From a virus: 59,919 nucleotides of DNA. Position numbers and translations under genes: made by a program. The stretch is from UHGV virus genome UHGV-0342645; one strand, given 5' to 3'. This document shows, piece by piece, positions 1 through 59,919 of this stretch. The notes under the pieces were generated by a model. The model ran no database searches and had not been told where the DNA came from. It saw nothing but the letters and a program-made list of their open reading frames with translations. Each line of letters begins with the position of its first letter. Within the stretch, counting starts at the first letter, position 1.

Positions 1-124
1 ACACTAATAGCTACAGAACTCTTTTTCATTTCTTATCTCCGTTGTCACCCGTGTGACGTTTTTGGGGCTGAGCCGTCCCAGCCCCGTGTTCGTTAATATA
101 AACCAATCAATTTGGAAGTTGCAA

Positions 125-1621
125 CTATTCTTTATCGGAAGCGTCGTCTTCCTTAGGATCTTTGTTTACTTGCTGCTCTGCGTTTAAATCAGCTTTAGCA
201 TCATCGGGCAGAGGCCACTTCTTAAGCTCTTCTTCAAGAATTGCCATTTCTTCTTCAAAGCTTAGTGTGGTCAAGCCCTGATCAACAAGCCAGCCATGAA
301 TAGACTGCAAGCTGATCGGAGCCTTAAGGTTGCGTGCAGTAATAATTTGAACAAAGTCCTGACCGTTAAACATGCTCTTGGTAAATTCAAGATTAGGCTT
401 AACCACAACCTTCTCTGGATCAGCACCCATCCATTTAGCACAAACCTTCAGCAAGTTTTCCAAACCTGCCGCACCAGTATACGCAATTCGAATCAGGCTA
501 GCGGTACGCGCAGCAATACGCGTTTTCATAGCTTCGCCCGATTCCTGCGTGCTCTTGGTGTTGTTTACCATCTGCCCGGCTTTAATCTGAGCTTCTTGCT
601 TATCCGCTGCTAATGCGAGGCGTTGCTCGGACAAACCGTCACCGCTAACGCCTACATATTTAGCGTCACCACCAATAGCAACGTTAATGACCGCTCCAGG
701 ACCGATGCGCTGAGGGGCTTTATCTCCATTCTCCCCAGTACCGCCAACAACAACTAATGTGTCCTGCCCCTGCATATGCAGACTCTGACGGTAATCAGCA
801 TCACTTCGGTACATGCTTAGGCAGATGTTAGCTAGCCCCAATAATGGTGGCGCTTCCGGTGCTGGGGTAATATCTGTCGTATTAACAAACTGGAAAGGTA
901 TTTCGTCCAGCGTGTTACCTTTATAATAAGGAGCAATCATTTGCCCTTCATCATAATTGGTATTGTTGATAAACAAATGCTGGGAGTAGACCGCCCCACC
1001 TGCAACTTCATCTGTGTCCATCGGGCCTAATTGCAGGACGCGATAACGCTTCTCTTCTTTCCAGTCAAACTGATTGACACGTACAGGACCGCTTTCATCC
1101 AGAACAACCATGTTCAAGTTGATATTGCCTAATTCATCTTTACCATCATCCCAGTTGATAATGGATAAAGCATCATAAACGCTAATATAAGGTCTGTTAT
1201 TTACATCCTCACCTTTCGGCAAGTCCAGCAGCAGGCCCAAACGTCCATTTTTTAACTGCATTTCGTTGATGCGACGTAGCAGAGCAATAATGTCTTCACC
1301 GTCCGCAGTACACAGCTCCCGCATGTACTCCATTTCAGGAGGAAGCTGGATTGTAGGAGGCTTCTGGTGCAACAGACCTAAATTGTTTGTGACCGCACTT
1401 GAATAATCGTCAGGGAAGTTAGCACGCAGACGATAAGCAAGCCAACGTTGAAAGCCCAAATCATTAGGATTATTCATCCCATCAATAATCATGGAAGCTA
1501 AAGGTGGTAGATATTTAACACCTTCTTCCTTAATTTTATCTTCACCCTCATAGCAGTCGTTGCACTTAACCCATGCATCCTTCCACTTGTCATATAGCGG
1601 GTGAGTTGCATCAATACCCAT
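125..1621 (-). CDS. portal protein
   Basis: 498 aa ORF immediately downstream of the large terminase on the same strand; size and synteny are typical of siphophage portals. Confidence 0.75.
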   Translation of the reverse strand: MGIDATHPLYDKWKDAWVKCNDCYEGEDKIKEEGVKYLPPLASMIIDGMNNPNDLGFQRWLAYRLRANFPDDYSSAVTNNLGLLHQKPPTIQLPPEMEYMRELCTADGEDIIALLRRINEMQLKNGRLGLLLDLPKGEDVNNRPYISVYDALSIINWDDGKDELGNINLNMVVLDESGPVRVNQFDWKEEKRYRVLQLGPMDTDEVAGGAVYSQHLFINNTNYDEGQMIAPYYKGNTLDEIPFQFVNTTDITPAPEAPPLLGLANICLSMYRSDADYRQSLHMQGQDTLVVVGGTGENGDKAPQRIGPGAVINVAIGGDAKYVGVSGDGLSEQRLALAADKQEAQIKAGQMVNNTKSTQESGEAMKTRIAARTASLIRIAYTGAAGLENLLKVCAKWMGADPEKVVVKPNLEFTKSMFNGQDFVQIITARNLKAPISLQSIHGWLVDQGLTTLSFEEEMAILEEELKKWPLPDDAKADLNAEQQVNKDPKEDDASDKE

Positions 1622-1632
1622 ATACCCTCCAG

Positions 1633-3192
1633 TTAAATACCGATAGTTTTACCAACACCTGTATAAACAGCTTGATCCAGAACCATATAACGTACTTCAT
1701 CCCCCATATGGTCTTCGCATTCCGTATCAACGTCGTCCTGATCTACTTCATCGCGCGGAAGACTTGGAACCAGCTCAAAGAAATAATTGCAATTATCGAA
1801 AACATACATTGCTGGATTTTCACGTGGTCCCGGCAAAGGTTTACCGTTTGCATCTTCCCGCAACGCGGCTTTAAGAAACTCACGCATTTTCTGCCATCCG
1901 CGTTTACGCGACCCAGCAGATTTATCACTTCTCTTCCAATGGATGCCGTTATACAGCTTGCCGTTGAGACGGATTTTCTTCGCCATTGTTGCAGCGGTGG
2001 AGTTATTGTTCTCCAGATCCCAAATAGAATTATCCGCAGGTCCAGGAACTACACGGTCGTGTATGCCCCAGGCCAATTCCCGCTCCAGTATACCGCTTGC
2101 AATCTCTGAGTCCAGCAAATGTAGACCTTCGTTTGTTTTACCGTTAGTGCCGTACCATTCGTTAATACGGAACAAGTCACCGCGTACAGTAGAGAATGTA
2201 GTACCGTCCTCACGTACAACATCCGAACCGTCACTAATAGCCCACCAGCCAACGGAGAATGGTTTTGAAGAACCCCAGTCGAAAGAACGTGTAATCTTCC
2301 AGCTTGATGGGATTGGGAATGGGCGTATTTTATGAACAGTGCTACGCCACAGATCATCGAACATACCGCCGGAGGTGATATCCCAGCTACCGCCTAACCA
2401 TGCAGCTCGTTTGTTCGGATCTGTGATGGACATAAGCTCTGCAATATATTTCGGGCTCAGGTTTTTGTTCTCGCGGTAAGATCCGAAGATATGGCATTGC
2501 GTCGTAACCACATCTTCCTCTTTCTGCGTCCGCGGGTTAAACACTCGCGTAGTTTTCCTGAGTATCTTACCCATCGGTGCAGCATCAATGAAGCGTTTCT
2601 TAACCCAGTTATGCCCCGCACCAAACGGGTTACTGGTAGCAAATACTTCCAGAGGAATGTCTGGTAAATATGTGACAGTACCGTCCGGATCGATAATTGG
2701 ATTATCTTCGGGTAGGAAGGATGAACGGTTACAGGACATCATTGCTTCAAACAAACGCCCGTCCGGATACTTTGTTAATTCGTTCCATCCGATAAACGGG
2801 TATTCGTGACCATGATAAGACCAATAATCCTTTTCTTTGCAAGCAACACGGAACAGCAATTCTTCCCCAGTGGGCCAAACCCATTTATAATCAGACTTCG
2901 AGCTAAGGAATTTAGCACCATCTTTAAATTCAGGGAACCAACGCTGTGATTTGGTTACAAGGTCATCAAGGTTTTTATATTCACGATCGAATATAATACC
3001 CTTCCAGAATTTACCGTACCCTACGCCAACATTCTTACGGAAACGCATAAGCTGGCAGTCCGTCTTTCCAGGACCGCGAGTACCGTGGTATAAAATGATA
3101 TCAGCAGGACAGGATAGAGCGAGTGTCTGTGAACCTGGATGTGGCTTCCAGACTACTCGCGGCATGTTATCAGGTTGTCGGTTTAGCTCCAT
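1633..3192 (-). CDS. terL: terminase large subunit (ATPase + nuclease)
   Basis: 519 aa; Walker A-like 'HGTRGPGKT' near the N-terminus; sits between a small upstream ORF and the portal. Confidence 0.85.
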   Translation of the reverse strand: MELNRQPDNMPRVVWKPHPGSQTLALSCPADIILYHGTRGPGKTDCQLMRFRKNVGVGYGKFWKGIIFDREYKNLDDLVTKSQRWFPEFKDGAKFLSSKSDYKWVWPTGEELLFRVACKEKDYWSYHGHEYPFIGWNELTKYPDGRLFEAMMSCNRSSFLPEDNPIIDPDGTVTYLPDIPLEVFATSNPFGAGHNWVKKRFIDAAPMGKILRKTTRVFNPRTQKEEDVVTTQCHIFGSYRENKNLSPKYIAELMSITDPNKRAAWLGGSWDITSGGMFDDLWRSTVHKIRPFPIPSSWKITRSFDWGSSKPFSVGWWAISDGSDVVREDGTTFSTVRGDLFRINEWYGTNGKTNEGLHLLDSEIASGILERELAWGIHDRVVPGPADNSIWDLENNNSTAATMAKKIRLNGKLYNGIHWKRSDKSAGSRKRGWQKMREFLKAALREDANGKPLPGPRENPAMYVFDNCNYFFELVPSLPRDEVDQDDVDTECEDHMGDEVRYMVLDQAVYTGVGKTIGI

Positions 3193-3727
3193 CTTCAGTC
3201 TCTTTAACTAGTCGTTGTTGAGACTCGGATGCAGTTTTTTCCCATTCGTCAATATTTGCTACAGCAGGGACTATCATTACGCCGCCTCTGTTAGTAACAT
3301 CAATTTTAGCCTTCTTGGGAGCATCCAAATCATAAATTTGTGCAAGCTTGCCCAATGCGGCTACTCTAGCAGCTTGAGAAGATCCCGGTCCTGTATAATG
3401 AGCTTCACGTTTTAATGCTTCAATGATATGCTGACGCTCTAGGTCTGCTTCAATGTTAGCTTGCTCAGAAGTACGTTGAACACGGGATCTTTCAATCTCC
3501 TTGAGCTTCCATCGAACGTAACAGTCCGTGGCAAAGCGTTGGCCAAGCTCCTGTGCAAACATAGCATTGAACCCGCATCTCATGCAAGCGTTAGTCCAAT
3601 TGTAGTCGAACATATACTCAGCAACAACTTTGTCACGTATTGCCATCTCGTCAGCGGACAAGCTATTTGCATACTGGATATAGTTCGTCCAGTCACGATC
3701 ATATTGCTCTTGACTTGCCCCGTTCAT
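3170..3727 (-). CDS. putative terminase small subunit
   Basis: 185 aa ORF directly upstream of and overlapping terL start by 23 nt; assigned by position only. Confidence 0.45.
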   Translation of the reverse strand: MNGASQEQYDRDWTNYIQYANSLSADEMAIRDKVVAEYMFDYNWTNACMRCGFNAMFAQELGQRFATDCYVRWKLKEIERSRVQRTSEQANIEADLERQHIIEALKREAHYTGPGSSQAARVAALGKLAQIYDLDAPKKAKIDVTNRGGVMIVPAVANIDEWEKTASESQQRLVKETEDGAKPTT

Positions 3728-3747
3728 GGAAGCTCCCCTTCTTATTG

Positions 3748-4053
3748 CTATTTAGGCTGAATATAATTGCTTGATCCTACAAAATCAAGCGAAACATTTT
3801 CAGCTTCATAGCGTATGATTTCCTTAACCCTTAGCTTACATTCGGTCAGAGCAGTTTCTGTATCCTGTAAACGTCGGATAATATCTCTTGTGTAAACCAA
3901 AGGAATTTTCTCAACTTCCCGACATTCCACCAGTAGATGCGCGGGTAGTCTTACCTTCACTATCTGTGGAGCTGGGGGAGGTTGAGTCTGCGTCGAGCAA
4001 CCTGCGCAAATCATCAGGAATACGCTCGTTAAGATAAGCTTTGACGTCAGCAT
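3748..4053 (-). CDS. o-spanin (Rz1-like outer-membrane lipoprotein), embedded in a different frame within the i-spanin gene
   Basis: Internal start MLTSKLILTSVFLMICAGC gives a signal peptide plus lipobox (ICAG|C); Pro-rich after the Cys; nested in the Rz-like ORF as in lambda Rz/Rz1. Confidence 0.5.
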   Translation of the reverse strand: MLTSKLILTSVFLMICAGCSTQTQPPPAPQIVKVRLPAHLLVECREVEKIPLVYTRDIIRRLQDTETALTECKLRVKEIIRYEAENVSLDFVGSSNYIQPK

Positions 4054-4387
4054 TGCTTTTCTCCAGTGTCTGCAACTTGTCCTGAAGCAACTTGTGGTTA
4101 TGTTGTTCATCTTGAATTGCAGAAGTTAGTTTCTTGAAAGAGTCCGTGTCCTTCTCCCTTTGTGCAGCAAGAAATACAACAGCCTCGCCCAGCTTTGCAT
4201 TGTCTTTCTCCACAACGGTTAAACGTTCTTCAGCCAAACTTAAATTTGATTTGTTAAGCTCGTTCTGTGACCACAGGTAGGCAGCCACCCCGCATAAAAA
4301 CACCACCGCGCCAATCATCAGGTACTCGATAAATAGACGCGGTTTAGCTTTTATAAAACTGAAGAAGTTATTTAGAATCATTTTCAT
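3911..4387 (-). CDS. i-spanin (Rz-like): N-terminal TM plus coiled-coil
   Basis: 158 aa; N-terminal hydrophobic segment (LMIGAVVFLCGVAAYLW) then charged coiled-coil-like sequence; follows the holin. Confidence 0.5.
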   Translation of the reverse strand: MKMILNNFFSFIKAKPRLFIEYLMIGAVVFLCGVAAYLWSQNELNKSNLSLAEERLTVVEKDNAKLGEAVVFLAAQREKDTDSFKKLTSAIQDEQHNHKLLQDKLQTLEKSNADVKAYLNERIPDDLRRLLDADSTSPSSTDSEGKTTRASTGGMSGS

Positions 4388-4712
4388 GTTTGCAGTCCTC
4401 TGAGTCGAGTTTGATCCCTGTCCGCGATGCTAGAAGCGACTTTAGAGCTTTTAGCGTAGCACGTGAACCCGCCCAAGCGAATAGGCCAGCAAGGCCAAAA
4501 GCGAACCAAAGGCTGATATTAAACTCCCTGTAGATCGCGTACATTATAACGCCGAAGAACGCGGCGGATAAGCCTTCAAGACATGCAATGCTTAACCGTA
4601 CTTTCTTACCAGCGTCAATTGTGCGCATGACGTAACCGAGAGCTCCCCCAATGAGGGAAATCAGAGCAAACCCCGCTAGAACTGCCCAATGTTCGTTTGA
4701 TGAGTTGAACAT
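4368..4712 (-). CDS. putative holin (3 predicted TM segments)
   Basis: Internal start MFNSSNEHWAVLAGFALISLIGG; about 114 aa with three hydrophobic stretches and a charged C-terminus; lies between the endolysin candidate and the spanins. Confidence 0.5.
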   Translation of the reverse strand: MFNSSNEHWAVLAGFALISLIGGALGYVMRTIDAGKKVRLSIACLEGLSAAFFGVIMYAIYREFNISLWFAFGLAGLFAWAGSRATLKALKSLLASRTGIKLDSEDCKHENDSK

Positions 4713-4748
4713 GTTCCCTCCAATAAAAAGGGGCTGACGCCCCATCAG

Positions 4749-5186
4749 TTAAATTACCATTGCAATAGCGCGGTCGATCACGTCATCAGTATAAGGCATC
4801 ATGCCATTTTCATGACGAATGATTGCTTTCACCAAACCTGACATTATCGTCTTGTCGAAGACATTAATTGGATCGTTGGGTTGAACACCAATTGCTTTGG
4901 CAACAGAACGAATATACGCTTCCGTATCGTTTTCATTAGGCGGAGCCCAGCGAGCGATAATTTCACGTACAGTGTCGATGTTTCTCTTACCCACATTGGG
5001 CAAGCCTTCACGTTTGGTGTAGTTTGTCAGGACTTTCGCCAGAGCGCGGATGCCGTAGATCGGTTGCGTAAATTGCGCAAAAGATTTGTCGGTCCGCTTA
5101 TCAACAGGGACCAATCCCTGCCAATTATCACCCCAGCGAATATTACCTGGATTGTTATTACGAATACCACGAGGTTGAAGCGCCAT
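4749..5186 (-). CDS. putative endolysin / peptidoglycan hydrolase (by position; fold not recognised)
   Basis: Start refined to MALQPRGIRNNNPGNIRW, with GGAGGA RBS 7 nt upstream; the upstream part of the six-frame ORF lacks an RBS. Sits at the head of the holin-spanin cassette. Confidence 0.4.
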   Translation of the reverse strand: MALQPRGIRNNNPGNIRWGDNWQGLVPVDKRTDKSFAQFTQPIYGIRALAKVLTNYTKREGLPNVGKRNIDTVREIIARWAPPNENDTEAYIRSVAKAIGVQPNDPINVFDKTIMSGLVKAIIRHENGMMPYTDDVIDRAIAMVI

Positions 5187-5268
5187 ATCGAGTTCCTCCG
5201 CTTGACATGAACCACTCAAGGGTAACAGAGAAACTTGATACGGCGCAAGGAGAATTGATCTAAGAAGA

Positions 5269-5529
5269 TTACCCGTCAAACCACTCGCCAATGTACCAGC
5301 TAACAAGACCTTTTCCACCTTTATCGACCCCGTAGCTGGAGTAAAAAGTGAAGTTATCGGGTTCGTGTTGCAGGATAACCATAAAGTCATGCTGAGTGTT
5401 GTCAATAATTGCAATAGCGATTTCCTCGTTATCTGTGATAAAGATTTCGCCACCAATTACAACATGCGTCCCGTGGTCAACTACCTTACTATGATAAGCA
5501 GGTGGGATCAGGTGACTGAATGTAGTCAT
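5269..5529 (-). CDS. hypothetical protein
   Basis: 86 aa ORF in the minus-strand operon, tightly packed with neighbours. Confidence 0.4.
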   Translation of the reverse strand: MTTFSHLIPPAYHSKVVDHGTHVVIGGEIFITDNEEIAIAIIDNTQHDFMVILQHEPDNFTFYSSYGVDKGGKGLVSWYIGEWFDG

Positions 5530-5994
5530 TTAAAAACCCTCAAATGATATTGTATCAACTCCCAGGAATGCGCATGTGGTGTGTTTAATTGCTAACTCAA
5601 TAGCTTCGCTCGCACTTGCACCAGCAGCTAACGCGCCAGCAGCAAACACACAACCGCTACCCTCAGATCCCCATCCATCCAGCATGGGTTTGCTCAAAGT
5701 ACCATCATTATAAATAAAATGGCAAGTACCTTCCGGAGTAACCGCAAGACCGCAAGTTTGCCCGTAATCATCATCTTTGCTGTAAAGTTTAATATCAGGG
5801 AACTTAACAGGTTCCGCGCTATTAAAATAACGCAACACCTGATCGGTAAATGCTGTAAGGCCGCACAATCCCAGTAAAAACCGTCCACGATGTCCATTTA
5901 CGCTATGAACTTTCTTATAAGCAGTCACAGCTTCCCCGCGCATAACTCCACGGTCCGCAGCTAATACTTTTCCATCAAACGCAATTGTGGTCAT
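5530..5994 (-). CDS. HslV / proteasome-beta-like Ntn-hydrolase peptidase
   Basis: N-terminus MTTIAFDGKVLAADRG matches the Thr1 nucleophile motif of HslV and 20S beta subunits (TTI..DG.VL.AD.R); 154 aa. Confidence 0.55.
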   Translation of the reverse strand: MTTIAFDGKVLAADRGVMRGEAVTAYKKVHSVNGHRGRFLLGLCGLTAFTDQVLRYFNSAEPVKFPDIKLYSKDDDYGQTCGLAVTPEGTCHFIYNDGTLSKPMLDGWGSEGSGCVFAAGALAAGASASEAIELAIKHTTCAFLGVDTISFEGF

Positions 5995-6176
5995 TTAATT
6001 TTCCTTTGGTCTTGGATAATAACAATGCATAAAACAAATAGAATAAGACAGATACAAAGCCCTGTACTTGCAAAGATTCGGATAACCGTGGAAGGTTGTT
6101 CGACTACTGTATAGGTATAAAGCCCAGCGAACATTAACGTCGCAAATAAAAACAATCCGGCGTATAGTTTGGTCAT
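5991..6176 (-). CDS. small membrane protein
   Basis: 61 aa, two hydrophobic segments; start overlaps the upstream gene stop. Confidence 0.4.
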   Translation of the reverse strand: MTKLYAGLFLFATLMFAGLYTYTVVEQPSTVIRIFASTGLCICLILFVLCIVIIQDQRKIK

Positions 6177-6238
6177 TGTGTACCCCTCTTATTCGATGGG
6201 TACACAATACAATGAAGGGTTATGTGATAGCAAGGTTT

Positions 6239-6661
6239 TTAATTAAGCACAATCTCAACGTCTTTAACCCAAGTATGAATGATAAATGCTCCTGGCTGTT
6301 CAGGATCTTGATCCGGGCCAACGTAGAACTTTTTACCTTCCCAACCTTTAATTGGGTCATGTACAATAAACTTGTGATTAGTTGTATCGATCACAACCTG
6401 ATGCAGTGCTCCAGGAACATTGAGACTTGGGACAGTGCACAAAAACAAACCACCCATGTATATAGTCTCACGCCCACCGCCTACAGAACAGATGTGGTCA
6501 ACATTGTTTTGTACTAAATATTCGGAAATTGTTATTTCCCAGTTGTTGTAATATCGATCATGAAATTCCGCAATTACTTCTTCTACAGGTCTATTAAGGA
6601 TCATTGCTAGACACGCAGAAACGCATGTATTTAAAGAAGGTTGCTTGACGTGTTTAATCAT
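6239..6661 (-). CDS. C39-like (papain-fold) cysteine peptidase domain protein
   Basis: N-terminal QPSLNTCVSACLAMIL matches the Q-x4-C-x-x-AC-L-x-MI signature of peptidase C39 (bacteriocin-processing) domains; 140 aa stand-alone domain. Confidence 0.55.
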   Translation of the reverse strand: MIKHVKQPSLNTCVSACLAMILNRPVEEVIAEFHDRYYNNWEITISEYLVQNNVDHICSVGGGRETIYMGGLFLCTVPSLNVPGALHQVVIDTTNHKFIVHDPIKGWEGKKFYVGPDQDPEQPGAFIIHTWVKDVEIVLN

Positions 6662-6662
6662 T

Positions 6663-7133
6663 TTACGCCTCGTATATGACTTCTGGCTCGTTATTATAAG
6701 GACGCAGCAGCAAACGCGCTACCAGCGACGTACGCTTGCTCAACCCTTGCGGATGCACAAACCCAACAAACTGGTAGTGACAACCGCGCAGGTGGTGCAA
6801 ACTCTTAGCACAATGACACGCTTCCAAACGAAGTGTCTCGCCCGACTGCCATTTAACCACAATAGTAGAGCCCGCGATCATGTTAATTTCTACGTCACCA
6901 ATATCTATTTGAAGACGTAAAAGATCTTCTACAACATTACGGACATAGACAAGGATCTGTGATGTGGGCATAACAATAAGCCCGTTCCAGTCTTTCCCGC
7001 GCCCCAAGCCGCAACGACGTGCGAATCTTGATATTAACTGAGTCTCTGTAACCTGTTTTACTTCAAACGACTTCTTCAGTTGGCAGTCTTTGGATTCGTC
7101 CATTGCATCAACAATAGTTTTAACGTCAGCCAT
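6663..7133 (-). CDS. hypothetical protein
   Basis: 156 aa ORF between the C39-like and SLOG-like genes. Confidence 0.45.
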   Translation of the reverse strand: MADVKTIVDAMDESKDCQLKKSFEVKQVTETQLISRFARRCGLGRGKDWNGLIVMPTSQILVYVRNVVEDLLRLQIDIGDVEINMIAGSTIVVKWQSGETLRLEACHCAKSLHHLRGCHYQFVGFVHPQGLSKRTSLVARLLLRPYNNEPEVIYEA

Positions 7134-7136
7134 TAT

Positions 7137-7529
7137 TTACTCCGCTAATGTGTAAGGAATACCGGATGCTTTAATCTGTCTGTACATGTCCATAGTACCA
7201 GCTCCGCCCGGAAACACAATAGCGTGATCTGGTTTGGGATCAGTATCCAGCATTAATTGATTGCGGTAAGCGCCAGCTTGTGCATTATAAGCACCTCTGG
7301 CGTTATACCGTATCTTAGTATTCGGTAAGGAAAGATTGTCCCACGGCGCAGGAAACGCCTCCGTCTTAATACCGTTCCGCTCCGCCCAATGTGCGCAAAT
7401 GCGGTCAACACCGTCAGCGTCACCGTGGCGAAGTGTGGTTATCCTTCTTTGCATATGCAGCTTATCCAATTGAGCATAGATATACTCCACATTCTTAAAA
7501 TTACGACCTCCGGTAACAACTAATAGCAT
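7137..7529 (-). CDS. SLOG/DUF2493-like Rossmann-fold protein (YspA/DprA-like nucleotide-binding fold)
   Basis: MLLVVTGGR...HGDADGVD...FPGGAGT pattern typical of SLOG-superfamily proteins; 130 aa. Confidence 0.4.
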   Translation of the reverse strand: MLLVVTGGRNFKNVEYIYAQLDKLHMQRRITTLRHGDADGVDRICAHWAERNGIKTEAFPAPWDNLSLPNTKIRYNARGAYNAQAGAYRNQLMLDTDPKPDHAIVFPGGAGTMDMYRQIKASGIPYTLAE

Positions 7530-7592
7530 TATTTCTTCTCCAATGGTTTCAACATTTCGTCAATAAAACCTTTCCAATATTTGATATTTTCT

Positions 7593-8066
7593 TCAATCAA
7601 CAATAATCTCCTTAAAACGGTTATACAAATCACGATAGAACAAAGGACCATTAGCATTGCGACGCAGGAAGTCCTTTGCTACAGCTTCCAGAGCTTCGCA
7701 GCGATCACGCAACTCTTGAGCCTTCTTCTCGGTATGCGCCCACACCTCTTCGCTGGTCACACCCGGCGGATTCATTGCACCAACAATTTGACGCAAACGA
7801 ATATAAGAATCGGATAAAGCGTGTTCAGCAGCACGCATGTCGACAAGGTTAGTTTCAGCATTTTCGGCACGTTCTTCCTGAGCTCGCCATTCTGCTTCTA
7901 GCTGGTCAATGCGCATATCACGATAACCCAGTTCCGCAGCAATATCACCTTTGCTGTGCAAACCTTCGGATGTCATTGCCATAACATGACGGGAGTAATA
8001 ACCTCCAGCTTGATCCAGTTCCCAAGCGTCGCGTTCTAAATCATAGCATTTATTTTTCTGTGACAT
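7593..8066 (-). CDS. hypothetical protein (coiled-coil)
   Basis: 157 aa ORF; no recognisable motif. Confidence 0.45.
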   Translation of the reverse strand: MSQKNKCYDLERDAWELDQAGGYYSRHVMAMTSEGLHSKGDIAAELGYRDMRIDQLEAEWRAQEERAENAETNLVDMRAAEHALSDSYIRLRQIVGAMNPPGVTSEEVWAHTEKKAQELRDRCEALEAVAKDFLRRNANGPLFYRDLYNRFKEIIVD

Positions 8067-8352
8067 ATGTAGTAATCTCCTTCAGCGTATCGCGCCAGTC
8101 CGCACCTTCAAGGTCAACTTCACCGCAGTAGCGACACTTATCACCATCATACAGCCATTCTTTAAGTTGTTCATATGCTTTAGGCTTACTATTATAACAG
8201 TGGACAACACCGTTAGCATCCACTGCAATGTGAGTAGCCCAAGGTGCCACAGGGATTTCCTGACCAAAAAACAGGACTTTGATTGCAGTTTTAGAATCGA
8301 CCGCAGGGATATCCGGTTTTTCTCGATTTAAATCCATTCCTAAATAAAGCAT
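8050..8352 (-). CDS. hypothetical protein, member of a 3-copy small paralog family (shares the ..AVD.NG.V.CY...P... VDLEG.DW..TL.E pattern with 8683..8964 and 29405..29659)
   Basis: 100 aa; motifs HIAVDANGVVHCYNSKP and GEVDLEGADWRDTLKE recur in the other two ORFs. Confidence 0.5.
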   Translation of the reverse strand: MLYLGMDLNREKPDIPAVDSKTAIKVLFFGQEIPVAPWATHIAVDANGVVHCYNSKPKAYEQLKEWLYDGDKCRYCGEVDLEGADWRDTLKEITTYVTEK

Positions 8353-8403
8353 AACAACCTCCAGATAATTAAGGGCTCCGTAGAGCCCATTATAGATTGA
8401 TAA

Positions 8404-8682
8404 TTACACTTCCTCCAGGAAATTGGCGCCTACAAGACCAGTATAACTGATTTCGTAAGCATCCTCTTCTTCATCGTATTCATCGCTACCCTGGCTAACA
8501 ATTACAGTATGGTTCCACTGCCCGAAAAGGCTATGCAGATCAAACACCACCTTATTAACAGTAACAATAGAACCAGCTTTCAGTTCCCGGAACTCAACAC
8601 CATCGCCCGGAGCATACCCAACACCGCCAATATCAGTCAGTAAACGATACTCTTTACCTTCAACAATCTCTTCTACACGCAT
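8404..8682 (-). CDS. hypothetical protein
   Basis: 92 aa acidic ORF. Confidence 0.4.
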   Translation of the reverse strand: MRVEEIVEGKEYRLLTDIGGVGYAPGDGVEFRELKAGSIVTVNKVVFDLHSLFGQWNHTVIVSQGSDEYDEEEDAYEISYTGLVGANFLEEV

Positions 8683-8964
8683 TTAAGCCTCCGAACTAAC
8701 ATTAACTAAAGAATTTACCCAACGACCTTCTTCGAAAGGAAACTCGCCAATAAAGACGGATTTACCCGTATCCTCATACCATCTGTCGTAATCGTCGTAT
8801 CCGTCTATATAAGGCTCATTTTCATAAGCATAGAGCTCTTCACACTTATCAACCGCGAGCCAGTTAGCCCAGACAGGCACTACAACCCGAGTCCCGAAAT
8901 AGTTAACAACCTTTTCATCATATTCTACACGCATTCTTCTTTCCTCTATATATTTTTCTGCCAT
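8683..8964 (-). CDS. hypothetical protein, paralog family member (WLAVDKCEELYAYENEP)
   Basis: 93 aa; shares the LAVDK..E.YE.EP motif with 8050..8352 and 29405..29659. Confidence 0.45.
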   Translation of the reverse strand: MAEKYIEERRMRVEYDEKVVNYFGTRVVVPVWANWLAVDKCEELYAYENEPYIDGYDDYDRWYEDTGKSVFIGEFPFEEGRWVNSLVNVSSEA

Positions 8965-9302
8965 TGACGAACAGTTTCTAACATAGATTTATAATCGTCA
9001 TCCCAATCATAATTCTCAACATCTTTTTGAAGTTTGGCGATCATTTCTTCAAGGCTGTTAGCTGGTAAGTAGCTTTCACCAAATGCAGCAAGACGTTTGT
9101 GATAATCGGGGCTTTGTTCATCCACCCAGCCAAATTCAGCTTCAAATGAATCACAACCCGAGCACGATCCATAAGAACCTTCACAAACCCCCAATACACC
9201 ATCTTTTCTTATCAGGGCAAGCCATTCACCCTGATAACAACCAAACTCAACAAAATCTAATACTTCGCATCCAGCAGCTTCTAATGCTAATTGATAAGAC
9301 AT
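8946..9302 (-). CDS. hypothetical protein
   Basis: 118 aa ORF. Confidence 0.45.
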   Translation of the reverse strand: MSYQLALEAAGCEVLDFVEFGCYQGEWLALIRKDGVLGVCEGSYGSCSGCDSFEAEFGWVDEQSPDYHKRLAAFGESYLPANSLEEMIAKLQKDVENYDWDDDYKSMLETVRQWQKNI

Positions 9303-9670
9303 TCTTCTTGCTCCTCTACATATTTAGTGACACATTTTTGAAAATTAAGAACGATATTTTTCTCTTTTACGGAGTGAAATTTAACACGTTCCGGGCAGAT
9401 AATCCAGCCTTCAAAACGTTGAGTAGCGTCATTCCATGCAGCACGACCATAATAGCCGCGATATGGACCTAATCGCATTGCATTTACCTCTGTAACCACA
9501 TTGCTGGAGGTGCTGGGTGTAGCGCTTACACTGGAGTCGCACATAATACCTCCTTGATGCTCTAAAAACAGGTGTGAATTGATAGAAATTGCTTGCATCC
9601 GCTTAAAGATGGTAGCTATGGAGCAGCTACAAGACGAATTATACGTTGACGACTCAGAATTTACTACCAA
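9287..9670 (-). CDS. hypothetical protein
   Basis: 127 aa ORF. Confidence 0.45.
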   Translation of the reverse strand: MVVNSESSTYNSSCSCSIATIFKRMQAISINSHLFLEHQGGIMCDSSVSATPSTSSNVVTEVNAMRLGPYRGYYGRAAWNDATQRFEGWIICPERVKFHSVKEKNIVLNFQKCVTKYVEEQEECLIN

Positions 9671-9878
9671 AATCCATATATTTGACGGTTATAGTGAATA
9701 TGCCATGTTTAATATTGTCCGTGAGATACAAATTACTATCCAATTCCTCTTTAGTGTACAGATAAGCATTACTTACTTCATCTGTAAGTCCTTGCATCGG
9801 AGCAAGCAGCCACCAACCCCTCCAGTCAAACATAGGCGATTTATCAGACACTCTTAATATATAACGTTTATTATTCAA
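9654..9878 (-). CDS. hypothetical protein
   Basis: 74 aa ORF. Confidence 0.4.
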   Translation of the reverse strand: MNNKRYILRVSDKSPMFDWRGWWLLAPMQGLTDEVSNAYLYTKEELDSNLYLTDNIKHGIFTITVKYMDFGSKF

Positions 9879-9898
9879 ACCAATACCTTGTCACCAGA

Positions 9899-9994
9899 CT
9901 AATTTCGCATTGCTAGTACAACAATTAGCACCATTAACATTGCTCCAGCTACCATACCGAGCACAAATACACTAGCTAATCCGATTAAACTCAT
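9899..9994 (-). CDS. 31-aa hydrophobic micro-protein (MSLIGLASVFVLGMVAGAMLMVLIVVLAMRN)
   Basis: Not in the ORF track (<60 aa); GGAGA RBS 9 nt upstream of the ATG; a single predicted TM helix; heads the minus-strand operon. Confidence 0.3.
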   Translation of the reverse strand: MSLIGLASVFVLGMVAGAMLMVLIVVLAMRN

Positions 9995-10281
9995 TTCAAT
10001 ATCTCCGATCAGTTTTATATCATCCATATTTTAACACTAAACCCAGTATATAGAAAGCGTGAAATACTCAAGGGTCCGTTTTTAAGGTAGGTGGGGTCAT
10101 GGATGTAGGTGGATAGTAAAGTGATGGGTGAGATTTAGACAAGGACTTACTATCAGGATGGACAGGGCACGCCCCAGCGCTCCAAGTACCTGGAAAAGGA
10201 TGGGTCGGGTTGCGCGGCTGGGCCTGCGTGGGTCGGTGTGCGCTGTGCGAGCTGTGCGCCACGCTGTGCGCCTGTTTCACC

Positions 10282-10320
10282 CGAGCTAATGCATTACCAT
10301 TGCCTATATGCATTAGCTCG
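10282..10320. repeat. perfect 13-bp-stem hairpin (CGAGCTAATGCAT-13 nt loop-ATGCATTAGCTCG) preceded by a GC-rich island with 4x CTGTGCG tandem motifs (10237-10275)
   Basis: Read directly from the sequence; local GC content is far above the genome background. Confidence 0.6.
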
Positions 10321-10340
10321 CTAGCGTGGCGCTGTGTGTG

Positions 10341-10499
10341 TTATAGCGCCGCTCCTCCTTTGCGGGCTTTACGTGCTGCATAACGCTGTTCCCTTACTTC
10401 GTTGTATTGGCGATCCCATTTAGCATCCATTACTTCGGTTACGATCAGTGCTACCAGTGGACTTACTACTGCGATAACCATCATAATTAAAATTAACAT
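10341..10499 (-). CDS. 52-aa small membrane protein (MLILIMMVIAVVSPLVALIVTEVMD...)
   Basis: Not in the ORF track (<60 aa); GGAG RBS about 10 nt upstream; hydrophobic N-terminus and basic C-terminus. Confidence 0.3.
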   Translation of the reverse strand: MLILIMMVIAVVSPLVALIVTEVMDAKWDRQYNEVREQRYAARKARKGGAAL

Positions 10500-10548
10500 T
10501 TTGTTTACTCCGTTATTTGGTTGATGTATGTAGTATCCACCAGACCGA

Positions 10549-10731
10549 TCACGATGTCCAGATGTTTTGGTCGATTAATTTTGCATAGAAGTCGCGCCCT
10601 GTCTGCATGGCTTGGGACCAGTTGGTTTCTTCCCATTCCATGCGCATAACCTGCAATAATAACGCGTGTTGTGCGCGGGTAAGTTTGTTTTTACTGGACA
10701 TAATATACCTCTGCATAGTTAAGTTAGCCAT
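10549..10731 (-). CDS. hypothetical small protein (first minus-strand gene after the divergent promoter region)
   Basis: 60 aa; AAAGGGG RBS upstream of the ATG. Confidence 0.4.
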   Translation of the reverse strand: MANLTMQRYIMSSKNKLTRAQHALLLQVMRMEWEETNWSQAMQTGRDFYAKLIDQNIWTS

Positions 10732-10798
10732 TTTGTGTACCCCTTTAAGTTAAGTTTTACTGTATTACCTTGCTATGTGTATATAGTAATGCTAGACC

Positions 10799-10827
10799 TA
10801 AAACTTGCCAAGTGTTTTTGCACTTTT
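10799..10827 (+). promoter_or_regulatory. sigma70-like promoter candidate (TTGCCA-17 nt-TATAAA) in the divergent intergenic region
   Basis: -35 at 10799-10804 and -10 at 10822-10827; AT-rich surroundings; sits between divergently oriented gene blocks. Confidence 0.35.
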
Positions 10828-10948
10828 TATAAAAATATTTTGGCACCTTTTATGCCTGCGTGTGCGTGCCCGCGCGTATAGTGCAATTCGTGTGATGTTA
10901 GTTAGGCCGTTTGTGCTAAACATGCAGGGCAAGCATAATTTTCACTAG

Positions 10949-11206
10949 ATGCAAAACAATATCAAAATAGCACTTTTGGCCTATTCAATATCACGATGCA
11001 AGGCTATTATTACTTCAACAAAGCAATACTGCTTAACCACATTAGGTAGCATCATGGAATTCAAATTAGTGGGACTCGAGTCCGGTAAAATAGCTGGTTA
11101 TGTATCTGCTCCAAGCTGGGAAGAGGCCGAAATCTTCTTAATGGGTCAGTTCGATATGTACATTAGCGAAATTTACAAAGAATACGATTTAGTCCAAATT
11201 AAGTGA
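10949..11206 (+). CDS. hypothetical protein
   Basis: 85 aa; first plus-strand ORF after the divergent region; weak RBS. Confidence 0.35.
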   Translation: MQNNIKIALLAYSISRCKAIITSTKQYCLTTLGSIMEFKLVGLESGKIAGYVSAPSWEEAEIFLMGQFDMYISEIYKEYDLVQIK

Positions 11207-11274
11207 TTTATATCTTGCCTAGTTGATACGACTGGGCAATAATAAGTCAACTTAAACAAAACGAGGATTACATC

Positions 11275-11523
11275 ATGGCTACTTCTATCGTCACCAAATT
11301 TTTGGCACCAACTAACACCAAAGGCGCACGCATTGCAGTTAAAGGTTTTGGCAAGCGCAAAGTCTATAGCTGGGACTATGCACTCGACGTAACGCTTAAC
11401 CATAAAGCAGCGGTACAGCAGTTCCTCAAAGCGTTTAACGCCGAAAACGACACCGACTATGGCATCGTTGCTTTCGCAAGCATGGATATCGCAACCGCCG
11501 ATTTCGTAGCAATCGTGCAGTAA
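11275..11523 (+). CDS. hypothetical protein
   Basis: 82 aa; GAGGA RBS upstream. Confidence 0.5.
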   Translation: MATSIVTKFLAPTNTKGARIAVKGFGKRKVYSWDYALDVTLNHKAAVQQFLKAFNAENDTDYGIVAFASMDIATADFVAIVQ

Positions 11524-11595
11524 GTTTTCTTATACACTGCTCATCATTACGGTGGGCAGTAATAAGCAAACTAACATTAACGAAAGGAGATATAC

Positions 11596-12169
11596 CATGT
11601 CTAAAGTAACTCACCGCGAACAGGACAAAATGCGCTACACCATGAAAACGAATGCACGCCGCGCCCTTAAGACCCGTTGGGGCCAGGTTGCACGCGATGC
11701 ACACGAACAGTTAATCCATCAGGACGATATCGGTTTTTACATCGTCGAAAAGGAAGTCCTTCAGGTTCTGCGCGACCATGAAAAAGCTCAAAAGCCGGAG
11801 CAGAAAGTCCCAGCACCGACCGCCGCGCCAGCTGCCCGCGTCTCGGTACTGCGCCCGATGGTAAATCCGGAAATCGTCAAAAGCTGCCTCGAAGCTCTGG
11901 AGCAGGAGGAAGAGAAAGATATGAAACACGCAAAAGCTGCCGCACCAAAACAGGATGCAAAAGCTGCTCGCTGTGATTTCAAAAATGGCGCTCGCAAGCC
12001 GCTCAAAGGAAAAACTGCCGAAGTGTGGGCAATGGGTGACAAACTTCTGAAGGAACTGGGCCGCACGCCGGAGCTGAAAGAAATGAAAGCTGCAATGCCT
12101 TCTTACAACGGGACAACTGTTGCCATTCAGTTCTACGCCTGGCGCAAATATAACGACCTGGACGCATAA
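11596..12169 (+). CDS. hypothetical protein
   Basis: Start refined to MSKVTHREQ, with AGGAGA RBS; 191 aa. Confidence 0.5.
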
Positions 12170-12209
12170 TCTATAACCACACTGTTCACTGACGGCTTCT
12201 GCGGGAGCC

Positions 12210-12545
12210 CTATTTAAGATAAAGATTTTCAATCATATCGTTTTTCGGGTCGTTAATATACTTCCCGAAGACAGCTTTCTTACCCTGCGGCCCGTGGAAC
12301 ATTTCGTACACAATACGGGTCCGTAACACTTTACGGTTTTCCCCGCCACAAATTGGAGCAAGACTAATCCTAGCTTGCAGATGAGCAGCGCATATATCCT
12401 TAGCTTCGTCACCTTTAGTTATGCCATATTTTTTAAAAGACTTCTTCCAGAATAAATCCCCGTCGCGGTATTCAAAATATTTATTCCAATTAGGTTCCTT
12501 CTTCCACCAGTGCTTTTCATAATCCCATTCAAGGCTCATAGTCAC
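12210..12545 (-). CDS. opposite-strand moron: short homing-endonuclease-like protein (resembles an N-terminal fragment of HNH_3/NUMOD-type homing endonucleases)
   Basis: 111 aa on the minus strand inside the plus-strand block, with its own strong RBS (GAGGAG); the pattern DGDLFWKKS...RIVYEMFHGP...NDPKNDMIENL resembles the DNA-binding N-terminal part of phage HNH homing endonucleases, but no catalytic HNH motif is present. Confidence 0.4.
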   Translation of the reverse strand: MTMSLEWDYEKHWWKKEPNWNKYFEYRDGDLFWKKSFKKYGITKGDEAKDICAAHLQARISLAPICGGENRKVLRTRIVYEMFHGPQGKKAVFGKYINDPKNDMIENLYLK

Positions 12546-12759
12546 TCCTCTTGATGATTTAATTTGCGCGCGCTACGTAAGACAGCCTCCTTAGACTTGT
12601 TATCGCGGCTGCGGCTACCCGTGTTACCGGACCGCTGCAATAACTCCTCTCTGCCTTAACGCAGATTATAGCTTGATATACCTTCCGATCACAATAGTTC
12701 AATAAATTTGCCTCAAAAGCACTTGACTTCTCGTTTTTGATCTGCATCCGTTCAGGTTT

Positions 12760-13230
12760 ATGAAAGTTTATAGAGTTTATATTGTGAAGTATAAACAATC
12801 ACATAATACCAATAGGTACTATATACATTAATAATAAATCCTTATTTTATATATATTTATAGTTATTATTAATATTAGTTTAATTTGGTTTATTTTAGTT
12901 AGTTGACTGAAAGTTTATAAGTTTATAGGGGTATACTCCCAACTTTTTTCAGATAATTAATAGTATAGTAGTGATAGTGGTTTTTGCACGTTTTCACTAC
13001 TACTACTAATTATTTGTTTGAAAAGGGGGTAATAAGGGGAAACCGTAAACTTATAAACTTTGCTCTGTGTAAAAATAAAAAATTAGTGAATAGTGAGATA
13101 GTGGTTCATAGTGGCAAACTTTTACAAAGCGAGTAACGACGCACTATACACATTTTGCCCACTATGTACGCCACTAAGCACTATATTAAAACAATCCTTG
13201 CAAATAGCTAATGTCTGTTTTATAGTGGCT
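12760..13230. repeat. AT-rich intergenic iteron array: about 8 copies of ATAGTG(G)/CACTAT in both orientations, plus AAAGTTTATA(A/G)AGTTTAT direct copies (12762, 12910) and an inverted copy (13043-13062)
   Basis: Read directly from the sequence; 450-bp non-coding AT-rich stretch upstream of gene 13254. Confidence 0.55.
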
Positions 13231-13253
13231 TCACCAGTTGACTAGGAGGATTT

Positions 13254-13982
13254 ATGAGCGAAGAAACTATTACGTCTAAAACTGTGGTTAAAGATTTGTG
13301 CTATGTTGCATGGGTTGCTCAAGCTTGCTCGCAGTTGCGCGGTGCACCAACCAAATCACAGGCGCTTGCTATGGTGGAGAATTACTTCAACGATGATTTG
13401 GAACAGCCAGTTAAAAAATCTGTAAGACCGAAAGCGGGAAAGCTGGATGCAGAACGGGCGACTTTTCTTGCATGGGTTAGCGATAAGCTGGGCCATGAAC
13501 TGGATGCCAAAGAGCTTCGCAGCTATACGGGCAAATTCAATTACCACACGGGCAAGGGTAACGACCCATATGAAGAAGCATTTAAGGTGAAAGAAGATAA
13601 GGGTAAGGTAGGGCGCAAGGAAAACGTCGAGCTTAAAGCATGGATAGAGCGCCAAGCTTTGCTCAAAGGGGATTCTCTGACAGATAAGGAAGCGGATAAA
13701 TTGACACATCGTTGGTACAGGATGCGCCGGAGCGGCGATATCCAGGACTGGGATAATCGCGGTCGCTGGCCTACCTGTTCCCTGCACCATTACGAAACCG
13801 CTACCGCTATCCGTGTCAAGCTTGGCGCTCATTGGGTAGACCTTGCAATATACAAGGATGCTGAGCAGGCTAAAAATATTCTTCCGAACATTGATAATTG
13901 GCTTATTAGCTTAAGACAGGGAAGGGAACCACAGGACGTTATGTTAGAAGTTGGTAACCATATTATCACAACTCCGCACTAA
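13254..13982 (+). CDS. hypothetical protein (first gene downstream of the iteron array)
   Basis: 242 aa; strong AGGAGGA RBS. Confidence 0.55.
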   Translation: MSEETITSKTVVKDLCYVAWVAQACSQLRGAPTKSQALAMVENYFNDDLEQPVKKSVRPKAGKLDAERATFLAWVSDKLGHELDAKELRSYTGKFNYHTGKGNDPYEEAFKVKEDKGKVGRKENVELKAWIERQALLKGDSLTDKEADKLTHRWYRMRRSGDIQDWDNRGRWPTCSLHHYETATAIRVKLGAHWVDLAIYKDAEQAKNILPNIDNWLISLRQGREPQDVMLEVGNHIITTPH

Positions 13983-14047
13983 TGCAAAAATAGTTGCAAA
14001 GTAAGGCGTTACTGTGTATTGTGTGGACGGTTGTAACGGAGGGTATT

Positions 14048-14251
14048 ATGGATCACGAATCGGAATTTGATTTGAACTACATAACGGCGGCGGAAATCGA
14101 AGACCGTTATGGCATATCTAAGTTTAAGATGTCGCGCATACGTGATAGCATCCCGGGCGCTATCAGAATTGCTAACCAGTACATCTACAAACGTTCCTTA
14201 GCGGTGCCCGCCCTGGAAAAGATGCAAGGCGATAAGCGTCGGAGGTCATGA
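14048..14251 (+). CDS. small putative HTH DNA-binding protein
   Basis: Start refined to MDHESEF, with GGAGGG RBS; ITAAEIEDRYGISKFKMSRIRD resembles a helix-turn-helix. Confidence 0.4.
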   Translation: MDHESEFDLNYITAAEIEDRYGISKFKMSRIRDSIPGAIRIANQYIYKRSLAVPALEKMQGDKRRRS

Positions 14252-14463
14252 TGGTACTTAGTGAAGTTGGACAAAATAAGCTTCGGGAGCAGGGTTGGTT
14301 TATTGGGCATTACATGCATTACCGCACAGCTTATATTATGGTTGCTGGGACTATTGTTTACCTTGGACATTATGAGAGCTATCTGGATGCAGAGAAAGTC
14401 ATCAACAAGACTAAGGAGCACTTATTAGTCGCCATCGGTTGCGCAATGGTTAGTTCTCAGTAA
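14248..14463 (+). CDS. hypothetical small membrane-associated protein
   Basis: 71 aa; start overlaps the upstream stop (ATGATGG). Confidence 0.4.
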   Translation: MMVLSEVGQNKLREQGWFIGHYMHYRTAYIMVAGTIVYLGHYESYLDAEKVINKTKEHLLVAIGCAMVSSQ

Positions 14464-14474
14464 AAGGATAAATC

Positions 14475-16817
14475 ATGGAACTGTTTCCCGCTGAAATTAA
14501 AGCTTTCCCACAATGGGCGGTCGCTGATGCGGATAAAAAGCCGCTTGTATGGGACAACGATATCGGACGTTTGATGGCGGCGGACGTTACCGATCCGGAT
14601 ATGCTAATGACGTTTGAAGCTGCCAAAGGTTGCGCTGCTCATTTCAATAAACCTTATATTGGCTTCGTGCTTACTGCGCAAGACCCGTTCACCTGCATCG
14701 ACCTGGATGTAAAGAACGCAACCAATGAACCTGATCCCAAGAAGCACACGACGCCGGAACAGTTGCGCCGCTTCGAACAGATTATGACCGCGTTCGATAC
14801 TTACACCGAAGTAAGTCGCTCAGGATTGGGCGTCCACCTGTGGTTAAGAGGTAACATCGGTAAAGGTCGTCGGCGTGATGGTGTCGAGGTTTATAGTCAG
14901 GAGCGTTTTATTATCTGCACGGGTAATCCTGTCTATAACAAACCAGTTGCAGAACGTGATCATTATCTTACTATGCTTGTGAATGAAATTGATCTTCAGC
15001 GCAAGACATATGAAATTGAACTGGTAGAAAAAGATCCGGTAGAAGACGACGCAACTATTCACCAGCGTGCGCTTGAAGCAGACAACGGCGATAAGTATGC
15101 ACGCCTCTTCAATGGTGAATGGGTTGAAATGGGATTCCCTTCCCAGTCTGAAGCAGATCTTGCCCTTATTTCCATGTATGCATTCTACACAGAAAGTAAT
15201 GAGCAATGTCGTCGTCTCTTCCGTTACAGTGCACTGGGCAAACGTGAGAAGGCTAATAAGAACAATGTTCATATTGACCGTTGTTTACGCATGTGTCGTG
15301 GTCGCATGGAACGTGAGCGCATTGCTCAGGAAAACGTAGCGGCGCTGGCGCGGGATTACGCTGCCCGTATGCAAGCCGCACACAGTGCAATGCAGCAGGT
15401 AACAGAAATGCCTGTAACCGTCGAAACAACACAGGGGCAGACAGTAGTTGCAGAAAGCACATCCGTTGATGCAACAGCTATTGAATGGCCGCCGGGGCTT
15501 GCTGGTGAGCTTGCTAAATATATATACAAAGCATCCGTCAGACCAGTGAAAGAAATCTCTATTGTTACCTCGCTCGGATTTATGGCTGGGGTATGCGGGA
15601 AAGTATGGCAGATCCCGCAATCCGGTCTTAATGGATATTTTGTCTTAATTGCTCGTTCTGGTGTTGGTAAAGAGACGTTGAACAGTGGGCTGTCTAATAT
15701 AGTTAGCCAGATTCAGGACCAGTTTCCGCAGATTCATAGCTTTGTATCTTTTGATAGATGCGCTTCTGGATCTGCACTGCGTAAATCTTTTGCAGACAAA
15801 CAATCTTTTATCAACCTGAATGGTGAGTTCGGTAAGATTATCAAAGCAATGGCAACGGCTCCAGCAGGCTCGCCGATGCAAAGTTTCAAGAATGACCTTA
15901 CCGATGTTTATCAAAAGTCCGGTCAGATGTCTATCGTTGGTGGTATGTCTTATTCTGATAAGGCTAATAATACTGAAGCTCAACAAGGTGTGGCATATAG
16001 CATCATGGGCGAAACGACACCGGATACGTTCTTTGAAGCATTAACCCGTGAAATGATGGAGGATGGATTCTTATCCCGTTTCCATGTTGTACGCTATGAA
16101 GGTGATCGACCGCCTTTAAACAAAAATCAGCAGACTACAATGGATCAGCATTTGAAGGACATGGTGTGCCATCTTGTTAACCACACTTTAGTAACAATGG
16201 CAAAGCATCAGAGTATTGAAGTACAGTTTAGCCCGGATGCGGAAGCATTATGCGATCAGTTTAACGATGAATGTGATCGCAATATTAACGCAACCAAAGA
16301 CGAAGCAATCCGTCAGCCGTGGAACCGTGCTCACCTGAAGGTCTTGCGACTTTCTGCCTTGTTAGCCGTGGGTGAGAACTGGATCAATCCGGTGGTACAA
16401 ACCTATCATGTGCAATGGGCTTTGGACTTCGTGCGTCATGGGCAGGATATTATTATGAAGGAATGGCATAGCGGAGGCATTGGGACTAATGATGAAGCTC
16501 GTATCCGTACTATGTGTCAGGTCTGTGTGAATTATCTAACTAAAGACTGGGTGAAAGTTAAACGTGTAGATTTGCGCAAAGAAGGTATTATCACGCGAGG
16601 GGATATTACTACGCGTCTTGCAAGTAAGTCCGCGTTTAAAAACTATCATCACGGATTATCCGCTGCAATCGAGTCTACAATCAAGGAGATGGTTGCTATG
16701 GGTGCACTTGTTCCGGTAACACGGGAGGAGACTATTAAACTGGGATTTACTGGGGTAGCTTGGCGCATTACGCAAGATGTTGAAGGAATTATGGCAAACT
16801 TAGGTGAAGAGGAATAA
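14475..16817 (+). CDS. bifunctional primase-polymerase (prim-pol) N-terminal domain fused to a D5-like P-loop helicase
   Basis: 780 aa. N-terminal FVLTAQDPFTCIDLDVK (DxD acidic motif of prim-pol domains); central Walker A ARSGVGKET; the size matches phage primase/helicases. Confidence 0.75.
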   Translation: MELFPAEIKAFPQWAVADADKKPLVWDNDIGRLMAADVTDPDMLMTFEAAKGCAAHFNKPYIGFVLTAQDPFTCIDLDVKNATNEPDPKKHTTPEQLRRFEQIMTAFDTYTEVSRSGLGVHLWLRGNIGKGRRRDGVEVYSQERFIICTGNPVYNKPVAERDHYLTMLVNEIDLQRKTYEIELVEKDPVEDDATIHQRALEADNGDKYARLFNGEWVEMGFPSQSEADLALISMYAFYTESNEQCRRLFRYSALGKREKANKNNVHIDRCLRMCRGRMERERIAQENVAALARDYAARMQAAHSAMQQVTEMPVTVETTQGQTVVAESTSVDATAIEWPPGLAGELAKYIYKASVRPVKEISIVTSLGFMAGVCGKVWQIPQSGLNGYFVLIARSGVGKETLNSGLSNIVSQIQDQFPQIHSFVSFDRCASGSALRKSFADKQSFINLNGEFGKIIKAMATAPAGSPMQSFKNDLTDVYQKSGQMSIVGGMSYSDKANNTEAQQGVAYSIMGETTPDTFFEALTREMMEDGFLSRFHVVRYEGDRPPLNKNQQTTMDQHLKDMVCHLVNHTLVTMAKHQSIEVQFSPDAEALCDQFNDECDRNINATKDEAIRQPWNRAHLKVLRLSALLAVGENWINPVVQTYHVQWALDFVRHGQDIIMKEWHSGGIGTNDEARIRTMCQVCVNYLTKDWVKVKRVDLRKEGIITRGDITTRLASKSAFKNYHHGLSAAIESTIKEMVAMGALVPVTREETIKLGFTGVAWRITQDVEGIMANLGEEE

Positions 16818-16819
16818 AT

Positions 16820-16839
16820 AAAGGGCCTTCCGGCCCTTT
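16820..16839. terminator. bidirectional hairpin between convergent genes (AAAGGGCC-TTCC-GGCCCTTT)
   Basis: Stem-loop directly after the stop at 16817 and at the end of minus gene 16838..17068. Confidence 0.4.
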
Positions 16840-17068
16840 ATTGGTAGTTAAGATAGTAATCATGGATGTCGTACCTTGCCATAATTTCGGATGCTTCCGC
16901 CGCACTTTCCGCTTCTTCATAAGCTTGCTCAGCGTCGTCATAAGTACCGTAATACATCCAACCTTCACCCATTGGACGGATATATGCTTCAAATTTGCCA
17001 GTACGCGGGTGACGTACAACTTTATAATCTGCGCCCATTGTGCTATATACTTTATTCAGCATGACCAT
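16838..17068 (-). CDS. opposite-strand moron: stand-alone AP2-type DNA-binding domain protein
   Basis: 76 aa on the minus strand with a strong RBS (ACGGAGGA). YKVVRHPRTGKFEAYIR..GW.YYGTYDDAEQAYEEAESAA matches the AP2 domain consensus (YRGV...W.A.I.......LGTF.T.EEAA.AYD.AA). Confidence 0.5.
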   Translation of the reverse strand: MVMLNKVYSTMGADYKVVRHPRTGKFEAYIRPMGEGWMYYGTYDDAEQAYEEAESAAEASEIMARYDIHDYYLNYQ

Positions 17069-17226
17069 TTTGTAATCCTCCGTTTTGCTTATGAGTTAAT
17101 AGTACAGTTAGACTGATCAGATGTAAAGGCAAATCGTGCTATTTTATAGATGCATTTCAAGTCTAAAGTTGTTGCATACATCTCAAGTCCTGCTATACTT
17201 ACAGCATAAAGTTAACGGAGGGAACA

Positions 17227-17301
17227 ATGTTCGAGCTTTTAAAATTATTTGCGGGTGCTATTTTCGTAGCTGGTTATTTCTGGTTTATGTATATATTATG
17301 A
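17227..17301 (+). CDS. 24-aa hydrophobic micro-ORF (MFELLKLFAGAIFVAGYFWFMYIL)
   Basis: Strong GGAGGG RBS 5 nt upstream; the stop overlaps the RBS of the next gene; not in the ORF track. Confidence 0.25.
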   Translation: MFELLKLFAGAIFVAGYFWFMYIL

Positions 17302-17309
17302 GGTGTGAA

Positions 17310-17618
17310 ATGAAAAAGTTAACAACCGTATTAATGTTTACGACTGCTTTTATGTTTTCTGCTAGCTGCATTAGCGCAACTAAGGATTGCCAAAAAGCGG
17401 TCACTGAGTTTCAGTCAAAGTTGCAACTTAAACGAACTGAATTGCAGACTAGCAACGACATTGCATTTTGTACAACTATTCAGCGTAAAGCTCAGCACGC
17501 AACAGTTGATGAAATTATGGAACCATTGAAAAACTTTAAAAACCCGGAACGTAAGTACTATGTGTCTATTGCCACTTATGCTTTCGTAACACGGTCTTTA
17601 GCGGAGGATTTAAAATGA
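17310..17618 (+). CDS. secreted or periplasmic small protein with N-terminal signal peptide
   Basis: Start refined to MKKLTTVLMFTTAFMFSASCISA (signal-peptide-like), with GAGGTG RBS; 102 aa. Confidence 0.5.
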   Translation: MKKLTTVLMFTTAFMFSASCISATKDCQKAVTEFQSKLQLKRTELQTSNDIAFCTTIQRKAQHATVDEIMEPLKNFKNPERKYYVSIATYAFVTRSLAEDLK

Positions 17619-17920
17619 GCATTGTAAATACTATCTGCGAAGCAATCTATGCAGAGCTTATCCGTGAAAACGTAAATAATGAGGACAATAACCAAATCCA
17701 AAAGATTTTGGTTGATCATAAAACTTATGCAGAGATTCGTCACGACAATGCTTTTCCTCATTGGTGTCATATTTATTATCCGCGTCGTGAGGATGAATCT
17801 ATTGTACTTACAATCATGGGCTATGCTATTGTTCCAACTTATGAAGTACAAGGTTTTGAAATACTTCTAAGAGGTGGTACTTTAGCACCAAAAGCGGCAA
17901 AGGGAACCGCGCAAAATTGA
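17615..17920 (+). CDS. hypothetical protein
   Basis: 101 aa; start overlaps the upstream stop. Confidence 0.45.
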   Translation: MSIVNTICEAIYAELIRENVNNEDNNQIQKILVDHKTYAEIRHDNAFPHWCHIYYPRREDESIVLTIMGYAIVPTYEVQGFEILLRGGTLAPKAAKGTAQN

Positions 17921-17923
17921 AGC

Positions 17924-18264
17924 TTGCCATTCAAGACTGCATCCTTTAAGATAACCACAGTTAACGAGGTTTAACAATTTAACAACATTAACTTAGTGAA
18001 CGATGCTTAACTCAAGCCCTTGAAAGTGGTAGCTGTACCTCCTTACAGCAACTACTTTCGCTGGGCTTCCTGGAGCGGACAGGGTAAACCCGCAACTTAC
18101 TGAACGATGTGAACGATGTTTAACGCGACGGCGCCAGATGTACCAAACCGTCACCAGCCTTTGGCGAGGCTGTACAAGTAGGCCAGGATAGACGAAGACG
18201 GCAGTCAAAGTAAGCTATCCGACAATCAAGAGAGCCCAGGAATCCTTATGCCTGGGCTTTTTTG
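17924..18264 (+). ncRNA. candidate non-coding transcription unit of about 300 nt: promoter-like TTGCCA-17-TAAGAT (17924-17952), internal GTGAACGATG(N)TTAAC repeats (17996-18011, 18109-18125) and TTAAC clusters, ending in a strong intrinsic terminator (18233-18264)
   Basis: No protein-coding ORF with an RBS occupies the region; the terminator is AGCCCAGG-loop-CCTGGGCT followed by TTTTTT. Confidence 0.35.
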
Positions 18265-18338
18265 TTCCTTGAGATCAACAGAACTTCAATATAAAATTCT
18301 TTATGAAGTGTTTTACATTAAAGTTATGGAGACAAACA

Positions 18339-18805
18339 TGGCAGTAAATATTCGCGCTAAAGGTCAACGCGGTGAGCGGGAAGTATGCGATTTCTTTAAT
18401 GCAATTTATGCCGAAATCTACGCAGAGCTGGGGATGCAGTTACCGGAAAAACCTATTGCTCAGCGTAACCAGAATCAAAGTGCGGTCGGTGGTTGCGACA
18501 TTAGCAATACGTGTCACCATGCGGTTGAAGTAAAAAACCATGCTACGCCACAAGTAAACACATGGTGGAAGCAGACTGTTCAATCTGCTAAAGAACTTGG
18601 CAGATATCCAGTTCTCATGTATAAAATAGAACGGAAAGGATGGAAGGTTGTTCTACCGCTCAATCCAGTTGTCTTTAGCAATGGTGAGTGGCAGTGGTAC
18701 GAAGTTAAAGATTCCATCCGCGCGGAGATTAGTCTTGATGACTATCGCATTATTTTTAAAGCTCACGCGAAACAATGGTTAATTGATCGCGGTTCAATTC
18801 AATAA
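18339..18805 (+). CDS. VRR-NUC / PD-(D/E)xK-like nuclease
   Basis: Start refined to MAVNIRAKG, with GGAGA RBS; it lies after the terminator that overlaps the longer six-frame ORF. The D...EVK pattern (GCDISNTCHHAVEVKNH) is typical of the VRR-NUC fold. Confidence 0.45.
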
Positions 18806-18814
18806 GGTGAAATT

Positions 18815-19417
18815 ATGACTGACGTATTAAATAACATGCACACTATTTCTATAACTGATTCTAGCGTAACTGATTCTAGCGTAACTGTTACACCCTTTGC
18901 GCCAACTCTTCTCGGGGTGAAGCGGTTAACTGATACGGCAATTCTACCAGCGTTCGCTACTGCTGGGGCAGCTTGCTTTGACCTGCACGCGGATCTCAAA
19001 AGTGAAGACGGTTGTGAACAAATCATTTTCTCTTACGAGCACATATTCCGCACAGGGTTGGCGTTTGATATCCCTAAAGGGTATGCGCTTATGGTCTATT
19101 CCCGTAGTGGACACGGATTCAAAAATGACGTGCGTTTGGCAAACTGCGTGGGCGTTATTGATAGCGATTACACTGGCGAAGTTAAAGTTAAGCTTACTAT
19201 TGATCATGATGGTAGTTTTACCGTTAGTCATGGTGATCGTATTGCGCAAGCTATGCTTATTAAGGTGCCTTGCGTGCAACTGGTAGAAGTAGACGAGCTT
19301 AAGACTACTGAGCGCGGTGCTAATGGCTTCGGGTCCACTGGTACGTCTGCCAATGTGGTTACAGCAGAGGAAGAAGCTGCTACGCATCCAATTATAACTT
19401 CCCGCTATTTGAAATAG
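18815..19417 (+). CDS. dut: dUTP diphosphatase (trimeric dUTPase)
   Basis: Motif RSGHGF and GVIDSDYTGEV (dUTPase motif III); C-terminal Gly-rich RGANGFGSTG (motif V). The N-terminal extension carries a 15-bp tandem duplication (18853-18882). Confidence 0.8.
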   Translation: MTDVLNNMHTISITDSSVTDSSVTVTPFAPTLLGVKRLTDTAILPAFATAGAACFDLHADLKSEDGCEQIIFSYEHIFRTGLAFDIPKGYALMVYSRSGHGFKNDVRLANCVGVIDSDYTGEVKVKLTIDHDGSFTVSHGDRIAQAMLIKVPCVQLVEVDELKTTERGANGFGSTGTSANVVTAEEEAATHPIITSRYLK

Positions 19418-19424
19418 GTTATTT

Positions 19425-19598
19425 ATGGGTAAACGGAAGAAAAAGTTATCAAAGCAAGTAATATCTGACATGGAACCCTATACACCTTGTCAGATACCTG
19501 AAGCGTATAAGCCTTCACCATTAATGGAGGATGCTGAATGGAGGAAGGTTGCTAGATTACTAATCCGTTTAAAAAGATTAATTGATACGAATTGAGTC
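19425..19598 (+). CDS. possible small basic protein (MGKRKKKLSKQ...)
   Basis: 57-aa ORF below the track threshold; weak RBS. Confidence 0.2.
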
Positions 19599-19658
19599 TT
19601 GCCCTGCCACATGGATGTGCTATTATACATACATCGAAACACAACAGAGGACAGAAAA

Positions 19659-20069
19659 ATGTTCGACGCAGATAAAGCAGTACAAGCAACAGAAGCAGAT
19701 GTAATTGAGTGGTATAAAACTAAAGCGGAATTGCAGAAGCTGCAAGCTCGTGAGCGAGCACTCCGTGATAAGATTATTAAGTCCTATTTTCCAGCGCCGT
19801 CTGAGGGGACTAATAAAGTTGAAATTACTGGCGGGGTTATGAAGATGACCCACAAGATTGATCGTAAGATTGATCTTCCAAGCCTTAACGGAATCCTGGG
19901 CGATCTGATTAAAGTTGGTGTTAACGTTGATCAGCTTGTGGAAAATAAACCTGTATTGAAAGTTGCAGCTTGGCGTAAACTTACAGCGGAGCAAGCCGCA
20001 GTCTTCAACCAGTGTGTTGAATCTAAAGTTGGATCTGCGTCACTGGAAATTGTTCCAAATAAAGCTTAA
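19659..20069 (+). CDS. hypothetical protein
   Basis: Start refined to MFDADKAV, with AGAGGA RBS; 136 aa. Confidence 0.5.
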   Translation: MFDADKAVQATEADVIEWYKTKAELQKLQARERALRDKIIKSYFPAPSEGTNKVEITGGVMKMTHKIDRKIDLPSLNGILGDLIKVGVNVDQLVENKPVLKVAAWRKLTAEQAAVFNQCVESKVGSASLEIVPNKA

Positions 20070-20110
20070 CCACATTAACGGGCGGTTGATCCGCCCGAGA
20101 GGAAACTAAA

Positions 20111-20902
20111 ATGCGTAAAGAATCTCAGAAAGCTTATCATGCCCTGTTAAAAGGTGTTGTAACTGTCAAAGTTAAGTTTGAAGCAGGTGGTCGTCTTTAT
20201 ACCTACCGTGCTTTGGAAAGCGACGAATTACAGCCGGGCGATACTGTTGTAATTCAATATAACGGCAAGTTCTTTACTACGGAAGTAGTAGAAGTGGATC
20301 AGTATCCGGACTTCAGCAAGGATGTTGAATATAAATGGATTGTGTGCAAAGTGGACGAAGAACGCTATGCCCACTTCCTGGAACAGGAACACATGTTCGA
20401 ACAACAGATGTTGGCTTTGTCCGCAAACAAAGAAGCAGAAGCGACCAAGAAAGAACTGATCGAGTTGTACGGTGAAGAAAATGTCGGTTATTTAGCAGGT
20501 ATTGCTCAGGGTAAAGTAATGGTCCCGACATTGAATGACGTTATTGAAACTATGCTACACAACTTTGCGGATGGTACAGATCTTAACGGTAGTGTTGTTG
20601 AGTTTAAAACCGGACCTTATAATGACGAAGCTGTACAACGTCAGAAAGATTTATATGTACAGGTGCTTGGTCGCGGCTTACGCACAATGGAAGGTCCGCG
20701 TGTAGACTGGGAAAGCCGTTACAATAAACACATTGCAAACATGTATACTCTGAACGGTTTCACATGGCATGACTTTATGGCACCGGGCGCAAATAAGGAG
20801 AATAAAGAGGAGGTGAAAGCTGCTAAGATTTTGTTTGATCGTTTCAAACGCAAACAGTACCCGATTGAGAAATATATCGAAGAGTTCAAAGACAAATTAT
20901 AA
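20111..20902 (+). CDS. hypothetical protein
   Basis: 263 aa; GAGAGGA RBS. Confidence 0.55.
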   Translation: MRKESQKAYHALLKGVVTVKVKFEAGGRLYTYRALESDELQPGDTVVIQYNGKFFTTEVVEVDQYPDFSKDVEYKWIVCKVDEERYAHFLEQEHMFEQQMLALSANKEAEATKKELIELYGEENVGYLAGIAQGKVMVPTLNDVIETMLHNFADGTDLNGSVVEFKTGPYNDEAVQRQKDLYVQVLGRGLRTMEGPRVDWESRYNKHIANMYTLNGFTWHDFMAPGANKENKEEVKAAKILFDRFKRKQYPIEKYIEEFKDKL

Positions 20903-20909
20903 TAAACTA

Positions 20910-20932
20910 AAGGGGGAGCAAGCCCCCTTTTT
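20910..20932 (+). terminator. intrinsic terminator (GGGGG-AGCAAG-CCCCC-TTTTT)
   Basis: GC stem followed by a T5 run, immediately after the stop at 20902. Confidence 0.6.
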
Positions 20933-20946
20933 AACAGGAGTTATTA

Positions 20947-21590
20947 TGAGAGTAACAATTATTTCTGATGCAAGTTTTTGTCCAAATACAAAAGCCGCAG
21001 GCTATGGTGGATGGGTAGTTTGCAACCGCGGAAGTAATGCTAATGGTGGTCCATTACGCGGCGCTCCGGATAACAATGCAGCCGAAACAATGGCAATTTG
21101 CAATGTTATTTGGGAAGGATTCAAAGCTAACTTAATTCATTCTGGTGATCATTTAGTTGTCCAGACAGATTGTTCAACTGCTATTAAAGTGTACAAGGAA
21201 GCAAGTTGGAAAAGCGAGCAAGAAGGTGTCGCTTTCAAGTGGTTGAACGATCAACTTCGTAAATATAACCTTACTATTGAGTTTCGTCATGTTAAAGGTC
21301 ATACGAGTAATCAGGACCAACGTAGCAAAGCTCAAAGATTCTGCGATGAACGTGCGCGTTCTGCTATGCGGCTGGAAAGAAGCAAAATTCGTTTGCAGGA
21401 ATGCAAAGAGCTTATTTCCGAAGCAAAGAAAAAGGAAAATAGACCTAAAAAGGGCAGCGGGCATTTACGTCGCAATACTCGCCTAAACCAGAAAGCAGAA
21501 ACCGTTTGGCGGCGTTCTATGGGTAAAGGTATGGGTGTAAATTCAATTACAACTCGCTCGGACTGGTCAGACTTTGACTATGAAATGTAA
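20947..21590 (+). CDS. rnh: RNase H (RNase HI-like)
   Basis: Start refined to MRVTIISDASF, with AGGAG RBS. Catalytic-type residues are in canonical order (D in SDAS, E in AAETMA, D in HVKGHTSNQD). Confidence 0.65.
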
Positions 21591-21599
21591 GGAGGGGAT

Positions 21600-22514
21600 A
21601 TGGCATTCAAGCCACATTTAGCAACTGACGCGGTTGAAGAAAAGATTAAGTTTCCGTGCTGCATACTGCCTAAAATCGACGGTGTGCGCGGTTTAAATCC
21701 GGATGGGCAAATAGTAGGGCGCAGCTTAAAGCTGTTTAAAAACCGCCATACAAGCGCAATTTTCAGCGGTCCTCAATACATGGGCTATGACGGTGAGCTT
21801 GCAGCAGGAGTTGAAACGGACCCGGATCTGTGCCGTAAAACAACCAGTGCGGTAAATACAATTGAAGGTGAGCCATTCCTGAAATGGCACATCTTTGATC
21901 TGTGCGCGGAAAGTGTTGCAGAGCTGGGCTATGAAGCACGCTACAACATGATGAAAGACTTTATAACCACACAGCACGCGAAAGGTGAACTGCTCGATCT
22001 GCAAGTTGTGCCGATGTATGTGGTTAAGTCTTTGCAAGAGCTGCTCTACTGGGAAAACATCTGGCTTGATATGGGCTATGAAGGTATTATTATCCGCGAT
22101 CCTGAAAAGCCTTATAAGCATGGGCGCGGTACAGTTCGTGAAGGCGGATATCTTCGTATTAAACGCTTTATTCAGGAAGACGCTATTGTCCTCGATATTA
22201 TTGAGGGTGAAACTAATCTTAATGAAGTTACTGTTAACGAGCTGGGAAGGACTACACGATCTTCACATCAGGAAAATAAAGTTCCTAACGGTATGATCGG
22301 GACGCTTGTTTGTAAAGACGTCAAGACTGGCAATACAATCAACGTTAGTCCTGGTAAACTAACGCAAGAGGATAAGATTTATTATTGGAATAACCCTGAC
22401 AAGATTAAAGGTCGGACTATTTCATATAAACACTTTCCTCATGGCGTTAAAGATAAACCGCGTTTTGCTAACTTTATGCATTTCCGCGATGAAACTGATC
22501 AGGCTTTAGATTAA
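21600..22514 (+). CDS. lig: ATP-dependent DNA ligase
   Basis: Adenylation motif I K-x-DG-x-R (LPKIDGVRGL); 304 aa, similar in size to small phage ligases. Confidence 0.8.
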   Translation: MAFKPHLATDAVEEKIKFPCCILPKIDGVRGLNPDGQIVGRSLKLFKNRHTSAIFSGPQYMGYDGELAAGVETDPDLCRKTTSAVNTIEGEPFLKWHIFDLCAESVAELGYEARYNMMKDFITTQHAKGELLDLQVVPMYVVKSLQELLYWENIWLDMGYEGIIIRDPEKPYKHGRGTVREGGYLRIKRFIQEDAIVLDIIEGETNLNEVTVNELGRTTRSSHQENKVPNGMIGTLVCKDVKTGNTINVSPGKLTQEDKIYYWNNPDKIKGRTISYKHFPHGVKDKPRFANFMHFRDETDQALD

Positions 22515-22579
22515 AAAGTAATTGAGGGTTCAAAGTATATTACGTTACAATGAGCACGAACTTAAAAGAGAGGCGTTAA

Positions 22580-23308
22580 ATGGCCATTGAAATTAAAATG
22601 TCTTCACAAGTAGTGCAAGACACAGGCGTTAAAATTCTGGTTTACGGTGAAGCGGGTATGGGTAAAACCAGCCTTGTAGCGACGCTACCTAAACCAATTT
22701 TGATCAGCGCAGAGTCCGGTCTGTTATCTATTGCAGCGGAAAACCTTAATCGCGTTTATGGTAACATGGGATTGCCGATCGTTTATGATATCCCAGTTAT
22801 TGAAGTTAAATGTCTGGAGAACGTTGAAGCTGCTTATCAGTGGTGTGTAACTCCAGCTAACCAGCAGTATTTCGATTCTATTGCGCTTGACAGCTTGAGC
22901 GAAATTGCTGAACAATGTTTAAATAATGCGAAAAAAGGAACAAAAGATCCTCGTCAAGCTTATGGTACTTTGCTTGAAAAGATGCAAGATCTGATCCGTA
23001 AATTTCGCGATATTCCTGGCAAACATGTTTATATGTCTGCTAAAATGGGCAAAGACAAAGATGAAGTCTCCGGTGTTACCGCGTATGCTCCATCTATGCC
23101 TGGGTCCAAATTGGGGCAAATGCTCCCTTATTTCTTCGACGAAGTGTTTCGTCTGAATGTAAATAAGGATCAGCAAGGTAACTCGTATCGTTACTTGCAA
23201 ACTCAACCGGACTTTAATACAATCGCTAAGGATCGTTCGGGACGTTTAGATGCGGTTGAAGTCCCACACTTAGGTTCTGTTATCAACAAAATGAAAGGTA
23301 TCAACTAA
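22580..23308 (+). CDS. Sak4-like RecA-fold ATPase (single-strand annealing/recombination, AAA_24-like)
   Basis: Walker A VYGEAGMGKTS near the N-terminus; 242 aa; followed by an SSB-like gene and a Cas4-like nuclease, as in Sak4 recombination modules. Confidence 0.6.
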   Translation: MAIEIKMSSQVVQDTGVKILVYGEAGMGKTSLVATLPKPILISAESGLLSIAAENLNRVYGNMGLPIVYDIPVIEVKCLENVEAAYQWCVTPANQQYFDSIALDSLSEIAEQCLNNAKKGTKDPRQAYGTLLEKMQDLIRKFRDIPGKHVYMSAKMGKDKDEVSGVTAYAPSMPGSKLGQMLPYFFDEVFRLNVNKDQQGNSYRYLQTQPDFNTIAKDRSGRLDAVEVPHLGSVINKMKGIN

Positions 23309-24192
23309 TGACTATGCCAACTAATTTCCACTTTGACGCGAGCAGCTATCAAGCACCTTCTTACGGCGCATTGCCGAAAGGTTGGTATAAAGCAGTAATT
23401 GAAGCATCTGAATTTAAACCGACCAAAAATGGCGGTATGGCAATCCAGGTAACGTTTAGCATCATTGACGGTTTTGCTAAAGGTCGTAAAATCTTTGCTC
23501 GTTATAACGTCATTAACGACAACGAAGATACTGTACGCATCGCTTACGAGCAGTTGGGCGCTCTTTCCCACGCTGTAGGCGTAATTCGCTGGGATACTCC
23601 TGCTCAATTGCATAACATTCCGCTGAACCTGCGTCTGAAAGTTCGTTCTCAGGAAGGTTATGAAGACAGCAACGAGCCTAACGGTTACGCTAACATTAAC
23701 GATCCGGTTAAATATGCGGAAAAAGCAGCAGAGGCTCCATCAATGGGTGCTCCAGCAGTAGCTAACCCGTTTGGTGCAGGTGCGCCAGCACAGCAGCCAA
23801 CTTTCCCGGGCGCAGCGCCACAGCAGCCAGCAGCTAACCCGTTTGCTCAGCAACAGCAAGCACCTGTACAACAGCAAGCTCCGGTGCAGCAACAGCAGCC
23901 AGTTCAGCAGCCTGTGCAGCAGCAACCAGCACCGCAGCAGGGCACAGCAGCTCAACCGTGGCAGAATGCCGCACCGCAGCCGTGGGATAACCCTGCTCAA
24001 AACGCAGCGCTACAGCAGCCAGTTCAGCAAGCTCCGGTACAACAGCCAGTAGCGCCGGAAGCAGCTCAGCAACCGTGGGCGCAGCAGGTAGCGCAGCCGG
24101 GTCAGGCAGCGGCACCGCAGCAGCAAGCGCAGCCACAGCAGCAAGCTGAACCGCATCCGGCACAAGCCGCAGTCCCGCCGTGGCAGCAGTAA
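23308..24192 (+). CDS. putative ssDNA-binding protein with a long Gln/Pro/Ala-rich low-complexity C-terminal tail
   Basis: The N-terminal about 140 aa are globular; the C-terminal about 150 aa are QQPVQQ/APQQ repeats; position is immediately after Sak4. Confidence 0.45.
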   Translation: MTMPTNFHFDASSYQAPSYGALPKGWYKAVIEASEFKPTKNGGMAIQVTFSIIDGFAKGRKIFARYNVINDNEDTVRIAYEQLGALSHAVGVIRWDTPAQLHNIPLNLRLKVRSQEGYEDSNEPNGYANINDPVKYAEKAAEAPSMGAPAVANPFGAGAPAQQPTFPGAAPQQPAANPFAQQQQAPVQQQAPVQQQQPVQQPVQQQPAPQQGTAAQPWQNAAPQPWDNPAQNAALQQPVQQAPVQQPVAPEAAQQPWAQQVAQPGQAAAPQQQAQPQQQAEPHPAQAAVPPWQQ

Positions 24193-24218
24193 GTTAACCC
24201 TCCCTCTGTAGTGTCCCT

Positions 24219-24246
24219 AAGCCGTCGAAAGACGGCTTATTTTTCT
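24219..24246 (+). terminator. intrinsic terminator (AAGCCGTC-GAAA-GACGGCTT-ATTTTTCT)
   Basis: GNRA-loop hairpin plus U-tract after the stop at 24192. Confidence 0.6.
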
Positions 24247-24257
24247 AAGGTACTCCA

Positions 24258-25166
24258 ATGGCTATTTATATTGCAGAAAAAACACTTCAAGCAATCAATG
24301 ACGGTGTGCAAAAAGATCAGGGCGGGACTTACCGTAAATATCTCGGCGTAGTTATTCCTACAATTGAAGACGCATATCGTCCTGAAAGCGGAAACCGCAG
24401 CCACTTAGGCGCTTCCCTTATTGGACAACAATGTGCTCGCAAGCTGTTCTACGGATATCGCTGGGCTACGCGTAAAGAGTTTGATGGACGCCAGCTTCGA
24501 TTGTTTAACCGCGGACATCTGGAAGAAGCGCGCTTTATTGCTATGCTTCTTGCGGCAGGTATGCAGGTCTACCAGCAGGATGAAAACGGACACCAGTTCC
24601 GTATTAGCGAAGCTGGCGGACACTTTGGTGGTTCCTGTGATGGTGTGGTTATAGGTTGTCCGGATGTTCAGCCTGGGATGCCTGTGCTTACTGAAATGAA
24701 GACCCACAACGATAAGTCTTTCAAGAAACTGAAAGCTAAAGGTGTCAAAGAAGCTAAACCTGAGCACTATGTGCAGATGAACGTGTATATGCGAAAGCTT
24801 GGACTTGGTGCAGCGTTATATCTTGCTGTAAACAAGAACGATGATGAAGTTTACGCAGAAATTATTCCATTTGATCCGGTCACTGCGGACATGTATATTG
24901 ATCGTGGTGTGCAGATTGCTATTGCTACGGATATTCCTGACCGTGCATTCAAAGACTCTACCTTCTTCGAATGCAAATGGTGCGACCACTCCTCATTGTG
25001 CTGGCGTAAAACTATGCCGGAAGTAAACTGTCGTACATGTCAATTTCTTGAGCCAAAAGATGATGGAACATGGTATTGCAATTTCCATTCCGTTGCAGTA
25101 GATACGCAGGGTCAAAAAGTTGGTTGTCAAAACTATCAAGTAGCTAACTATTACGGGAAAGATTGA
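24258..25166 (+). CDS. Cas4/RecB-like PD-(D/E)xK exonuclease with C-terminal Cys cluster
   Basis: D..E.K arrangement (GSCDGVVIG...LTEMKTHN); C-terminal CKWCDHSSLC...C..C suggests an Fe-S or Zn cluster as in Cas4-family nucleases. Confidence 0.6.
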   Translation: MAIYIAEKTLQAINDGVQKDQGGTYRKYLGVVIPTIEDAYRPESGNRSHLGASLIGQQCARKLFYGYRWATRKEFDGRQLRLFNRGHLEEARFIAMLLAAGMQVYQQDENGHQFRISEAGGHFGGSCDGVVIGCPDVQPGMPVLTEMKTHNDKSFKKLKAKGVKEAKPEHYVQMNVYMRKLGLGAALYLAVNKNDDEVYAEIIPFDPVTADMYIDRGVQIAIATDIPDRAFKDSTFFECKWCDHSSLCWRKTMPEVNCRTCQFLEPKDDGTWYCNFHSVAVDTQGQKVGCQNYQVANYYGKD

Positions 25167-27145
25167 TTATGCATCTCCGCGATTATCAACAGGAAGCAGT
25201 TTATAGCGTATTCCGCTATTTTGATGCCGAAAAGGGTAACGCGGGGAACCCTTTGATCCTGTTACCAACAGGGACAGGAAAATCGCTCGTTATCGCGGGG
25301 TTCCTCGATCTGCTTTATAAATGGTATCCAAACCAGCGCGTAATGATGTTAACTCACGTCAAAGAGTTGATCGCGCAAAACTATGATAAATTAATGAAAG
25401 TCTGGCCTGAAGCGCCAGCAGGTATTTACAGCGCTGGTTTGAAGCGTAAAGAAGTTTATAATCTTATCACATTTGCGGGGGTTGCATCTGTTGCTAAGCA
25501 TCCTAAAAAGTTTGGCAAGGTTGATCTAATCTTTGTGGATGAAGCGCACCTTATTAGTCCTCGTGATGCAACAATGTATAAGAAGTTCTTTGCAGCATTG
25601 CGTGAAGTTAACCCGTATTTAAAAATTATCGGTCTTACCGCTACACCTTATCGACTGGGTTACGGCTCAATTGTTAAGGAAAACGAAGACGATGATGCTT
25701 TATTTGATAAAGTAACGTTTGATGCAACTACCCCTGAAGCCTTTAACTGGTTCCTGGAGCAAGGCTATTTGCTTCCGGTTGTGCCAAAGCGTACAAAGAT
25801 GGAACTGGACCTCAATGGTGTAGGGAAACGCGGCGGTGAGTTTATTCAGAGTGAGCTGCAAAGTGCGGTAAACCGCAACGACGCAACACTCCGCGCACTT
25901 GAGGAAGCCATTGAATGCGGTGAAGACCGTCAAAGCTGGCTTATATTTTGTTCTGGCATTGAACACGCTAAAGATGCGTGTGACATGCTGAACGATATGG
26001 GTATTAGTTGCGGATGTATTCACTCAAAGCTTGATGCAAAAGAGCGTGATGAAATTATTGAAAAGTTCAAGCGCGGGGAGTTTCGAGCATTAACGAACAA
26101 CAACGTCTTAACCACAGGTTTCGACCATCCGATGCTCGATCTAATTATTATGCTCCGCCCAACTGCCTCGGCGGTGCTATGGGTTCAGATGTTGGGTCGC
26201 GGTACGCGTCCGGTATACGCGGAAGGCTTTGATCTTTCCACGCAGGAAGGCCGCTTGCAAGCTATTGCAGCAAGCCCTAAGCAAAACTGTCTTGTACTGG
26301 ATTTCAGCGGTAATACGCGTCGTTTGGGCCCTATTAACGACCCTGTTAAACCCAAGCGCCCGGGCGAAAAAGGTGCTGGCACTGCTCCGGTTAAAGAATG
26401 CGATGTGTGCGGGTCGTATAATCATGCATCTGCTCGCTATTGCGGTGGCTTTGCACCAATTCCTATGGACAGCGTTACACAGGAACAAGTTCAACAATTA
26501 TATTTGAAGGGATTCAGACTACGTGGAACGGATTATGTTAAAGAAGGATTTTGCGGTCATGAGTTTAAGTTCCAGACCAAACTTAAAAAGGCAGCAAGTA
26601 CCGAAGCATTGATCAAGCAGGACATTCCTGTAGTTGAAGACTTTAAAGTTACGCATGTTACTTATGCGAAGCACACTAAACGCAATGACAGCTCTAAACC
26701 TCCAACAATGAAGGTGACTTATTATTGCGGTAGTAAAATATTCAGCGAATGGGTAGCTCTGCTTCATGGTGACTGGGCAGGTCGTAAAGCGGTTGCATGG
26801 TGGAAGAAAAGGACGCATCTACCTTTACCACAAACTATTGAAGAAGCTCTTGATGTTGCTGCAATGCTCAAAACGCCGAAATACATCAAAGTTCATACCA
26901 ATAAGAAATGGCCTGAGATATTGAACTATGATTATGATGGTACGTGTTTCGGTAAGTTTGAAGCACCACAGGAAGACGAAGCTATTCAAGTTAAAGTATA
27001 CGGGCAAGATGGAACAACCGAAGGTCCAAGCTATAACGATGATGTGAGCTGGGATGATATTGTTTCGCAGAATACGCAAGGTATAACAGTGAACAATGTG
27101 GTTAACCCTGTACAAGTAGATGATCCGGATTACGTTCCGTTCTAA
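25163..27145 (+). CDS. superfamily-2 DEAH-box DNA helicase
   Basis: Walker A LLPTGTGKS, motif II FVDEAH, motif III GLTATP; 660 aa. Confidence 0.8.
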   Translation: MIMHLRDYQQEAVYSVFRYFDAEKGNAGNPLILLPTGTGKSLVIAGFLDLLYKWYPNQRVMMLTHVKELIAQNYDKLMKVWPEAPAGIYSAGLKRKEVYNLITFAGVASVAKHPKKFGKVDLIFVDEAHLISPRDATMYKKFFAALREVNPYLKIIGLTATPYRLGYGSIVKENEDDDALFDKVTFDATTPEAFNWFLEQGYLLPVVPKRTKMELDLNGVGKRGGEFIQSELQSAVNRNDATLRALEEAIECGEDRQSWLIFCSGIEHAKDACDMLNDMGISCGCIHSKLDAKERDEIIEKFKRGEFRALTNNNVLTTGFDHPMLDLIIMLRPTASAVLWVQMLGRGTRPVYAEGFDLSTQEGRLQAIAASPKQNCLVLDFSGNTRRLGPINDPVKPKRPGEKGAGTAPVKECDVCGSYNHASARYCGGFAPIPMDSVTQEQVQQLYLKGFRLRGTDYVKEGFCGHEFKFQTKLKKAASTEALIKQDIPVVEDFKVTHVTYAKHTKRNDSSKPPTMKVTYYCGSKIFSEWVALLHGDWAGRKAVAWWKKRTHLPLPQTIEEALDVAAMLKTPKYIKVHTNKKWPEILNYDYDGTCFGKFEAPQEDEAIQVKVYGQDGTTEGPSYNDDVSWDDIVSQNTQGITVNNVVNPVQVDDPDYVPF

Positions 27146-27160
27146 TTGACTTCAACATCT

Positions 27161-27190
27161 AATGCCCCTACTATTGGGGCATTACTTATT
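27161..27190 (+). terminator. intrinsic terminator (AATGCCCC-loop-GGGGCATT)
   Basis: 8-bp stem after the stop at 27145, followed by a U-rich stretch. Confidence 0.5.
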
Positions 27191-27204
27191 TATAGGGGAT
27201 TGCA

Positions 27205-27699
27205 ATGTACGTCCTGATTGATACAGATAAATTTGAACTCTTGGCAAAGCATCCCAATTGGCTGACACTACACCAACTTGGAATTATTTGTTGCCCTGAG
27301 TCAACACTGGTAACACCAGTAGACGATTTACACGATCTTGAAGATGTTGATCTTCAAATGCTTTATATTAACTTGACAGAAAACTTAGGAGCTGCACCTT
27401 ATGAACGGGAAATCGTTGAGCGCATTTTGTTTGATTACTTTACGCAACTTCCAGAAACAATCCTGGATCACGCCCAAATCAGCGCACAAGCCGAATTCTG
27501 TGTGGAATACGATATCCAAGGCTTTTGCTCACCTCAAATTGGGCAATACGTTCCGTCAATGGATGAAGGACTTTGGAAACCTGCCCGTGTCAAATACGAT
27601 GCTGAACGGGAGGGTGGTATTATTTCCGGTGCCAGGGTCGTTTGTGAGCAACCCGCATTGCAAGCTGCATGGACGCCGGGCAGAGGGGCAAAGAGCTAG
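27205..27699 (+). CDS. hypothetical protein
   Basis: 164 aa acidic ORF. Confidence 0.5.
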   Translation: MYVLIDTDKFELLAKHPNWLTLHQLGIICCPESTLVTPVDDLHDLEDVDLQMLYINLTENLGAAPYEREIVERILFDYFTQLPETILDHAQISAQAEFCVEYDIQGFCSPQIGQYVPSMDEGLWKPARVKYDAEREGGIISGARVVCEQPALQAAWTPGRGAKS

Positions 27700-27827
27700 T
27701 AAGTTCTAAGCTTGATCAAAAAATATTTTTAAAAATGTTCAGATAAGGGGTTGCGTGTCACAAAATCCTTTGGTACATTTAACCCCGTTGGTAACAAACG
27801 AACCCATAACAATTCGGAGTGAAGAGA

Positions 27828-28628
27828 ATGAGCAACATTGAAGACAAAAAAGCTGCCGCCGCAGCCGCCGCTGCCGCTGCAAAATCTGCTAAACCTGCAA
27901 AGAAAGAAGCTACTGTGAATGATGCAGAAGCTAAGAAAGCCGCTGCCGCTGAAGCTGCACGCGTAGCAAAAGAGAAAAAAGAAGCAGAGAAAAAAGCTGC
28001 CGCTGAAAAGAAACAAGCTGAAATCCGCACTGAAGCGGAAAACAAATTTACCGCTCTTTCCCAGGCAGTTGAAACCGTGAAGTTTGCTTTATCTGGTATT
28101 ACCGATGAAAGCACTGTTGAACAGATTACGGAAGCAGAATCTAAGGGTTCTGAACAGCTGAAGCATTTAAAGAATGCTCTGAAAGAGCTGAAAGCAGTTG
28201 TTAAAAAATCCAAAGGTGAAGATCTGTCCGGTGCAGTGACTGCTGCTCAGAGCATGGTAGACGAACTGGATTCGTCTATTAAAGGCTTCAAAGACAAGAT
28301 CCGTGCTGCAAAACAGGCAGAAAAAGAAGCGGAAAAAGCACGCGCTAAAGAGCTCCGCGAGAAAGAAAAAGAAGCTAATCGTATGCCGGAACAGAACGGT
28401 GTTCGTCGTCCGCAACCGGAAACTTCCTGCGGTCGTGCCTGGGCTCTGATGGACCAGATTAGCGCTACGCTGGGTCAGCCTGCTCCGATCTCTTATGTTC
28501 TGAATCTGGCTGGTCGCCAGGGGCTGAACGAAGATACCGTTAAAACCCAGTATGCACGCTGGAAGAAATTTAATGGTGTAACTGGTCGCGTACCTGTACC
28601 AGTACCGGAAGCCCTGAACGGCTTGTAA
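27828..28628 (+). CDS. Ala/Lys-rich histone-H1-like basic protein
   Basis: Start refined to MSNIEDKK (RBS GGAGTGAAGAG). The first about 70 aa are poly-A followed by AKKxAAxEKK repeats (H1/AlgP-like KAAA repeats), with a predicted coiled-coil central region. Confidence 0.5.
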   Translation: MSNIEDKKAAAAAAAAAAKSAKPAKKEATVNDAEAKKAAAAEAARVAKEKKEAEKKAAAEKKQAEIRTEAENKFTALSQAVETVKFALSGITDESTVEQITEAESKGSEQLKHLKNALKELKAVVKKSKGEDLSGAVTAAQSMVDELDSSIKGFKDKIRAAKQAEKEAEKARAKELREKEKEANRMPEQNGVRRPQPETSCGRAWALMDQISATLGQPAPISYVLNLAGRQGLNEDTVKTQYARWKKFNGVTGRVPVPVPEALNGL

Positions 28629-28654
28629 TATCAAAACATATCACGTTATAATGA

Positions 28655-28681
28655 AGGCGCCCAATGAGGCGCTTTCTTTTT
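28655..28681 (+). terminator. intrinsic terminator (GGCGCC-CAATGA-GGCGCT-TTCTTTTT)
   Basis: Hairpin plus U-tract after the stop at 28628. Confidence 0.5.
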
Positions 28682-28697
28682 CACTAGAGGATTTAAG

Positions 28698-29405
28698 ATG
28701 AATATTAATCAACAAGCTCCCGAGTCTCGTTCTAAAGAAAACGATATGTATTTAGACGTGCATTCGGTATTCTCTACCATTCAGGGTGAAGGTCCGTTCT
28801 GCGGCCAGCCTGCTGTATTTGTGCGCCTTGCTGGATGTAACCTGCAATGCCCAGGCTGCGACACGGATTATACTGTTGGTCGTTCTCTTTACCACATTGT
28901 TGATATCATGCGTTTAATCGAAAGCCGTAAGCTGGAATCAGGCAATAGCACCTCACTTGTGGTTATTACTGGGGGTGAACCGTTCCGTCAGCAAATTAAC
29001 CCGCTTATTGAACAACTGTTATCGCGGGGCTATTTGGTGCAAATCGAAACTAATGGGTCTATGCCTTTACCTAAGAACTTTTCCCAGTTGCCTGTGATTG
29101 TATGTAGCCCCAAGACCTCAAAGATTCATCCTTCTGTGCTTTACCGCGCTAATGCATTTAAATATGTACTTAAAGCGTGCTGTGTAAACGTGGAAGATGG
29201 TTTACCCCTTCAAGCATTAGATCATCAAGCTACGCCATTTATCGCTAGACCTCCGAAGGGGTTCAAGGGTAAGATATATTTACAGCCAATGGACGAGCAG
29301 GATGAAGACCTTAACCACAGTAACATCCAAGCGGTTGTCCAAAGCTGTATGAAACACGGATACACGTTGCAGCTTCAGGTTCACAAATATATCGGGGTGG
29401 AATAA
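28698..29405 (+). CDS. queE: 7-carboxy-7-deazaguanine synthase (radical SAM)
   Basis: IQGEGPF..G.P..F.RLAGCNLQCPGCDT matches the QueE cluster-binding CxxxCxxC variant and the SAM-binding start; alternative start at 28743 (MYLDVH). Confidence 0.8.
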   Translation: MNINQQAPESRSKENDMYLDVHSVFSTIQGEGPFCGQPAVFVRLAGCNLQCPGCDTDYTVGRSLYHIVDIMRLIESRKLESGNSTSLVVITGGEPFRQQINPLIEQLLSRGYLVQIETNGSMPLPKNFSQLPVIVCSPKTSKIHPSVLYRANAFKYVLKACCVNVEDGLPLQALDHQATPFIARPPKGFKGKIYLQPMDEQDEDLNHSNIQAVVQSCMKHGYTLQLQVHKYIGVE

Positions 29406-29659
29406 TGCGTGTGTTAAGTCGGGTTGTGCATACTAAAGATGTTAATTTTTATGGTGTCACTTTAACCGTTCCAAGTCGAGTTGATTATCTGGCAGCTGAC
29501 AAGGATGGAAAGGTTTGTGGGTATGAAGTAGCTCCTCCAGAACTCAGTCATCGATTTGATAGATGGCTGCCAGCAGATCCGGGAGCTTACGAGTACGATG
29601 AAATAGCTTATGTAGACCTTGAAGGCTTAGACTGGACTCAAACATTAAGGGAGGTTTAA
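29405..29659 (+). CDS. hypothetical protein, third member of the small paralog family (YLAADKDGKVCGYEVAP ... YVDLEGLDWTQTLREV)
   Basis: 84 aa; located inside the deazaguanine island; shares motifs with 8050..8352 and 8683..8964 on the other strand. Confidence 0.45.
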   Translation: MRVLSRVVHTKDVNFYGVTLTVPSRVDYLAADKDGKVCGYEVAPPELSHRFDRWLPADPGAYEYDEIAYVDLEGLDWTQTLREV

Positions 29660-29872
29660 ATGATCACTTTAGAAGAAGCGAAACAGCATCAGGAAATGAT
29701 CACTGAGATTGTAGAAAAACTTAATTCTGCAATTGCTCACGCTACTATGCAGGGTGTACATGTTGAATTAGATATTAACCACGTTAGCACAATCGGAGCA
29801 CGCAATCATCCGATTGTGCTGTCAAATGTAACAATTAATCCTTGTGATATTAAAGGTGTAGAAGATGAATGA
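29660..29872 (+). CDS. hypothetical small protein (tandem paralog A)
   Basis: 70 aa; similar pattern to the next ORF (..L..AI..A...H.EL.I....). Confidence 0.4.
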   Translation: MITLEEAKQHQEMITEIVEKLNSAIAHATMQGVHVELDINHVSTIGARNHPIVLSNVTINPCDIKGVEDE

Positions 29873-30053
29873 AGAAACTGTAATTCTTATGCAGAAAATT
29901 CAACGTTTACAGGACGAGTTGAATGACGCTATTTGCCGCGCTGCATCCAAGAACATACATTCGGAGCTTGAAATACACCAGCGTAAGGTAACATCTGAAG
30001 CGGTGGTGGAACAAGTAGTCATTAACCTCAATATTAGTCTTAAAGGTTTCTAA
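29865..30053 (+). CDS. hypothetical small protein (tandem paralog B)
   Basis: 62 aa; overlaps the previous stop; shares helical pattern and length with 29660..29872. Confidence 0.4.
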   Translation: MNEETVILMQKIQRLQDELNDAICRAASKNIHSELEIHQRKVTSEAVVEQVVINLNISLKGF

Positions 30054-30054
30054 A

Positions 30055-30762
30055 ATGAATAAATTAGATAAACTGGTATTCCCTGTAAAAAATCATAACT
30101 CCGCCGTTGTAGTCCTGTCTGGCGGCCAGGACAGTGTGACCTGTTTAGGTCTTGCACTTAATAACTATGATAAGGTTTACGCTATTGGTTTTGCATACGG
30201 TCAACGTCATAACATTGAGCTGGCTTGTGCTAATCAAATTTGTAAAGAGCACGATGTCCCATTTGTTGTCTTTGAATTACCTGCTTTGAAACAGATTGGG
30301 AATAGCGCTTTAATCGGGGATGAAGGTGATGTTAACGAACATCACGAACAGCACAACAACCTTCCGGCAAGCTTTGTGCCAAACCGTAATGCTCTTTTCC
30401 TCACTACCGCGCACGCTTACGCACAGAAAGTTGGCGCTCGATATGTGGTTACGGGCGTTTGTGAAACAGACTATAGCGGTTATCCGGATTGCCGCCAGCA
30501 GTTTGTAAACTTGCTTGAAGCTACATTAAACGTTGGATATGAAACTGATATCCATTTTGTTACACCGCTTATGCGTTTAAATAAAGCGGAAACGTTTGAA
30601 CTGGCGGATAAGGTTGGTTTCTTAACCACAGTAATTGAACAGTCCCATACTTGCTATAACGGTGTCCGTCGCACTCTGCATGACTGGGGCTATGGTTGCG
30701 GTGAATGCCCTGCGTGCAAACTGCGTGCTAAAGGGTACAGCGAATTTATTAGCAAAGCTTAA
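30055..30762 (+). CDS. queC: 7-cyano-7-deazaguanine (preQ0) synthase
   Basis: PP-loop VVLSGGQDS near the N-terminus and C-terminal Zn-binding cysteines (CYNG...CGECPAC); 235 aa, canonical single-domain QueC with no glutamine-amidotransferase fusion. Confidence 0.85.
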   Translation: MNKLDKLVFPVKNHNSAVVVLSGGQDSVTCLGLALNNYDKVYAIGFAYGQRHNIELACANQICKEHDVPFVVFELPALKQIGNSALIGDEGDVNEHHEQHNNLPASFVPNRNALFLTTAHAYAQKVGARYVVTGVCETDYSGYPDCRQQFVNLLEATLNVGYETDIHFVTPLMRLNKAETFELADKVGFLTTVIEQSHTCYNGVRRTLHDWGYGCGECPACKLRAKGYSEFISKA

Positions 30763-30882
30763 TCTTACCGCGAAAACCGCACCGCTAGCGCATTGTTTAG
30801 GGTGCGGGAACCCAACTATACTACTAAAGCTTTTAAACCCAACAACCAGCGAATACCGCTGTTAAAACTGGAGAACAAAAGT

Positions 30883-31362
30883 ATGAAATTTATCGTCGCT
30901 TATTTGGCTGCAATTACATTCGTAAATCTGGGCTTTTCCTACCTCCCAATGCTTAACACGCCTCTTGGCGTAGTCCCCATGATGGCTTTCTTTGTAGGTA
31001 TTATCTTTGTGTTGCGTGACTACGCACAGCGTAACGCTGGCAAAGGCGTTATCCCTGCAATGATTGTGGGTTGCATCCTTAGCTGGGTATTTGGGGACCC
31101 TGCTGTTGTAGTTGCATCCGTTGCATCCTTTGCTCTTAGCGAGTTTGCGGACTATGCGGTATACACGATTACTAAGAAGCCGTTTCATCAACGTGTATTT
31201 ATCAGCTCTTTGGTAGCTGTACCAATTGACTCCATTGTGTTCTTAAGTATTATAGGTATTGTTAATCCGGGATCAATGGTAGCAATGAGCTTAAGTAAGT
31301 TCACAGCATCTGCCATCCTTTGGGTTGTTTACGAAGTTCATTCACGTACAGCGAGAGCGTAA
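30883..31362 (+). CDS. YhhQ/QueT (Vut/DUF165)-family membrane protein, putative 7-deazapurine (preQ0/preQ1) precursor transporter
   Basis: Start refined to MKFIVAYLAAI (RBS GGAGAACAAAAG). Multi-TM protein; the ASFALSEFADYAVY and LRDY motifs resemble DUF165/YhhQ conserved segments. Confidence 0.55.
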   Translation: MKFIVAYLAAITFVNLGFSYLPMLNTPLGVVPMMAFFVGIIFVLRDYAQRNAGKGVIPAMIVGCILSWVFGDPAVVVASVASFALSEFADYAVYTITKKPFHQRVFISSLVAVPIDSIVFLSIIGIVNPGSMVAMSLSKFTASAILWVVYEVHSRTARA

Positions 31363-31363
31363 A

Positions 31364-31954
31364 ATGAAAGATAATTTGAATAAAATTTGGCATCAACACG
31401 ACGGTAAAGGAATGCCTATTTTTCTTCGTAATGAGAAGTTTGAAGTTCGTTTGCGCAACGGCACACACGTTAAGAATCTATTACATGGATGGGATTGGGC
31501 TATGGAAGGGCGTTCAGCTATGGATGAGAATAGCCCTTATAAAGTTCAAGATATTATAGCCTGGCGATATATTGTTGCGGATGATTACGTCAAACAAGCC
31601 GGCGAAAACACTCGCTCCGGAGTGTGCCATCAATCTTCTTCTGGAATAAGCATAAGTAATACATTTAATGGTGCAGTTTTTACGAAATATGAACCATCTA
31701 AAATTCCCATGAATAAATATCAGAAAATTATTTATGGTAAAGATCAAAACGGCAATGTTGTAAAATGCATCGTGGACGTGTATGATGTCTTGGAAGCTTG
31801 GAAAACGACTAACCCAGCTTTACAACATTTGATTAAAAAGGCGTTGCAGCCTGGCGAACGCGGTCATAAAAGTCTGGTAGAAGACTTGAAAGATATTATT
31901 GCATCTGCACAGCGTGCGTTAGAAATTGAACAGTCTAAAGAGGTGTTAAAATGA
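31364..31954 (+). CDS. hypothetical protein embedded in the deazaguanine island
   Basis: About 196 aa from MKDNLNKIWHQ; no recognisable motif; flanked by the transporter and queD. Confidence 0.45.
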   Translation: MKDNLNKIWHQHDGKGMPIFLRNEKFEVRLRNGTHVKNLLHGWDWAMEGRSAMDENSPYKVQDIIAWRYIVADDYVKQAGENTRSGVCHQSSSGISISNTFNGAVFTKYEPSKIPMNKYQKIIYGKDQNGNVVKCIVDVYDVLEAWKTTNPALQHLIKKALQPGERGHKSLVEDLKDIIASAQRALEIEQSKEVLK

Positions 31955-32484
31955 GCTATACAGTAATTCGTTCACATGAAATTTGTGCTGGACATCGTGT
32001 TGTAGGACATGAAAGCAAGTGTCGTCATCTTCACGGTCACAACTATAAGTTTCACTTTAAGGTTGCACCGAAGCGCGTAGAAAGCGAAAACTACATCCCG
32101 GGCGCGAAAGGTTTCTCCGTTGAAGGTAAACTGGACGATGTCGGGCGCGTTATTGATTTTAGTGTGGTTAAGACTACGCTCTGTCAGTGGCTGGAAGACA
32201 ACTGGGATCACAAGTTCCTGCACTGGGAAAATGATCCTCTCATTAAAGGCCTCGATGCTCTTTTACGTCACGACGCTGCTATAGGGTATGACGTGGTAGA
32301 GCAAGAGGACGGATCCCATTTCTTTGACTCACTGGTAGCGCTACCGTTCAACCCAACTGCGGAGAACTTAGCTGCATATATGGTTAACGTAATTGGACCG
32401 CAACTACTTGACGGACATGGTGTTCAACTTGTAGAATGCACCATCGAAGAAACTTCGAAATGCCACGTAAATTATAGCCTGTAA
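31951..32484 (+). CDS. queD: 6-carboxy-5,6,7,8-tetrahydropterin synthase
   Basis: CxxxHGH zinc/active-site motif (CRHLHGHNY) and a second HH; 177 aa. Confidence 0.8.
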   Translation: MSYTVIRSHEICAGHRVVGHESKCRHLHGHNYKFHFKVAPKRVESENYIPGAKGFSVEGKLDDVGRVIDFSVVKTTLCQWLEDNWDHKFLHWENDPLIKGLDALLRHDAAIGYDVVEQEDGSHFFDSLVALPFNPTAENLAAYMVNVIGPQLLDGHGVQLVECTIEETSKCHVNYSL

Positions 32485-32519
32485 TATGACCACATTAACA
32501 AACAAGGAAACTGCAAACC

Positions 32520-33101
32520 ATGCGTAAAGATACTGTAAAAATTGCTATTAGTTCATTACTTTTAAATATTGAAGGTTCAACAGAACTCCGTCCTGGGTTG
32601 GAAGAGACTCCTGAACGTGTCGCTAAAGCATACCAGACGTGGTTCGGCGGTTACGATGTAGATATCGCTGGATTGTTTAAAACCTTTGAGGATGGGGCTG
32701 AAAACACCAATGAAATGGTCATTGCCCGTGATATTCCTGTATACAGTCATTGTGAGCATCACATGGCTCCTATTATCGGTCATGCTGTTGTGGGTTATGT
32801 TCCCAATGGGAAGATCGTTGGGCTCAGTAAACTGTCTCGCGTAGTTGATGCTTTTAGCCGTCGCTTGCAAGTCCAAGAGCGTCTAACTAACCAGATTGCA
32901 GACGCTATCCAGGAGCATTTAAACCCGAAAGCTGTATGCGTTTATATTGACGCCAAACATATGTGCATGGAGTCGCGCGGTGTTAAGCAGGTATGCGGCA
33001 GCTCTACCATTACCAAAGCGTTCCGGGGCGCTACAGAACTGGAGCATGGTAGCGATATTGGTAAAGAATGGCGCCGGGAGTTCCTTGAAGCTTGTAAATA
33101 A
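32520..33101 (+). CDS. folE: GTP cyclohydrolase I
   Basis: SHCEHHM zinc-binding motif; 193 aa; first step of the preQ0 pathway. Confidence 0.85.
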   Translation: MRKDTVKIAISSLLLNIEGSTELRPGLEETPERVAKAYQTWFGGYDVDIAGLFKTFEDGAENTNEMVIARDIPVYSHCEHHMAPIIGHAVVGYVPNGKIVGLSKLSRVVDAFSRRLQVQERLTNQIADAIQEHLNPKAVCVYIDAKHMCMESRGVKQVCGSSTITKAFRGATELEHGSDIGKEWRREFLEACK

Positions 33102-33120
33102 TAGATAGCTTTACAGATCA

Positions 33121-33158
33121 AGCCCATATCGGTCATAATACTGGTATGGGCTTTTTAG
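33121..33158 (+). terminator. terminator-like hairpin (AGCCCATA-17 nt loop-TATGGGCT-TTTTAG)
   Basis: 8-bp stem and U-tract after the folE stop. Confidence 0.45.
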
Positions 33159-33171
33159 TTGGTATAAGACA

Positions 33172-33729
33172 ATGGAAATTATCACAAGAGCTGAAGCAAA
33201 AGAAAGAGGTTTGAAATATTATTTTACTGGTAAGCCTTGTGCGAAAGGTCATCTTTCTGAAAGAAAGACTGTAGATGGCTATTGCATTACTTGTGACAGA
33301 GAAGCACGAAAGAAAAGAATGCGTATTTACAATAAAACAGAAGCTGCAAGGAATGCTATTAAGAGATATCATAAGTCACAGAAAGGAAAAGAAGCCCTTC
33401 AACGTTCAAAAGCTGCTTATAATTCTACTGAGAAAGGTAAAGAACAAAATAAAGAAAGGCTGAAACGCTGGGCTAAGACAGATTACGGTAAAGCTAGATC
33501 AAGATTACATTCCCTTGAAGTGCATAAGAAAAGGTCTTTAAGAATCCCTGCGTGGTCTGAAAAAGAACAAATTGAATTGTTCTACGCTAACTGCCCGGAT
33601 GGGATGGAGGTTGATCATATTATACCTCTTTGCGGTAAAAGAGTTAGTGGACTTCACGTCCTTAGTAACCTACAATACTTATCTATTGAAGAAAACAGAT
33701 CTAAGCGTAATAAATTTGAGGTGGAATAA
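33172..33729 (+). CDS. HNH homing endonuclease
   Basis: C-terminal HNH motif EVDHIIPLCGK...NLQYLSIEENRSKRN; the N-terminus has CxxC...CxxC; inserted between folE and dpdA. Confidence 0.7.
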   Translation: MEIITRAEAKERGLKYYFTGKPCAKGHLSERKTVDGYCITCDREARKKRMRIYNKTEAARNAIKRYHKSQKGKEALQRSKAAYNSTEKGKEQNKERLKRWAKTDYGKARSRLHSLEVHKKRSLRIPAWSEKEQIELFYANCPDGMEVDHIIPLCGKRVSGLHVLSNLQYLSIEENRSKRNKFEVE

Positions 33730-34649
33730 TGCATCTGTTTGTTGCTGCGGTATATACCAACGGCTATAAAGCTGGTCAACAACGATATGAAAAGTTAAAC
33801 GATCGGGAAAAGGACATCGTTAATAGCCTACCAAATATTTTGGAATCATACCACTACGTTGGACGTCAGAAGTATGTTGATCAAATGCGTGCGGACGGGG
33901 CTAAAGTGTTTCTCGACTCCGGAGCATTCTCCGCGCACTCGTTAGGTGCTCACATTGATATTGTCGAATATTGCGAATACATCAAACGCAATAAAGATAT
34001 CCTGCGCGTAGAAGATGGTGCTGTAATGGCGTCAGTGCTTGATGGTATCGGTGATCCACTGCAAACCTACCGTAACCAGCTTGAAATGGAAGCACGCGGT
34101 GCTAAACCGTTACCTTGCTTTCACTTTGGGGAGGACTTCCGCTATCTCGAATATTACATGAAGAACTACGAATATATCACCATCGGGGGCATGGTAGGGC
34201 GTTCCACGGACACGCTTAAAACTTGGCTTGACCGCATGTGGGATAAATATATTTGCGATGGTAGCGGTCGCCCTAAGATTAAGCTTCATGCATTTGGTAT
34301 TACGTCCACTACCATTATGGAACGTTACCCGTGGTATAGCTGTGACTCATCCTCCTGGATTCAAGCGGCAGCGTTTGGAAGTGTGGTTACTCCTCCGTGG
34401 GGCCCGATGCGCGTATCTGACAAGTCACCGGACCGACACCATTTCGGTAAGCACGTTTCAACGCTAACTGAAATTGAACAAGACGCTGTCCTTAAATACC
34501 TTGAGCAAAACGGTTTCACTTACGAACGTTTATCAACAATCTATGAATCACGTGCTGCCTTCAACTTATGGGCGTATGGTGTAATTGCTGCAAACATTAA
34601 CGCTACCCATGACGGCACATTCCGTGATCGTGTAATGGAGTTGTTCTGA
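33729..34649 (+). CDS. dpdA: DpdA-like DNA 7-deazaguanine transglycosylase (TGT superfamily)
   Basis: 306 aa; LDSGAFS resembles the TGT LDSGGFQ substrate-binding motif. Co-located with queCDE/folE, as in phage deazaguanine DNA-modification clusters. Confidence 0.65.
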   Translation: MHLFVAAVYTNGYKAGQQRYEKLNDREKDIVNSLPNILESYHYVGRQKYVDQMRADGAKVFLDSGAFSAHSLGAHIDIVEYCEYIKRNKDILRVEDGAVMASVLDGIGDPLQTYRNQLEMEARGAKPLPCFHFGEDFRYLEYYMKNYEYITIGGMVGRSTDTLKTWLDRMWDKYICDGSGRPKIKLHAFGITSTTIMERYPWYSCDSSSWIQAAAFGSVVTPPWGPMRVSDKSPDRHHFGKHVSTLTEIEQDAVLKYLEQNGFTYERLSTIYESRAAFNLWAYGVIAANINATHDGTFRDRVMELF

Positions 34650-34876
34650 TGGCTAACTTAAGAAGACCAAAAGGTAAACGTAAATATACTCACACAGGCG
34701 TAAGAATTAATTACTACGGTGAAAACAGAGTAGTATTCCTCCACAAGACACCTAAGCAGTGGCAGGATCCGTCAGGCACATGGTTTAATGCACAAGGGAA
34801 ACAAATGGGACTTTATGGATACCCTCCAACCTGTGAATTAGATTTAACCACAATTAGAGCAATCGAGGATCGCTAA
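34649..34876 (+). CDS. hypothetical small protein
   Basis: 75 aa; translationally coupled (ATGA overlaps). Confidence 0.4.
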   Translation: MANLRRPKGKRKYTHTGVRINYYGENRVVFLHKTPKQWQDPSGTWFNAQGKQMGLYGYPPTCELDLTTIRAIEDR

Positions 34877-35829
34877 TGTTAGACGCTCTTAAATTTGTTC
34901 AAGGCTCCGTTGCTAAAAAGGAACTGGTAGAAGGGCTTACCAGTTTTCTTATTCGTGACGGCCAAGTACAGGGCTTTAACGGTGTTATCGCACTGGGTAG
35001 CCCTATTGAGTTGGATATTGATTGCAAGCCCGAAGCTGGACCTATGATCAAAGCTATTTCAAACTGTGATGAAACAGTGCAGTTAACAATGATGGCTAAC
35101 GGTAAGCTGAATATCAAGTCAGGTCCGTTTCGTGTTGCTATACGCTGCATTGATAAAGAAACGCCGCACGTATTCCCTGAAGGCGATTTGTACGAAATAG
35201 ACGGTGCTCGCTTTGTTCATGGTGTGAAGTCCGTTGCTCCATTTGTAGGCTCCGATGCTTCCCGTCCGTGGGCTTGCGGTATCCTGATTAATAACGGTAG
35301 CCTGTTTGCTACAAATAACGTCACTATTGCGGAATACTGGTTTGGTAATCAATTCCCTATCGATTGCATAATACCTTCCGTTGCAATTAAAGAAATACTG
35401 CGTATTAAAGCTAACCCGACGCATATTCAGGTCAGTAAAAATAACGTAACGTTTCATTATTCGGAAGGTCGCTGGTTGCGCACACAGCTTATTGATGCAG
35501 AGTGGCCCGATATACGTCGTATTTTAAATGTTCAATGCAATGCACATCCTGTTGATCCAGGTCTTTTTGAAGGCTTGCATAAAATTAAACCGTTCGCAGA
35601 AGACCGACCGCGTGTATATATTGAAAACGGTCTAGCCCGTACTCACTATGATGATGCGGAAGGTGCAAGCTTTGTATTACAGGACCGCACAATAACGGGA
35701 GTGTACAATATTGACATCCTGCTATTGCTTGAAAATGTGGTTAAGACTGCGGACTTTAGTTTATATCCGCAACCTTGCGCATTCTTTGGGGAAAATCTTC
35801 GCGGTGTATTAATTGGAGAACGTGTCTAA
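34876..35829 (+). CDS. hypothetical protein; possibly a sliding-clamp-like processivity factor (weak)
   Basis: 317 aa immediately upstream of and coupled to the DNA polymerase; acidic; no firm motif. Confidence 0.3.
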   Translation: MLDALKFVQGSVAKKELVEGLTSFLIRDGQVQGFNGVIALGSPIELDIDCKPEAGPMIKAISNCDETVQLTMMANGKLNIKSGPFRVAIRCIDKETPHVFPEGDLYEIDGARFVHGVKSVAPFVGSDASRPWACGILINNGSLFATNNVTIAEYWFGNQFPIDCIIPSVAIKEILRIKANPTHIQVSKNNVTFHYSEGRWLRTQLIDAEWPDIRRILNVQCNAHPVDPGLFEGLHKIKPFAEDRPRVYIENGLARTHYDDAEGASFVLQDRTITGVYNIDILLLLENVVKTADFSLYPQPCAFFGENLRGVLIGERV

Positions 35830-37814
35830 TGCGGACAGATGCTATTGGTTTCTTTTGGCAGGACTTACCGCCTGAGCCAAAAGCAAAGAAAGAAAAAGTT
35901 AAACGTTTACCGCCGGAGCGCACTTGGGAGCGCCCGGATTATTTGCCCAATCTTGAGGAAGCGCGGAACTTCCAATACAACCTGTATACGCAGGACGAAC
36001 TTATTCAAGCATGGATTAACCGCGAACCGCTTGTATACGATATTGAATGTTATCCAAATTATTTCTTAATCGCGTTTCGCGGAGTACGGACTAAGAAAGT
36101 CGTCTACTTCGAAATGTATCACGGTTGTAGTTTGAATTGCTTGTTACTTAACTGGGTAATGACAAACTTCCTTATCGTAAGCTTTAACGGTAACGGGTAC
36201 GATATGCCCATTGCTACGCTTGCGCTTAACGGCTGCTCTAATGCTCAGCTTAAAGATGCAACCGATAAAATAATCGTGGAAGACTGGCGACCTTCCGATG
36301 TGTTGAAGAGTTACCGGCTTAAGCGTATGCAGAATGTTAACCACATTGATATTATGGAAGTTCTGCCTGGGTCCGGTGGTTTGAAACAATATGGCGGACG
36401 TGTACATACTCGCCGTATGCAGGATTTACCATTTAAGCCAAATACAATGTTGACGCAGGACCAGATGTTGATTGTACGCTGGTACTGTATTAACGACCTT
36501 GTACAGACAGAAGAATGTTTTATCGCATTACAAGAACCTTTGCACCTTCGTGAAATTATGTCGCAAGAATACGGTGTGGATCTGCGTTCACGTTCCGATG
36601 CACAGATCGCAGAAGACGTAATTAAGCACGAAATCCAAGCGTTAACTGGTGTGCGTCCGCAGCGCCCCCAAGTTTATCCTGGAACAAAGTATGCATACAA
36701 CATACCGGACTTCATTCGTTTTCAAACACCTCTAATGAATAGTGTTTTGGATATTGTTCGGGACTGTCGTTTTATTGTTAGCGATAACGGTGGTGTTAGC
36801 CTACCCCCAGCGTTAACAGGGCTTGAGATTAAGATCGCGGACGGTGTCTACCGTATGGGTATTGGCGGTTTGCACAGCTCTGAAGAATGTGCTGGTCACG
36901 GTAAAGAGCCAGGTATTAAGAAGCGGGACATTGACGTAACGTCCTATTACCCTTCTATTATTCTTAATCAGGGCTTGTATCCTGAGCAGTTGGGGCCAGC
37001 GTTTCTTCGTGTTTATAAAAGCATTGTAGACCGACGTATTGCAGCTAAGCACTCAGGGGACAAGAACACAGCCAATACGCTGAAGATCGTAATCAACGGA
37101 TCGTTCGGTAAATTGGGCTCAATGTGGTCCGTACTGTACGCTCCGCAATTATTGATACAAGTTACATTAACTGGACAGTTATCACTGTTGATGCTTATTG
37201 AAGCGTTTGAACTGAACGGCGTTAAAGTAATTTCAGCTAACACGGATGGTATTGTGGTTAAGTACCCTGACCACATGCAGGACTTCGTTGATAACATGAT
37301 CAAGTGGTGGGAGTCCGTGACAGGCTTTGAAATGGAATCCAACTACTATGACAAGCTGTACAGTGCTAACGTCAATAACTATGTTGCAGTAAAAGAACCT
37401 GATGAGGAAGGAAATGTTGAAATCAAACGTAAAGGCTGGTTCGCAAAAACAGGGCTTCAAAAGAACTGTACTGGTGAAATTATTATGGAAGCTGTATGTG
37501 AATGTTTGGCCCACGGTACGCCTGTTTCTCGTACTATACGCAATTGCAACGATATTAGAAAATTCATTATCCTACGTGCGGTGAAAGGCGGCGCAGTATG
37601 GAATGGCGAATTTTTGGGTAAGGTTGTACGCTGGTACTTAAGCACTAATGAAGAAACACCTGAAATAATCTATGCTAACTCGGGCAACCGTGTAGCTGGT
37701 AGTGCTGGAGGCGTACCGATCATGACGTTACCGGATAAAGTGCCGGACGATATAGATTATGACGCTTACATAGCTAAGGCTGAAAAGTATCTCGAAGACA
37801 TGGGATACGCCTAA
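35829..37814 (+). CDS. DNA polymerase
   Basis: Start refined to MRTDAIGFFWQ (TAATG overlap, GGAGA RBS). 661 aa with acidic motifs DIDVTSYYPSII and NTDG; family not assigned from sequence alone. Confidence 0.65.
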   Translation: MRTDAIGFFWQDLPPEPKAKKEKVKRLPPERTWERPDYLPNLEEARNFQYNLYTQDELIQAWINREPLVYDIECYPNYFLIAFRGVRTKKVVYFEMYHGCSLNCLLLNWVMTNFLIVSFNGNGYDMPIATLALNGCSNAQLKDATDKIIVEDWRPSDVLKSYRLKRMQNVNHIDIMEVLPGSGGLKQYGGRVHTRRMQDLPFKPNTMLTQDQMLIVRWYCINDLVQTEECFIALQEPLHLREIMSQEYGVDLRSRSDAQIAEDVIKHEIQALTGVRPQRPQVYPGTKYAYNIPDFIRFQTPLMNSVLDIVRDCRFIVSDNGGVSLPPALTGLEIKIADGVYRMGIGGLHSSEECAGHGKEPGIKKRDIDVTSYYPSIILNQGLYPEQLGPAFLRVYKSIVDRRIAAKHSGDKNTANTLKIVINGSFGKLGSMWSVLYAPQLLIQVTLTGQLSLLMLIEAFELNGVKVISANTDGIVVKYPDHMQDFVDNMIKWWESVTGFEMESNYYDKLYSANVNNYVAVKEPDEEGNVEIKRKGWFAKTGLQKNCTGEIIMEAVCECLAHGTPVSRTIRNCNDIRKFIILRAVKGGAVWNGEFLGKVVRWYLSTNEETPEIIYANSGNRVAGSAGGVPIMTLPDKVPDDIDYDAYIAKAEKYLEDMGYA

Positions 37815-37824
37815 ATTCTACTTG

Positions 37825-37847
37825 CAGACCCTTCGCGGGTCTGTTTT
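37825..37847 (+). terminator. intrinsic terminator (CAGACCC-TTCGC-GGGTCTG-TTTT)
   Basis: Hairpin plus U-tract after the stop at 37814. Confidence 0.6.
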
Positions 37848-37878
37848 AATATATGCATACAACAAGAGGAGATACAAA

Positions 37879-38163
37879 ATGAGCTTAGTAGACGATTACA
37901 ATAAAGGTAAAATTGATGCTGTGGAACTTAACCGTCAGCTTAATAAACAAAATGAAGAACGCAAACAAGGTAAATACCTTACAATGATTGTTGCGCTTAT
38001 CTTCACTGTTATTGGTGGATGTGTTTACGGCTACATTAACCACACTGTTGAAGTCGGCAACGAATGTCGCGCTAAATATCCAATTCACGTTGGTGTAACT
38101 CCACAGGAAGACATTGATGCGCTTCTTGAACTTCAAGCCTTATGTCGTAAAGGAAAAGCATAA
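37879..38163 (+). CDS. small membrane-anchored protein
   Basis: Start refined to MSLVDDYNKG (RBS AAGAGGAGA); one TM segment. Confidence 0.45.
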   Translation: MSLVDDYNKGKIDAVELNRQLNKQNEERKQGKYLTMIVALIFTVIGGCVYGYINHTVEVGNECRAKYPIHVGVTPQEDIDALLELQALCRKGKA

Positions 38164-38456
38164 TGAAACGTTTATTACTCGTAACTTTGATGATAGCGCC
38201 TACGGTCCAAGCTGTAGACTTAAAGGAAGCAACAAAGAAATTATGCCAAGACCATCCTATTAGGGTACAATGTGAACAACTTGTATCCAGTATGTTGACG
38301 CATTCTTACGTGATGGGTCAAACTCAAATTGGATGTGAGTTAGGTATTATTGATGCGTGCAAAGCGGCGCGTACCAATAAACATTTTGAAAAGAACGCAC
38401 GTTGGCTGGAGCAGCGCATTAGAGCCCTTGATCATAGGGGTACTTTTGGGGGTTAG
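38163..38456 (+). CDS. secreted small protein with signal peptide (MKRLLLVTLMIAPTVQA)
   Basis: 97 aa; N-terminal signal peptide and four Cys. Confidence 0.45.
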   Translation: MKRLLLVTLMIAPTVQAVDLKEATKKLCQDHPIRVQCEQLVSSMLTHSYVMGQTQIGCELGIIDACKAARTNKHFEKNARWLEQRIRALDHRGTFGG

Positions 38457-38488
38457 CCGCGTGTAAAACCTTAAAGGGGTACATTAGC

Positions 38489-38695
38489 ATGGCTGGTAAA
38501 GAAAAGAGCGTAGCAAGCGATTTAGGTGCGGATGTAGTAGGTCGCGAACCGTGGCAACATGGTGACAAACCAGTAGTTTACATTCACGTCTATTACTGGA
38601 ATAATATGACCGCGGAGCAACAAGAAGCGTTAAAGGTTTTAGCCGACGTTATTGTTGTTCCAGATGAGGTATCACCGGAAACACCGGAAGCGTAA
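38489..38695 (+). CDS. hypothetical small protein
   Basis: 68 aa acidic ORF. Confidence 0.4.
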   Translation: MAGKEKSVASDLGADVVGREPWQHGDKPVVYIHVYYWNNMTAEQQEALKVLADVIVVPDEVSPETPEA

Positions 38696-38701
38696 TAAAA
38701 T

Positions 38702-38727
38702 AATACCCGCGTTCGCGCGGGTATTTA
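38702..38727 (+). terminator. terminator-like hairpin (AATACCCGCG-TTCG-CGCGGGTATT)
   Basis: Perfect 10-bp stem after the stop at 38695; weak U-tract. Confidence 0.4.
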
Positions 38728-38731
38728 AGGA

Positions 38732-38926
38732 GTGAATATGGCTAGAGCAGCAAAAGGTTACAGACAGACTTTTAAGCTAATTGGTGGACCGTGGGACGGG
38801 CAAAAGGTGCAACTATATAGCGCCGGAACGCTGGAGTTCTCAGTGAAAAGCTTCGATCCACGTCCAGGGCGCTATGTATCCGCGGGTAATGCTTATAATC
38901 TAATTTGGGAGTTTACCGATGAGTGA
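38732..38926 (+). CDS. hypothetical small protein
   Basis: 64 aa; AAGGAG RBS. Confidence 0.4.
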   Translation: MNMARAAKGYRQTFKLIGGPWDGQKVQLYSAGTLEFSVKSFDPRPGRYVSAGNAYNLIWEFTDE

Positions 38927-39125
38927 GTATGTGGTTATGTATTTTGTAATTGGCGCAATTGTTGCAGCAATGACTTATTGCTTCTGTTGGGATAACTATG
39001 ATTATGCAATAGCTCATAAGAAACGTTGGGAGAAGATTGTAAGTCTTCTATGTATACTCGCTTGCTGGCCGGTCACTATTATTGCGACTGCTTATGATCA
39101 ATACATGTACAGGAGACGCAAATGA
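38919..39125 (+). CDS. small membrane protein (1-2 TM)
   Basis: 68 aa; hydrophobic YFVIGAIVAAMTY and ILACWPVTIIATAY. Confidence 0.4.
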   Translation: MSEYVVMYFVIGAIVAAMTYCFCWDNYDYAIAHKKRWEKIVSLLCILACWPVTIIATAYDQYMYRRRK

Positions 39126-39403
39126 TGGAATATCTATTAGTTGTCGTTGCGCTATTTCTAATCATTGTTGTTATAATGACCGGAGATAGTAATGAGAAGG
39201 GCTTTACAGCAATGAGCAGGGCGTTATTACGCGCCCTTGCTGTTGCACTGCTTGGGACAAGTTTTGCTATGGCGTTTGGGGTTGTGGAGATCCCTAGCAC
39301 CTATTACGGTTTTGTTAAAGTTCAACATCAACTCACTTATGCTACCGTCGTCGGATTGGGTGCTGTAACACTTGCAATCCTGTCAGCTTTTCATAAGCGT
39401 TAA
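39122..39403 (+). CDS. small membrane protein (3 predicted TM), holin-like topology
   Basis: 93 aa; last gene of the plus-strand block. Confidence 0.4.
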   Translation: MMEYLLVVVALFLIIVVIMTGDSNEKGFTAMSRALLRALAVALLGTSFAMAFGVVEIPSTYYGFVKVQHQLTYATVVGLGAVTLAILSAFHKR

Positions 39404-39431
39404 AGAAAGGGCGTTTGCCCCTTTTCTCTTC

Positions 39432-39635
39432 TTAGAATATACGAAAGAAAGAACCGTATGGGTATACGCCAAAAGTATTGAAAACAGGCGGTGCAAAAGC
39501 ATTCACAAACACAGGAGTTGGCGCTACTGGTTGAAAAGTTTTGCAATTACACGCCGCTTGAGCCAATTGTCCCTGAAGTATACCTGCTTGTGTTGCAGGA
39601 CTGCCTAGACAGCAACGGTTAGTATTACCACACAT
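39432..39635 (-). CDS. Cys-rich 67-aa small protein (MCGNTNRCCLGSPATQAG...CNC...)
   Basis: Strong RBS AAGGAGG 7 nt upstream of the ATG; last gene of the minus late block, abutting the convergent terminator region. Confidence 0.4.
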   Translation of the reverse strand: MCGNTNRCCLGSPATQAGILQGQLAQAACNCKTFQPVAPTPVFVNAFAPPVFNTFGVYPYGSFFRIF

Positions 39636-39646
39636 AGTAGACCTCC

Positions 39647-39931
39647 TTAAAGGTCGCTTTCGTTATCCTGCTTGGAACTGGGCTTTTCAGATTCAATCAT
39701 TCCAAGTACCGCAATAACTTTAACAGCAATACGCTGAGCCAGACTGATTTGCTGCTGGGTTAATTTTCCGGTCGACACCACAGTCATTAACCCGCTCAAG
39801 TTTCCAAGAGACTTGAAATCGCTGAATGCTGATTTCATAATACTAAGTTGATCATGACCTTCATCAGCTATAACATGAGCACGAATAGAAAGTCCTTCAA
39901 CAACTTTATCAATACCTTCATTCTTCGTCAT
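39647..39931 (-). CDS. hypothetical protein
   Basis: 94 aa. Confidence 0.45.
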   Translation of the reverse strand: MTKNEGIDKVVEGLSIRAHVIADEGHDQLSIMKSAFSDFKSLGNLSGLMTVVSTGKLTQQQISLAQRIAVKVIAVLGMIESEKPSSKQDNESDL

Positions 39932-40448
39932 TTGGTTTTACCTTCTGCTCCGGTTTCTGAGGGACCGTTTGAGCGGTCTTTGGCTGCAACACTTCCTGAT
40001 CAATCATTGGTGGCCACGGACTAATATGTTCCCGGGCTTCTACAGGTTGCTCCGGTTGCACGCCAAGAAACTTATTAATAAAATCACCTGCAAAGTCTGT
40101 ACCATCGCTGACATAAACGTGCATACGATCAAGATCAGACTGACTAATGGAGTTTGGAGCGATCGTGATTTTAAACTGGTGGAAGCCGACATACATCACA
40201 TTCACGGGTCGTTCGATAGTGCCCGGCGTAGGCGGTATCACTCCCATAATCCAACAGTAATGAACCCTTCCATCACCCATAGGTTCACAGCCAGCATTAA
40301 GCCAGCTAACCTTCTGGTGTGGGAACATGGTAGTTGAATCGGTAGCGTCCCGACGTAACGTCCAATCAACACCGCCCATGTTGATGGAGTTTTTCGGTTT
40401 CATCCCGTTGAACTGGGTTACGCCCATTCCTGCGTTTACGTTTTGCAT
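39918..40448 (-). CDS. hypothetical protein
   Basis: 176 aa. Confidence 0.45.
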   Translation of the reverse strand: MQNVNAGMGVTQFNGMKPKNSINMGGVDWTLRRDATDSTTMFPHQKVSWLNAGCEPMGDGRVHYCWIMGVIPPTPGTIERPVNVMYVGFHQFKITIAPNSISQSDLDRMHVYVSDGTDFAGDFINKFLGVQPEQPVEAREHISPWPPMIDQEVLQPKTAQTVPQKPEQKVKPNDEE

Positions 40449-40463
40449 GTCGGCTTCCTATTA

Positions 40464-40832
40464 TTACATATCTTTCATTTTTTGAAGAGCGCAAGTACAA
40501 GCTGCGGCAAGATCAGTCAACTCTTTCATGATCCCTGCGCGGTCGCCTTCTTTCTTACACTCCATTAATTCGCGGTATTCCATTTCAACAATGGACATCA
40601 TACCGCCGGGCTTGTCGTGGTACGCCGCCCACGTATGCGGAGGTTCTTCCATCCGGTCAAGAACATTTGACATAGCTGCCATATGTTCATGATCTCGAGC
40701 ATAAGAGTGAGCATGTTTATATTCCTCTTTCTCATGTTCATGGTGGTGCTCACCTACGCTAATTCGAGGTAAAGCAACCTTAGGCAATTTGACCCGTGGC
40801 ATTCCCATCGTTGCAATTTTAATGTGGCTCAT
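40464..40832 (-). CDS. His-rich small protein, possibly a MazG-like NTP pyrophosphohydrolase (weak)
   Basis: HHHEHEKEEYKHAH stretch; acidic helix EMEYRELMECKKEGD reminiscent of MazG EExxE motifs. Confidence 0.3.
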   Translation of the reverse strand: MSHIKIATMGMPRVKLPKVALPRISVGEHHHEHEKEEYKHAHSYARDHEHMAAMSNVLDRMEEPPHTWAAYHDKPGGMMSIVEMEYRELMECKKEGDRAGIMKELTDLAAACTCALQKMKDM

Positions 40833-40903
40833 GATAGTACCTCTGTTAAAAGCGCCCCAAGCGGAGGAGCGAAAGGCGCTTTAGTTTAACCACACTTCAA
40901 CGA

Positions 40904-41611
40904 TTAGCAGCAGCCAGTCGGAGGAGTCGGAGGGGTTGGCAGCTTAAAATTGACCAGATCATAAACCTGATCAATTTCGCAGCGAAGCTTAGCGGTCTGT
41001 GCCAGCTGGGAGTTCTGGAAGCGCGATTCCTGCAACTGAGACTTCAGGTCGCAGATAAGAACTGCTTGCGCCTGTGCGTGCTGGTCACGGATCAGCGCAC
41101 GGGTAGCTTCAGCTTGACGCTCGATGTTCAGGTTGGTTTCGCAGCAACACTTCTGAGCTTCTAACTGTGCTTGGAAAGAACGGGTGATGTTAGCCGCTTC
41201 GTTGCTACACAGAGCCGCGAGCACTTGGCTGGTGCCACCCTGAATCTGAGTGTTCAGACCGGCAAAGCCCTGAACGGAAGCCAGCAGGTTCTGAGTGTTC
41301 TGCTGAGTGATGCCATTATAGGTAGAAGCAGCGGAGCGCTCAACAGTCAGGTTAGTACCGTTCTGCCCCTGAATGGTCTGAAGAATGCCGTTGTTGATAG
41401 CTTGCAGAATTGCGTTGGTGTCAACAGAAGCTTGCACTTCTACCGGACCAGCGAAGTTACCGCGACCACCCCAACCACCATTGCCACCCCAACCATTACC
41501 GATCCAGGAACCAATTAAGCCACCGATGGCGCCACCGATACCAGCCGCACCAGCTTCACCGCCGAAGCCATCGCCACCGAGATTAGTAGGTAAAAGAGTC
41601 ATGTCAGACAT
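40904..41611 (-). CDS. Gly-rich / Gln-Asn-rich protein with Cys-rich C-terminus (virion or lysis-associated?)
   Basis: Start refined to MSDMTLLPTNLGG (GGAGA RBS). About 90 aa of GG/GW repeats, then a Q/N-rich predicted helical domain, ending CCC...PTPPTPPTGCC. Confidence 0.45.
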   Translation of the reverse strand: MSDMTLLPTNLGGDGFGGEAGAAGIGGAIGGLIGSWIGNGWGGNGGWGGRGNFAGPVEVQASVDTNAILQAINNGILQTIQGQNGTNLTVERSAASTYNGITQQNTQNLLASVQGFAGLNTQIQGGTSQVLAALCSNEAANITRSFQAQLEAQKCCCETNLNIERQAEATRALIRDQHAQAQAVLICDLKSQLQESRFQNSQLAQTAKLRCEIDQVYDLVNFKLPTPPTPPTGCC

Positions 41612-41782
41612 AGGAAAATCTCCATATATGGATTTGTTAAGCGGATGTAACCAACTGGTTACGAAGTAAAGCATACCCCTTAACATGCTTTTTACAATGA
41701 TCCATATGTAAAGATTTTGTAAATTAGGATTGACAGCCAATAAAAAGCGCGCCCGAAGACGCGCTGTTGAAGTCAGATGTGG

Positions 41783-42763
41783 TTATGGGAGAAGTTGCTC
41801 CGGTTGCTTGTTAATGAGCGTTGCTACTAGTTTTTTAAGATCTTCAACTTCTGTCTCAAGCTTAGTAATGCGATCGTCAGTTTCACGACATACCTGAACA
41901 AGCAGACCAACAATACCAGAATAGTTAACGGTAAGATAACGCGTCCCTATTTCCTTATCTTCTTCAGTGTAAACTGTCATCCCACCAACTGCTTCCGGCA
42001 ATGCTTCCATAACCTCTTGTGCGATCACACCAGAATAAGGCATTCTATCAGATTTAAGGGTATATGTGTATCCGTACATCTTGCGCAGCTTTTCGGTGGC
42101 ATTAGCGATGATTTCAATATCGGTTTTCAAGTCTCGGTCAGATCCCGCACTTACGTTATTTGCTATAATATTTCCATTTACATGAAACTCTCTTGAATTA
42201 TCACTATTACGCTGCATATAGAAGCCATAACCATTACTCCAGCTGTATTCAAATACGTCCGCACGTGTCCCGGAACCCCACATATTCAAACGACCATCCA
42301 TTGACGCTGTGCCATCATTTGCAATACGAAAACGTCTTGTGCTAAGATTTTGTTTCGGCGGAATTACAATTTCGCCATTATCATTAAAATCGTAATATAT
42401 TGAGTCACCGGCAGCGTTAACAACATTAATACGCGCGTTTATAACTCCGTCAGATCTAACCCGCACCATTTCCAGTGACGAAGCATATGTTTTTCCATCA
42501 ATATCTATACCTTGAGAGATTAATTTATAACCTGTCCCGAAGTTGCTAGATGAATCGGTCTGCTGATTCTGCGGTCGCTGTGCTGTCCAATCAGTATTCA
42601 CAATCTCCCGTGTTTCCAAGTTACCAACTTCGGACTTTAGAGTTGACACATCGGACTTCAACGTGGAGGTATCTTGCGTTAATGTTGATACTTCTCCGTT
42701 TATTGCTTCAACGTCAGTTTTAAGTTTGGTTATATCTGTTGGTATAACGGTCTTAGTCACCAT
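41783..42763 (-). CDS. tail fibre/spike protein with C-terminal S74-type intramolecular chaperone (self-cleaving) domain
   Basis: C-terminal SDRDLKTDIEIIANATEKLRKMYGYTY matches the S74 chaperone-domain signature of endosialidase-type fibres. Confidence 0.6.
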   Translation of the reverse strand: MVTKTVIPTDITKLKTDVEAINGEVSTLTQDTSTLKSDVSTLKSEVGNLETREIVNTDWTAQRPQNQQTDSSSNFGTGYKLISQGIDIDGKTYASSLEMVRVRSDGVINARINVVNAAGDSIYYDFNDNGEIVIPPKQNLSTRRFRIANDGTASMDGRLNMWGSGTRADVFEYSWSNGYGFYMQRNSDNSREFHVNGNIIANNVSAGSDRDLKTDIEIIANATEKLRKMYGYTYTLKSDRMPYSGVIAQEVMEALPEAVGGMTVYTEEDKEIGTRYLTVNYSGIVGLLVQVCRETDDRITKLETEVEDLKKLVATLINKQPEQLLP

Positions 42764-42772
42764 AACTACTCC

Positions 42773-43048
42773 TTAAGCCCATTCTCTTAGAGGTTGATCA
42801 AGAATAACACTGTGGTTACTGTACTGGGTAAAATCAAATGAGTCATCAATAACTCTTACGTTTACATAATATCCTTCATTTTGAATATATGTTGGTTCGT
42901 CTGATAGACTTTCAACTTCTGTATAGGTGTAGCCTATTACGTCAAGTAAAATCTGGTTTTGCAAAGTTTCATTGTATTCCCAATCAATAACCACAAGGAA
43001 ATCTTCAAATGCTTTCTTATCCTTAAATTTCATCGTTAAGTCTTTCAT
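42773..43048 (-). CDS. hypothetical small protein (fibre-associated?)
   Basis: 91 aa between the two fibre genes. Confidence 0.4.
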   Translation of the reverse strand: MKDLTMKFKDKKAFEDFLVVIDWEYNETLQNQILLDVIGYTYTEVESLSDEPTYIQNEGYYVNVRVIDDSFDFTQYSNHSVILDQPLREWA

Positions 43049-45195
43049 ACAGACTCCTTCATTTGACGATCTGTTAATTCTTTATGCCAGATTCTAAAGT
43101 TACGAATGTGACCGAAAAGATGACGTAGGCCGCTATTATTCTGCCCGCCAATCCTGAAGAAATAACCAGATTTAACACCGACATGATCCGTGGTTTTAGG
43201 AGTCCCATGCTGGGCATTGCTAACGAAATGCACATTACCAGATTCATTTAAAACAAATCCAAGAACAGATTTTTGTTCAAATAATACTGGCGATACGGCA
43301 ACTACTGTACTACCGTCTTTATTGTACATCGTAACACTAGGAAATAATGTTGAACTAATAGCAACACTTATATATTGACCCGGAGTTGTGCTCCCACCAC
43401 TGGTATCAAAAATTCGTGGTGCTGCATTTGGCGTTTCGTTCCAGTTTGTATGAACTTCAGCTAGAAATGTTAAAGGTGGTGTACCGATATTGTTATTTGT
43501 TGGTATATTCACCATATCACTGGCTCTTGTGACTGGCGTTTCCTCAGTAATAATAAACGAAGAAGCGCACGAACCGCCTTCGAGCTGAGGAGTTGCAACA
43601 TAAATATAATCATCTGCGCCAGTGCTTCCCCCTTTTGGTGGTGCATATTGCACCATCGCACCGATCATATTTTCTGTATCAAGTGCCTTAATTGTTGCCT
43701 CAAAGAAAATCCATTTGCTTGCTTCATTTTTAACAGCCCTTGCAGTAATACGACTTGCATCGCCGCCAGTTTTATCAATCGATAAATCTGTCATATTTAA
43801 GAAAGCATCACCCACGAATTTGTGGGTAGATCCATCATATTCTTCAAATCGTAATCGACATCTTAAATTTGGAGTCCCACTTTGTACCCTGCATGAGATA
43901 GTTACATACTTTTCATCGCCGGTAACATCATATCCTTTGCTTCCAGATACTGTGACAATAGAAAGGGATGAGGTTTGCCCCACCATTTCTGGTTTTAATG
44001 TGAATTTTGCGTACTGGAAACCAAAATCATCTACACCTGATGTATTTAAAATCATATTTGATGACTTGTTCCACTTTGATGGATTTGTGCTATTTATTAA
44101 CAGGTTTGTACGCTGCCCTTCAATCAGCAATCCATACTTTTCAAAGCGAGGTTCATCGATTGCAGCCTCTGTCAGCACACCAGATTTATTAATGTAAGTT
44201 GCTTTTGATGCACGTTTAAACTTAACAATCTTGTCACCAGGCATTGTAATTTCATCGTCATCAATTACAATCTTTTTATATGAAGGCGAAAAGCCCGTAA
44301 TCATATCTAGAGAATCGTTAAACGGTATCCACACATCAGGTAACGGCTGAATTTCTGGTGCATTGTTGGCAGCAGATTCCGCACGGTCAGCTTCCGTCTT
44401 TGCACGGTCCGCGTCGTTTTTAGCTGCGGTTGCGCTTGTGCTTGCGTTACCTGCTTGTTTTCCGGCTTCGGTAGCACTATTACCCGCTTCCGTAGCAGAA
44501 GCAGCGGCAGCGTCTTTTAAAGCGGTAGTTTCGGACACAGCGGCATCTTTAATTGCTTGCGTCTCACTTACTGCATTGTTCTTAATAGTCTGTGTATTGG
44601 ACTTTAACTTTTCAACATCCTTTTTGAGATTTGTTATTGTGGTTACAGCTTGTGTTGCAGTGTTGGCGGAACCAGCAGCACCTGCTTGTGCTTGTTTAGC
44701 TGCATCCGCGTTGGCCTTAGAATCATTCTTGTAAGTTAATGCTTGACTTGCTGAGGTTGCAGCCGCCGCTTTACTGTTACGTGCGTCCGTAGCGTCTGCG
44801 TTTGCTGCCGCAGCAGAACGTCCAGCTTGTAACGCATATTCCTCAGAGTTAGCCACAAGTCGCTGGACTTGCTTAATAACGTCCGGTGTCAACTGTTCCG
44901 GAGCCCAGTTAATCAAATAGCCGTTGAGCGAACCTTCAGGACTATCGCCATAAATAACAATTTCACCCGCTTTATAAGGCTCAATACCCTGCGGACCAAT
45001 GATCACCTTATAATGGCCTGTTTGTACGGTTACATTGTACGCACCTTCCCCGTCTGTGCGGAATATTGCTTCACTTCCGTTCAATACCGTAATTGTATTT
45101 CCTTTTGCAATAAGCGCAACCGTAGCGTTGATAATTGGCTTATTCAAACCATCCAGCAAGATACCGTGCAAGCGCGTAGCCATAATTTCTCCCAC
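43045..45195 (-). CDS. side tail fibre / receptor-binding protein
   Basis: 716 aa; Ala-rich coiled-coil shaft (AATSASQALTYKNDSKANADAAKQAQAGAAG...), C-terminal beta-rich domain. Confidence 0.65.
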   Translation of the reverse strand: MGEIMATRLHGILLDGLNKPIINATVALIAKGNTITVLNGSEAIFRTDGEGAYNVTVQTGHYKVIIGPQGIEPYKAGEIVIYGDSPEGSLNGYLINWAPEQLTPDVIKQVQRLVANSEEYALQAGRSAAAANADATDARNSKAAAATSASQALTYKNDSKANADAAKQAQAGAAGSANTATQAVTTITNLKKDVEKLKSNTQTIKNNAVSETQAIKDAAVSETTALKDAAAASATEAGNSATEAGKQAGNASTSATAAKNDADRAKTEADRAESAANNAPEIQPLPDVWIPFNDSLDMITGFSPSYKKIVIDDDEITMPGDKIVKFKRASKATYINKSGVLTEAAIDEPRFEKYGLLIEGQRTNLLINSTNPSKWNKSSNMILNTSGVDDFGFQYAKFTLKPEMVGQTSSLSIVTVSGSKGYDVTGDEKYVTISCRVQSGTPNLRCRLRFEEYDGSTHKFVGDAFLNMTDLSIDKTGGDASRITARAVKNEASKWIFFEATIKALDTENMIGAMVQYAPPKGGSTGADDYIYVATPQLEGGSCASSFIITEETPVTRASDMVNIPTNNNIGTPPLTFLAEVHTNWNETPNAAPRIFDTSGGSTTPGQYISVAISSTLFPSVTMYNKDGSTVVAVSPVLFEQKSVLGFVLNESGNVHFVSNAQHGTPKTTDHVGVKSGYFFRIGGQNNSGLRHLFGHIRNFRIWHKELTDRQMKESV

Positions 45196-45266
45196 ATTTA
45201 ATTGACTTACTCAACCTAACAAGTATATTAAACTTGAACCTTGACAACAACCTAAAAGGAGTCCCG

Positions 45267-45500
45267 ATGAAACGTTCTATTGTAATTTTAGCATTAACAT
45301 TTCTGTTAGCTGCTTGCGGTACTGGTCTGGACACAGGAAAGCCTAATTCCGGTGTTATTCCAAAACCTTTAGACCGTGACGGTAACGGTTCTTTAATCTA
45401 TGATACCGAAAAACTTCCAATGACTGGGCAATGGTGTCATGAGATTGATCACGAGTACCGACGAATTGGTAGTCCTTCCAACTGTGTTATAGATTACTAA
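45267..45500 (+). CDS. Cor/Llp-like superinfection-exclusion lipoprotein (candidate)
   Basis: Start refined to MKRSIVILALTFLLAACGT (signal peptide plus lipobox LAA|C), AAAGGAG RBS; 77 aa. Encoded on the opposite strand between tail-fibre and tail-tip genes, like cor/llp in T1/T5/phi80-type phages. Confidence 0.5.
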   Translation: MKRSIVILALTFLLAACGTGLDTGKPNSGVIPKPLDRDGNGSLIYDTEKLPMTGQWCHEIDHEYRRIGSPSNCVIDY

Positions 45501-45505
45501 AAATT

Positions 45506-45530
45506 ACCCCGCATTAGCGGGGTTTTGTTT
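45506..45530. terminator. bidirectional intrinsic terminator (CCCCGC-ATTA-GCGGGG-TTTTGTTT)
   Basis: After the plus-strand stop at 45500 and the minus-strand stop at 45529. Confidence 0.55.
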
Positions 45531-48492
45531 AACCAGTGAATGAACCGGATCCGTGCGAAACAATAATAGTAGGCGAGGCTATATACGCCCCTCTATTGTT
45601 CTGAGCGGAAATTGTAATTCTTACCGTAACGTTTGGACCAGTTACAACAGCAGAATGCATAATAAGTCGTTCTATATCCTGTACTCTGGAAGAGCCCTCA
45701 GATCCGTTAATATTTATCGTACCTGCACCATTCCCACTCACGTTTGCTATAACACAGACGTGTCTTGCGTGACCTGAGGAGGATGAATCTGTGTATGTCA
45801 TTACCTTTTCCAGTACACCGTTATTCGTTCGACTTACATTCGTCCCAGTATGCATGTTTGCAATATCGCCAATAAAGCTTTGAGCTTCAACAGTTCCGGT
45901 AAACTTACCATTAGTTGCATACACGGTCCCTCTAAACTCACCGTTGGTTGCGTAAATAGTCCCTCTTGCAATTATGTTGTTAACGTGGAAATAACCGTCT
46001 TTAGTAATTGCCCAACCTTGATCGTCACCGTTCCAGTTATAGGATTGAATAATATTACCAATTTTTGCGTTATTGATAGAACCGTCTTCAATGAAGCCTT
46101 CACGAATAAAGGTTTGACCGTTCTTAATAACAAACGCTAAGCTTGCAGCCCCCGCTACCGGATTATAAACAGCAAAGTTGTCCGCACTTACCATCCAGTA
46201 TGATTGATATTGCCCACCCTGCCCTTCCACGCCCATCTGCATACCAGCAACGTATTTATTTCCGTTGTTGTCAATCTGAACCTTCTGCCCCCATTGTGCG
46301 GATAATTTACCGTTTAAATCAGCAAACGCGGAAGCTTGTTGTTGTACAGTAGCGCTAACATTGCCCACACTGCTCTGGACTGAGTTGATCTGCTCCGTAT
46401 ATTTAGTGTCATTTTCCTCTATAGTTGTTTGAAGGGATGTCACACCATCTTCAACTTCTTTAACCGTTGCAACAAGATTTTTATATGATTCAGTTTGCGA
46501 TAACGTGTCTTCTACAAAGTCAATCAGCTGTCCAGTTTCTGCATGAACTACAGCCGCAACTTCCACGAATGCGGACGAACCAAATGCGTTTATCGAACGG
46601 ACGTACCAGTAATAAGTGTGGTCATTCTTAAGGTTTTGGTCGGTCCATGTTGTACCCATCCCTTTTCTTGTTGCTTGCGCTTCAACAATTTCGGTTGCAT
46701 AAGATGGTAATTTTGTTTCACCGGATGTCCAGAAATCAAATTGCGTACTAACGCTAGTCAAATCTTTAATACGCGGAATTAACGTTATAGCAAAATACCC
46801 ATTTTGGACTTCTACATTGGACGGAGGTGGCGGTGCCTGAATGTTAAATTCCAAATAGGCTTCAGGCGACACAGCACCATTATAGCCAACAGCTTGCACA
46901 TGAGCGGTATAACCGCCGCGCAATAGCCCAGTTACACGCACGTTCTGCCCAGGAACCTGTGCGGTCCATATCGTTTGCCCGTTCTGCTTAATTGCAACAC
47001 GGTTATATGAAAAAGATCCTATATTGCTCCACGTTAATACACCTTGTACAACGTCGCTAATCTGCAACACCTGATACTGCAAATTCTGAGGTTGGGGGAT
47101 TCCACCAGTAGGAAGATCGACAAGATCCGGACGCTCTATTGGTTTACCGATAGCATCATCCCACATCTCAAGGAAGTCCTGACGTAATGTAAGGTTAACA
47201 CCTCCTTTAGGATCAAAAGACCATTTAGTTACACGCATTTCAACATCGCGCATACCAATCTGTGGGATTGATACTTTTAAGTACATGCCTGGGCGGAATT
47301 TATACCCCTTCATATTACAAGGAATTTCAAGCGTTCTGCCTACACGTTTACGACGTAAAATAATATTTGCAAGACGCTGGGCTTGGTATGGACTTACAAC
47401 GAAGCGGTATTCCATATCCTGCGTGATTTCCCCTCCATCTTTCTCCACCCATTCCTTAACCACAACTGAGGGGAAGTCTGCTTCTGTATAGTTTTGTTCC
47501 GGATCGATGAATGTACCTGTGATGGTGTTAGTACGGTCTTTATATGATGTCTCCGGTACTATTTTAATATCACCAGCAATACAACTTTCGTCCAACGTCA
47601 TTGTTGCAGGGCCGTAATAAGCGCCAACAAGCAAGCCGTGTTTACCCCCAATATATGTTAGTTCACCGCCGCAAGCTTCCAGCATTGCATCGAGTATTTT
47701 GGACGGGGCCTCTTCAACCTCAAACTCGCCATTAATGCGATAGCGGCGTTCAGATGTACCATCTGCGTTATTTATGATTTCATCACAAATATTGGCAGCT
47801 TCAATAAACTGATCCCAGTTTATGCTGGAGTCTTTACGATTTAAGTACACACGAAAATAATCCAATATCACTAACGCAGCGTTATCGCTAAAGACTTCTG
47901 TCCCTGAACGCGGGTCGTACACCCTTCTACCTTTCTTTAAAACTTTAACGTTAGGTAAACCAGAAGGGAACTTTTCAGCATCAAACTTATAGGTCAGTCT
48001 TAGCCATGCTAAACCTTTACCAATCATGTCCTCCTTCCACGAAGGACAATTATTCAACATATAGGGGTCAACTGTTTGACGGTCGTTATGAAACTCCCAC
48101 GATACCAAATCCCCAAAAGTTTCAATAGCATCGTCGCCAAGCCATATTGGTCCTATCCCTTCTAGCCTATGGGATGCAAGGACAAGCACCATATTTAGAA
48201 TTTCTTTATCATCCTGATCACCAGCTTGTTCCTCTGCAAAGGATAATAGACCGGATGAAACAGTTGTACCGTAGACAACAACTCTTGAAGAGGCAGCGGA
48301 CCGCAAAACTTGTTTACGTTCTTGCTGACCTTTAAAGGCGTTGAAATCAAATTTAGGCGTTTTGGTAAGCAAAGCACCCGCTGCGGTTGCAGCCATGCCT
48401 ATCACTAAAGCGGTTGTAACGGAAATAATACTAGCAGCCGCGGCAGCGGACGCGCCTAGTGCAATTGCTGCTCCAATTATTGCTGGTGGCAT
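45529..48492 (-). CDS. central tail fibre / host-specificity protein (lambda J-like tail tip)
   Basis: 987 aa; follows M/L/K-like genes; C-terminal region with repeated beta-rich (FN3-like) segments. Confidence 0.75.
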   Translation of the reverse strand: MPPAIIGAAIALGASAAAAASIISVTTALVIGMAATAAGALLTKTPKFDFNAFKGQQERKQVLRSAASSRVVVYGTTVSSGLLSFAEEQAGDQDDKEILNMVLVLASHRLEGIGPIWLGDDAIETFGDLVSWEFHNDRQTVDPYMLNNCPSWKEDMIGKGLAWLRLTYKFDAEKFPSGLPNVKVLKKGRRVYDPRSGTEVFSDNAALVILDYFRVYLNRKDSSINWDQFIEAANICDEIINNADGTSERRYRINGEFEVEEAPSKILDAMLEACGGELTYIGGKHGLLVGAYYGPATMTLDESCIAGDIKIVPETSYKDRTNTITGTFIDPEQNYTEADFPSVVVKEWVEKDGGEITQDMEYRFVVSPYQAQRLANIILRRKRVGRTLEIPCNMKGYKFRPGMYLKVSIPQIGMRDVEMRVTKWSFDPKGGVNLTLRQDFLEMWDDAIGKPIERPDLVDLPTGGIPQPQNLQYQVLQISDVVQGVLTWSNIGSFSYNRVAIKQNGQTIWTAQVPGQNVRVTGLLRGGYTAHVQAVGYNGAVSPEAYLEFNIQAPPPPSNVEVQNGYFAITLIPRIKDLTSVSTQFDFWTSGETKLPSYATEIVEAQATRKGMGTTWTDQNLKNDHTYYWYVRSINAFGSSAFVEVAAVVHAETGQLIDFVEDTLSQTESYKNLVATVKEVEDGVTSLQTTIEENDTKYTEQINSVQSSVGNVSATVQQQASAFADLNGKLSAQWGQKVQIDNNGNKYVAGMQMGVEGQGGQYQSYWMVSADNFAVYNPVAGAASLAFVIKNGQTFIREGFIEDGSINNAKIGNIIQSYNWNGDDQGWAITKDGYFHVNNIIARGTIYATNGEFRGTVYATNGKFTGTVEAQSFIGDIANMHTGTNVSRTNNGVLEKVMTYTDSSSSGHARHVCVIANVSGNGAGTININGSEGSSRVQDIERLIMHSAVVTGPNVTVRITISAQNNRGAYIASPTIIVSHGSGSFTG

Positions 48493-48927
48493 TTACATCC
48501 TCCAAATGTCGGTAATTTCAATCTTACTTAATGGAAAAGTTTCAACACCGTTTGGACCCATAGCCCAAACAACACCCGACCATAATACGCCAGCGGTTAA
48601 ACCTAAGTCACCATTAAATGTAACCACATCTCCGCGCTGCGCATATTTCTTATCGACACGCTGCGTGATGTATACATCCAACATTGTAGGCAAATACGTG
48701 CTCTTGGCTTTTTCCAGCATAAATCTCTTGCTTCCAAGCTCTGTGCTGTACTGACCAATTATCCCGTCTGCAATACTAGTCCCGTATTGTGCGTCTAAAC
48801 ATTTAGCGACAAATATACAGCAATCATTTTGCCCCCAAACAAAAGGGACTTCCTTTAGCTCGTTTACTGTGGTTAATAGGCGTGTCTGCCACCCTGCGGT
48901 TTTATTCATAGTAGAATCCCGGCGCAT
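48493..48927 (-). CDS. tail assembly protein K-like (NlpC/P60 papain-fold)
   Basis: Start trimmed to an internal Met (MRRDSTMNKTAGW) to avoid a 176-nt overlap; conserved Cys in VWGQNDCCIFV typical of lambda gpK NlpC/P60 domains. Confidence 0.5.
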   Translation of the reverse strand: MRRDSTMNKTAGWQTRLLTTVNELKEVPFVWGQNDCCIFVAKCLDAQYGTSIADGIIGQYSTELGSKRFMLEKAKSTYLPTMLDVYITQRVDKKYAQRGDVVTFNGDLGLTAGVLWSGVVWAMGPNGVETFPLSKIEITDIWRM

Positions 48928-49486
48928 CTTTCTTACTTCCCCAAAAGATTGAACGTTCTGCCATTTGTGCAACATATCTAAAAAAGCGGTCCCCTGGATG
49001 TAACCGCTGTTGACTTTCATCCGTGTAGCGGTCAGGCAATCCCTGCGACCATCTTTCAAATACGTTAGCAACAACATAACTTAATGCGTTCTGTTGACCC
49101 GCTTGCATTGCAGTATCTGTAATAAAACCTTCAAAGAGAACGTTAGCACCAGTTACAACACCTTGACTATTTAATACCGCAATGTAGCATATAACTGTAC
49201 ATCCGATTACTTCTTCGTTCAACGTCTCACCAACAAGACTCATATCAAGTCCGTTAAGTGTCATAGACATGGTACTTGAACTTGTGCTGTTTTCTTCAGT
49301 AACCGAGCCAACGTCCCCTAACGTTCCAACTCCAAGAAACGTTTGACCGTCAATAACAACAACTCCGGTCCCTGTATGGACTCTAGTTATACCAGAAGGG
49401 AAATGTATTTCCGCAGCAAGGACAAGCTTAACATCCGGTTGATCCATGGCAGTTAAAACACTATTGCTAAAAGGGCTGAACAGCAT
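48902..49486 (-). CDS. minor tail protein L-like
   Basis: 194 aa; position between the M-like and K-like genes. Confidence 0.5.
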   Translation of the reverse strand: MLFSPFSNSVLTAMDQPDVKLVLAAEIHFPSGITRVHTGTGVVVIDGQTFLGVGTLGDVGSVTEENSTSSSTMSMTLNGLDMSLVGETLNEEVIGCTVICYIAVLNSQGVVTGANVLFEGFITDTAMQAGQQNALSYVVANVFERWSQGLPDRYTDESQQRLHPGDRFFRYVAQMAERSIFWGSKKDAPGFYYE

Positions 49487-50070
49487 TAGAAAGCCTCCGA
49501 AAACTTTAAAGTAAATGAGTTGTTGAAAGCTGGTTGACGTTTGACGCCGTTGGTATTGTCGGATAAGCGAAAGGCGCCTTGTGGTTTCTGCGTTTCAACT
49601 TTAGCACCATTGGGGGGAATAGTTCTCAGCATTGGCGCAATATTTAAGATAACGTTACCAGCACCATCGCTCCATGCGTCCTCAGTGACCATCTTTAACT
49701 CACCGTTCACGGTAATATAGTCCCCTTCCCATAAGACTTTTCTGTTAGGTGTCCAACCTTTAGTCGCCAATGTAGTTCCTGTGTTGCTTGCACCATTAAC
49801 CACAGGTGTTCCCATAGGAGGTCTGCCCCAACGTCCAAAATCTTGAAGCATAATACGACCAGATTTACCATCCAGCTTAACTAGAGTGGATTCTAATTTT
49901 CTAGATTGCCAATCGTTTAAATTGTTAAAAGATAAAGTTGCCTCCCATCTAGACCCAGGATAGGAGACAGTTTGTGTAGCCCCATTGAAGGGGCTAGTGA
50001 ATTCCACGGAGTTAGATACCAGATACCACTCCATCGAAGATGGTCTAAGTTCCTCAGGCCAGTCAAGCAT
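49486..50070 (-). CDS. minor tail protein M-like (distal tail)
   Basis: 194 aa, directly after the tape measure. Confidence 0.5.
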   Translation of the reverse strand: MLDWPEELRPSSMEWYLVSNSVEFTSPFNGATQTVSYPGSRWEATLSFNNLNDWQSRKLESTLVKLDGKSGRIMLQDFGRWGRPPMGTPVVNGASNTGTTLATKGWTPNRKVLWEGDYITVNGELKMVTEDAWSDGAGNVILNIAPMLRTIPPNGAKVETQKPQGAFRLSDNTNGVKRQPAFNNSFTLKFSEAF

Positions 50071-50073
50071 ATG

Positions 50074-53000
50074 TTACCCCATTGCAGTTCTACGAATTGT
50101 TCCTCGGGAAGCAAAGTCTGCAAGAACCTTGTTATATCCCTGCTCTGCACCATCACGAGCGGCTTGCTGCATTGCTTGCTTGAGCGCTGCATCGCCGTTC
50201 CCTTGTACAGTAATATTCTGAATAATGGTAACACCGCCTGACATATTCACGCCACCTTGTTGCGAAGCTTGGCTATCCAGGAAGCGATTTAACTTGTCAT
50301 TAGACGGAGCATTAAGCACACGTTCACCTTTATCCAATAACCATGTACCTTCGCGCGGAACATTATCAATACCGTCATGTGCCATACCAGCGATTGCTAA
50401 GCCACCCACGGTAGCGGCTGACGCATAACCCATAGCTTTCACTATACCCGCCATAGCTGCGCCCATTGTAGCACCGCCTTGCTGTGTACCCCACGCAAGC
50501 GCTGCTGATGCCGCTGTCTCCGTGTTAGCAAGGATTGATGGGATCTGCATTGCTTTCTGTGCTGCAAACATTGCCTTATAAATAAAGTTCTGTTTACTAA
50601 CACCTTCTTCCAGCCCTGACAAGATAATACCCAATGATTCCTGAGAAAAGGATATCATTCGGTTCATAAGAACTTTATCCAGGTTTTCCCTTTCCATGCT
50701 TGCTTTCTTCAGAACTTGAGTTTTGGCATCCTCATAAAGTTGATAATAAGCTAGGTCATCCGCTCGCTGTTTTGCATTAAGCTCTGTAATCTTTGTATTT
50801 TGCTCGTACGCGATTTTTTCATAGTCTGTCATACCTTCATCTAACAGACCCTCAGCAAACTTACGATTCTTCTTACGCTCGTCCAGTTTCTTTTGAGCTT
50901 CTTCTGCATCGTAAATTGCAGCAGCAAGACTAACGACTTCTGCTTTTTCCGCAGCAGTTGCAGACGCATTGAGCTTATTGAGGGCGGCAGCTTGGGCTTT
51001 CGCTTTGGCGTTTTCCTTAACCCCTGTGGTTACTTCGTTAAGCTTGTTTCGTAAATTGTCAATAACCTTAGCGTTTTGTTGATCCGCCCTAATAGCGTCT
51101 TTTGTAGCTTTGGTTCGGTTTCTCTCCGCTTCCTCAAGATCGTAGTTCTTGCCAAGAGCTTGGGCTAAATCTTGAGCATATTTAACAAGCTCTTTAGCGG
51201 ATTCGCTTGTTGCCTCTGAGCTAACGTCCTGACCCATAGCTACTTTGCGAATTAGACTTCCGTAGGTGTCCGCATCCTTACCTAAAGTTTGATACAACCC
51301 TTTAAGTATTTCAGCTTGACGCGCATTACCCGCACCTTTAACAGTATTAACATCAATTTCACGGTTAACGTCACCTAACTGGCCTTTAAAACGATCAAGG
51401 ACATTTTTGTCAATAATTGGTCCGGTGTTAACGTTAAGCACAGCCTTCATATCGGCAGCAAGCTGACGAGCTAACGGAATTATCTTCTCGATAGCGGGGC
51501 TTGTCATTTCCAATACGTTATTGTAACGACGTTGCGCTTCTTCCGCACGCTCAGCAGCAAGCTTGACATTATCCGTAGCAATTTGTAAGTTCTTCTCAGC
51601 ACTAGCAGTATCTCGACCGGATGCAGCTCGACGCTTCAATTGTGCTTCATAGAACTTCTGCGTTTCCGTTGCAGATTTAAGAGCGGTTTGCTCGCGCTTC
51701 ATTTGCTCTTCAAGTTCCGGAAGTATTGCTCTAGCTTTAACAGCATTAGCCGCAAGCTGAGCTTCCGTCATTTGCATCAATTTATCGCGTACTGTGTCAA
51801 CGCTATCTGCAAATTGATTATTTTCAGCACGACCCGCTTCCAGCGACGCTTTATAAGAGTAAATTGCACCCGCTGCCAGCATTGCTACACCAACAGGACC
51901 GCCAATTAACCCCATAGCACCGCGCAGCACGCTCATTGCTGTAGCTGCTCGGCTTGCGGCTGGTACAGTTGCGTTAAGCGCAGCATTGAGCGCTTGCCGC
52001 GCTTGCACGTCCGCCACAATTGCCGCAGAATGCGCACGGGTAGCATTGATAAGCGCAAGACGAGCACCTGCTTCCGCTGCCGTACCCTTAGCAACCGCTA
52101 AGGACCCTCGAGCAACCTGTAACGCTGCAAGCGAAGCCGCACGATCCGCAGCCGCTTTCTGTGCGGTAACGCCAATAGAGCTTCGCATCACCGCCGTAGT
52201 TGCCGCAGTTTGTGCAGCCTCCATCTGAGATGCTTTTGCAGCAGCTATAGACGCTTTAGTCTTAGCAAGCATTGCCGTAATGATACGGGCGGTGATTACT
52301 GTGGCTAAAGCTGAACTAACCGTTACAACCGTTCCTAAGTTTTCGGATAATGCAACAAACGTCTGCCCCAATGCAGCGACCGCACCTTGAGTCTTTTGGG
52401 ATTCGCCCATAAACTTAGTCAGGTTGTTTGTTGCGATCGTCCATTGCTGTTTGAACGTTGGCATAGTGCGGCTAAATTCTTTATCAATTGTATCCGCAGC
52501 AGCAGACAACGATTTGATAACCACATCGGCTGTTAACTTGCCGCTGTACGCCAGCTCACGCAATTGTCCAATGGTAACGCCTAAAGAATCGGACATGATT
52601 TGAGTTAAGCGCGGAGCTTGTTCTGCAACAGAGCGGAATTCATCCCCGCGCAAAACACCGGATGCCATCGCTTGCGAAAACTGAATAAGAGCAGCACTTG
52701 CTTCGTTGGACGTTGCACCAGAAACGATCATTGCTTTGTTAATTGTTTCCGTGATGCGCCCGAGCTCCATAGCTGTCATACCAGTATTCTTCATTACACG
52801 CTGGAGGCGGGAGTACAGAGTTGCAGTCGCTTCTAAGCTTGTACGTGACCGCTGGGCAATATCAAACACGCGTTGCTGCGCATCCGCAACGGTTTCATTA
52901 CCCGTACGAGCCAGTTCAAGTTTGTTGGTGAGGATAGTCCAGGAGTCCGATAGCGAAATAACACGGTTAATGGTGTCGACGCTAATCATTCCTACAATTG

Positions 53001-53190
53001 CAGCATCTAAACGACTTGTGACAGTTGCAAGTTCGTTAGATGTGTTAGACAATGTTTTATAGCTGGAGGTAACACGTTGAGCAGACCGCTCCGCTGTGTC
53101 ACCTGTACGCGCTAAGTTCCGCAACATAGAGTCCGCGGTACTAATCCCTCTCGCGTCAACTCTGATTACTAGCGAAGCGGTTTCGGCCAT
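50074..53190 (-). CDS. tail tape measure protein
   Basis: 1038 aa, Ala-rich and helical throughout; preceded by the G/GT chaperone pair. Confidence 0.85.
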   Translation of the reverse strand: MAETASLVIRVDARGISTADSMLRNLARTGDTAERSAQRVTSSYKTLSNTSNELATVTSRLDAAIVGMISVDTINRVISLSDSWTILTNKLELARTGNETVADAQQRVFDIAQRSRTSLEATATLYSRLQRVMKNTGMTAMELGRITETINKAMIVSGATSNEASAALIQFSQAMASGVLRGDEFRSVAEQAPRLTQIMSDSLGVTIGQLRELAYSGKLTADVVIKSLSAAADTIDKEFSRTMPTFKQQWTIATNNLTKFMGESQKTQGAVAALGQTFVALSENLGTVVTVSSALATVITARIITAMLAKTKASIAAAKASQMEAAQTAATTAVMRSSIGVTAQKAAADRAASLAALQVARGSLAVAKGTAAEAGARLALINATRAHSAAIVADVQARQALNAALNATVPAASRAATAMSVLRGAMGLIGGPVGVAMLAAGAIYSYKASLEAGRAENNQFADSVDTVRDKLMQMTEAQLAANAVKARAILPELEEQMKREQTALKSATETQKFYEAQLKRRAASGRDTASAEKNLQIATDNVKLAAERAEEAQRRYNNVLEMTSPAIEKIIPLARQLAADMKAVLNVNTGPIIDKNVLDRFKGQLGDVNREIDVNTVKGAGNARQAEILKGLYQTLGKDADTYGSLIRKVAMGQDVSSEATSESAKELVKYAQDLAQALGKNYDLEEAERNRTKATKDAIRADQQNAKVIDNLRNKLNEVTTGVKENAKAKAQAAALNKLNASATAAEKAEVVSLAAAIYDAEEAQKKLDERKKNRKFAEGLLDEGMTDYEKIAYEQNTKITELNAKQRADDLAYYQLYEDAKTQVLKKASMERENLDKVLMNRMISFSQESLGIILSGLEEGVSKQNFIYKAMFAAQKAMQIPSILANTETAASAALAWGTQQGGATMGAAMAGIVKAMGYASAATVGGLAIAGMAHDGIDNVPREGTWLLDKGERVLNAPSNDKLNRFLDSQASQQGGVNMSGGVTIIQNITVQGNGDAALKQAMQQAARDGAEQGYNKVLADFASRGTIRRTAMG

Positions 53191-53995
53191 TATCTTCTCC
53201 TTTTTCTTCTACCTTTATTTTGATTTTGCATTTGACTTTCCATGAGTTTAGCATTTTGTTCAGCTTCTGACACGCGCTTTTCAAGCCATAGCTGCCGCAG
53301 TATTTCGCATTCGTACGGTTGAAGATGTAAGCCCATTGTCACTTGATAGCTGTGCAATTCTGTATAACTAAAATCTCCTCCAGTGTAGATATCATCAAAT
53401 AAAGTAGATAGATATTCGAAGCAAAGCGGTATTTCCTTTTCCCGATATTCTTTAAGCTTAGGTGGCGTCTTACCAGACTGTTCCTCAACCTTTTGCAGTT
53501 GCGATAATAAAGAAGATCCCCCGCCGGGGACTTTACTATTTAGTTCCCATTGGAGGATCTTCTTATCAATTAACTGTCTGCGCGCTTTTAGAAAAAATTA
53601 CTATCTTTAGCGGCAAATACGTTAAGGTCTTCTCGGACAGTTGGGTTCTCCGTTAAGAACTCAAACACGTTGTCAACGGTTGGAGGCTCGTCAAACGTCC
53701 AACCTGCTACAAGATTACACAGTGAACGGGTAAGGATGTCTTCCTTCATAGCATCCGTTACTTCCCCGTCTTTACCCTGCATAAGTGCCAACAGTTGACG
53801 TTGTGCTTTCAATTCTGCGTCACGATACTCTGTGCAGTAACGGCTACGAATGTAGAGTTTTTCGCCAGTGTCGCCTACACCAGGAATAACCACATTCATA
53901 GGCTTAGTGTTTGCCGGATCATTTGCCCGGCTCACAGTTTTAAAATCACGGAAGCTTTTAGCTACTGCAACTTTGGCTTTTTTGGTGTCGGTCAT
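53190..53995 (-). CDS. tail assembly chaperone G (53588..53995) and G-T fusion produced by a programmed -1 ribosomal frameshift
   Basis: The G ORF ends ...AAT TTT TTC TAA; the heptamer T_TTT_TTC (plus-strand 53591-53597) fits X_XXY_YYZ. By manual translation, the -1 frame stays open for about 400 nt from the slip site to a TAA that overlaps the tape-measure ATG (TAATG at 53190). No Met-initiated ORF of at least 60 aa exists in that interval. Confidence 0.55.
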
Positions 53996-54004
53996 TTCTT
54001 ATCC

Positions 54005-54928
54005 TTATGCTCCCGCTAAAACGCGGGTAATTTTGATAGAACTTGCGCTTGTTGGGTCCAGCAATCCGCGGTAGCCCATATTAAGCATGATATCGCCTTC
54101 ACCGTCAATAGGACGCGGAGCCTCAGTGAATTTCACGCGAGGGATTTCCACAGTGTATTTTTGTTGCGGATTGCTTGGGTCAATCAGATCAAACTTGATT
54201 GAAGTTTCCACTTCATCCAGATACTTCTTACGCAGTTTGTTATCCAGGAAGTAAACGTTAGCTGTACCAGTTACAGCACGGCGACCAGCAGACGGTTCAA
54301 TGGAGAACTTCGAGCCAACAACGAAGCGCGGAGTGATATCGTTTTCAACGGTAAGACCGATTTCCGTAATAACGCTAATTTCCTGACCGCCTTCCAGCAA
54401 GCGACCGGAGAAGCCGTCCATCGGTGAAGAAGTTGTACGAGCTTTGATGGAAGCACCAGCAGGAAGTGATTCAGCAATTTCCATCGAGCGACCAACAATG
54501 CCGAACTCTACTGTGGTCATGTTTTCAGCAGACAATGAGAAAGTCATGCTGTTAACTTCACAACCGCGATAGATTGTGTATTTACCTGATGGCAGATCTG
54601 CGTTATAGTCTACAAAAGTAAATGACTGGCGAACAATACCACCTTTAAGGACGTTGTCCTGCCATTCACCGCGCAGTGCTGCCGCAATGAGGTCGTCAAA
54701 CGTACCGAAGGACATTTCGCCTGTTACCGTACCTTCAACGCTTCGAGCGCCAAGACGGAAGTCTGCGGTTTCTGCGTCATCACGCAGTTCTTCAGACTCC
54801 AGCGTCGCAATGTTAATATCCAGACCGGAACTCGTTACACGAAACGGGGTAAACTTCGCGCTTGCTGGAGTTGTGTTGCTCACATCTTCTTTGACGTAAT
54901 AACACGAATAACGTGAACCTGTAGCCAT
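54005..54928 (-). CDS. major tail (tube) protein
   Basis: 307 aa immediately upstream of the G/GT chaperones. Confidence 0.6.
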   Translation of the reverse strand: MATGSRYSCYYVKEDVSNTTPASAKFTPFRVTSSGLDINIATLESEELRDDAETADFRLGARSVEGTVTGEMSFGTFDDLIAAALRGEWQDNVLKGGIVRQSFTFVDYNADLPSGKYTIYRGCEVNSMTFSLSAENMTTVEFGIVGRSMEIAESLPAGASIKARTTSSPMDGFSGRLLEGGQEISVITEIGLTVENDITPRFVVGSKFSIEPSAGRRAVTGTANVYFLDNKLRKKYLDEVETSIKFDLIDPSNPQQKYTVEIPRVKFTEAPRPIDGEGDIMLNMGYRGLLDPTSASSIKITRVLAGA

Positions 54929-54942
54929 ATTTAGATCCTCTC

Positions 54943-55392
54943 TTACCTCGGCTCACGAGCCGACCAATAGATTGTAATAAAGTTAACGTCCCAGTTGTCT
55001 TCAACCCCGCCTCTGGTAAAATCATTCAGCGAAGTTTGTCCACCCTGCGAAAAGTCTAAGCTGACAATTCGTATCGTGTGGTCATCCGGGCACGGGATAC
55101 GCAAGCCCAGTTTAAACTTTTTCCGAATGGAATCCAAGATTTGATTCTGTTTAGACGTTCCAGTGTTTAACGGACTGTACACTGTAACTTGATAGAATCC
55201 TGGAATTTCATTCAGACCGTTGTCACCTAACGTTGCCGCGTATGTAGATGCAGGTGCATTGATTGCCTTTAACCACATCTGATTCGCTTTAGGTGTAAAC
55301 TTCTTGTTCTTCCACGCTATACCTATATCCGGTCCAACGGCTTCGCGTAGCATCTTATTAAATGCGTCATTGATAAAATCGTATCCCAGCAT
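54943..55392 (-). CDS. tail terminator-like protein (position of lambda gpU)
   Basis: 149 aa; synteny only. Confidence 0.4.
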   Translation of the reverse strand: MLGYDFINDAFNKMLREAVGPDIGIAWKNKKFTPKANQMWLKAINAPASTYAATLGDNGLNEIPGFYQVTVYSPLNTGTSKQNQILDSIRKKFKLGLRIPCPDDHTIRIVSLDFSQGGQTSLNDFTRGGVEDNWDVNFITIYWSAREPR

Positions 55393-55799
55393 TATAGTTT
55401 TCCTTCTACAATAGCTTGGCGTATCAACATTGGAAGCTTCGCTACGTTAATACGCACCATGCCATTTGGCGCTTGCTGCGACCAACCAAGATATTCAAGT
55501 TTCGGAGCATACGGGGTTAAATTGCTAAAGTAGAAAGTCCAGTCTTTATCATCTGGCAACTGTCTTATAATAACCCTAGCTTCCGCTTTAGCTAACTCCC
55601 CAGTAGGATCGAGGCGGATAGTTTCCGTCGCATATGGTGTACCAATGGATGAACGCCAACCGCCTTTTGTACGTCCGGTCTTAACAGGAGTATCCTGAAT
55701 TACATTCTCCGTGAACTTGACAACAACCTTTTTGGCTTGCTCCCCAGTCTGGACAAGCACCTTTTGACTTGCACGCCGTATATCCGCCCCGAATCCCAT
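55392..55799 (-). CDS. tail completion / neck protein (position of gpZ)
   Basis: 135 aa; synteny only. Confidence 0.4.
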   Translation of the reverse strand: MGFGADIRRASQKVLVQTGEQAKKVVVKFTENVIQDTPVKTGRTKGGWRSSIGTPYATETIRLDPTGELAKAEARVIIRQLPDDKDWTFYFSNLTPYAPKLEYLGWSQQAPNGMVRINVAKLPMLIRQAIVEGKL

Positions 55800-56179
55800 T
55801 ATCGCGTCACCTTGAAAGTATAAAGAACAGAAACATTAGCAGGTCTTGTATCAACAAACTCATTTATGGTCCACACTTCCAACTCACCATCAGGAGACAT
55901 ACGCTCAATGCGTGCAGTCATTGCTTTATCTCGTGTCAATGGTGGAGTCATTGGATAGGTTAAGACTTTCAATTCGCCAGTAGCAACAAGGCTCCCACCG
56001 ATCATTTTTTCCTTCGGGGAAAGAAAAGCTCCGATAAATGGGTAGCGTTTTTCAACACTAGGATCGTCCCACTCATCTTGACCTTCTCCTTTTTCCATGA
56101 CCACAAGGGTACAGTTCACGCCAGCGTCGTTGATCATTTGCTTTGCAGCTTCAACTAACTGCTCATAAGGAAAGCTCAT
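55799..56179 (-). CDS. head closure / head-tail joining protein
   Basis: 126 aa; synteny only. Confidence 0.4.
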   Translation of the reverse strand: MSFPYEQLVEAAKQMINDAGVNCTLVVMEKGEGQDEWDDPSVEKRYPFIGAFLSPKEKMIGGSLVATGELKVLTYPMTPPLTRDKAMTARIERMSPDGELEVWTINEFVDTRPANVSVLYTFKVTR

Positions 56180-56182
56180 AAC

Positions 56183-56689
56183 TCACCGTATTAATCTGTT
56201 ACCCATTTGATAACCCAGCAAAGGTGATAAAAACGTCATAGCTTTATCATATGTTTTTGCTGGACCTGACTGTGCTGTGCTACCAGTTGCATATTCAATC
56301 TCAAGACCTTCTACTTTAGTTCTTTTGACTGCATATGCAGTAGTTTTCCCATTAAGAGGACCGCCAGTAGCTGAGTCCGCTGTAAGCTGGCAAACAGCGT
56401 TTATAAGCGCCTTTGGCAAAGGGCTTTGGGGTAGCTCGAACCCATCCACAAACACCCCGTAGCGTGGCCAATTTAGGGGTTGCTGTGGGTCCATTTTATA
56501 ACCCTTAAACCGTTGGCCGTATCCTTCCACAAAATCCATAGCGTCGAAGATCTTTGTCTTTAGATCTTCATCTTCACTTGGAAGTACAATACCTCGCATT
56601 GCGGCATACATCCGGACTTGTTCAATGGTCACATAACTGTTGGCGTCCGGTACACCAGTACCATCTTCAACTATCAGTGGAATCTCCAT
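56183..56689 (-). CDS. head-tail connector (adaptor) protein
   Basis: 168 aa; synteny only. Confidence 0.4.
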   Translation of the reverse strand: MEIPLIVEDGTGVPDANSYVTIEQVRMYAAMRGIVLPSEDEDLKTKIFDAMDFVEGYGQRFKGYKMDPQQPLNWPRYGVFVDGFELPQSPLPKALINAVCQLTADSATGGPLNGKTTAYAVKRTKVEGLEIEYATGSTAQSGPAKTYDKAMTFLSPLLGYQMGNRLIR

Positions 56690-56827
56690 CTTTCTTCCTC
56701 ATTGCGATGGTTGTAGGGATAAGTGGCGGGAGCTCTTCTTCAGGAACAGAAACGGCGTCTTCTTGACGCCGTTTTCTATTACGTCGGAGGAGCCACAACA
56801 CATATTGTCTATGGCTCATTTCCATGA

Positions 56828-57481
56828 TTAACCTCGACGCATCATATTACGTGCAACCATACGGGCAACCGGATCGTCAATAGGGTTCTGGAAGCGATGG
56901 TCAGAAAGCATGTCTTCCGGTTTACGTTTTTTCTGCGCTTCAAGATACATCTGAGTTGCAGTAAGACCGGACTTAGGACGACGACTTTCCTGCTCAACAA
57001 TAATCTTATCCAGATCCGCTTGAACGTCTGCAATAGCAAGCTCCAGCGCGTGCTTAGTGTCAGCAATCTCTTTAACCACATTGCTAAGCTTTTCACGCTT
57101 CGCTTTCAGTTCTTCATCGGTTAAGCTGGAAGTGTCACCGATTTTTTCCGGCTCCAGAAGAGCACGCAGTGCTTCGCTAATCTTAACTTCGATTTGCATC
57201 GTTGCAACCGCGACTTTCTTTTGTTCTTCATGAGCTTTCTCCTGTTTGACAGCTTCATGTAAAACTGGATCAGCAGATTTAACAGGTTCCACTGGCTCTG
57301 GCTCTTCCAGCACGCGGTTATCGCGGGTAAACAGCGGAGCAGCAGTTGTAATATCGTCGCGGGTTAAAGACGGGTTAGCGGTAGCGAAACGCAGAGCGTC
57401 AACTTTAGGTAAGCCATCGCTGGTCCAATGATTCGGGTTATCCGGATCAAGTTCTAACAATGCTTCAATTAATGTCTTCAT
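56828..57481 (-). CDS. hypothetical structural-module protein
   Basis: 217 aa; acidic, coiled-coil. Confidence 0.4.
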   Translation of the reverse strand: MKTLIEALLELDPDNPNHWTSDGLPKVDALRFATANPSLTRDDITTAAPLFTRDNRVLEEPEPVEPVKSADPVLHEAVKQEKAHEEQKKVAVATMQIEVKISEALRALLEPEKIGDTSSLTDEELKAKREKLSNVVKEIADTKHALELAIADVQADLDKIIVEQESRRPKSGLTATQMYLEAQKKRKPEDMLSDHRFQNPIDDPVARMVARNMMRRG

Positions 57482-57498
57482 TGTTTAATCCTTATTTT

Positions 57499-57822
57499 TT
57501 AGGTCACATTAATAACACATGTACCAGTAACACTATCCTTTGCCTTGGACGTTACTGTCAAGTTTGAAGTACCACTGCTTGCGGTTGTGGTCACGGTAAT
57601 TGTACCGTCCCCGTTGTCTTTAATTGTAGCAGAGGAACCGTCAACTGACGCGCTATACGCTTTGTTTGTAGTTCCGCCTGGGACAAAGTTTATTTTAACA
57701 GTAACCGTCTTTACTTCTGAAGTTGTGGTGTCAATCTTAGCAGGATCGAGAGTAATCGAAATTGGCTCCACCTGCAACGATTTTTCCATCAAGTCATGTC
57801 GTTCATAACGTTGATAACGCAT
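57499..57822 (-). CDS. Ig-like (Big_2-type) domain head decoration protein
   Basis: 107 aa; Thr/Ser-rich beta-strand pattern (TVTVKINF...DGTITVTTTASSGTSNLTVTSKAKDSVTGTCVINVT) typical of bacterial Ig-like domains; immediately after the capsid gene. Confidence 0.5.
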   Translation of the reverse strand: MRYQRYERHDLMEKSLQVEPISITLDPAKIDTTTSEVKTVTVKINFVPGGTTNKAYSASVDGSSATIKDNGDGTITVTTTASSGTSNLTVTSKAKDSVTGTCVINVT

Positions 57823-57891
57823 GGTTGTTCTCCTAAAAAAGAGGGGACATAAATGTCCCCAAAATACTACAGCGCGGCGTTGAGTGAAGCC

Positions 57892-58953
57892 TTAGGAACC
57901 CTGATACTCACGAGTGATCAGGCGTGCGACTTTAAGCTGCTTGCGCTCAAGGAACGCACGACGCCAGGAATCTTCATGGGCCAGGTTGTTAGTGGTAGCA
58001 GCGTTAGACGGACCACCTTTAGCAGTTTGGGCAGCAGCCCAAGCATGACCGACCGGATGCAGAATCCATTCAACACGGTTGTGAAGAACTTCTTCACCAG
58101 CACCATTGTTAGCAGCTTCGTCACGAACCACAGCGGTCGGAACTTTTGGTGAACCAGCACCCATTGCAGTCGCGCCCGGGCCGAACAGCCAGCTTTCAAA
58201 GATACCAGTAGACGGATCGTGCGGCATGGAGTCGTCTTCAATAATACGCAAACCCTGATAATACTCGAACTGAGTTTCACCGCGAGCATCCGGAATGAAG
58301 TCGATCAGGTTCAGCTGACGCATACGATTACGAACGGTAGAGTGTACCATAATCATGGTCAGACCACGAGCAGCATCACCCATCGTTGCAGTTGCGTTGA
58401 TGAAGTTAGACGCGGTAAAGTTGGTCTGGTTGTTTACAAATGAAGAACCGGAAATATCGAACGTCAGATCGTCCGAATGGGATTTCTTGGCATTAGCAAA
58501 TACACCTTTCCAGGTTGCAATGTATGCAGCTTGCAGACGGCGAACCCACCACGCAGACACGCGATTACCGATAGCGGTCATTGGGTCGTTACCAATCAAA
58601 GCAGATACCAGATCCGCAGAACCCCAGGATTTTGAGCGACTCATACGAACCTGAACTTCAGATCCGGTAGTGATGTTTGACGGTTTGGACGGAGCACCTT
58701 TATCGATCGCAATATCTTCGTCTTCGTCTTTCAGGTCATTATAGAACGGCTCGTTAAAAGTCAAACCTGCACCAGCAAGGTTAGCAGATAAACGCTCGTC
58801 CATTACAACTGCACCGGATTGAATCAGAGCAGAAAGTTCAGCGGTCTGCGTCTGCACATAACCAGTGAAGATTTCAGGGACGATCACGTCAGCCAAACGA
58901 GTCAGGTCACTGTCACCACGACCAAATGGCAGAATAATTTTAGATTTAGACAT
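57892..58953 (-). CDS. major capsid protein (HK97-fold)
   Basis: 353 aa; position after the scaffold gene; size and composition typical of an MCP. Confidence 0.75.
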   Translation of the reverse strand: MSKSKIILPFGRGDSDLTRLADVIVPEIFTGYVQTQTAELSALIQSGAVVMDERLSANLAGAGLTFNEPFYNDLKDEDEDIAIDKGAPSKPSNITTGSEVQVRMSRSKSWGSADLVSALIGNDPMTAIGNRVSAWWVRRLQAAYIATWKGVFANAKKSHSDDLTFDISGSSFVNNQTNFTASNFINATATMGDAARGLTMIMVHSTVRNRMRQLNLIDFIPDARGETQFEYYQGLRIIEDDSMPHDPSTGIFESWLFGPGATAMGAGSPKVPTAVVRDEAANNGAGEEVLHNRVEWILHPVGHAWAAAQTAKGGPSNAATTNNLAHEDSWRRAFLERKQLKVARLITREYQGS

Positions 58954-59075
58954 ACTTGTCTCCAGGAAAAGGATTGATTTGTTTACTGTTGGTAGCCTTT
59001 CCCCGTGGAAGGCTGTTTAGGAACCCGTGTCCCTGATGTGTTGAAACTTAACATCAGGGACGTCGGGATGTCAAC

Positions 59076-59876
59076 TTATTTCTTAGCAGGACGTACAGGC
59101 TTCAGTGGGTCTACGCCATTCTTTTCAGCTAAACGTTTAGCTAAAGATTGGTTAGTTTTCCAGAGATTCATCTGCTTAGAGATGTTCCAACCGTCGTGAC
59201 TGTATGGATCTTCACCGTGATGGCCACCCGCGCCCGGACCAGATGCACCACCACCAGCAGATCCTTCAACCCAGTGCGGACGTTTCGGAAGGATTTCGTT
59301 CAGCCAGTCCGCCGGAGTTAGGTAAGGAGTTACACCAGCCCCATCTTTCGTAACCACATTACCGTTCTCGTCGACAGTCATTTGCAACTGCGCATAAGTT
59401 ACAGCGTCTTCGATAGCAGATGGACGCAATTTAGCACCAGAAGCAGCGGCAATAACTGCATCTTTAATCTTCGCTTTAGTTTCGCGAGTGCGGTAGCCTT
59501 CAATTTCCTGCTTAACCGTGTCACGCTCGGCGATAACAGTTTGCAATTGACGCTCGAGCGGCGCAAGACGGGCTTTGACCATCTTCTCAATGTCTTCCGG
59601 ATTGCCTTTACCGTTAGCAGCAGCTTCCAGCTCAGGGATACGATCCAAATCCGCCAGGACTTCTTCAACTGGACGCCCCAGTGCGCTAATTTGTTGTTTC
59701 ACCTGACGATGATCGTTACGCTCTTTTGCTAACGCACTTTCCAGACGACGAACGCTATCAGCAGGTGCTACACCTTTGACTTTTGCAAGAACGTATTTAC
59801 CGCCCTGCTCTGCGTAAAGAGTTGCAAATTCCGCTGGGATTTCTTCCGCAGATGCGTACTCGTATTGTAATTCCAC
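59076..59876 (-). CDS. putative head scaffolding protein
   Basis: 266 aa, coiled-coil rich with a Gly-rich C-terminal segment; lies between portal (across the window boundary) and capsid. Confidence 0.45.
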   Translation of the reverse strand: MELQYEYASAEEIPAEFATLYAEQGGKYVLAKVKGVAPADSVRRLESALAKERNDHRQVKQQISALGRPVEEVLADLDRIPELEAAANGKGNPEDIEKMVKARLAPLERQLQTVIAERDTVKQEIEGYRTRETKAKIKDAVIAAASGAKLRPSAIEDAVTYAQLQMTVDENGNVVTKDGAGVTPYLTPADWLNEILPKRPHWVEGSAGGGASGPGAGGHHGEDPYSHDGWNISKQMNLWKTNQSLAKRLAEKNGVDPLKPVRPAKK

Positions 59877-59919
59877 ATCACCTTCACCGCGAGCGCGTGG
59901 ATTAATTAAAGCAAAACCA

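Follow-up and report, generated by a model that had tools for sequence, protein, structure and literature searches.

A predicted stand-alone RNA gene of Seuratvirus coliphages carries a copy of the anti-Shine-Dalgarno sequence on a conserved hairpin

The window analysed here is a 59,919-nucleotide stretch of viral DNA (UHGV-0342645) from a Seuratvirus, a coliphage of the CAjan/Seurat/slur01 type. Within its replication module, 1.1 kb downstream of a gene for a primase-polymerase/SF3-type helicase (NrS-1 HBD plus DUF3987), lies an interval (17924-18264) that contains no credible coding sequence. It is directly preceded by a gp60-like ORF of 101 amino acids (17615-17920, + strand; phrog_25787) and adjoined by genes for a RusA-like nuclease, a dUTPase, RNase H and a ligase. 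The interval is present in 35 phage genomes, which together with approximately 12 metagenomic contigs formed our comparison set, and the gp60-like ORF occurs in exactly the same 35 phage records (35/35), always directly upstream. A functional link between the two is possible; the gp60-like ORF has no Pfam match, and its predicted fold gave neither an RNA-binding match nor a recognisable RNA-binding fold. In several GenBank records, short 'hypothetical proteins' are annotated on the interval. An earlier note on this DNA, made from the sequence alone, had described a promoter-to-terminator non-coding unit here, and each element that it described within the interval is indeed found where the note had placed it.

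The promoter (17924-17952, + strand) is of the sigma70 type, with a -35 element TTGCCA at 17924-17929, a 17-nt spacer and a -10 element TAAGAT at 17947-17952, giving a predicted transcription start at around 17959-17961. Its 9/12 matches to the consensus are weak evidence when taken from a single sequence, because comparable promoters are not rarer than chance in the region. The promoter is unchanged in seven distinct close relatives, and is nearer to the consensus in two divergent lineages, STP-SP5 and L041 (TTGACA-17-TAATAT). The same -35 element does recur in the early promoter that had been noted near 10799, although its position is 10806, from where 17 nt lead to TATAAA. At the other end of the unit, a strong intrinsic terminator (18233-18264, + strand) can be read directly from the sequence: an 8-bp G+C-rich stem formed by AGCCCAGG and CCTGGGCT encloses a 10-nt loop and is followed by T6 (U6 in the RNA). 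Our terminator scan missed it only because the loop limit of the scan is 8 nt. A terminator was found in all variants compared, including the VogelGryff-type relatives, in which the 3' end has been swapped and a different, non-homologous terminator stands directly 3' of the last helix. The downstream RusA-like/dUTPase operon has a separate promoter outside the unit (TTGAGA-17-TAAAAT, 10/12 consensus matches; 18269-18297, + strand), kept as TTGMGA-16/17-TAWAAY in STP-SP5, L041 and VogelGryff. Because this operon has its own conserved promoter, the unit would be insulated from it and its transcript, read from the + strand, would be released as a discrete molecule. An own promoter and a rho-independent terminator, both kept in relatives, are the arrangement of a stand-alone small-RNA gene, and we predict a product of approximately 305 nt (17960-18264, + strand) on the basis of the fold z-score, covariation and the lack of any conserved ORF.

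As the earlier note had held, the interval is non-coding. All of its ORFs are 71 amino acids or shorter, and on comparison with Salmonella phage STP-SP5 the ORFs on both strands prove to be broken by indels (8, 1, 2, 1 and 3 nt), while the nucleotide sequence stays conserved. The 71-aa ORF on the minus strand and the 21-aa ORF on the plus strand both shift frame in STP-SP5, and coding potential was rejected on these grounds. Pairwise, the RNA diverges by 1.9% and the promoter by 0%, compared with 12.8% at third codon positions of the RusA gene, and the RNA is 98-99.7% identical between types whose adjacent gp60 proteins are only 53-55% identical. These comparisons indicate that the RNA is under strong purifying selection.

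Folding of the interval gives a z-score of -4.76 for the + strand, against -2.17 for the - strand. Structure prediction and a covariation analysis in related phages, both proposed in the earlier note, bore out a structured RNA: compensatory double changes occur in 20 of the 43 modelled base pairs with 99-100% of cells paired, on a base of only three to four independent lineages (the window type, STP-SP5, L041 and the VogelGryff 3' domain). Fourteen of these pairs lie in helices P1 and P2 (98.9% of cells paired) and six in P3 to P5 (100%). None of 500 shuffles reached these pairing values, shifted registers dropped to 18-58% paired, and MAFFT alignments that were not fitted to the structure agree on the covariation. 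Recurrent G-U pairs are valid on the + strand only. The predicted fold, which covariation shows across these few independent lineages, comprises five helices. The note's reading as a small regulatory RNA therefore stands in part. A discrete structured-RNA unit is supported by the covariation, the + strand G-U pairs, the frame-breaking indels, purifying selection and the retained promoter and terminator, but typical base-pairing sRNAs are smaller and have less elaborate folds.

From its 5' end, the RNA (all features on the + strand) begins with an A/U-rich tail (17960-18013, 31% GC) that carries five UUAAC motifs at 8-19-nt spacing and the first repeat, R1. This tail is probably single-stranded; a hairpin predicted within it is lost in STP-SP5 through an 8-nt deletion. 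P1 (18014-18068) is a long interrupted hairpin of 20 pairs, 13 of which show double compensatory changes (98.7% of cells paired), and the L041 sequence of P1 folds into the same hairpin when folded alone. An invariant linker, CCUGGAG (18069-18075), contributes its last G as the first base of P2 (18075-18093), a 4-bp hairpin with one C-G to U-A compensatory pair and a conserved 11-nt loop, ACAGGRUAAAC, kept in all lineages. Beyond a variable linker (18094-18124), P3 (18127-18152) is a GACGG/CCGUC hairpin with a 16-nt loop, near-invariant in sequence in every lineage; L041 has one loop substitution and stem changes, and the helix still forms. In P4 (18155-18172; CAGCC/GGCUG), one pair passes from G-C through G-U to A-U across lineages. 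The P4 loop UGGCG (18162-18166) is complementary to CGCCA in the P3 loop (18132-18136), making a kissing or pseudoknot contact between the two hairpins possible; the pairing is invariant and so carries no covariation signal. P5 (18186-18220), formed by GGAUAG/CUAUCC around an inner hairpin GAC-GGCA-GUC (18197-18206), has five compensatory pairs, among them changes in the VogelGryff-type 3' domain, which has diverged, and in L041 a GAC/GUC flip. Its internal loop, with GAAG opposite AAGUA, appears to resemble a loop-E/sarcin-ricin motif. Finally, CCUGG (18070-18074) has two potential partners, namely 18183-18187 and the terminator arm at 18236-18240, and a conformational switch between these alternatives is possible.

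The RNA matches no known RNA family. The Rfam scan that the earlier note had suggested gave no match in the whole window at gathering thresholds, and at E<=10 only three noise matches, of 10-14 bits against thresholds of 60-80 bits. ARAGORN found no tRNA or tmRNA gene in the whole window, and these two results lend no support to the tRNA-like or RNase P-type alternative raised in the note. A BLAST search of all complete E. coli genomes and PLSDB plasmids returned no match to the RNA, so that, apart from the 9-mer considered below, it neither copies nor mimics a host gene. Pattern searches for distant homologues in viral contigs, metagenome and genome contigs recovered only close Seuratvirus relatives or chance matches. 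Two covariance models, one of P1-P2 and one of P3-P5, found nothing better than E=0.2 in nine genomes of related genera (filters were switched off for six syntenic loci of other genera and left at their defaults for the remaining three). The syntenic region of Providencia phage PSTCR7 shares a 13-nt stretch, TAACTTAGTGAAC, with the interval, but a local-alignment shuffle test gave this identity no significance (score 26; shuffles 20.9 +/- 2.4, maximum 29). Our literature search on non-coding RNAs, sRNAs and transcriptomes of Seuratvirus or Queuovirinae found nothing relevant. We are highly confident that the interval is a gene for a structured non-coding RNA, and we read it as a stand-alone gene that is confined to Seuratvirus and yields a product of about 305 nt.

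Discrete structured non-coding RNAs occur in other virulent phages, namely the species 1 and 2 RNAs of T4 (rnaC/rnaD) and the pRNA of phi29, whose complementary loops for RNA-RNA contacts recall the complementary P3 and P4 loops. Neither is homologous to the Seuratvirus RNA: the T4 RNAs lie in a tRNA cluster and are processed from there, while pRNA serves the packaging motor of a phi29-type podovirus and the window phage is a siphovirus. Siphoviruses package DNA by terminase, and we know of no packaging RNA shown for this group. To our knowledge, well-supported structured RNAs of such a size are few in virulent coliphages, and most are either processed from tRNA clusters or have no known function.

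The most telling feature of the RNA, which does not figure in the earlier note, is the apical loop of P1. With its closing A, the loop ACCUCCUU reads ACCUCCUUA (18037-18045, + strand), and comparison with the 3' end of E. coli rrsH shows that the same 9-mer forms the last nine nucleotides of 16S rRNA, where it is the anti-Shine-Dalgarno sequence. The window type and STP-SP5 share the loop ACCUCCUU and L041 has CCCUCCUU, so that CCUCCUU is unchanged in three lineages despite rewritten stems. The RNA thereby presents a conserved unpaired loop complementary to Shine-Dalgarno sequences, as do the sRNAs with anti-Shine-Dalgarno C-rich loops. In hairpins 7, 13 and 14 of Staphylococcus aureus RNAIII, in RsaE and in Bacillus subtilis RoxS, a stable hairpin likewise exposes an unpaired pyrimidine-rich stretch complementary to ribosome-binding sites, on a conserved loop with a variable stem, and in a stand-alone gene that has a promoter and a terminator to itself. 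The Seuratvirus RNA is not homologous to these RNAs in sequence or structure (Rfam negative). They are bacterial, mostly from Firmicutes, and have several C-rich loops, whereas the Seuratvirus RNA belongs to a virulent coliphage and has a single one. It combines an exact 9-nt copy of the 16S 3' end with repeats and a compact 3' domain, the latter two not found in the bacterial RNAs, and its pairing with targets is a proposal made here. Within the phage genome, a duplex-energy scan of the whole sequence revealed no outlier target, and its eight AAGGAGG sites, with 4.5 expected, do not amount to an enrichment.

The second distinctive feature is the set of repeats. The two near-identical 16-17-nt copies reported in the earlier note, AACTTAGTGAACGATG (17990-18005) and AACTTACTGAACGATG (18094-18109), agree at 15 of 16 positions, at a distance of 104 nt; a third copy follows the second in tandem. 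Exact GAACGATG occurs four times in 60 kb, three of them inside the interval. The clustering of TTAAC that the note had pointed out is equally clear, with six copies in the RNA against 0.31 expected, and AACGATG occurs three times against 0.03 expected. R1 (17990-18011), AACUUAGUGAACGAUGCUUAAC, lies in the 5' tail, while R2 and R3 form the variable linker between P2 and P3 (18094-18124, + strand; AACUUACUGAACGAUG UGAACGAUG UUUAAC), which TRF resolves into 2.1 copies of a 9-nt period. This linker contains an extra copy in Dru_SM1 and UUAACGAUG twice in L041, and in the metagenomic contig L030 it holds a structured insertion of about 100 nt that has no match in phage genomes. Repeats are present in every lineage, in variable copy number. 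Their reading in the earlier note as a protein-binding array is possible.

We can now propose a working model for this RNA, as a structured RNA gene that acts in trans through loop pairing and through repeats and a 3' domain that recruit protein; taken as a whole, we give this explanation a probability of about 0.5. Host sigma70 RNA polymerase would initiate at the promoter (17924-17952) and transcription would stop at the intrinsic terminator (18233-18264), as the conserved signals suggest, and the RNA would then work in trans during infection. The P1 hairpin would display CCUCCUU for pairing with purine-rich, Shine-Dalgarno-like sequences of host or phage mRNAs, disturbing translation initiation or mRNA fate in the manner of the C-rich loops of RNAIII, RoxS and RsaE. 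The repeats, together with the compact 3' domain, would draw in a protein, a purely hypothetical chaperone or sequestered factor. The P1 loop, the UUAAC/AACGAUG repeat array, the P3 and P4 loops and the loop-E-like loop of P5 are likely to be the working surfaces, because they are conserved though unpaired. The parts of this model differ in strength. Action in trans is somewhat better founded than the model as a whole, and we consider it rather probable, while loop pairing as the mechanism is tentative and on balance doubtful; an exact anti-Shine-Dalgarno copy would pair with most mRNAs and leave specificity unexplained.

It is conceivable, if unlikely, that the repeats are the functional centre of the RNA, and that UUAAC/AACGAUG titrates or assembles a multimeric RNA-binding protein of host or phage, with the CCUCCUU loop incidental or structural. 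The repeats are highly enriched, single-stranded in the consensus fold, of the same sense, 8-10 nt apart and present in all lineages in variable number; the U6 tail and an A-rich tail may be compatible with binding of the Hfq type, and gp60 accompanies the RNA throughout. Such an RNA would recall CsrB, CsrC and RsmZ, which share its size range (250-370 nt), a short motif repeated at accessible positions and a rho-independent terminator. It differs from them in its motif, which is UUAAC/AACGAUG and not GGA, in carrying far fewer copies, placed in linkers and not in hairpin loops, and in having only a hypothetical partner protein. GGA motifs of the CsrA type are not enriched (4 observed against 5.2 expected by shuffling), and a CsrA sponge of the CsrB/RsmZ type was rejected on this basis. 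Furthermore, we know of no protein that recognises UUAAC/AACGAUG motifs, and titration by the repeats would leave the invariance of the P1 loop unexplained.

Both a role in replication and a role as a leader of the downstream operon are less likely than a trans-acting RNA. As part of a replication origin, the repeats would be iterons for the phage primase-polymerase/helicase or another initiator and the A/T-rich 5' part an unwinding element; transcription would open the DNA, and the conserved hairpins would do their work either in the RNA, which would serve as a primer or form an R-loop, or in the + strand DNA that is displaced. The RNA's position in the replication module, beside the helicase and nuclease genes, fits this view, and same-sense direct repeats of variable copy number next to an A/T-rich region (31% GC) correspond to an iteron arrangement. 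The + strand covariation also fits, because the displaced strand of an R-loop has the same sequence as the RNA. ColE1 RNA II and the origin transcript of lactococcal phage c2 provide precedents for origin transcripts. A further precedent is the archaeal plasmid pRN1, which requires a stem-loop-containing region downstream of its prim-pol gene (PMC4234260). The Seuratvirus unit shares with these origins its place beside a prim-pol/helicase gene, direct repeats, an A/T-rich stretch and transcribed conserved stem-loops, yet it departs from them in its strong terminator, its G+C-rich core (52%, compared with 44% for the genome) and its restriction to one genus. Moreover, the window holds a better origin candidate: the non-coding region 12700-13250 has a GC content of 15-39%, is densely packed with direct and inverted repeats and lies at the minimum of the cumulative GC skew. 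The terminator is retained even where the 3' end has been replaced, the element was not found in the tested genomes of Nonagvirus, Nipunavirus, EC151, PSTCR7 and others with the same primase family, and the invariance of the P1 loop sequence has no obvious role in an origin. Enzymes of the prim-pol class should not, in addition, need an RNA primer. We therefore regard a function in replication, itself a proposal from sequence, as quite unlikely.

We rate no higher the idea that the unit is a cis-acting leader or attenuator of the RusA-like/dUTPase operon, in which the RNA, as a riboswitch-like sensor or an antitermination cassette, decides on read-through of the terminator. The unit does lie directly upstream of a same-strand operon and end in a terminator, its size and complexity are typical of riboswitch leaders, and other genera carry unrelated structured, terminator-ended units at the same position upstream of a RusA-like gene (PSTCR7, z=-5.1; Nonagvirus). 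By its complementarity to the terminator's 5' arm, CCUGGAG/CUGGGCUU (18061-18074) could form an anti-terminator. This pairing is lost in STP-SP5, where the P1 strand has changed and the terminator has not changed to match, and is impossible with the VogelGryff-type terminator; an anti-terminator switch was rejected accordingly. A conserved promoter separates the terminator from the operon, the RNA is constant while the next gene downstream varies (RusA-like, HNH endonuclease or ORFs of 82-100 aa), and Rfam contains no matching riboswitch or leader family. Lambda 6S RNA (pR'-tR') and HK022 put are similar in being short phage transcripts that start at a constitutive-looking promoter and stop at a strong terminator shortly before an operon, and RNA structure matters in the put RNAs as in the Seuratvirus RNA. 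The separate promoter after the terminator and the variable downstream gene set the latter apart from both; it is also much more elaborately folded than lambda 6S, and neither an antiterminator of the Q/N type nor a qut, nut or put signature was identified for it. Lastly, the view that the interval has no function of its own, but is the 3' UTR and terminator of the upstream operon (the terminator would also stop primase-operon transcripts) or a small-protein gene, as the database annotations imply, is barely credible and already contradicted by the comparative data, given a divergence six- to seven-fold below that of synonymous sites, 20 compensatory pairs, a conserved promoter and indels in relatives that break every ORF.

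Returning to the trans-acting RNA, a bolder version of this model is that it represents a new class of large phage RNAs acting as mimics or interaction partners of the translation apparatus, and unites an exact copy of the 16S anti-Shine-Dalgarno tail on a hairpin, a loop-E/sarcin-ricin-like loop and a repeat array. We consider this version speculative and improbable. If it were true, the RNA would compete with 30S subunits for Shine-Dalgarno sequences; alternatively, it would be a decoy that draws off a defence nuclease or host factor able to recognise the 3' end of 16S rRNA, or nucleate a phage-specific ribonucleoprotein with the co-inherited gp60. In each case it would constitute an RNA-based host-takeover or anti-defence device in a virulent coliphage.

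The finding also has more immediate consequences. It corrects the annotation of several GenBank records, in which hypothetical proteins have been placed on the RNA, and the RNA would add a new family to RNA databases. Several phages in the public BASEL collection carry the gene and can be grown on E. coli K-12, which makes it genetically accessible. It offers a directly testable entry to the manipulation of host translation, or of an RNA-binding protein, by an RNA of a lytic phage.

The interval at 17924-18264 can be read, with a probability of about 0.9, as the gene of a structured non-coding RNA, previously undescribed and found in neither Rfam nor the literature searched. The window is a nearly complete Seuratvirus genome (Queuovirinae), with CAjan, Seurat, slur01, Skure and the BASEL phages GottfriedDienst, SeppeHuegi, KurtStettler, WildeMaa and VogelGryff among its relatives. 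The locus sits within the rightward replication/recombination module, 1.1 kb downstream of the prim-pol/helicase gene (14475-16817), between a 101-aa ORF resembling CAjan gp60 (phrog_25787; 17615-17920) and a RusA-like/PDDEXK nuclease gene at about 18329-18805. The longest nuclease ORF, annotated so in some records, spans 18248-18805, with its ATG inside the terminator loop (18248); a Pfam match and a GGAG ribosome-binding site indicate a start at about 18329-18338. Elsewhere in the module, the N-terminal extension of the dUTPase ORF carries a perfect 15-nt tandem repeat (18852-18887; TAACTGATTCTAGCG, 2.4 copies) encoding the peptide repeat SVTDSSVTDSSVT. A small minus-strand ORF just past the primase gene (16838-17068) has a weak AP2-domain match (E=0.006) and may encode a DNA-binding regulator; Nonagvirus and PSTCR7 genomes have a similarly placed ORF.

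The predicted RNA is bounded by the start and stop signals that the earlier note had read from the sequence. The promoter, TTGCCA-17-TAAGAT at 17924-17952, was found by a scan in which a match on a single sequence is no better than chance, and is credible because of the comparative data. The strong intrinsic terminator at 18233-18264 (AGCCCAGG, a 10-nt loop, CCTGGGCT and T6) was read from the sequence, our scan having missed it only because its loop limit was 8 nt. The two near-identical repeats are likewise present: AACTTAGTGAACGATG and AACTTACTGAACGATG agree at 15 of 16 positions, 104 nt apart, and a third copy follows the second in tandem. Of the four exact copies of GAACGATG in the 60 kb, three lie within the locus. 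The reported clustering of TTAAC was also recovered (6 within the RNA versus 0.31 expected), together with an excess of AACGATG (3 versus 0.03).

A second conserved promoter lies 3' of the terminator, at 18269-18297. Comparison with L003, L004, L005, L043 and L044 marks terminator and promoter together (18233-18297) as a recombination junction, directly after which the cargo varies: an HNH endonuclease in VogelGryff, Dru_SM1 and L043, and extra 82-100-aa ORFs in STP-SP5 and L044. Split BLAST matches suggest a further insertion, of ~300 bp, in SHIN8, WildeMaa and Greed, probably also at this junction. In its layout the junction recalls promoter/stem-loop shuffling motifs known from T4-like phages.

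Several GenBank records annotate hypothetical proteins at the RNA locus. No minus-strand ORF there exceeds 71 aa, the longest on the plus strand reach 21-27 aa, and comparison with the divergent Salmonella phage STP-SP5, 79% identical here, bears out the earlier view that there is no credible CDS. Indels of 8, 1, 2, 1 and 3 nt shift every frame while the nucleotides around them are unchanged, which rules out a protein-coding function, and the STP-SP5 ORFs have only short stretches in common with those of the window. Sequence comparison shows strong selection on the locus. Mean pairwise divergence among seven distinct close relatives is 0% for the promoter and 1.9% for the RNA; the RusA-like gene, in the same seven, diverges by 4.5% overall and by 12.8% at third codon positions. 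Furthermore, two types that share 98-99.7% identity in the RNA have gp60 proteins with only 53-55% identity.

The earlier note proposed examining structure and covariation in related phages, and the results indicate that the product of the locus is a folded plus-strand RNA with a conserved fold. Folded as RNA, the plus strand gave z = -4.76 and its complement z = -2.17. RNAalifold predicted 88 pairs from nine sequences, with compensatory changes in 13. More divergent copies were reached via gp60 homologues and their contigs, the most useful being the ENA metagenome contigs L041 and L042, and pairs were counted in alignments built with two covariance models. Both sides have changed in 14 of the 24 pairs of helices P1 and P2 (98.9% of cells paired) and in 6 of the 19 of P3-P5 (100%), a signal that comes from three or four independent lineages and does not extend to P3, P4 and a possible loop-loop contact, which are invariant. 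None of 500 shuffles reached the observed pairing values, shifted registers fell to 18-58% paired, and STP-SP5 gave the same result when aligned with MAFFT without reference to the structure. Several pairs have G-U as an intermediate or settled state, which on the opposite strand would read C-A.

The RNA opens with a 5' tail (17960-18013; 31% GC) bearing five UUAAC motifs and repeat R1. P1 (18014-18068) is an interrupted hairpin of 20 pairs with the apical loop ACCUCCUU; an invariant linker, CCUGGAG, separates it from P2 (18075-18093; 4 bp, loop ACAGGRUAAAC). CCUGG in this linker (18070-18074) can pair with CCAGG either at the foot of P5 (18183-18187) or in the terminator 5' arm (18236-18240), and may represent a long-range closing helix, a conformational switch or coincidence. 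The tandem-repeat linker containing R2 and R3 (18094-18124) is the variable spot of the RNA: Dru_SM1 has one extra repeat copy, L041 has UUAACGAUG twice, and the metagenomic sequence L030 (ERZ1026901 NODE-154) carries between R2 and R3 a ~100-nt insertion (L030:1137-1250) that folds as its own hairpin domain and matched nothing in the phage genomes searched. The loop of P3 (18127-18152) contains CGCCA, complementary to UGGCG in the loop of P4 (18155-18172). P5 (18186-18220) encloses an inner hairpin and has a conserved GAAG / AAGUA internal loop that appears to be loop-E-like. Phages of the VogelGryff group have a diverged version in place of P5, with the same pairing, and an unrelated terminator at the same distance, beside an inserted HNH endonuclease gene; the retention of a terminator is good evidence for the importance of the RNA's 3' end.

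Conservation thus covers the plus-strand fold, the start and stop signals and unpaired elements. Among the last, ACCUCCUUA at 18037-18045 exactly matches the final 9 nt of E. coli 16S rRNA (verified on rrsH), an identity noticed after the fact, with an estimated chance of about 0.002 for a single match in this interval. The match carries weight because the window type, STP-SP5 and L041 all keep an unpaired CCUCCUU as the apical loop, despite changes among them in 13 of the 20 pairs of P1. The mechanism we favour, with low confidence, would be pairing of this loop with purine tracts of the Shine-Dalgarno type, in the manner of the C-rich loops of RNAIII, RoxS and RsaE, together with protein binding by the repeats and 3' domain. 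Pairing of the loop with mRNA is itself doubtful: an exact anti-Shine-Dalgarno sequence lacks specificity, and a search of the phage genome for a privileged target found none. Because the conserved promoter follows the terminator and the downstream gene varies, we infer that the RNA is released as a discrete molecule and, with somewhat better than even odds, acts in trans.

About as likely as loop pairing is that the RNA is purely a protein sponge, a reading weakened by the lack of a known partner and of any enrichment of GGA motifs; the predicted model of gp60 (pLDDT 85) resembles only an HK97-type subdomain. A replication origin element fits less well with a G+C-rich, terminator-ended unit restricted to a single genus, but the unit's location, iteron-like repeats and A/T-rich tail, and precedents such as pRN1 (PMC4234260), give this reading real attractions. 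A far better candidate is 12700-13250, ~550 bp of non-coding sequence (15-39% GC) that lies upstream of the replication genes and coincides with the minimum of the cumulative GC skew. Direct and inverted repeats are numerous there: AAAGTTTATA is found in both orientations, and 12910-12925 and 13046-13061 form a perfect 16-nt inverted repeat. The corresponding place in Nonagviruses is a gap of ~1 kb. The stretch is a strong candidate for a replication origin or major regulatory region. A cis-acting leader of the downstream operon fails, with a promoter intervening before a variable downstream gene and no conserved anti-terminator pairing.

Copies of the structured RNA are present in 35 phage records and in about a dozen contigs from metagenomes or IMG/VR. 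All the phage records are Seuratvirus, as judged from the taxonomy of those opened, and some are named for Cronobacter, Aeromonas or Salmonella hosts. Homologues of gp60 occur in exactly the same 35 records. Searches of E. coli genomes, plasmids and GTDB genomes returned no match, nor did Rfam and tRNA searches, which leaves the tRNA-like reading of the earlier note unsupported. The covariance models were negative on the Nonagvirus, Nipunavirus, Craquatrovirus PSTCR7, EC151, HTN2, MMDA13 and S0112 genomes tested; a weak P1/P2-model match in an unannotated gap of Enterobacter phage EC151 (L034:10060-10144; 14.4 bits, E=0.21), a long hairpin then CUGGAG without the CCUCCUU loop, is probably chance. 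Nipunaviruses and EC151 have no gap at the equivalent position. Nonagviruses and PSTCR7 instead carry unrelated, terminator-ended structured units in the same position upstream of the RusA-like gene. That of Providencia phage PSTCR7 (L009:8795-9048) folds with z=-5.1, and that of Nonagviruses (phage 9g, L038:10036-10216), with a C/U-rich apical region (ACCCCUUUUC), is 93-100% conserved across 18 genomes; both may be functional analogues of the RNA. Absence from collinear relatives had been named as evidence against an RNA gene. The RNA is present within the genus and missing only outside it, and we therefore read it as a genus-specific accessory gene, one that is easy to test in available phages.

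What the first reader, a model, noticed from the sequence alone, without database searches (positions are those of the whole stretch)
28698..34649. 7-deazaguanine DNA-hypermodification island with unassigned genes
queE, queC, queD and folE give a complete GTP-to-preQ0 pathway, and they sit next to a TGT-superfamily DpdA-like transglycosylase. In phages this signature means guanine in the virion DNA is replaced by a 7-deazaguanine derivative, an anti-restriction modification. QueC is the plain 235-aa form with no amidotransferase fusion, so dPreQ0 is the minimal expected product. The island also contains four proteins of unknown function that could carry out further tailoring of the base: 29405-30053 (84, 70 and 62 aa) and 31364-31954 (about 196 aa). 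An HNH homing endonuclease is inserted between folE and dpdA.
Basis: partly seen in the sequence, partly recalled or inferred. Interest (0 to 1): 0.8.

Follow-up and report, generated by a model that had tools for sequence, protein, structure and literature searches.

The report
Known Seuratvirus dPreQ0 DNA-modification gene island
This is the well-studied gene cluster that Seuratvirus coliphages such as CAjan use to swap about 30% of their DNA guanines for the modified base preQ0 and so resist restriction enzymes, making it real and correctly read but ordinary.

Summary
The window is a complete, mosaic Seuratvirus (Queuovirinae) coliphage genome. These are queE, queC, queD, folE, a DpdA transglycosylase, an HNH gene between folE and dpdA, and four small unassigned ORFs.

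DpdA is 95.4% identical to CAjan DpdA and 68% identical to phage 9g DpdA. Knocking out CAjan dpdA abolishes dPreQ0. All nine published active-site residues are kept, and the model's best solved-structure matches are archaeosine tRNA-guanine transglycosylases. No amidotransferase or QueF is present, so dPreQ0 is the expected product. Sites matching CAjan's GA and GGC motifs cover 28.5% of the window's Gs.

The four unknowns are unlikely tailoring enzymes. Three have homologues in CAjan, where dPreQ0 was the only one of five assayed 7-deazaguanine nucleosides detected. The fourth is a variable-slot member of a widespread small-protein family.

The HNH behaves as a homing endonuclease. It is sporadic among relatives and flanked by a sharply diverged first 120 nt of dpdA.

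Verdict: confirmed, already known, low interest.

The parts
28623..28676 (+). Promoter-like site (TTGTAA-18-TATAAT) followed by a GC-rich hairpin with a T-run, just upstream of queE. Possible start of the island transcription unit.
   Evidence: Consensus scan only. Comparable promoter and terminator features are annotated at the same place in SA80RD. Function not shown.
28698..29405 (+). queE, 7-carboxy-7-deazaguanine (CDG) synthase, radical SAM, 235 aa.
   Evidence: CX3CX2C at residues 47-54. NCBIfam QueE equivalogs reach E 4e-28 to 4e-21 but are below trusted cutoffs. 99.1% identical to CAjan gp45.
29405..29659 (+). u84, an 84-aa protein of unknown function sitting in a variable cargo slot after queE.
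   Evidence: phrog_1972, E 6e-22. Absent from this slot in CAjan and replaced by other ORFs in SA80RD and ECP2304. Homologues occur in 123 phage records, including jumbo phages. A paralogue lies at 8074-8277 on the - strand of the window.
29660..29872 (+). u70, a 70-aa protein of unknown function, syntenic between queE and queC across Seuratvirus.
   Evidence: Found in 40 phage records. The Hafnia phage yong3 copy (45% identical) occupies the same slot. 34% homologues in Nonanavirus PJ16 lie next to a recombination-associated gene, not que genes. No Pfam match. The 'radical SAM domain-containing protein' label in RefSeq and PHROG is not backed by any domain match here.
29865..30053 (+). u62, a 62-aa protein of unknown function. 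Weak tandem paralogue of u70.
   Evidence: Found in 29 records, all from Seuratvirus-like phages. Pairwise similarity to u70 has E 8e-5 over 26 aa.
30055..30762 (+). queC, preQ0 (7-cyano-7-deazaguanine) synthase, plain 235-aa form.
   Evidence: Pfam QueC E 9e-75 covering residues 17-230. TIGR00364 scores 242 bits against a cutoff of 150. SGGQDS PP-loop and C-terminal CxxCxxC motifs are present. 96.6% identical to CAjan QueC. No Gat domain is found anywhere in the window.
30883..31362 (+). Short (159 aa) VUT/YhhQ-family membrane protein, a putative preQ0 transporter.
   Evidence: Pfam Vut_1 E 3.9e-5 (24.5 bits, cutoff 27.2). TIGR00697 'queuosine precursor transporter' E 1.4e-4. Many homologues, down to about 37% identity, carry PF02592 and are named YhhQ or queuosine precursor transporter. 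Several hydrophobic segments are present. 98.7% identical to CAjan gp41. Pairwise comparison with E. coli YhhQ is not significant.
31364..31954 (+). u196, a two-domain protein of unknown function. It has a small N-terminal beta domain, a disordered linker and a highly conserved C-terminal domain (about residues 116-190).
   Evidence: AF2 model. The C-domain has 18 invariant residues across 48 sequences. It occurs in 706 phage records and at least 2,485 cluster representatives, mostly without que genes. It is also found inside the Nonagvirus island between queE and gat-queC. There is no Pfam, PDB-sequence or fold match.
31951..32484 (+). queD, 6-carboxytetrahydropterin (CPH4) synthase, 177 aa.
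   Evidence: Pfam PTPS E 7e-22. TIGR03367 E 1.9e-17, below its cutoff. CxxxHGHxY motif at residue 24. 78% identical to CAjan QueD.
32520..33101 (+). folE, GTP cyclohydrolase I, 193 aa.
   Evidence: Pfam E 1.8e-62. TIGR00063 scores 188.8 bits against a cutoff of 181.6.
33120..33153 (+). 14-bp-stem terminator-like hairpin inside a roughly 66-nt intergenic block that is invariant in five phages. It forms the left edge of the variable slot that holds the HNH.
   Evidence: SA80RD annotates a terminator and a promoter at this place.
33172..33729 (+). Free-standing HNH homing endonuclease, 185 aa. Its stop codon overlaps the dpdA start (TAATG).
   Evidence: DH-x-N-x-N motif at residue 148. PHROG 'endonuclease VII' E 5e-16; Pfam HNH only E 0.22. 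Present at 97% identity or more in only 5 phage records. 44-46% homologues lie beside dpdA in Nonagvirus phages, and related proteins in Pseudomonas phages NP1 and PaMx25; the NP1 gene is annotated 'homing endonuclease'. The slot is empty or holds unrelated small ORFs in SA80RD, WildeMaa and CAjan.
33729..34649 (+). dpdA (DpdA1 subfamily), DNA guanine transglycosylase that exchanges G for preQ0 in double-stranded DNA.
   Evidence: 95.4% identical to CAjan DpdA. D63, S64, F67, D105, H132, G153, G154, F189 and D206 are all conserved (residues from PMC7544227). 68% identical to 9g DpdA. The AF2 model's top PDB matches are ArcTGT 1j2b and 1iq8 (E 5e-4, probability 1.0), followed by bacterial and human TGT. 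PHROG 887 E 1e-94.
33729..33848 (+). Diverged 5' tract of dpdA linked to HNH presence. Putative co-conversion or cleavage-immunity tract.
   Evidence: 42 of 79-92 nucleotide differences from HNH-less relatives fall in the first 120 nt. All amino-acid differences except P182A (13 of 13-14) lie in residues 2-36. HNH-bearing ECP2304 shares the window's allele.

Best explanation
The region is the Seuratvirus 7-deazaguanine DNA-modification island, embedded in the replication module of a complete coliphage genome.

Proposed mechanism:
1. FolE converts GTP to dihydroneopterin triphosphate.
2. QueD makes CPH4, QueE makes CDG, and QueC makes preQ0.
3. DpdA, a TGT-fold transglycosylase, removes guanine post-replicatively from double-stranded phage DNA and inserts preQ0. 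In CAjan the sites are GA and GGC.
4. The result is dPreQ0 at roughly 30% of G positions, which blunts type I and II restriction.

The short YhhQ-like membrane protein probably supplements supply by importing or salvaging preQ0.

The four unassigned ORFs are not needed to explain the chemistry. They are most likely unrelated early or replication-module cargo, not tailoring enzymes.

The HNH between folE and dpdA is a selfish homing endonuclease. Its target most likely lies in the 5' end of dpdA in HNH-less relatives.

Shown here: gene content, homology, fold, motifs, distribution and site density. Inferred from close relatives: the chemical product, site specificity and anti-restriction effect. 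Inferred only: YhhQ transport and HNH homing.
For: - Island gene content and family matches.
- 52 phage records carry the island, and relatives are classified as Queuovirinae; Seuratvirus.
- Protein identity to CAjan: DpdA 95.4%, QueE 99.1%, QueC 96.6%, YhhQ-like 98.7%, FolE 86.7%, QueD 78%.
- All nine DpdA pocket and catalytic residues are conserved (PMC7544227).
- The DpdA model's best structural matches are ArcTGT and TGT.
- No Gat domain or QueF is present.
- CAjan experiments: dPreQ0 at 70,628 per 10^6 nt (about 32% of G), none in the dpdA knockout, 12-fold lower in the queC knockout, GA and GGC motifs, and restriction protection lost in the knockout (PMC6884629, PMC7544227).
- The window has 63,377 GA+GGC sites per 10^6 nt, equal to 28.5% of G.
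- 9g DpdA alone inserts preQ0 into plasmid DNA in E. coli, so no phage accessory protein is required (PMC6884629).
- Seuratvirus phages resist type I and II restriction-modification systems in vivo (PMC8594841).
- YhhQ family membership through homologues.
- HNH sporadic distribution and flanking divergence tract.
Against: - No chemistry was done on this phage. The product and its level are extrapolated from relatives at 78-99% identity.
- DpdA has no Pfam TGT match and only a sub-threshold match to the bacterial DpdA model. The C-terminal third of the AF2 model is low confidence.
- The YhhQ-like protein is below curated thresholds and is not detectably similar to E. coli YhhQ in a pairwise comparison.
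- The published CAjan mass spectrometry was targeted at five nucleosides, so a minor unknown derivative is not formally excluded.
- u70 and the u196 C-domain keep syntenic positions inside the island even in divergent yong3. A C-domain protein also sits in the Nonagvirus island. This leaves room for an accessory role.
Confidence: 0.9

Rival explanations
1. One or more of the unassigned ORFs (u84, u70, u62, u196) converts preQ0 or dPreQ0 into a further, possibly new, 7-deazaguanine derivative. On this reading the virion base is not dPreQ0.
For: - The ORFs lie inside the island and are co-oriented and tightly packed with the que genes.
- u70 and the u196 C-domain are syntenic across Seuratvirus, including yong3.
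- A protein with the same C-domain sits between queE and gat-queC in Nonagvirus.
- The C-domain has many invariant charged residues.
Against: - CAjan carries u70, u62 and u196 homologues. Its DNA showed dPreQ0 as the only one of the five assayed 7-deazaguanine nucleosides (PMC7544227). The level, about 32% of G, is similar to the 28.5% of G in GA or GGC context counted in this window, which leaves little room for a second product.
- u84 is absent from CAjan's island and belongs to a multi-copy family found in 123 phage records, including jumbo phages.
- The u196 C-domain is in 706 phage records, and those inspected lack que genes nearby.
- None of the four matches any enzyme family.
- Three of them are 62-84 aa.
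Confidence: 0.05
2. The island mainly serves tRNA or metabolite manipulation. On this reading it boosts host queuosine or preQ0 pools to reprogram translation, and DNA modification is not the main role.
For: - FolE, QueD, QueE and QueC are the same enzymes bacteria use for queuosine in tRNA.
- A YhhQ-like transporter is present.
- Many database records still label DpdA 'queuine tRNA-ribosyltransferase'.
Against: - DpdA is 95% identical to the CAjan enzyme, whose knockout removes dPreQ0 from DNA (PMC6884629).
- 9g DpdA (68% identical) inserts preQ0 into plasmid DNA.
- No QueF, QueA or QueG was detected in the island, and there are no tRNA genes in the window.
- There is no preQ1 riboswitch.
Confidence: 0.03
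3. The island is present but functionally impaired in this phage. For example, the HNH insertion and the altered dpdA 5' end might reduce DpdA expression or activity, giving little or no modification.
For: - The HNH sits directly upstream of dpdA, downstream of a terminator-like hairpin.
- 13 amino-acid changes cluster in DpdA residues 2-36.
Against: - All ORFs are intact.
- The HNH stop overlaps the dpdA start, which is compatible with translational coupling.
- The same HNH-plus-dpdA allele is kept at 98-99.7% identity in independently isolated viable phages.
- None of the changes touches the published active-site residues.
Confidence: 0.03

Closest known systems
Escherichia phage CAjan (Seuratvirus cajan) dPreQ0 cluster, gp35-gp45
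   Same: The gene order is the same: queE, u70, u62, queC, yhhQ-like, u196, queD, folE, dpdA, u75, clamp, polymerase. Protein identities are 78-99% for the pathway enzymes, 95.4% for DpdA and 55-94% for the unknown ORFs. The product (dPreQ0), the GA/GGC motifs and the anti-restriction role were established experimentally in CAjan (PMC6884629, PMC7544227).
   Different: The window has u84 after queE, which CAjan's island lacks. It lacks CAjan gp39 between u196 and queD. It carries an HNH endonuclease where CAjan has the unrelated 68-aa gp36. It also has a diverged first 120 nt of dpdA.
Escherichia phage ECP2304, with KS_A3, SHIN8 and KS_S4 (HNH-bearing Seuratvirus phages)
   Same: ECP2304 has the HNH in the folE-dpdA slot at 98.4% identity. 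KS_A3, SHIN8 and KS_S4 carry it at 99.5%. ECP2304 also has the same dpdA allele at 99.7% identity.
   Different: ECP2304 has a 99-aa variant in the u84 slot (46% identical). It has an extra 89-aa ORF before queD, and its u196 is only 66% identical. Genome-wide the window is a mosaic, with different best relatives for each third.
Enterobacteria phage 9g and other Nonagvirus dG+ (archaeosine) clusters
   Same: These share the core FolE, QueD, QueE and DpdA1 (68% identical DpdA) in the replication module. A protein with the u196 C-domain also lies inside the island.
   Different: Nonagvirus has Gat-QueC, whose QueC part is only 29% identical, and therefore makes dG+. It has no YhhQ-like gene, and no u70 or u62 homologue was found in the Nonagvirus island examined (PMC6884629).
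Bacterial dpd system (DpdA/DpdB/DpdC, Salmonella Montevideo type)
   Same: It uses a TGT-superfamily enzyme to insert preQ0 into DNA.
   Different: The window's DpdA scores only 17 bits (E 0.002) on the bacterial DpdA equivalog model, whose cutoff is 200. No DpdB- or DpdC-like protein was found among the island ORFs. Reported bacterial modification levels are below 0.1% of G, against about 30% for DpdA1 phages (PMC10516641).

Membership tests
DpdA (phage DpdA1 subfamily) / TGT superfamily | TIM-barrel tRNA-guanine-transglycosylase fold | tested here: met
   In the AF2 model, residue blocks 1-200 have mean pLDDT 70-94. The top Foldseek PDB matches are ArcTGT 1j2b and 1iq8 (E 4.8e-4 and 8.8e-4, probability 1.00), followed by bacterial, human and mouse TGT. 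The C-terminal 100 residues are low confidence.
DpdA (phage DpdA1 subfamily) / TGT superfamily | Two catalytic aspartates and the preQ0/guanine pocket residues defined for CAjan DpdA | tested here: met
   D63, S64, F67, D105, H132, G153, G154, F189 and D206 are all present at the same positions (residue list from PMC7544227). G217, whose G217E change abolishes dPreQ0 in phage HK243, is invariant (10.1101/2025.10.29.685425).
DpdA (phage DpdA1 subfamily) / TGT superfamily | Significant match to curated sequence models (Pfam TGT PF01702, NCBIfam DpdA NF041059) | tested here: not met
   There is no Pfam match even at E up to 10. NF041059 gives E 0.002 and 17 bits against a cutoff of 200. A profile of 45 homologues finds no PDB sequence. 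These models describe tRNA TGTs and bacterial DpdA, not DpdA1, so the relation is visible only by fold and through PHROG 887 (E 1e-94).
DpdA (phage DpdA1 subfamily) / TGT superfamily | Close homology to experimentally validated DNA-modifying members | tested here: met
   95.4% identical to CAjan DpdA and 68.3% identical to 9g DpdA over the full length.
DpdA (phage DpdA1 subfamily) / TGT superfamily | Exchange of guanine for preQ0 in double-stranded DNA | not testable with these tools
   Needs LC-MS/MS of virion DNA or an in vitro or in vivo insertion assay.
preQ0 biosynthesis pathway (FolE, QueD, QueE, QueC) | All four enzymes present and intact | tested here: met
   FolE and QueC exceed NCBIfam equivalog cutoffs. 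QueD exceeds the Pfam cutoff and has the CxxxHGHxY motif. QueE has CX3CX2C, and its best matches are QueE models (E 4e-28), although below equivalog cutoffs.
Tailoring enzymes beyond preQ0 (Gat-QueC, ArcS, QueF/QueF-L, DpdC) | Presence of an amidotransferase, nitrile reductase or nitrile hydratase homologue | tested here: not met
   The Gat domain of Nonagvirus Gat-QueC has no significant tblastn match in the window. The only QueF-model hits are weak and fall on FolE, a related T-fold enzyme. No island ORF matches any such family. DpdL, DpdM and DpdN were not searched with dedicated models.
VUT / COG1738 (YhhQ) queuosine-precursor transporters | Match to Pfam Vut_1 (PF02592) or TIGR00697 | tested here: inconclusive
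   The protein itself is sub-threshold: 24.5 bits against 27.2, and 21.7 bits against 50.95. It is not significantly similar to E. coli YhhQ in a pairwise comparison. However, many of its 118 homologues, from 99% down to about 37% identity, carry PF02592, and several are named YhhQ or queuosine precursor transporter. It is shorter (159 aa) than E. coli YhhQ (221 aa).
VUT / COG1738 (YhhQ) queuosine-precursor transporters | preQ0 uptake activity | not testable with these tools
   Needs complementation of an E. coli preQ0-auxotroph yhhQ mutant fed exogenous preQ0.
Free-standing HNH homing endonucleases | HNH catalytic motif | tested here: met
   The sequence DHIIPLCGKRVSGLHVLSNLQYLSIEEN lies at residues 148-175. 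PHROG 1035 'endonuclease VII' gives E 5e-16. Pfam HNH is only E 0.22.
Free-standing HNH homing endonucleases | Sporadic presence at a fixed intergenic site in otherwise syntenic genomes, with diverged flanking sequence | tested here: met
   It is present at 97% identity or more in 5 phage records, while 52 records carry the island. The slot has a precise left edge after an invariant terminator block and a right edge at the dpdA ATG. The first 120 nt of dpdA are about 35% diverged from HNH-less alleles, against about 5% for the rest of the gene.
Free-standing HNH homing endonucleases | Site-specific cleavage of the HNH-less allele and homing in co-infection | not testable with these tools
   Needs in vitro cleavage and mixed-infection experiments.

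The most novel reading that the evidence does not exclude
The conserved roughly 65-aa C-terminal domain of u196 is an uncharacterised, very widespread phage domain. It has at least 2,485 cluster representatives, 18 invariant residues and no Pfam or fold match. A protein carrying it is retained inside the 7-deazaguanine islands of both Seuratvirus and Nonagvirus. It, or the syntenic u70/u62 pair, might be an accessory factor of the modification system. Possible roles include tuning GTP or preQ0 flux, targeting or timing DpdA, or sparing host DNA. The alternative is that these genes are unrelated replication-module cargo.
Probability: 0.1. Interest if true: 0.5.

Novelty: already known. Interest (0 to 1): 0.15.

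Why it matters
7-deazaguanine replacement of G is a phage counter-defence against restriction enzymes. It has also become a target for host glycosylases that recognise the modified base (10.1101/2025.10.29.685425). This window adds another, mosaic Seuratvirus genome carrying the canonical dPreQ0 island, so it does not change what is known.

Two modest points remain of interest:
- The HNH endonuclease appears to home into the dpdA 5' region. That would make the modification gene itself a battleground between related phages.
- The island-resident proteins u70, u62 and the u196 C-domain protein are conserved and still lack a function.

Tried and rejected
1. Sequence-level proof that DpdA is a TGT. 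Pfam, a PDB phmmer search and a PDB profile search all gave nothing. Only the fold search and PHROG showed the relationship.

2. Function of u196.
- Pfam, NCBIfam and PHROG gave only 'unknown'.
- An AF2 model followed by Foldseek-PDB gave no match below E 0.36.
- The afdb50 library was unavailable.
- A Pfam scan of ten larger proteins containing the C-domain found no informative fusion partner.
- A remembered resemblance of the C-domain to DUF3310 could not be confirmed. Pfam gave no hit, and the literature assigns DUF3310 no function. It is kept only as a lead.

3. u70 and u62. There is no family assignment. The RefSeq and PHROG label 'radical SAM domain-containing protein' for u70 is unsupported by any domain search.

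4. Regulatory RNA. There is no Rfam match at gathering thresholds in the window and no preQ1 riboswitch. The only sub-threshold hit in the island is sraL at E 0.41, judged to be chance.

5. tRNA genes: none.

6. Direct similarity of the phage YhhQ-like protein to E. coli YhhQ was not significant. Family membership rests on intermediates.

7. Promoter and terminator scans are not enriched over shuffles, apart from two strong hairpins.

Full report
**What the window is.** The 59,919-bp window has no tRNA genes and no Rfam match at gathering thresholds. It carries a full siphovirus gene set:
- terminase and tail genes;
- primase, RusA-like resolvase, dUTPase, RNase H and ligase;
- Sak4-like annealing protein, SSB, Cas4-like exonuclease and helicase;
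- clamp and DNA polymerase.

Megablast of the finding region hits 52 phage records. Nearly all are Escherichia phages, and those inspected are classified Queuovirinae; Seuratvirus, at 90-94% identity. The other two-thirds of the window have different best relatives: CSP1 and PLYYY01 at about 93.5% over about 82%, and KurtStettler at 93.2% over 95%. The window is therefore a complete, mosaic Seuratvirus genome that is not identical to any record in the collection. Its size fits the 56-61 kb reported for the genus (PMC8594841).

**Checking the observation.**
- QueC matches Pfam QueC at E 9e-75 and exceeds the NCBIfam equivalog cutoff.
- FolE matches at E 1.8e-62 and also exceeds its equivalog cutoff.
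- QueD matches PTPS at E 7e-22 and has the CxxxHGHxY motif.
- QueE has the radical-SAM CX3CX2C motif, and its best matches are QueE models (E 4e-28), although below the trusted cutoffs.
- The 84-, 70-, 62- and 196-aa ORFs exist and have no Pfam or NCBIfam match.
- The HNH ORF has a clear DH...N...N motif and matches the PHROG 'endonuclease VII' family at E 5e-16.

**DpdA.** There is no Pfam TGT match even at E up to 10. The bacterial DpdA model gives 17 bits against a cutoff of 200. Neither the protein nor a 45-sequence profile finds any PDB sequence. Three other lines settle the question.
1. The protein is 95.4% identical to CAjan DpdA and 68% identical to 9g DpdA. CAjan dpdA is required for dPreQ0 in DNA, and 9g DpdA alone inserts preQ0 into plasmid DNA in E. 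coli (PMC6884629).
2. All nine residues that Kot et al. assign to the preQ0/guanine pocket and the two catalytic aspartates are present at identical positions (PMC7544227).
3. An AlphaFold2 model has mean block pLDDT of 70-94 over residues 1-200 and a poor C-terminus. Its best solved-structure matches are archaeosine tRNA-guanine transglycosylase 1j2b and 1iq8 (E 5e-4, probability 1.0), followed by bacterial and eukaryotic TGTs.

It is a DpdA1-type enzyme.

**Expected product.** QueC is the plain form. The Gat half of a Nonagvirus Gat-QueC has no significant match anywhere in the window. The only QueF-model signal is the weak T-fold cross-hit on FolE. dPreQ0 is therefore the expected base, as measured in CAjan at 70,628 per 10^6 nt, about 32% of G (PMC6884629). 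CAjan modifies G in GA and GGC contexts (PMC7544227). The window contains 63,377 such sites per 10^6 nt, or 28.5% of all G, which matches the measured level in the relative. Seuratvirus phages are resistant to type I and II restriction systems in vivo (PMC8594841). dPreQ0 phages are in turn targeted by host Dag glycosylases and escape through dpdA mutation (10.1101/2025.10.29.685425).

**The missed gene.** The ORF at 30883-31362 has several hydrophobic segments. It gives sub-threshold matches to Pfam Vut_1 (E 3.9e-5) and to the 'queuosine precursor transporter' model (E 1.4e-4). It is 98.7% identical to CAjan gp41, annotated 'putative preQ0 transporter'. It is not detectably similar to E. coli YhhQ in a pairwise comparison. 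However, many of its 118 database homologues, down to about 37% identity, carry PF02592, and several are named YhhQ or queuosine precursor transporter. It is a short VUT-family protein, and its preQ0 transport activity is inferred. It is absent from the Nonagvirus island examined.

**The four unassigned ORFs.**
- *u84* sits in a variable slot. It is absent from that slot in CAjan, replaced by an unrelated 53-aa ORF in SA80RD, and only 46% identical in ECP2304. Its family (phrog_1972) occurs in 123 phage records, including jumbo phages and Klebsiella phages. Several Seuratvirus genomes hold multiple copies, and the window has a paralogue at 8074-8277 on the - strand.
- *u70* is conserved between queE and queC in all Seuratvirus phages examined, including the divergent Hafnia phage yong3. 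Its 34% homologues in Nonanavirus lie beside a recombination gene, with no que genes nearby.
- *u62* is restricted to Seuratvirus-like phages and is a weak tandem paralogue of u70.
- *u196* is a two-domain protein. Its N-terminal domain and linker evolve fast (55% identity to CAjan). Its C-terminal roughly 65 residues are extremely conserved, with 18 invariant positions in 48 diverse sequences.

The u196 C-domain occurs in 706 phage records. The non-Queuovirinae loci inspected (Pseudomonas phage Itty13, Providencia phage Kokobel1) have no que genes nearby. It also occurs in at least 2,485 cluster representatives, alone or fused to varied partners. yong3 keeps only the C-domain at the same slot. 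Nonagvirus has a 252-aa protein ending in this domain between queE and gat-queC. No Pfam, PDB-sequence or fold match was found, and no informative fusion partner.

Three observations argue that none of the four is a tailoring enzyme. CAjan has u70, u62 and u196 homologues, yet dPreQ0 was the only one of five assayed 7-deazaguanine nucleosides detected, at a level close to the share of G in GA/GGC context counted here. 9g DpdA works without phage accessories. The proteins lack any enzyme signature. The recurrent presence of the C-domain protein inside two genera's islands leaves a small possibility of an accessory role.

**The HNH.** The slot between folE and dpdA has sharp edges. On the left is a roughly 66-nt block that is invariant in five phages and contains a 14-bp-stem terminator-like hairpin (33120-33153). 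On the right is the dpdA start codon. The slot contents differ between phages:
- about 17 nt in SA80RD;
- an unrelated 77-aa ORF in WildeMaa;
- an unrelated 68-aa ORF in CAjan;
- the 185-aa HNH in the window and ECP2304.

The HNH is found at 97% identity or more in only five phage records. Homologues at 44-46% identity lie beside dpdA in Nonagvirus phages SE1, JenP1 and FritzHoffmann. Related proteins occur in Pseudomonas phages NP1 and PaMx25; the NP1 gene is annotated 'homing endonuclease'. In dpdA, 42 of the 79-92 nucleotide differences from HNH-less relatives fall in the first 120 nt. All but one of the amino-acid differences (13 of 13-14) fall in residues 2-36. The HNH-bearing ECP2304 shares the window's allele. 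This is the pattern expected of a homing endonuclease whose target is the 5' end of dpdA, with a co-converted or cleavage-immune flank. The enzymatic activity itself is inferred.

**Comparison with what is known, and verdict.** The island is the published signature of Seuratvirus. It has the same gene order as CAjan gp35-gp45, the same enzymes and the same predicted product. The differences are limited to cargo in three variable slots (after queE, before queD, and before dpdA) and to the HNH-linked dpdA allele. The finding is real and correctly interpreted but already known. The residual interest lies in the HNH-dpdA homing relationship and in the uncharacterised but very widespread u196 C-domain.

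Noticed in passing
window 33729-33848: The first 120 nt of dpdA are about 35% diverged from HNH-less Seuratvirus alleles, against about 5% for the rest of the gene. All amino-acid changes but one (P182A) lie in residues 2-36. The allele is shared with HNH-bearing ECP2304. This looks like a homing-endonuclease co-conversion or immunity tract.
   Followed up: yes
window 33094-33160: A roughly 66-nt intergenic block after folE is invariant in five phages, although the flanking coding sequence varies. It includes a 14-bp-stem terminator-like hairpin and an embedded promoter-like site.
   Followed up: partly
window 34649-34876: A 75-aa basic protein is wedged between dpdA and the sliding-clamp gene, with overlapping start and stop codons on both sides. 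It is 100% identical at the protein level in all four close relatives (only 4-5 nucleotide differences) and recognisably conserved in yong3. Its function is unknown (phrog_38388).
   Followed up: partly
window 31709-31951 (u196 residues 116-196); L008 3491-4246: A roughly 65-aa domain (consensus ...VDVYDVL.AW.V.NPALQHLIKKALQPGERGHK...DL.DI.ASA.RA.E) has no Pfam entry. It has at least 2,485 cluster representatives and occurs in 706 phage records, stand-alone or fused at either end of larger proteins. A copy also lies inside the Nonagvirus dG+ island.
   Followed up: partly
window 8074-8277 (- strand): A paralogue of u84 lies elsewhere in the genome (33% identity, E 1e-6). Related Seuratvirus genomes hold 2-3 copies of this small-protein family.
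   Followed up: partly
window 27819-28628 and 11552-12169: A 269-aa protein lies just upstream of queE, with an Ala/Lys-rich low-complexity N-terminal half. It is annotated 'FtrA domain' in CAjan and SA80RD, and no Pfam family reaches its cutoff here. It has a weak paralogue at 11552-12169, and both match phrog_21588.
   Followed up: no
window 30055-30762 vs L008 4251-5666: Seuratvirus QueC is only 29% identical to the QueC half of Nonagvirus Gat-QueC, whereas DpdA is 68% identical between the genera. The two genera therefore seem to carry QueC genes of different origin, not a simple domain gain or loss.
   Followed up: no
whole window: The genome is a mosaic. The best relative differs by region: CSP1/PLYYY01 for 1-25 kb, ECP2304 for the island, and KurtStettler for 35-60 kb. 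Each is about 93% identical over 82-95% of the segment, which suggests a species not in the phage collection used.
   Followed up: partly

Follow-up and report, generated by a model that had tools for sequence, protein, structure and literature searches.

Short Vut_1-type membrane proteins of about 155–165 aa form a clade that is tightly linked to DpdA, the transglycosylase that exchanges guanine in DNA for a 7-deazaguanine base, and this linkage is what our analysis adds to the published record. The member from which the work proceeds is a 159-aa protein encoded in UHGV virus genome UHGV-0342645 (the whole stretch of 59,919 nucleotides that was analyzed is called “the window” below). Judged by its sequence, the protein is a real but remote member of the Vut_1/COG1738 (YhhQ) superfamily and not an equivalog. 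We consider it probable, if far from assured, that it serves as a solitary importer of preQ0-type bases feeding DpdA; in this we infer what is transported, in which direction, and that the protein acts alone. For the window itself little is at stake, as the gene, its annotation and even its knockout have already been published. What value remains lies in the recognition of the short Vut_1 clade, coupled to DpdA and overlooked by the usual YhhQ searches and by curated thresholds, as a distinct subfamily of putative transporters.

The gene cluster and its published relatives

The cluster in which the gene lies (Table 1) is ~93% identical in DNA sequence to those of Escherichia phages Seurat, CAjan and slur01 (Seuratvirus, Queuovirinae), and the window is a Seuratvirus genome. 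The preliminary description had spoken of a full biosynthetic pathway, and the transporter gene does sit within a complete preQ0 and DpdA cluster (queE, queC, queD and folE, together with dpdA). The phage QueC carries no Gat domain, so that preQ0 is the predicted end product. The gene also lies between queC and queD, as had been described, although queD is not its immediate neighbor: an ORF of 196 codons intervenes, for which no match was found in Pfam or NCBIfam. To detect DpdA, PHROGs and an HMM built locally took the place of the Pfam TGT model, which overlooks phage DpdA proteins, including the one encoded in the window.

Table 1. Features of the preQ0 and DpdA cluster in the window, with the matches on which their assignments rest.
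Feature	Positions	Strand	Product and evidence
queE	28698..29405	+	7-carboxy-7-deazaguanine synthase, radical SAM; NCBIfam QueE models E 1e-21 to 4e-28; phrog_2076 E 2e-68
Three small ORFs	between queE and queC	+	
queC	30055..30762	+	7-cyano-7-deazaguanine (preQ0) synthase; Pfam QueC 251 bits; TIGR00364 242 bits, above cut-off
Non-coding leader	30763..30882	+	120 nt, from queC stop to transporter start
yhhQ-like transporter gene	30883..31362	+	159 aa; ATG 30883, TAA 31360-31362
ORF of unknown function	31364..31954	+	196 aa; phrog_23361 E 4e-101; kept in Seuratviruses; syntenic with CAjan AJT60525
queD	31951..32484	+	6-carboxytetrahydropterin synthase; Pfam PTPS 78 bits; phrog_2389 E 9e-56
folE	32520..33101	+	GTP cyclohydrolase I; Pfam GTP_cyclohydroI 210 bits; TIGR00063 189 bits
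HNH-type ORF	between folE and dpdA	+	
dpdA	33729..34649	+	DNA guanine transglycosylase inserting preQ0 into DNA; phrog_887 E 1e-94; syntenic with CAjan AJT60520

A GGAG ribosome-binding site stands 8 nt 5′ of the ATG of the transporter gene. The same frame is open upstream as far as TTG 30793, and a longer protein starting there was considered and rejected. CAjan and most relatives have an in-frame TAA at that place (G-to-T), and the homologues all begin at MKF in the alignment; on both counts ATG 30883 is the start. Compared with four relatives (CAjan and three from IMG/VR), the gene has 26–40 synonymous differences and only 1–4 non-synonymous ones, with dN/dS of 0.010–0.040, the mark of strong purifying selection.

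The encoded protein matches those of Seurat, CSP1, WildeMaa and other phages at 100% identity and, at 98.7% identity, its CAjan orthologue (AJT60526.1, YP_009196835), which occupies the equivalent position directly downstream of queC and is annotated as “putative preQ0 transporter.” The two clusters differ in that CAjan has one more ORF between the transporter gene and queD, and the window an additional HNH ORF between folE and dpdA. Kot 2020 counted yhhQ as one of the six CAjan cluster genes that could be assigned (PMC7544227), Morozova 2021 described the EC151 orthologue and its Seuratvirus and Vibrio phage relatives (PMC8310023), and Olsen 2023 noted yhhQ immediately 3′ of queC in CAjan (PMC10484667). 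The combination of pathway and transporter had been singled out in the preliminary description as notable; with the gene annotated as a putative preQ0 transporter in CAjan and discussed in these three papers, it is not new, and the interpretation first offered is the published one.

The knockout speaks to a further suggestion, that the transporter would raise modification levels. CAjan from which yhhQ had been deleted by CRISPR-Cas9 kept the wild-type density of dPreQ0 and its restriction resistance in BHI medium (PMC7544227), and under laboratory conditions, therefore, no such effect was seen. Deletion of CAjan folE, queC or dpdA led to loss of modification density and of restriction resistance; dpdA is required for dPreQ0, and the residual dPreQ0 of the folE and queC mutants, which is 12-fold lower, was credited by Kot et al. 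to preQ0 from host metabolism (PMC7544227). The tabulated genome length of the yhhQ knockout drops from 59,670 to 59,120, a loss of 550 bp for a gene of 480 bp, and the deletion must consequently extend into adjoining sequence. The host, E. coli, carries a YhhQ of its own.

Family membership and predicted fold

The only Pfam match of the 159-aa protein is Vut_1 (PF02592, DUF165), at E 1.9e-5. Its 25.5 bits fall short of the gathering score of 27.2 bits, and the match is restricted to profile positions 58–140 of 152 (the C-terminal ~55%); the same profile matches E. coli YhhQ at positions 1–149 with 124.8 bits. The NCBIfam equivalog TIGR00697 (“queuosine precursor transporter”) gave 21.7 bits, its cut-off being 50.95, a value that none of the clade members scored against it attains (17.9–38.1 bits). 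NF008406/PRK11212, the model of the E. coli-type preQ0/preQ1 transporter with a cut-off of 252 bits, gave no match at E ≤ 0.01 (E. coli YhhQ itself reaches 391 bits). What had been called DUF165/YhhQ-like is thus upheld as to the superfamily and fails at the curated cut-offs of both Vut_1 and TIGR00697. The additional label “QueT-like” has to be given up, as the Pfam and NCBIfam models returned only Vut_1 and TIGR00697 and no match to QueT/QrtT. These ECF S-components, predicted for preQ1/queuosine precursors, have in common with the phage protein a fold class and a proposed role in the salvage of Q precursors. PHROGs assigns the protein to phrog_4899, of “unknown function,” and a direct similarity to E. 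coli YhhQ was rejected, the BLASTP comparison not being significant.

Membership is easier to recognize in the relatives. All 51 aligned clade relatives match Vut_1 (best E 4.4e-11; one member has a weak extra family match), with scores above the cut-off for the clade members P0056, P0094 and P0012 (30–34 bits) and for the nearest cellular relatives (35–42 bits). Comparison of the clade profile with E. coli YhhQ by hhalign gave E 4.6e-5 at a probability of 68.6%; a single YhhQ sequence was used, the top 120 matches of the YhhQ search being only homologues at least 87% identical. In this alignment, to be read with its probability of only 68.6%, the clade residues D46, R50, D90 and D116, which are invariant or nearly so, pair with D57, R61, D126 and D154 of YhhQ, charged residues within the membrane core. 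The two proteins are alike in these membrane-embedded Asp/Arg residues and in their genomic association with 7-deazaguanine genes, and differ in size, the phage protein being 62 residues shorter than the 221 aa of YhhQ. E. coli YhhQ is needed for preQ0/preQ1 salvage, a function defined by the return of Q-tRNA in E. coli ΔqueD ΔyhhQ supplied with nanomolar precursor, and subgroups of COG1738, which has no universally conserved residue, track the salvage of preQ0, preQ1 or queuine (PMC5372724).

The short form is a sizeable and stable subfamily. When 1.84 billion representative proteins were searched with a profile, 1,994 clusters were recovered at E ≤ 1e-3 and 129 at E ≤ 1e-30, the best matches being mostly 150–190 aa long; a length of ~155–165 aa is kept across ~130 clusters (50% identity, E ≤ 1e-30). 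Longer clade members have no informative additional domain in Pfam save for one RseA_N fusion. A 2019 census that used PSI-BLAST from E. coli YhhQ left the YhhQ column blank for CAjan, Seurat, Greed, slur01, VpKK5, RHEph06 and Vibrio phage 1.117.O (PMC6884629, Supplementary Data 1), and the pairing of DpdA with the transporter thus escaped that census.

The description of the protein as spanning the membrane several times is borne out by its strong hydrophobicity (GRAVY 1.03) and, as a prediction, by an AlphaFold2 model computed from the alignment of 51 sequences (mean pLDDT 82.5, pTM 0.74). The model places helices at residues 2–20, 33–70, 73–96, 101–124 and 129–158, with a short hairpin at 23–32. 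The helix at 33–70 is long and kinked around residues 50–54 (R50-K54), so that the five helices would make six membrane segments; clusters of lysine and arginine (50/54, 98/99/104 and 155/158) seem to fit a six-segment topology with both termini inside.

On this model, the protein appears to have the fold of an ECF-transporter S-component, and the closest solved folds found by structure comparison are all S-components of importers. A search by sequence for relatives with a solved structure found none. The resemblance to the solitary ECF-type S-components BtuM and BioY, and also to RibU, FolT and ThiT, comes from predicted structure: structural alignments give 7–18% identity, there is no detectable sequence similarity, and the substrates differ. 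Within the membrane helices, the polar or charged residues N15, R45, D46, Q49, E87, D90 and D116 are invariant. The predicted fold agrees with the assignment of COG1738 to the VUT family by TCDB, and also with the argument that YhhQ operates in E. coli K-12 in the absence of an ECF module (PMC5372724).

Linkage of the short form to DpdA

Viral loci were surveyed in IMG/VR by taking the best 80 of 182 matches and searching their flanks, which vary in length, with locally built HMMs on stop-to-stop ORFs. DpdA is present in 68 of these best 80 of 182. At 48 of the 80 (best of 182), it begins on the same strand at most 300 nt downstream, and the flanks hold no preQ0 genes; in another 20 of the same best 80 of 182, DpdA lies farther off and is accompanied by at least one preQ0 synthesis gene, all four (QueE, QueC, QueD and FolE) being found in 19 of those 20. 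Spot checks of the adjacent ORF identified phrog_887, or phrog_15826, the PHROG of the DpdA-like protein of Arthrobacter phage Aoka.

Collapsed at 90% identity, the 80 loci (best 80 of 182) form 55 clusters. DpdA is adjacent, with no preQ0 synthesis genes, in 28 of the 55 drawn from the best 80 of 182 matches; it is farther away and joined by preQ0 synthesis genes in 16, while four have preQ0 synthesis genes only and seven have neither (all counted on the same 55 clusters from the best 80 of 182). The flanks of these last seven are mostly short, with ~10 kb per side in two of them (L033 and L093). In the sampled viral loci, including those of phages without genes for preQ0 synthesis, the short Vut_1 clade is DpdA's most frequent partner, and we regard the linkage of the clade to DpdA as supporting a role in the supply of 7-deazaguanine.

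Named phages and elements display the same pairing. The homologues of Vibrio phages PS25B.1, BUCT006 and 1.173.O abut or overlap a gene annotated as “hypothetical” that encodes DpdA: the neighbor matches phrog_887 (DpdA) at E ~1e-60 in PS25B.1 and BUCT006, and that of 1.173.O is 79% identical to the BUCT006 DpdA. Queried by tblastn with the proteins of the window, these three genomes were found to lack FolE, QueD, QueE and QueC. In Arthrobacter phage Aoka, the transporter gene is followed by an ORF for a 109-aa T-fold (QueF-like) protein and then by the DpdA-like gene, and a Shewanella integrative element holds an integrase, a repressor, a DEAD helicase, a TGT-family gene and the transporter gene, the last two overlapping by 4 nt.

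In other phages the two genes lie apart. Aminobacter phage Erebus and Sulfitobacter phage M39 have DpdA and the full preQ0 pathway with the transporter gene elsewhere in the genome (in Erebus ~10 kb off, in the replication module). The 2019 census (PMC6884629) records DpdA and the full pathway for VpKK5 and Rhizobium phage RHEph06, and in VpKK5 and the related Rhizobium phage RHph_N17 the transporter gene stands amid replication genes, beside a DUF669 gene. The neighborhood of the nearest actinobacterial relative (P0108) contains no queuosine or dpd genes and is uninformative.

Bacterial dpd islands with an embedded yhhQ suggest that salvaged preQ0 enters DNA (PMC5699537). The viral loci resemble these islands in that a COG1738-type gene stands by a DpdA-type transglycosylase, the Shewanella element being one such case; they differ in that the phage clade is short and that the sampled viral loci usually have DpdA alone, without other dpd genes.

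Proposed function, alternatives and the upstream leader

The reading that we favor is of a compact six-helix inner-membrane protein, from a short and divergent branch of Vut_1/COG1738, that would bring a free base of the 7-deazaguanine type, most probably preQ0, into the cytoplasm of the infected cell from the outside; there, DpdA would exchange it for guanine in the phage DNA. The transporter would act alone, like other solitary ECF-type S-components: YhhQ has been argued to function without an ECF module, of which E. coli K-12 has none (PMC5372724), and it is from this lack of an energizing module that solitary action would follow. In Seuratviruses, import would serve as a back-up or supplement to the phage FolE-QueD-QueE-QueC pathway, and redundancy with that pathway and with the YhhQ of the host would explain why the CAjan knockout is silent in rich medium. 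In phages with only DpdA and the transporter, the latter would be the only supply function that the phage encodes.

Several observations weigh against an importer of preQ0-type bases. The phenotype of the CAjan deletion provides no tie between the protein and the modification, and the YhhQ already present in the host makes the benefit of a second importer less evident. COG1738 is heterogeneous in substrate (PMC5372724), membership by sequence is marginal, with only the C-terminal ~55% of Vut_1 matched, and seven of the 55 viral clusters (from the best 80 of 182 matches) have neither DpdA nor preQ0 genes.

We also put forward, tentatively and with less conviction than the import function itself, that the short Vut_1 clade may be a distinct, DpdA-dedicated subfamily of transporters. 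It would be the sole element-encoded supply of the base in elements that have DpdA and the transporter only, and hypermodification there would depend on environmental preQ0-type bases, for example those released by neighboring or lysed cells. Should preQ0 be the base that is imported, anti-restriction modification would rest, in those phages, on the uptake of a metabolite that the host or the surrounding community produces, and the clade would offer a compact solitary S-component for studies of 7-deazaguanine transport.

Among the other explanations, a different substrate ranks as the likeliest, followed by a role other than transport, then by export and finally by gene decay, the last two being poorly supported. 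It is possible, though on balance unlikely, that an importer of the Vut_1 fold feeds DpdA or a related step with a base other than preQ0, such as preQ1, CDG, queuine or another purine-like base. The division of COG1738 into subgroups that follow the salvage of preQ0, preQ1 or queuine (PMC5372724) would leave room for this, as would the distance of the phage clade from the E. coli-type model, the promiscuity of which DpdA enzymes are capable (PMC10516641) and the T-fold/QueF-like ORF that lies between transporter and DpdA in Aoka. Seuratviruses, however, contain dPreQ0, and the QueC that they encode is accompanied by neither QueF nor a Gat domain, which identifies preQ0 as the base used by their DpdA, and the aspartates common to YhhQ argue for a similar class of ligand.

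The silent deletion in CAjan, which left modification unaffected, would also fit a protein that keeps the S-component fold and has a membrane role other than transport, perhaps in superinfection exclusion, in interference with the host YhhQ or in anchoring the modification machinery; small membrane proteins are frequent in phages, and phrog_4899 is listed as of unknown function. We think this improbable, because the invariant polar and charged residues inside the membrane, partly common to YhhQ, form the pattern of a ligand site, and because the close pairing of the gene with DpdA, often with translational coupling and seen in phages and hosts that are unrelated, indicates the 7-deazaguanine pathway and not an exclusion specific to the host.

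Export of a toxic intermediate, which had been raised as a second option from the outset, or of the guanine released by DpdA, is very improbable. Nothing direct speaks for it beyond the position of the gene within a biosynthetic cluster; the closest solved folds are all S-components of importers, and the characterized family member imports. Moreover, the 28 of 55 clusters (from the best 80 of 182) that have DpdA and no biosynthetic genes would have no phage-made intermediate to export, and a lytic phage gains little by detoxifying a doomed cell. That the gene is a decaying, non-functional remnant of a captured host yhhQ is hardly credible, for although the protein is short (159 against 221 aa) and below the family cut-offs, and the CAjan deletion has no phenotype, a dN/dS of 0.01–0.04 effectively refutes decay, the length of ~155–165 aa is kept across ~130 clusters, the modeled six-helix fold appears complete and of typical S-component size, and there is no BLASTP-level similarity to the host gene.

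A last point concerns the leader between queC and the transporter gene. Bacterial yhhQ genes often stand behind preQ1 riboswitches, although this is not obligatory. The phage gene differs from them in this respect: an Rfam scan of positions 30600–31000 at E ≤ 10 returned only a chance snoRNA match and no preQ1 riboswitch, and such an element in the leader was rejected on this basis. The leader is predicted to fold with a minimum free energy of −27.7 kcal/mol (z −2.0), with a GC-rich hairpin at ~30777–30807 that has no U tract and a second, small one at ~30847–30861, and a predicted helix sequesters the ribosome-binding site.

The sequence of the leader is 95.8–100% identical in 34 Seuratvirus records, compared with 91.9–97.9% for the gene, and across relatives the figures are 98.1% and 92.6%. 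We considered whether it might be an exceptional conserved RNA element and rejected the idea, since the cluster has three further intergenic stretches that are equally conserved (98.6–100%) and RNAalifold found informative covariation in just 2 of 25 pairs. As a weaker addition to the proposal of a dedicated subfamily, this conserved and structured Seuratvirus leader could be a ligand-sensing regulator of a new class. The GC-rich hairpin carries the annotation “terminator” in phage SA80RD, and in more distant relatives a plain terminator-like hairpin separates queC from the transporter gene; we regard the leader as an ordinary regulatory spacer, possibly a partial terminator that reduces expression of the membrane protein.

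Vibrio Phages, a Shewanella Element and Arthrobacter Phage Aoka

The gene adjoining the short Vut_1 (YhhQ-like) gene is annotated as "hypothetical protein" in the Vibrio phages PS25B.1, BUCT006, and 1.173.O, but in PS25B.1 and BUCT006 this neighbor is clearly a DpdA homologue, and its counterpart in 1.173.O is 79% identical to the BUCT006 DpdA (see table). Since DpdA adjoins Vut_1 and no genes for preQ0 synthesis were seen in the genomes of these three phages, they are unrecognized candidates for a 7-deazaguanine DNA modification that uses a host or imported base. The same pairing was found in a small integrative element of Shewanella sp., where the short Vut_1 gene shares 4 nt with a TGT-family (DpdA-like) gene; this element is a compact dpd-like module within a bacterial genome.

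In Arthrobacter phage Aoka, a 109-aa ORF lies between the Vut_1-like and DpdA-like genes and weakly matches a GTP cyclohydrolase PHROG over the T-fold portion of that family (possibly QueF-like), and a PAPS-reductase-like ORF is located two genes upstream; these two ORFs may be additional 7-deazaguanine tailoring genes.

Features of the modification cluster and of the compared loci (L-numbers denote loci, with coordinates in that locus; all others are in the window)
Feature	Location	Strand	Remarks
DpdA homologue, Vibrio phage PS25B.1	L007 36105-36872	-	phrog_887, E about 1e-60
DpdA homologue, Vibrio phage BUCT006	L008 14035-14841	-	phrog_887, E about 1e-60
DpdA-like gene, Vibrio phage 1.173.O	L010 9512-10318	-	79% identity to BUCT006 DpdA
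Integrative element, Shewanella sp. contig JBFRKG010000075	L013 1-6506		integrase, HTH repressor, DEAD/ResIII helicase, TGT-family (DpdA-like) gene, short Vut_1 gene
Aoka gp39	L005 6486-6815		
Aoka gp36	L005 4498-5532		
84-aa ORF	29405-29659		directly 3' of queE; phrog_1972 (unknown function)
Leader	30763-30882		non-coding, 5' of transporter gene
196-aa ORF	31364-31954		immediately 3' of transporter gene; phrog_23361 (unknown function)
HNH/endonuclease VII-like ORF, 185 aa	33172-33729		between folE and dpdA; phrog_1035, phrog_1081

Sequences Flanking the Transporter Gene

Across 34 Seuratvirus genomes, the leader is 95.8-100% identical and is more conserved than the synonymous sites of the transporter gene itself. 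It contains a GC hairpin that lacks a U tract, as well as a helix predicted to mask the ribosome-binding site, and it had no match in Rfam. Because conservation is just as high in other intergenic stretches of the cluster, the leader is probably ordinary regulatory sequence.

On the other side, only 1 nt separates the transporter stop codon from the 196-aa ORF, which is kept across Seuratviruses and whose C-terminal half matches several other PHROGs of unknown function; at this site CAjan has an extra 324-nt ORF that is absent from the window. The yhhQ deletion in CAjan shortened the genome from 59,670 to 59,120 bp (Kot, 2020; PMC7544227, Table 1), a loss of 550 bp, which exceeds the 480 bp of the gene, so some of a neighboring ORF or of the leader must be missing from the mutant as well.

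Indels Within the Modification Cluster

The HNH ORF looks like a homing-endonuclease insertion in the cluster. CAjan and two IMG/VR relatives either lack it or have a 207-nt ORF in its place. The 84-aa ORF, mostly missing from the aligned sequences of CAjan and two compared loci (L016 and L017), is a further indel.
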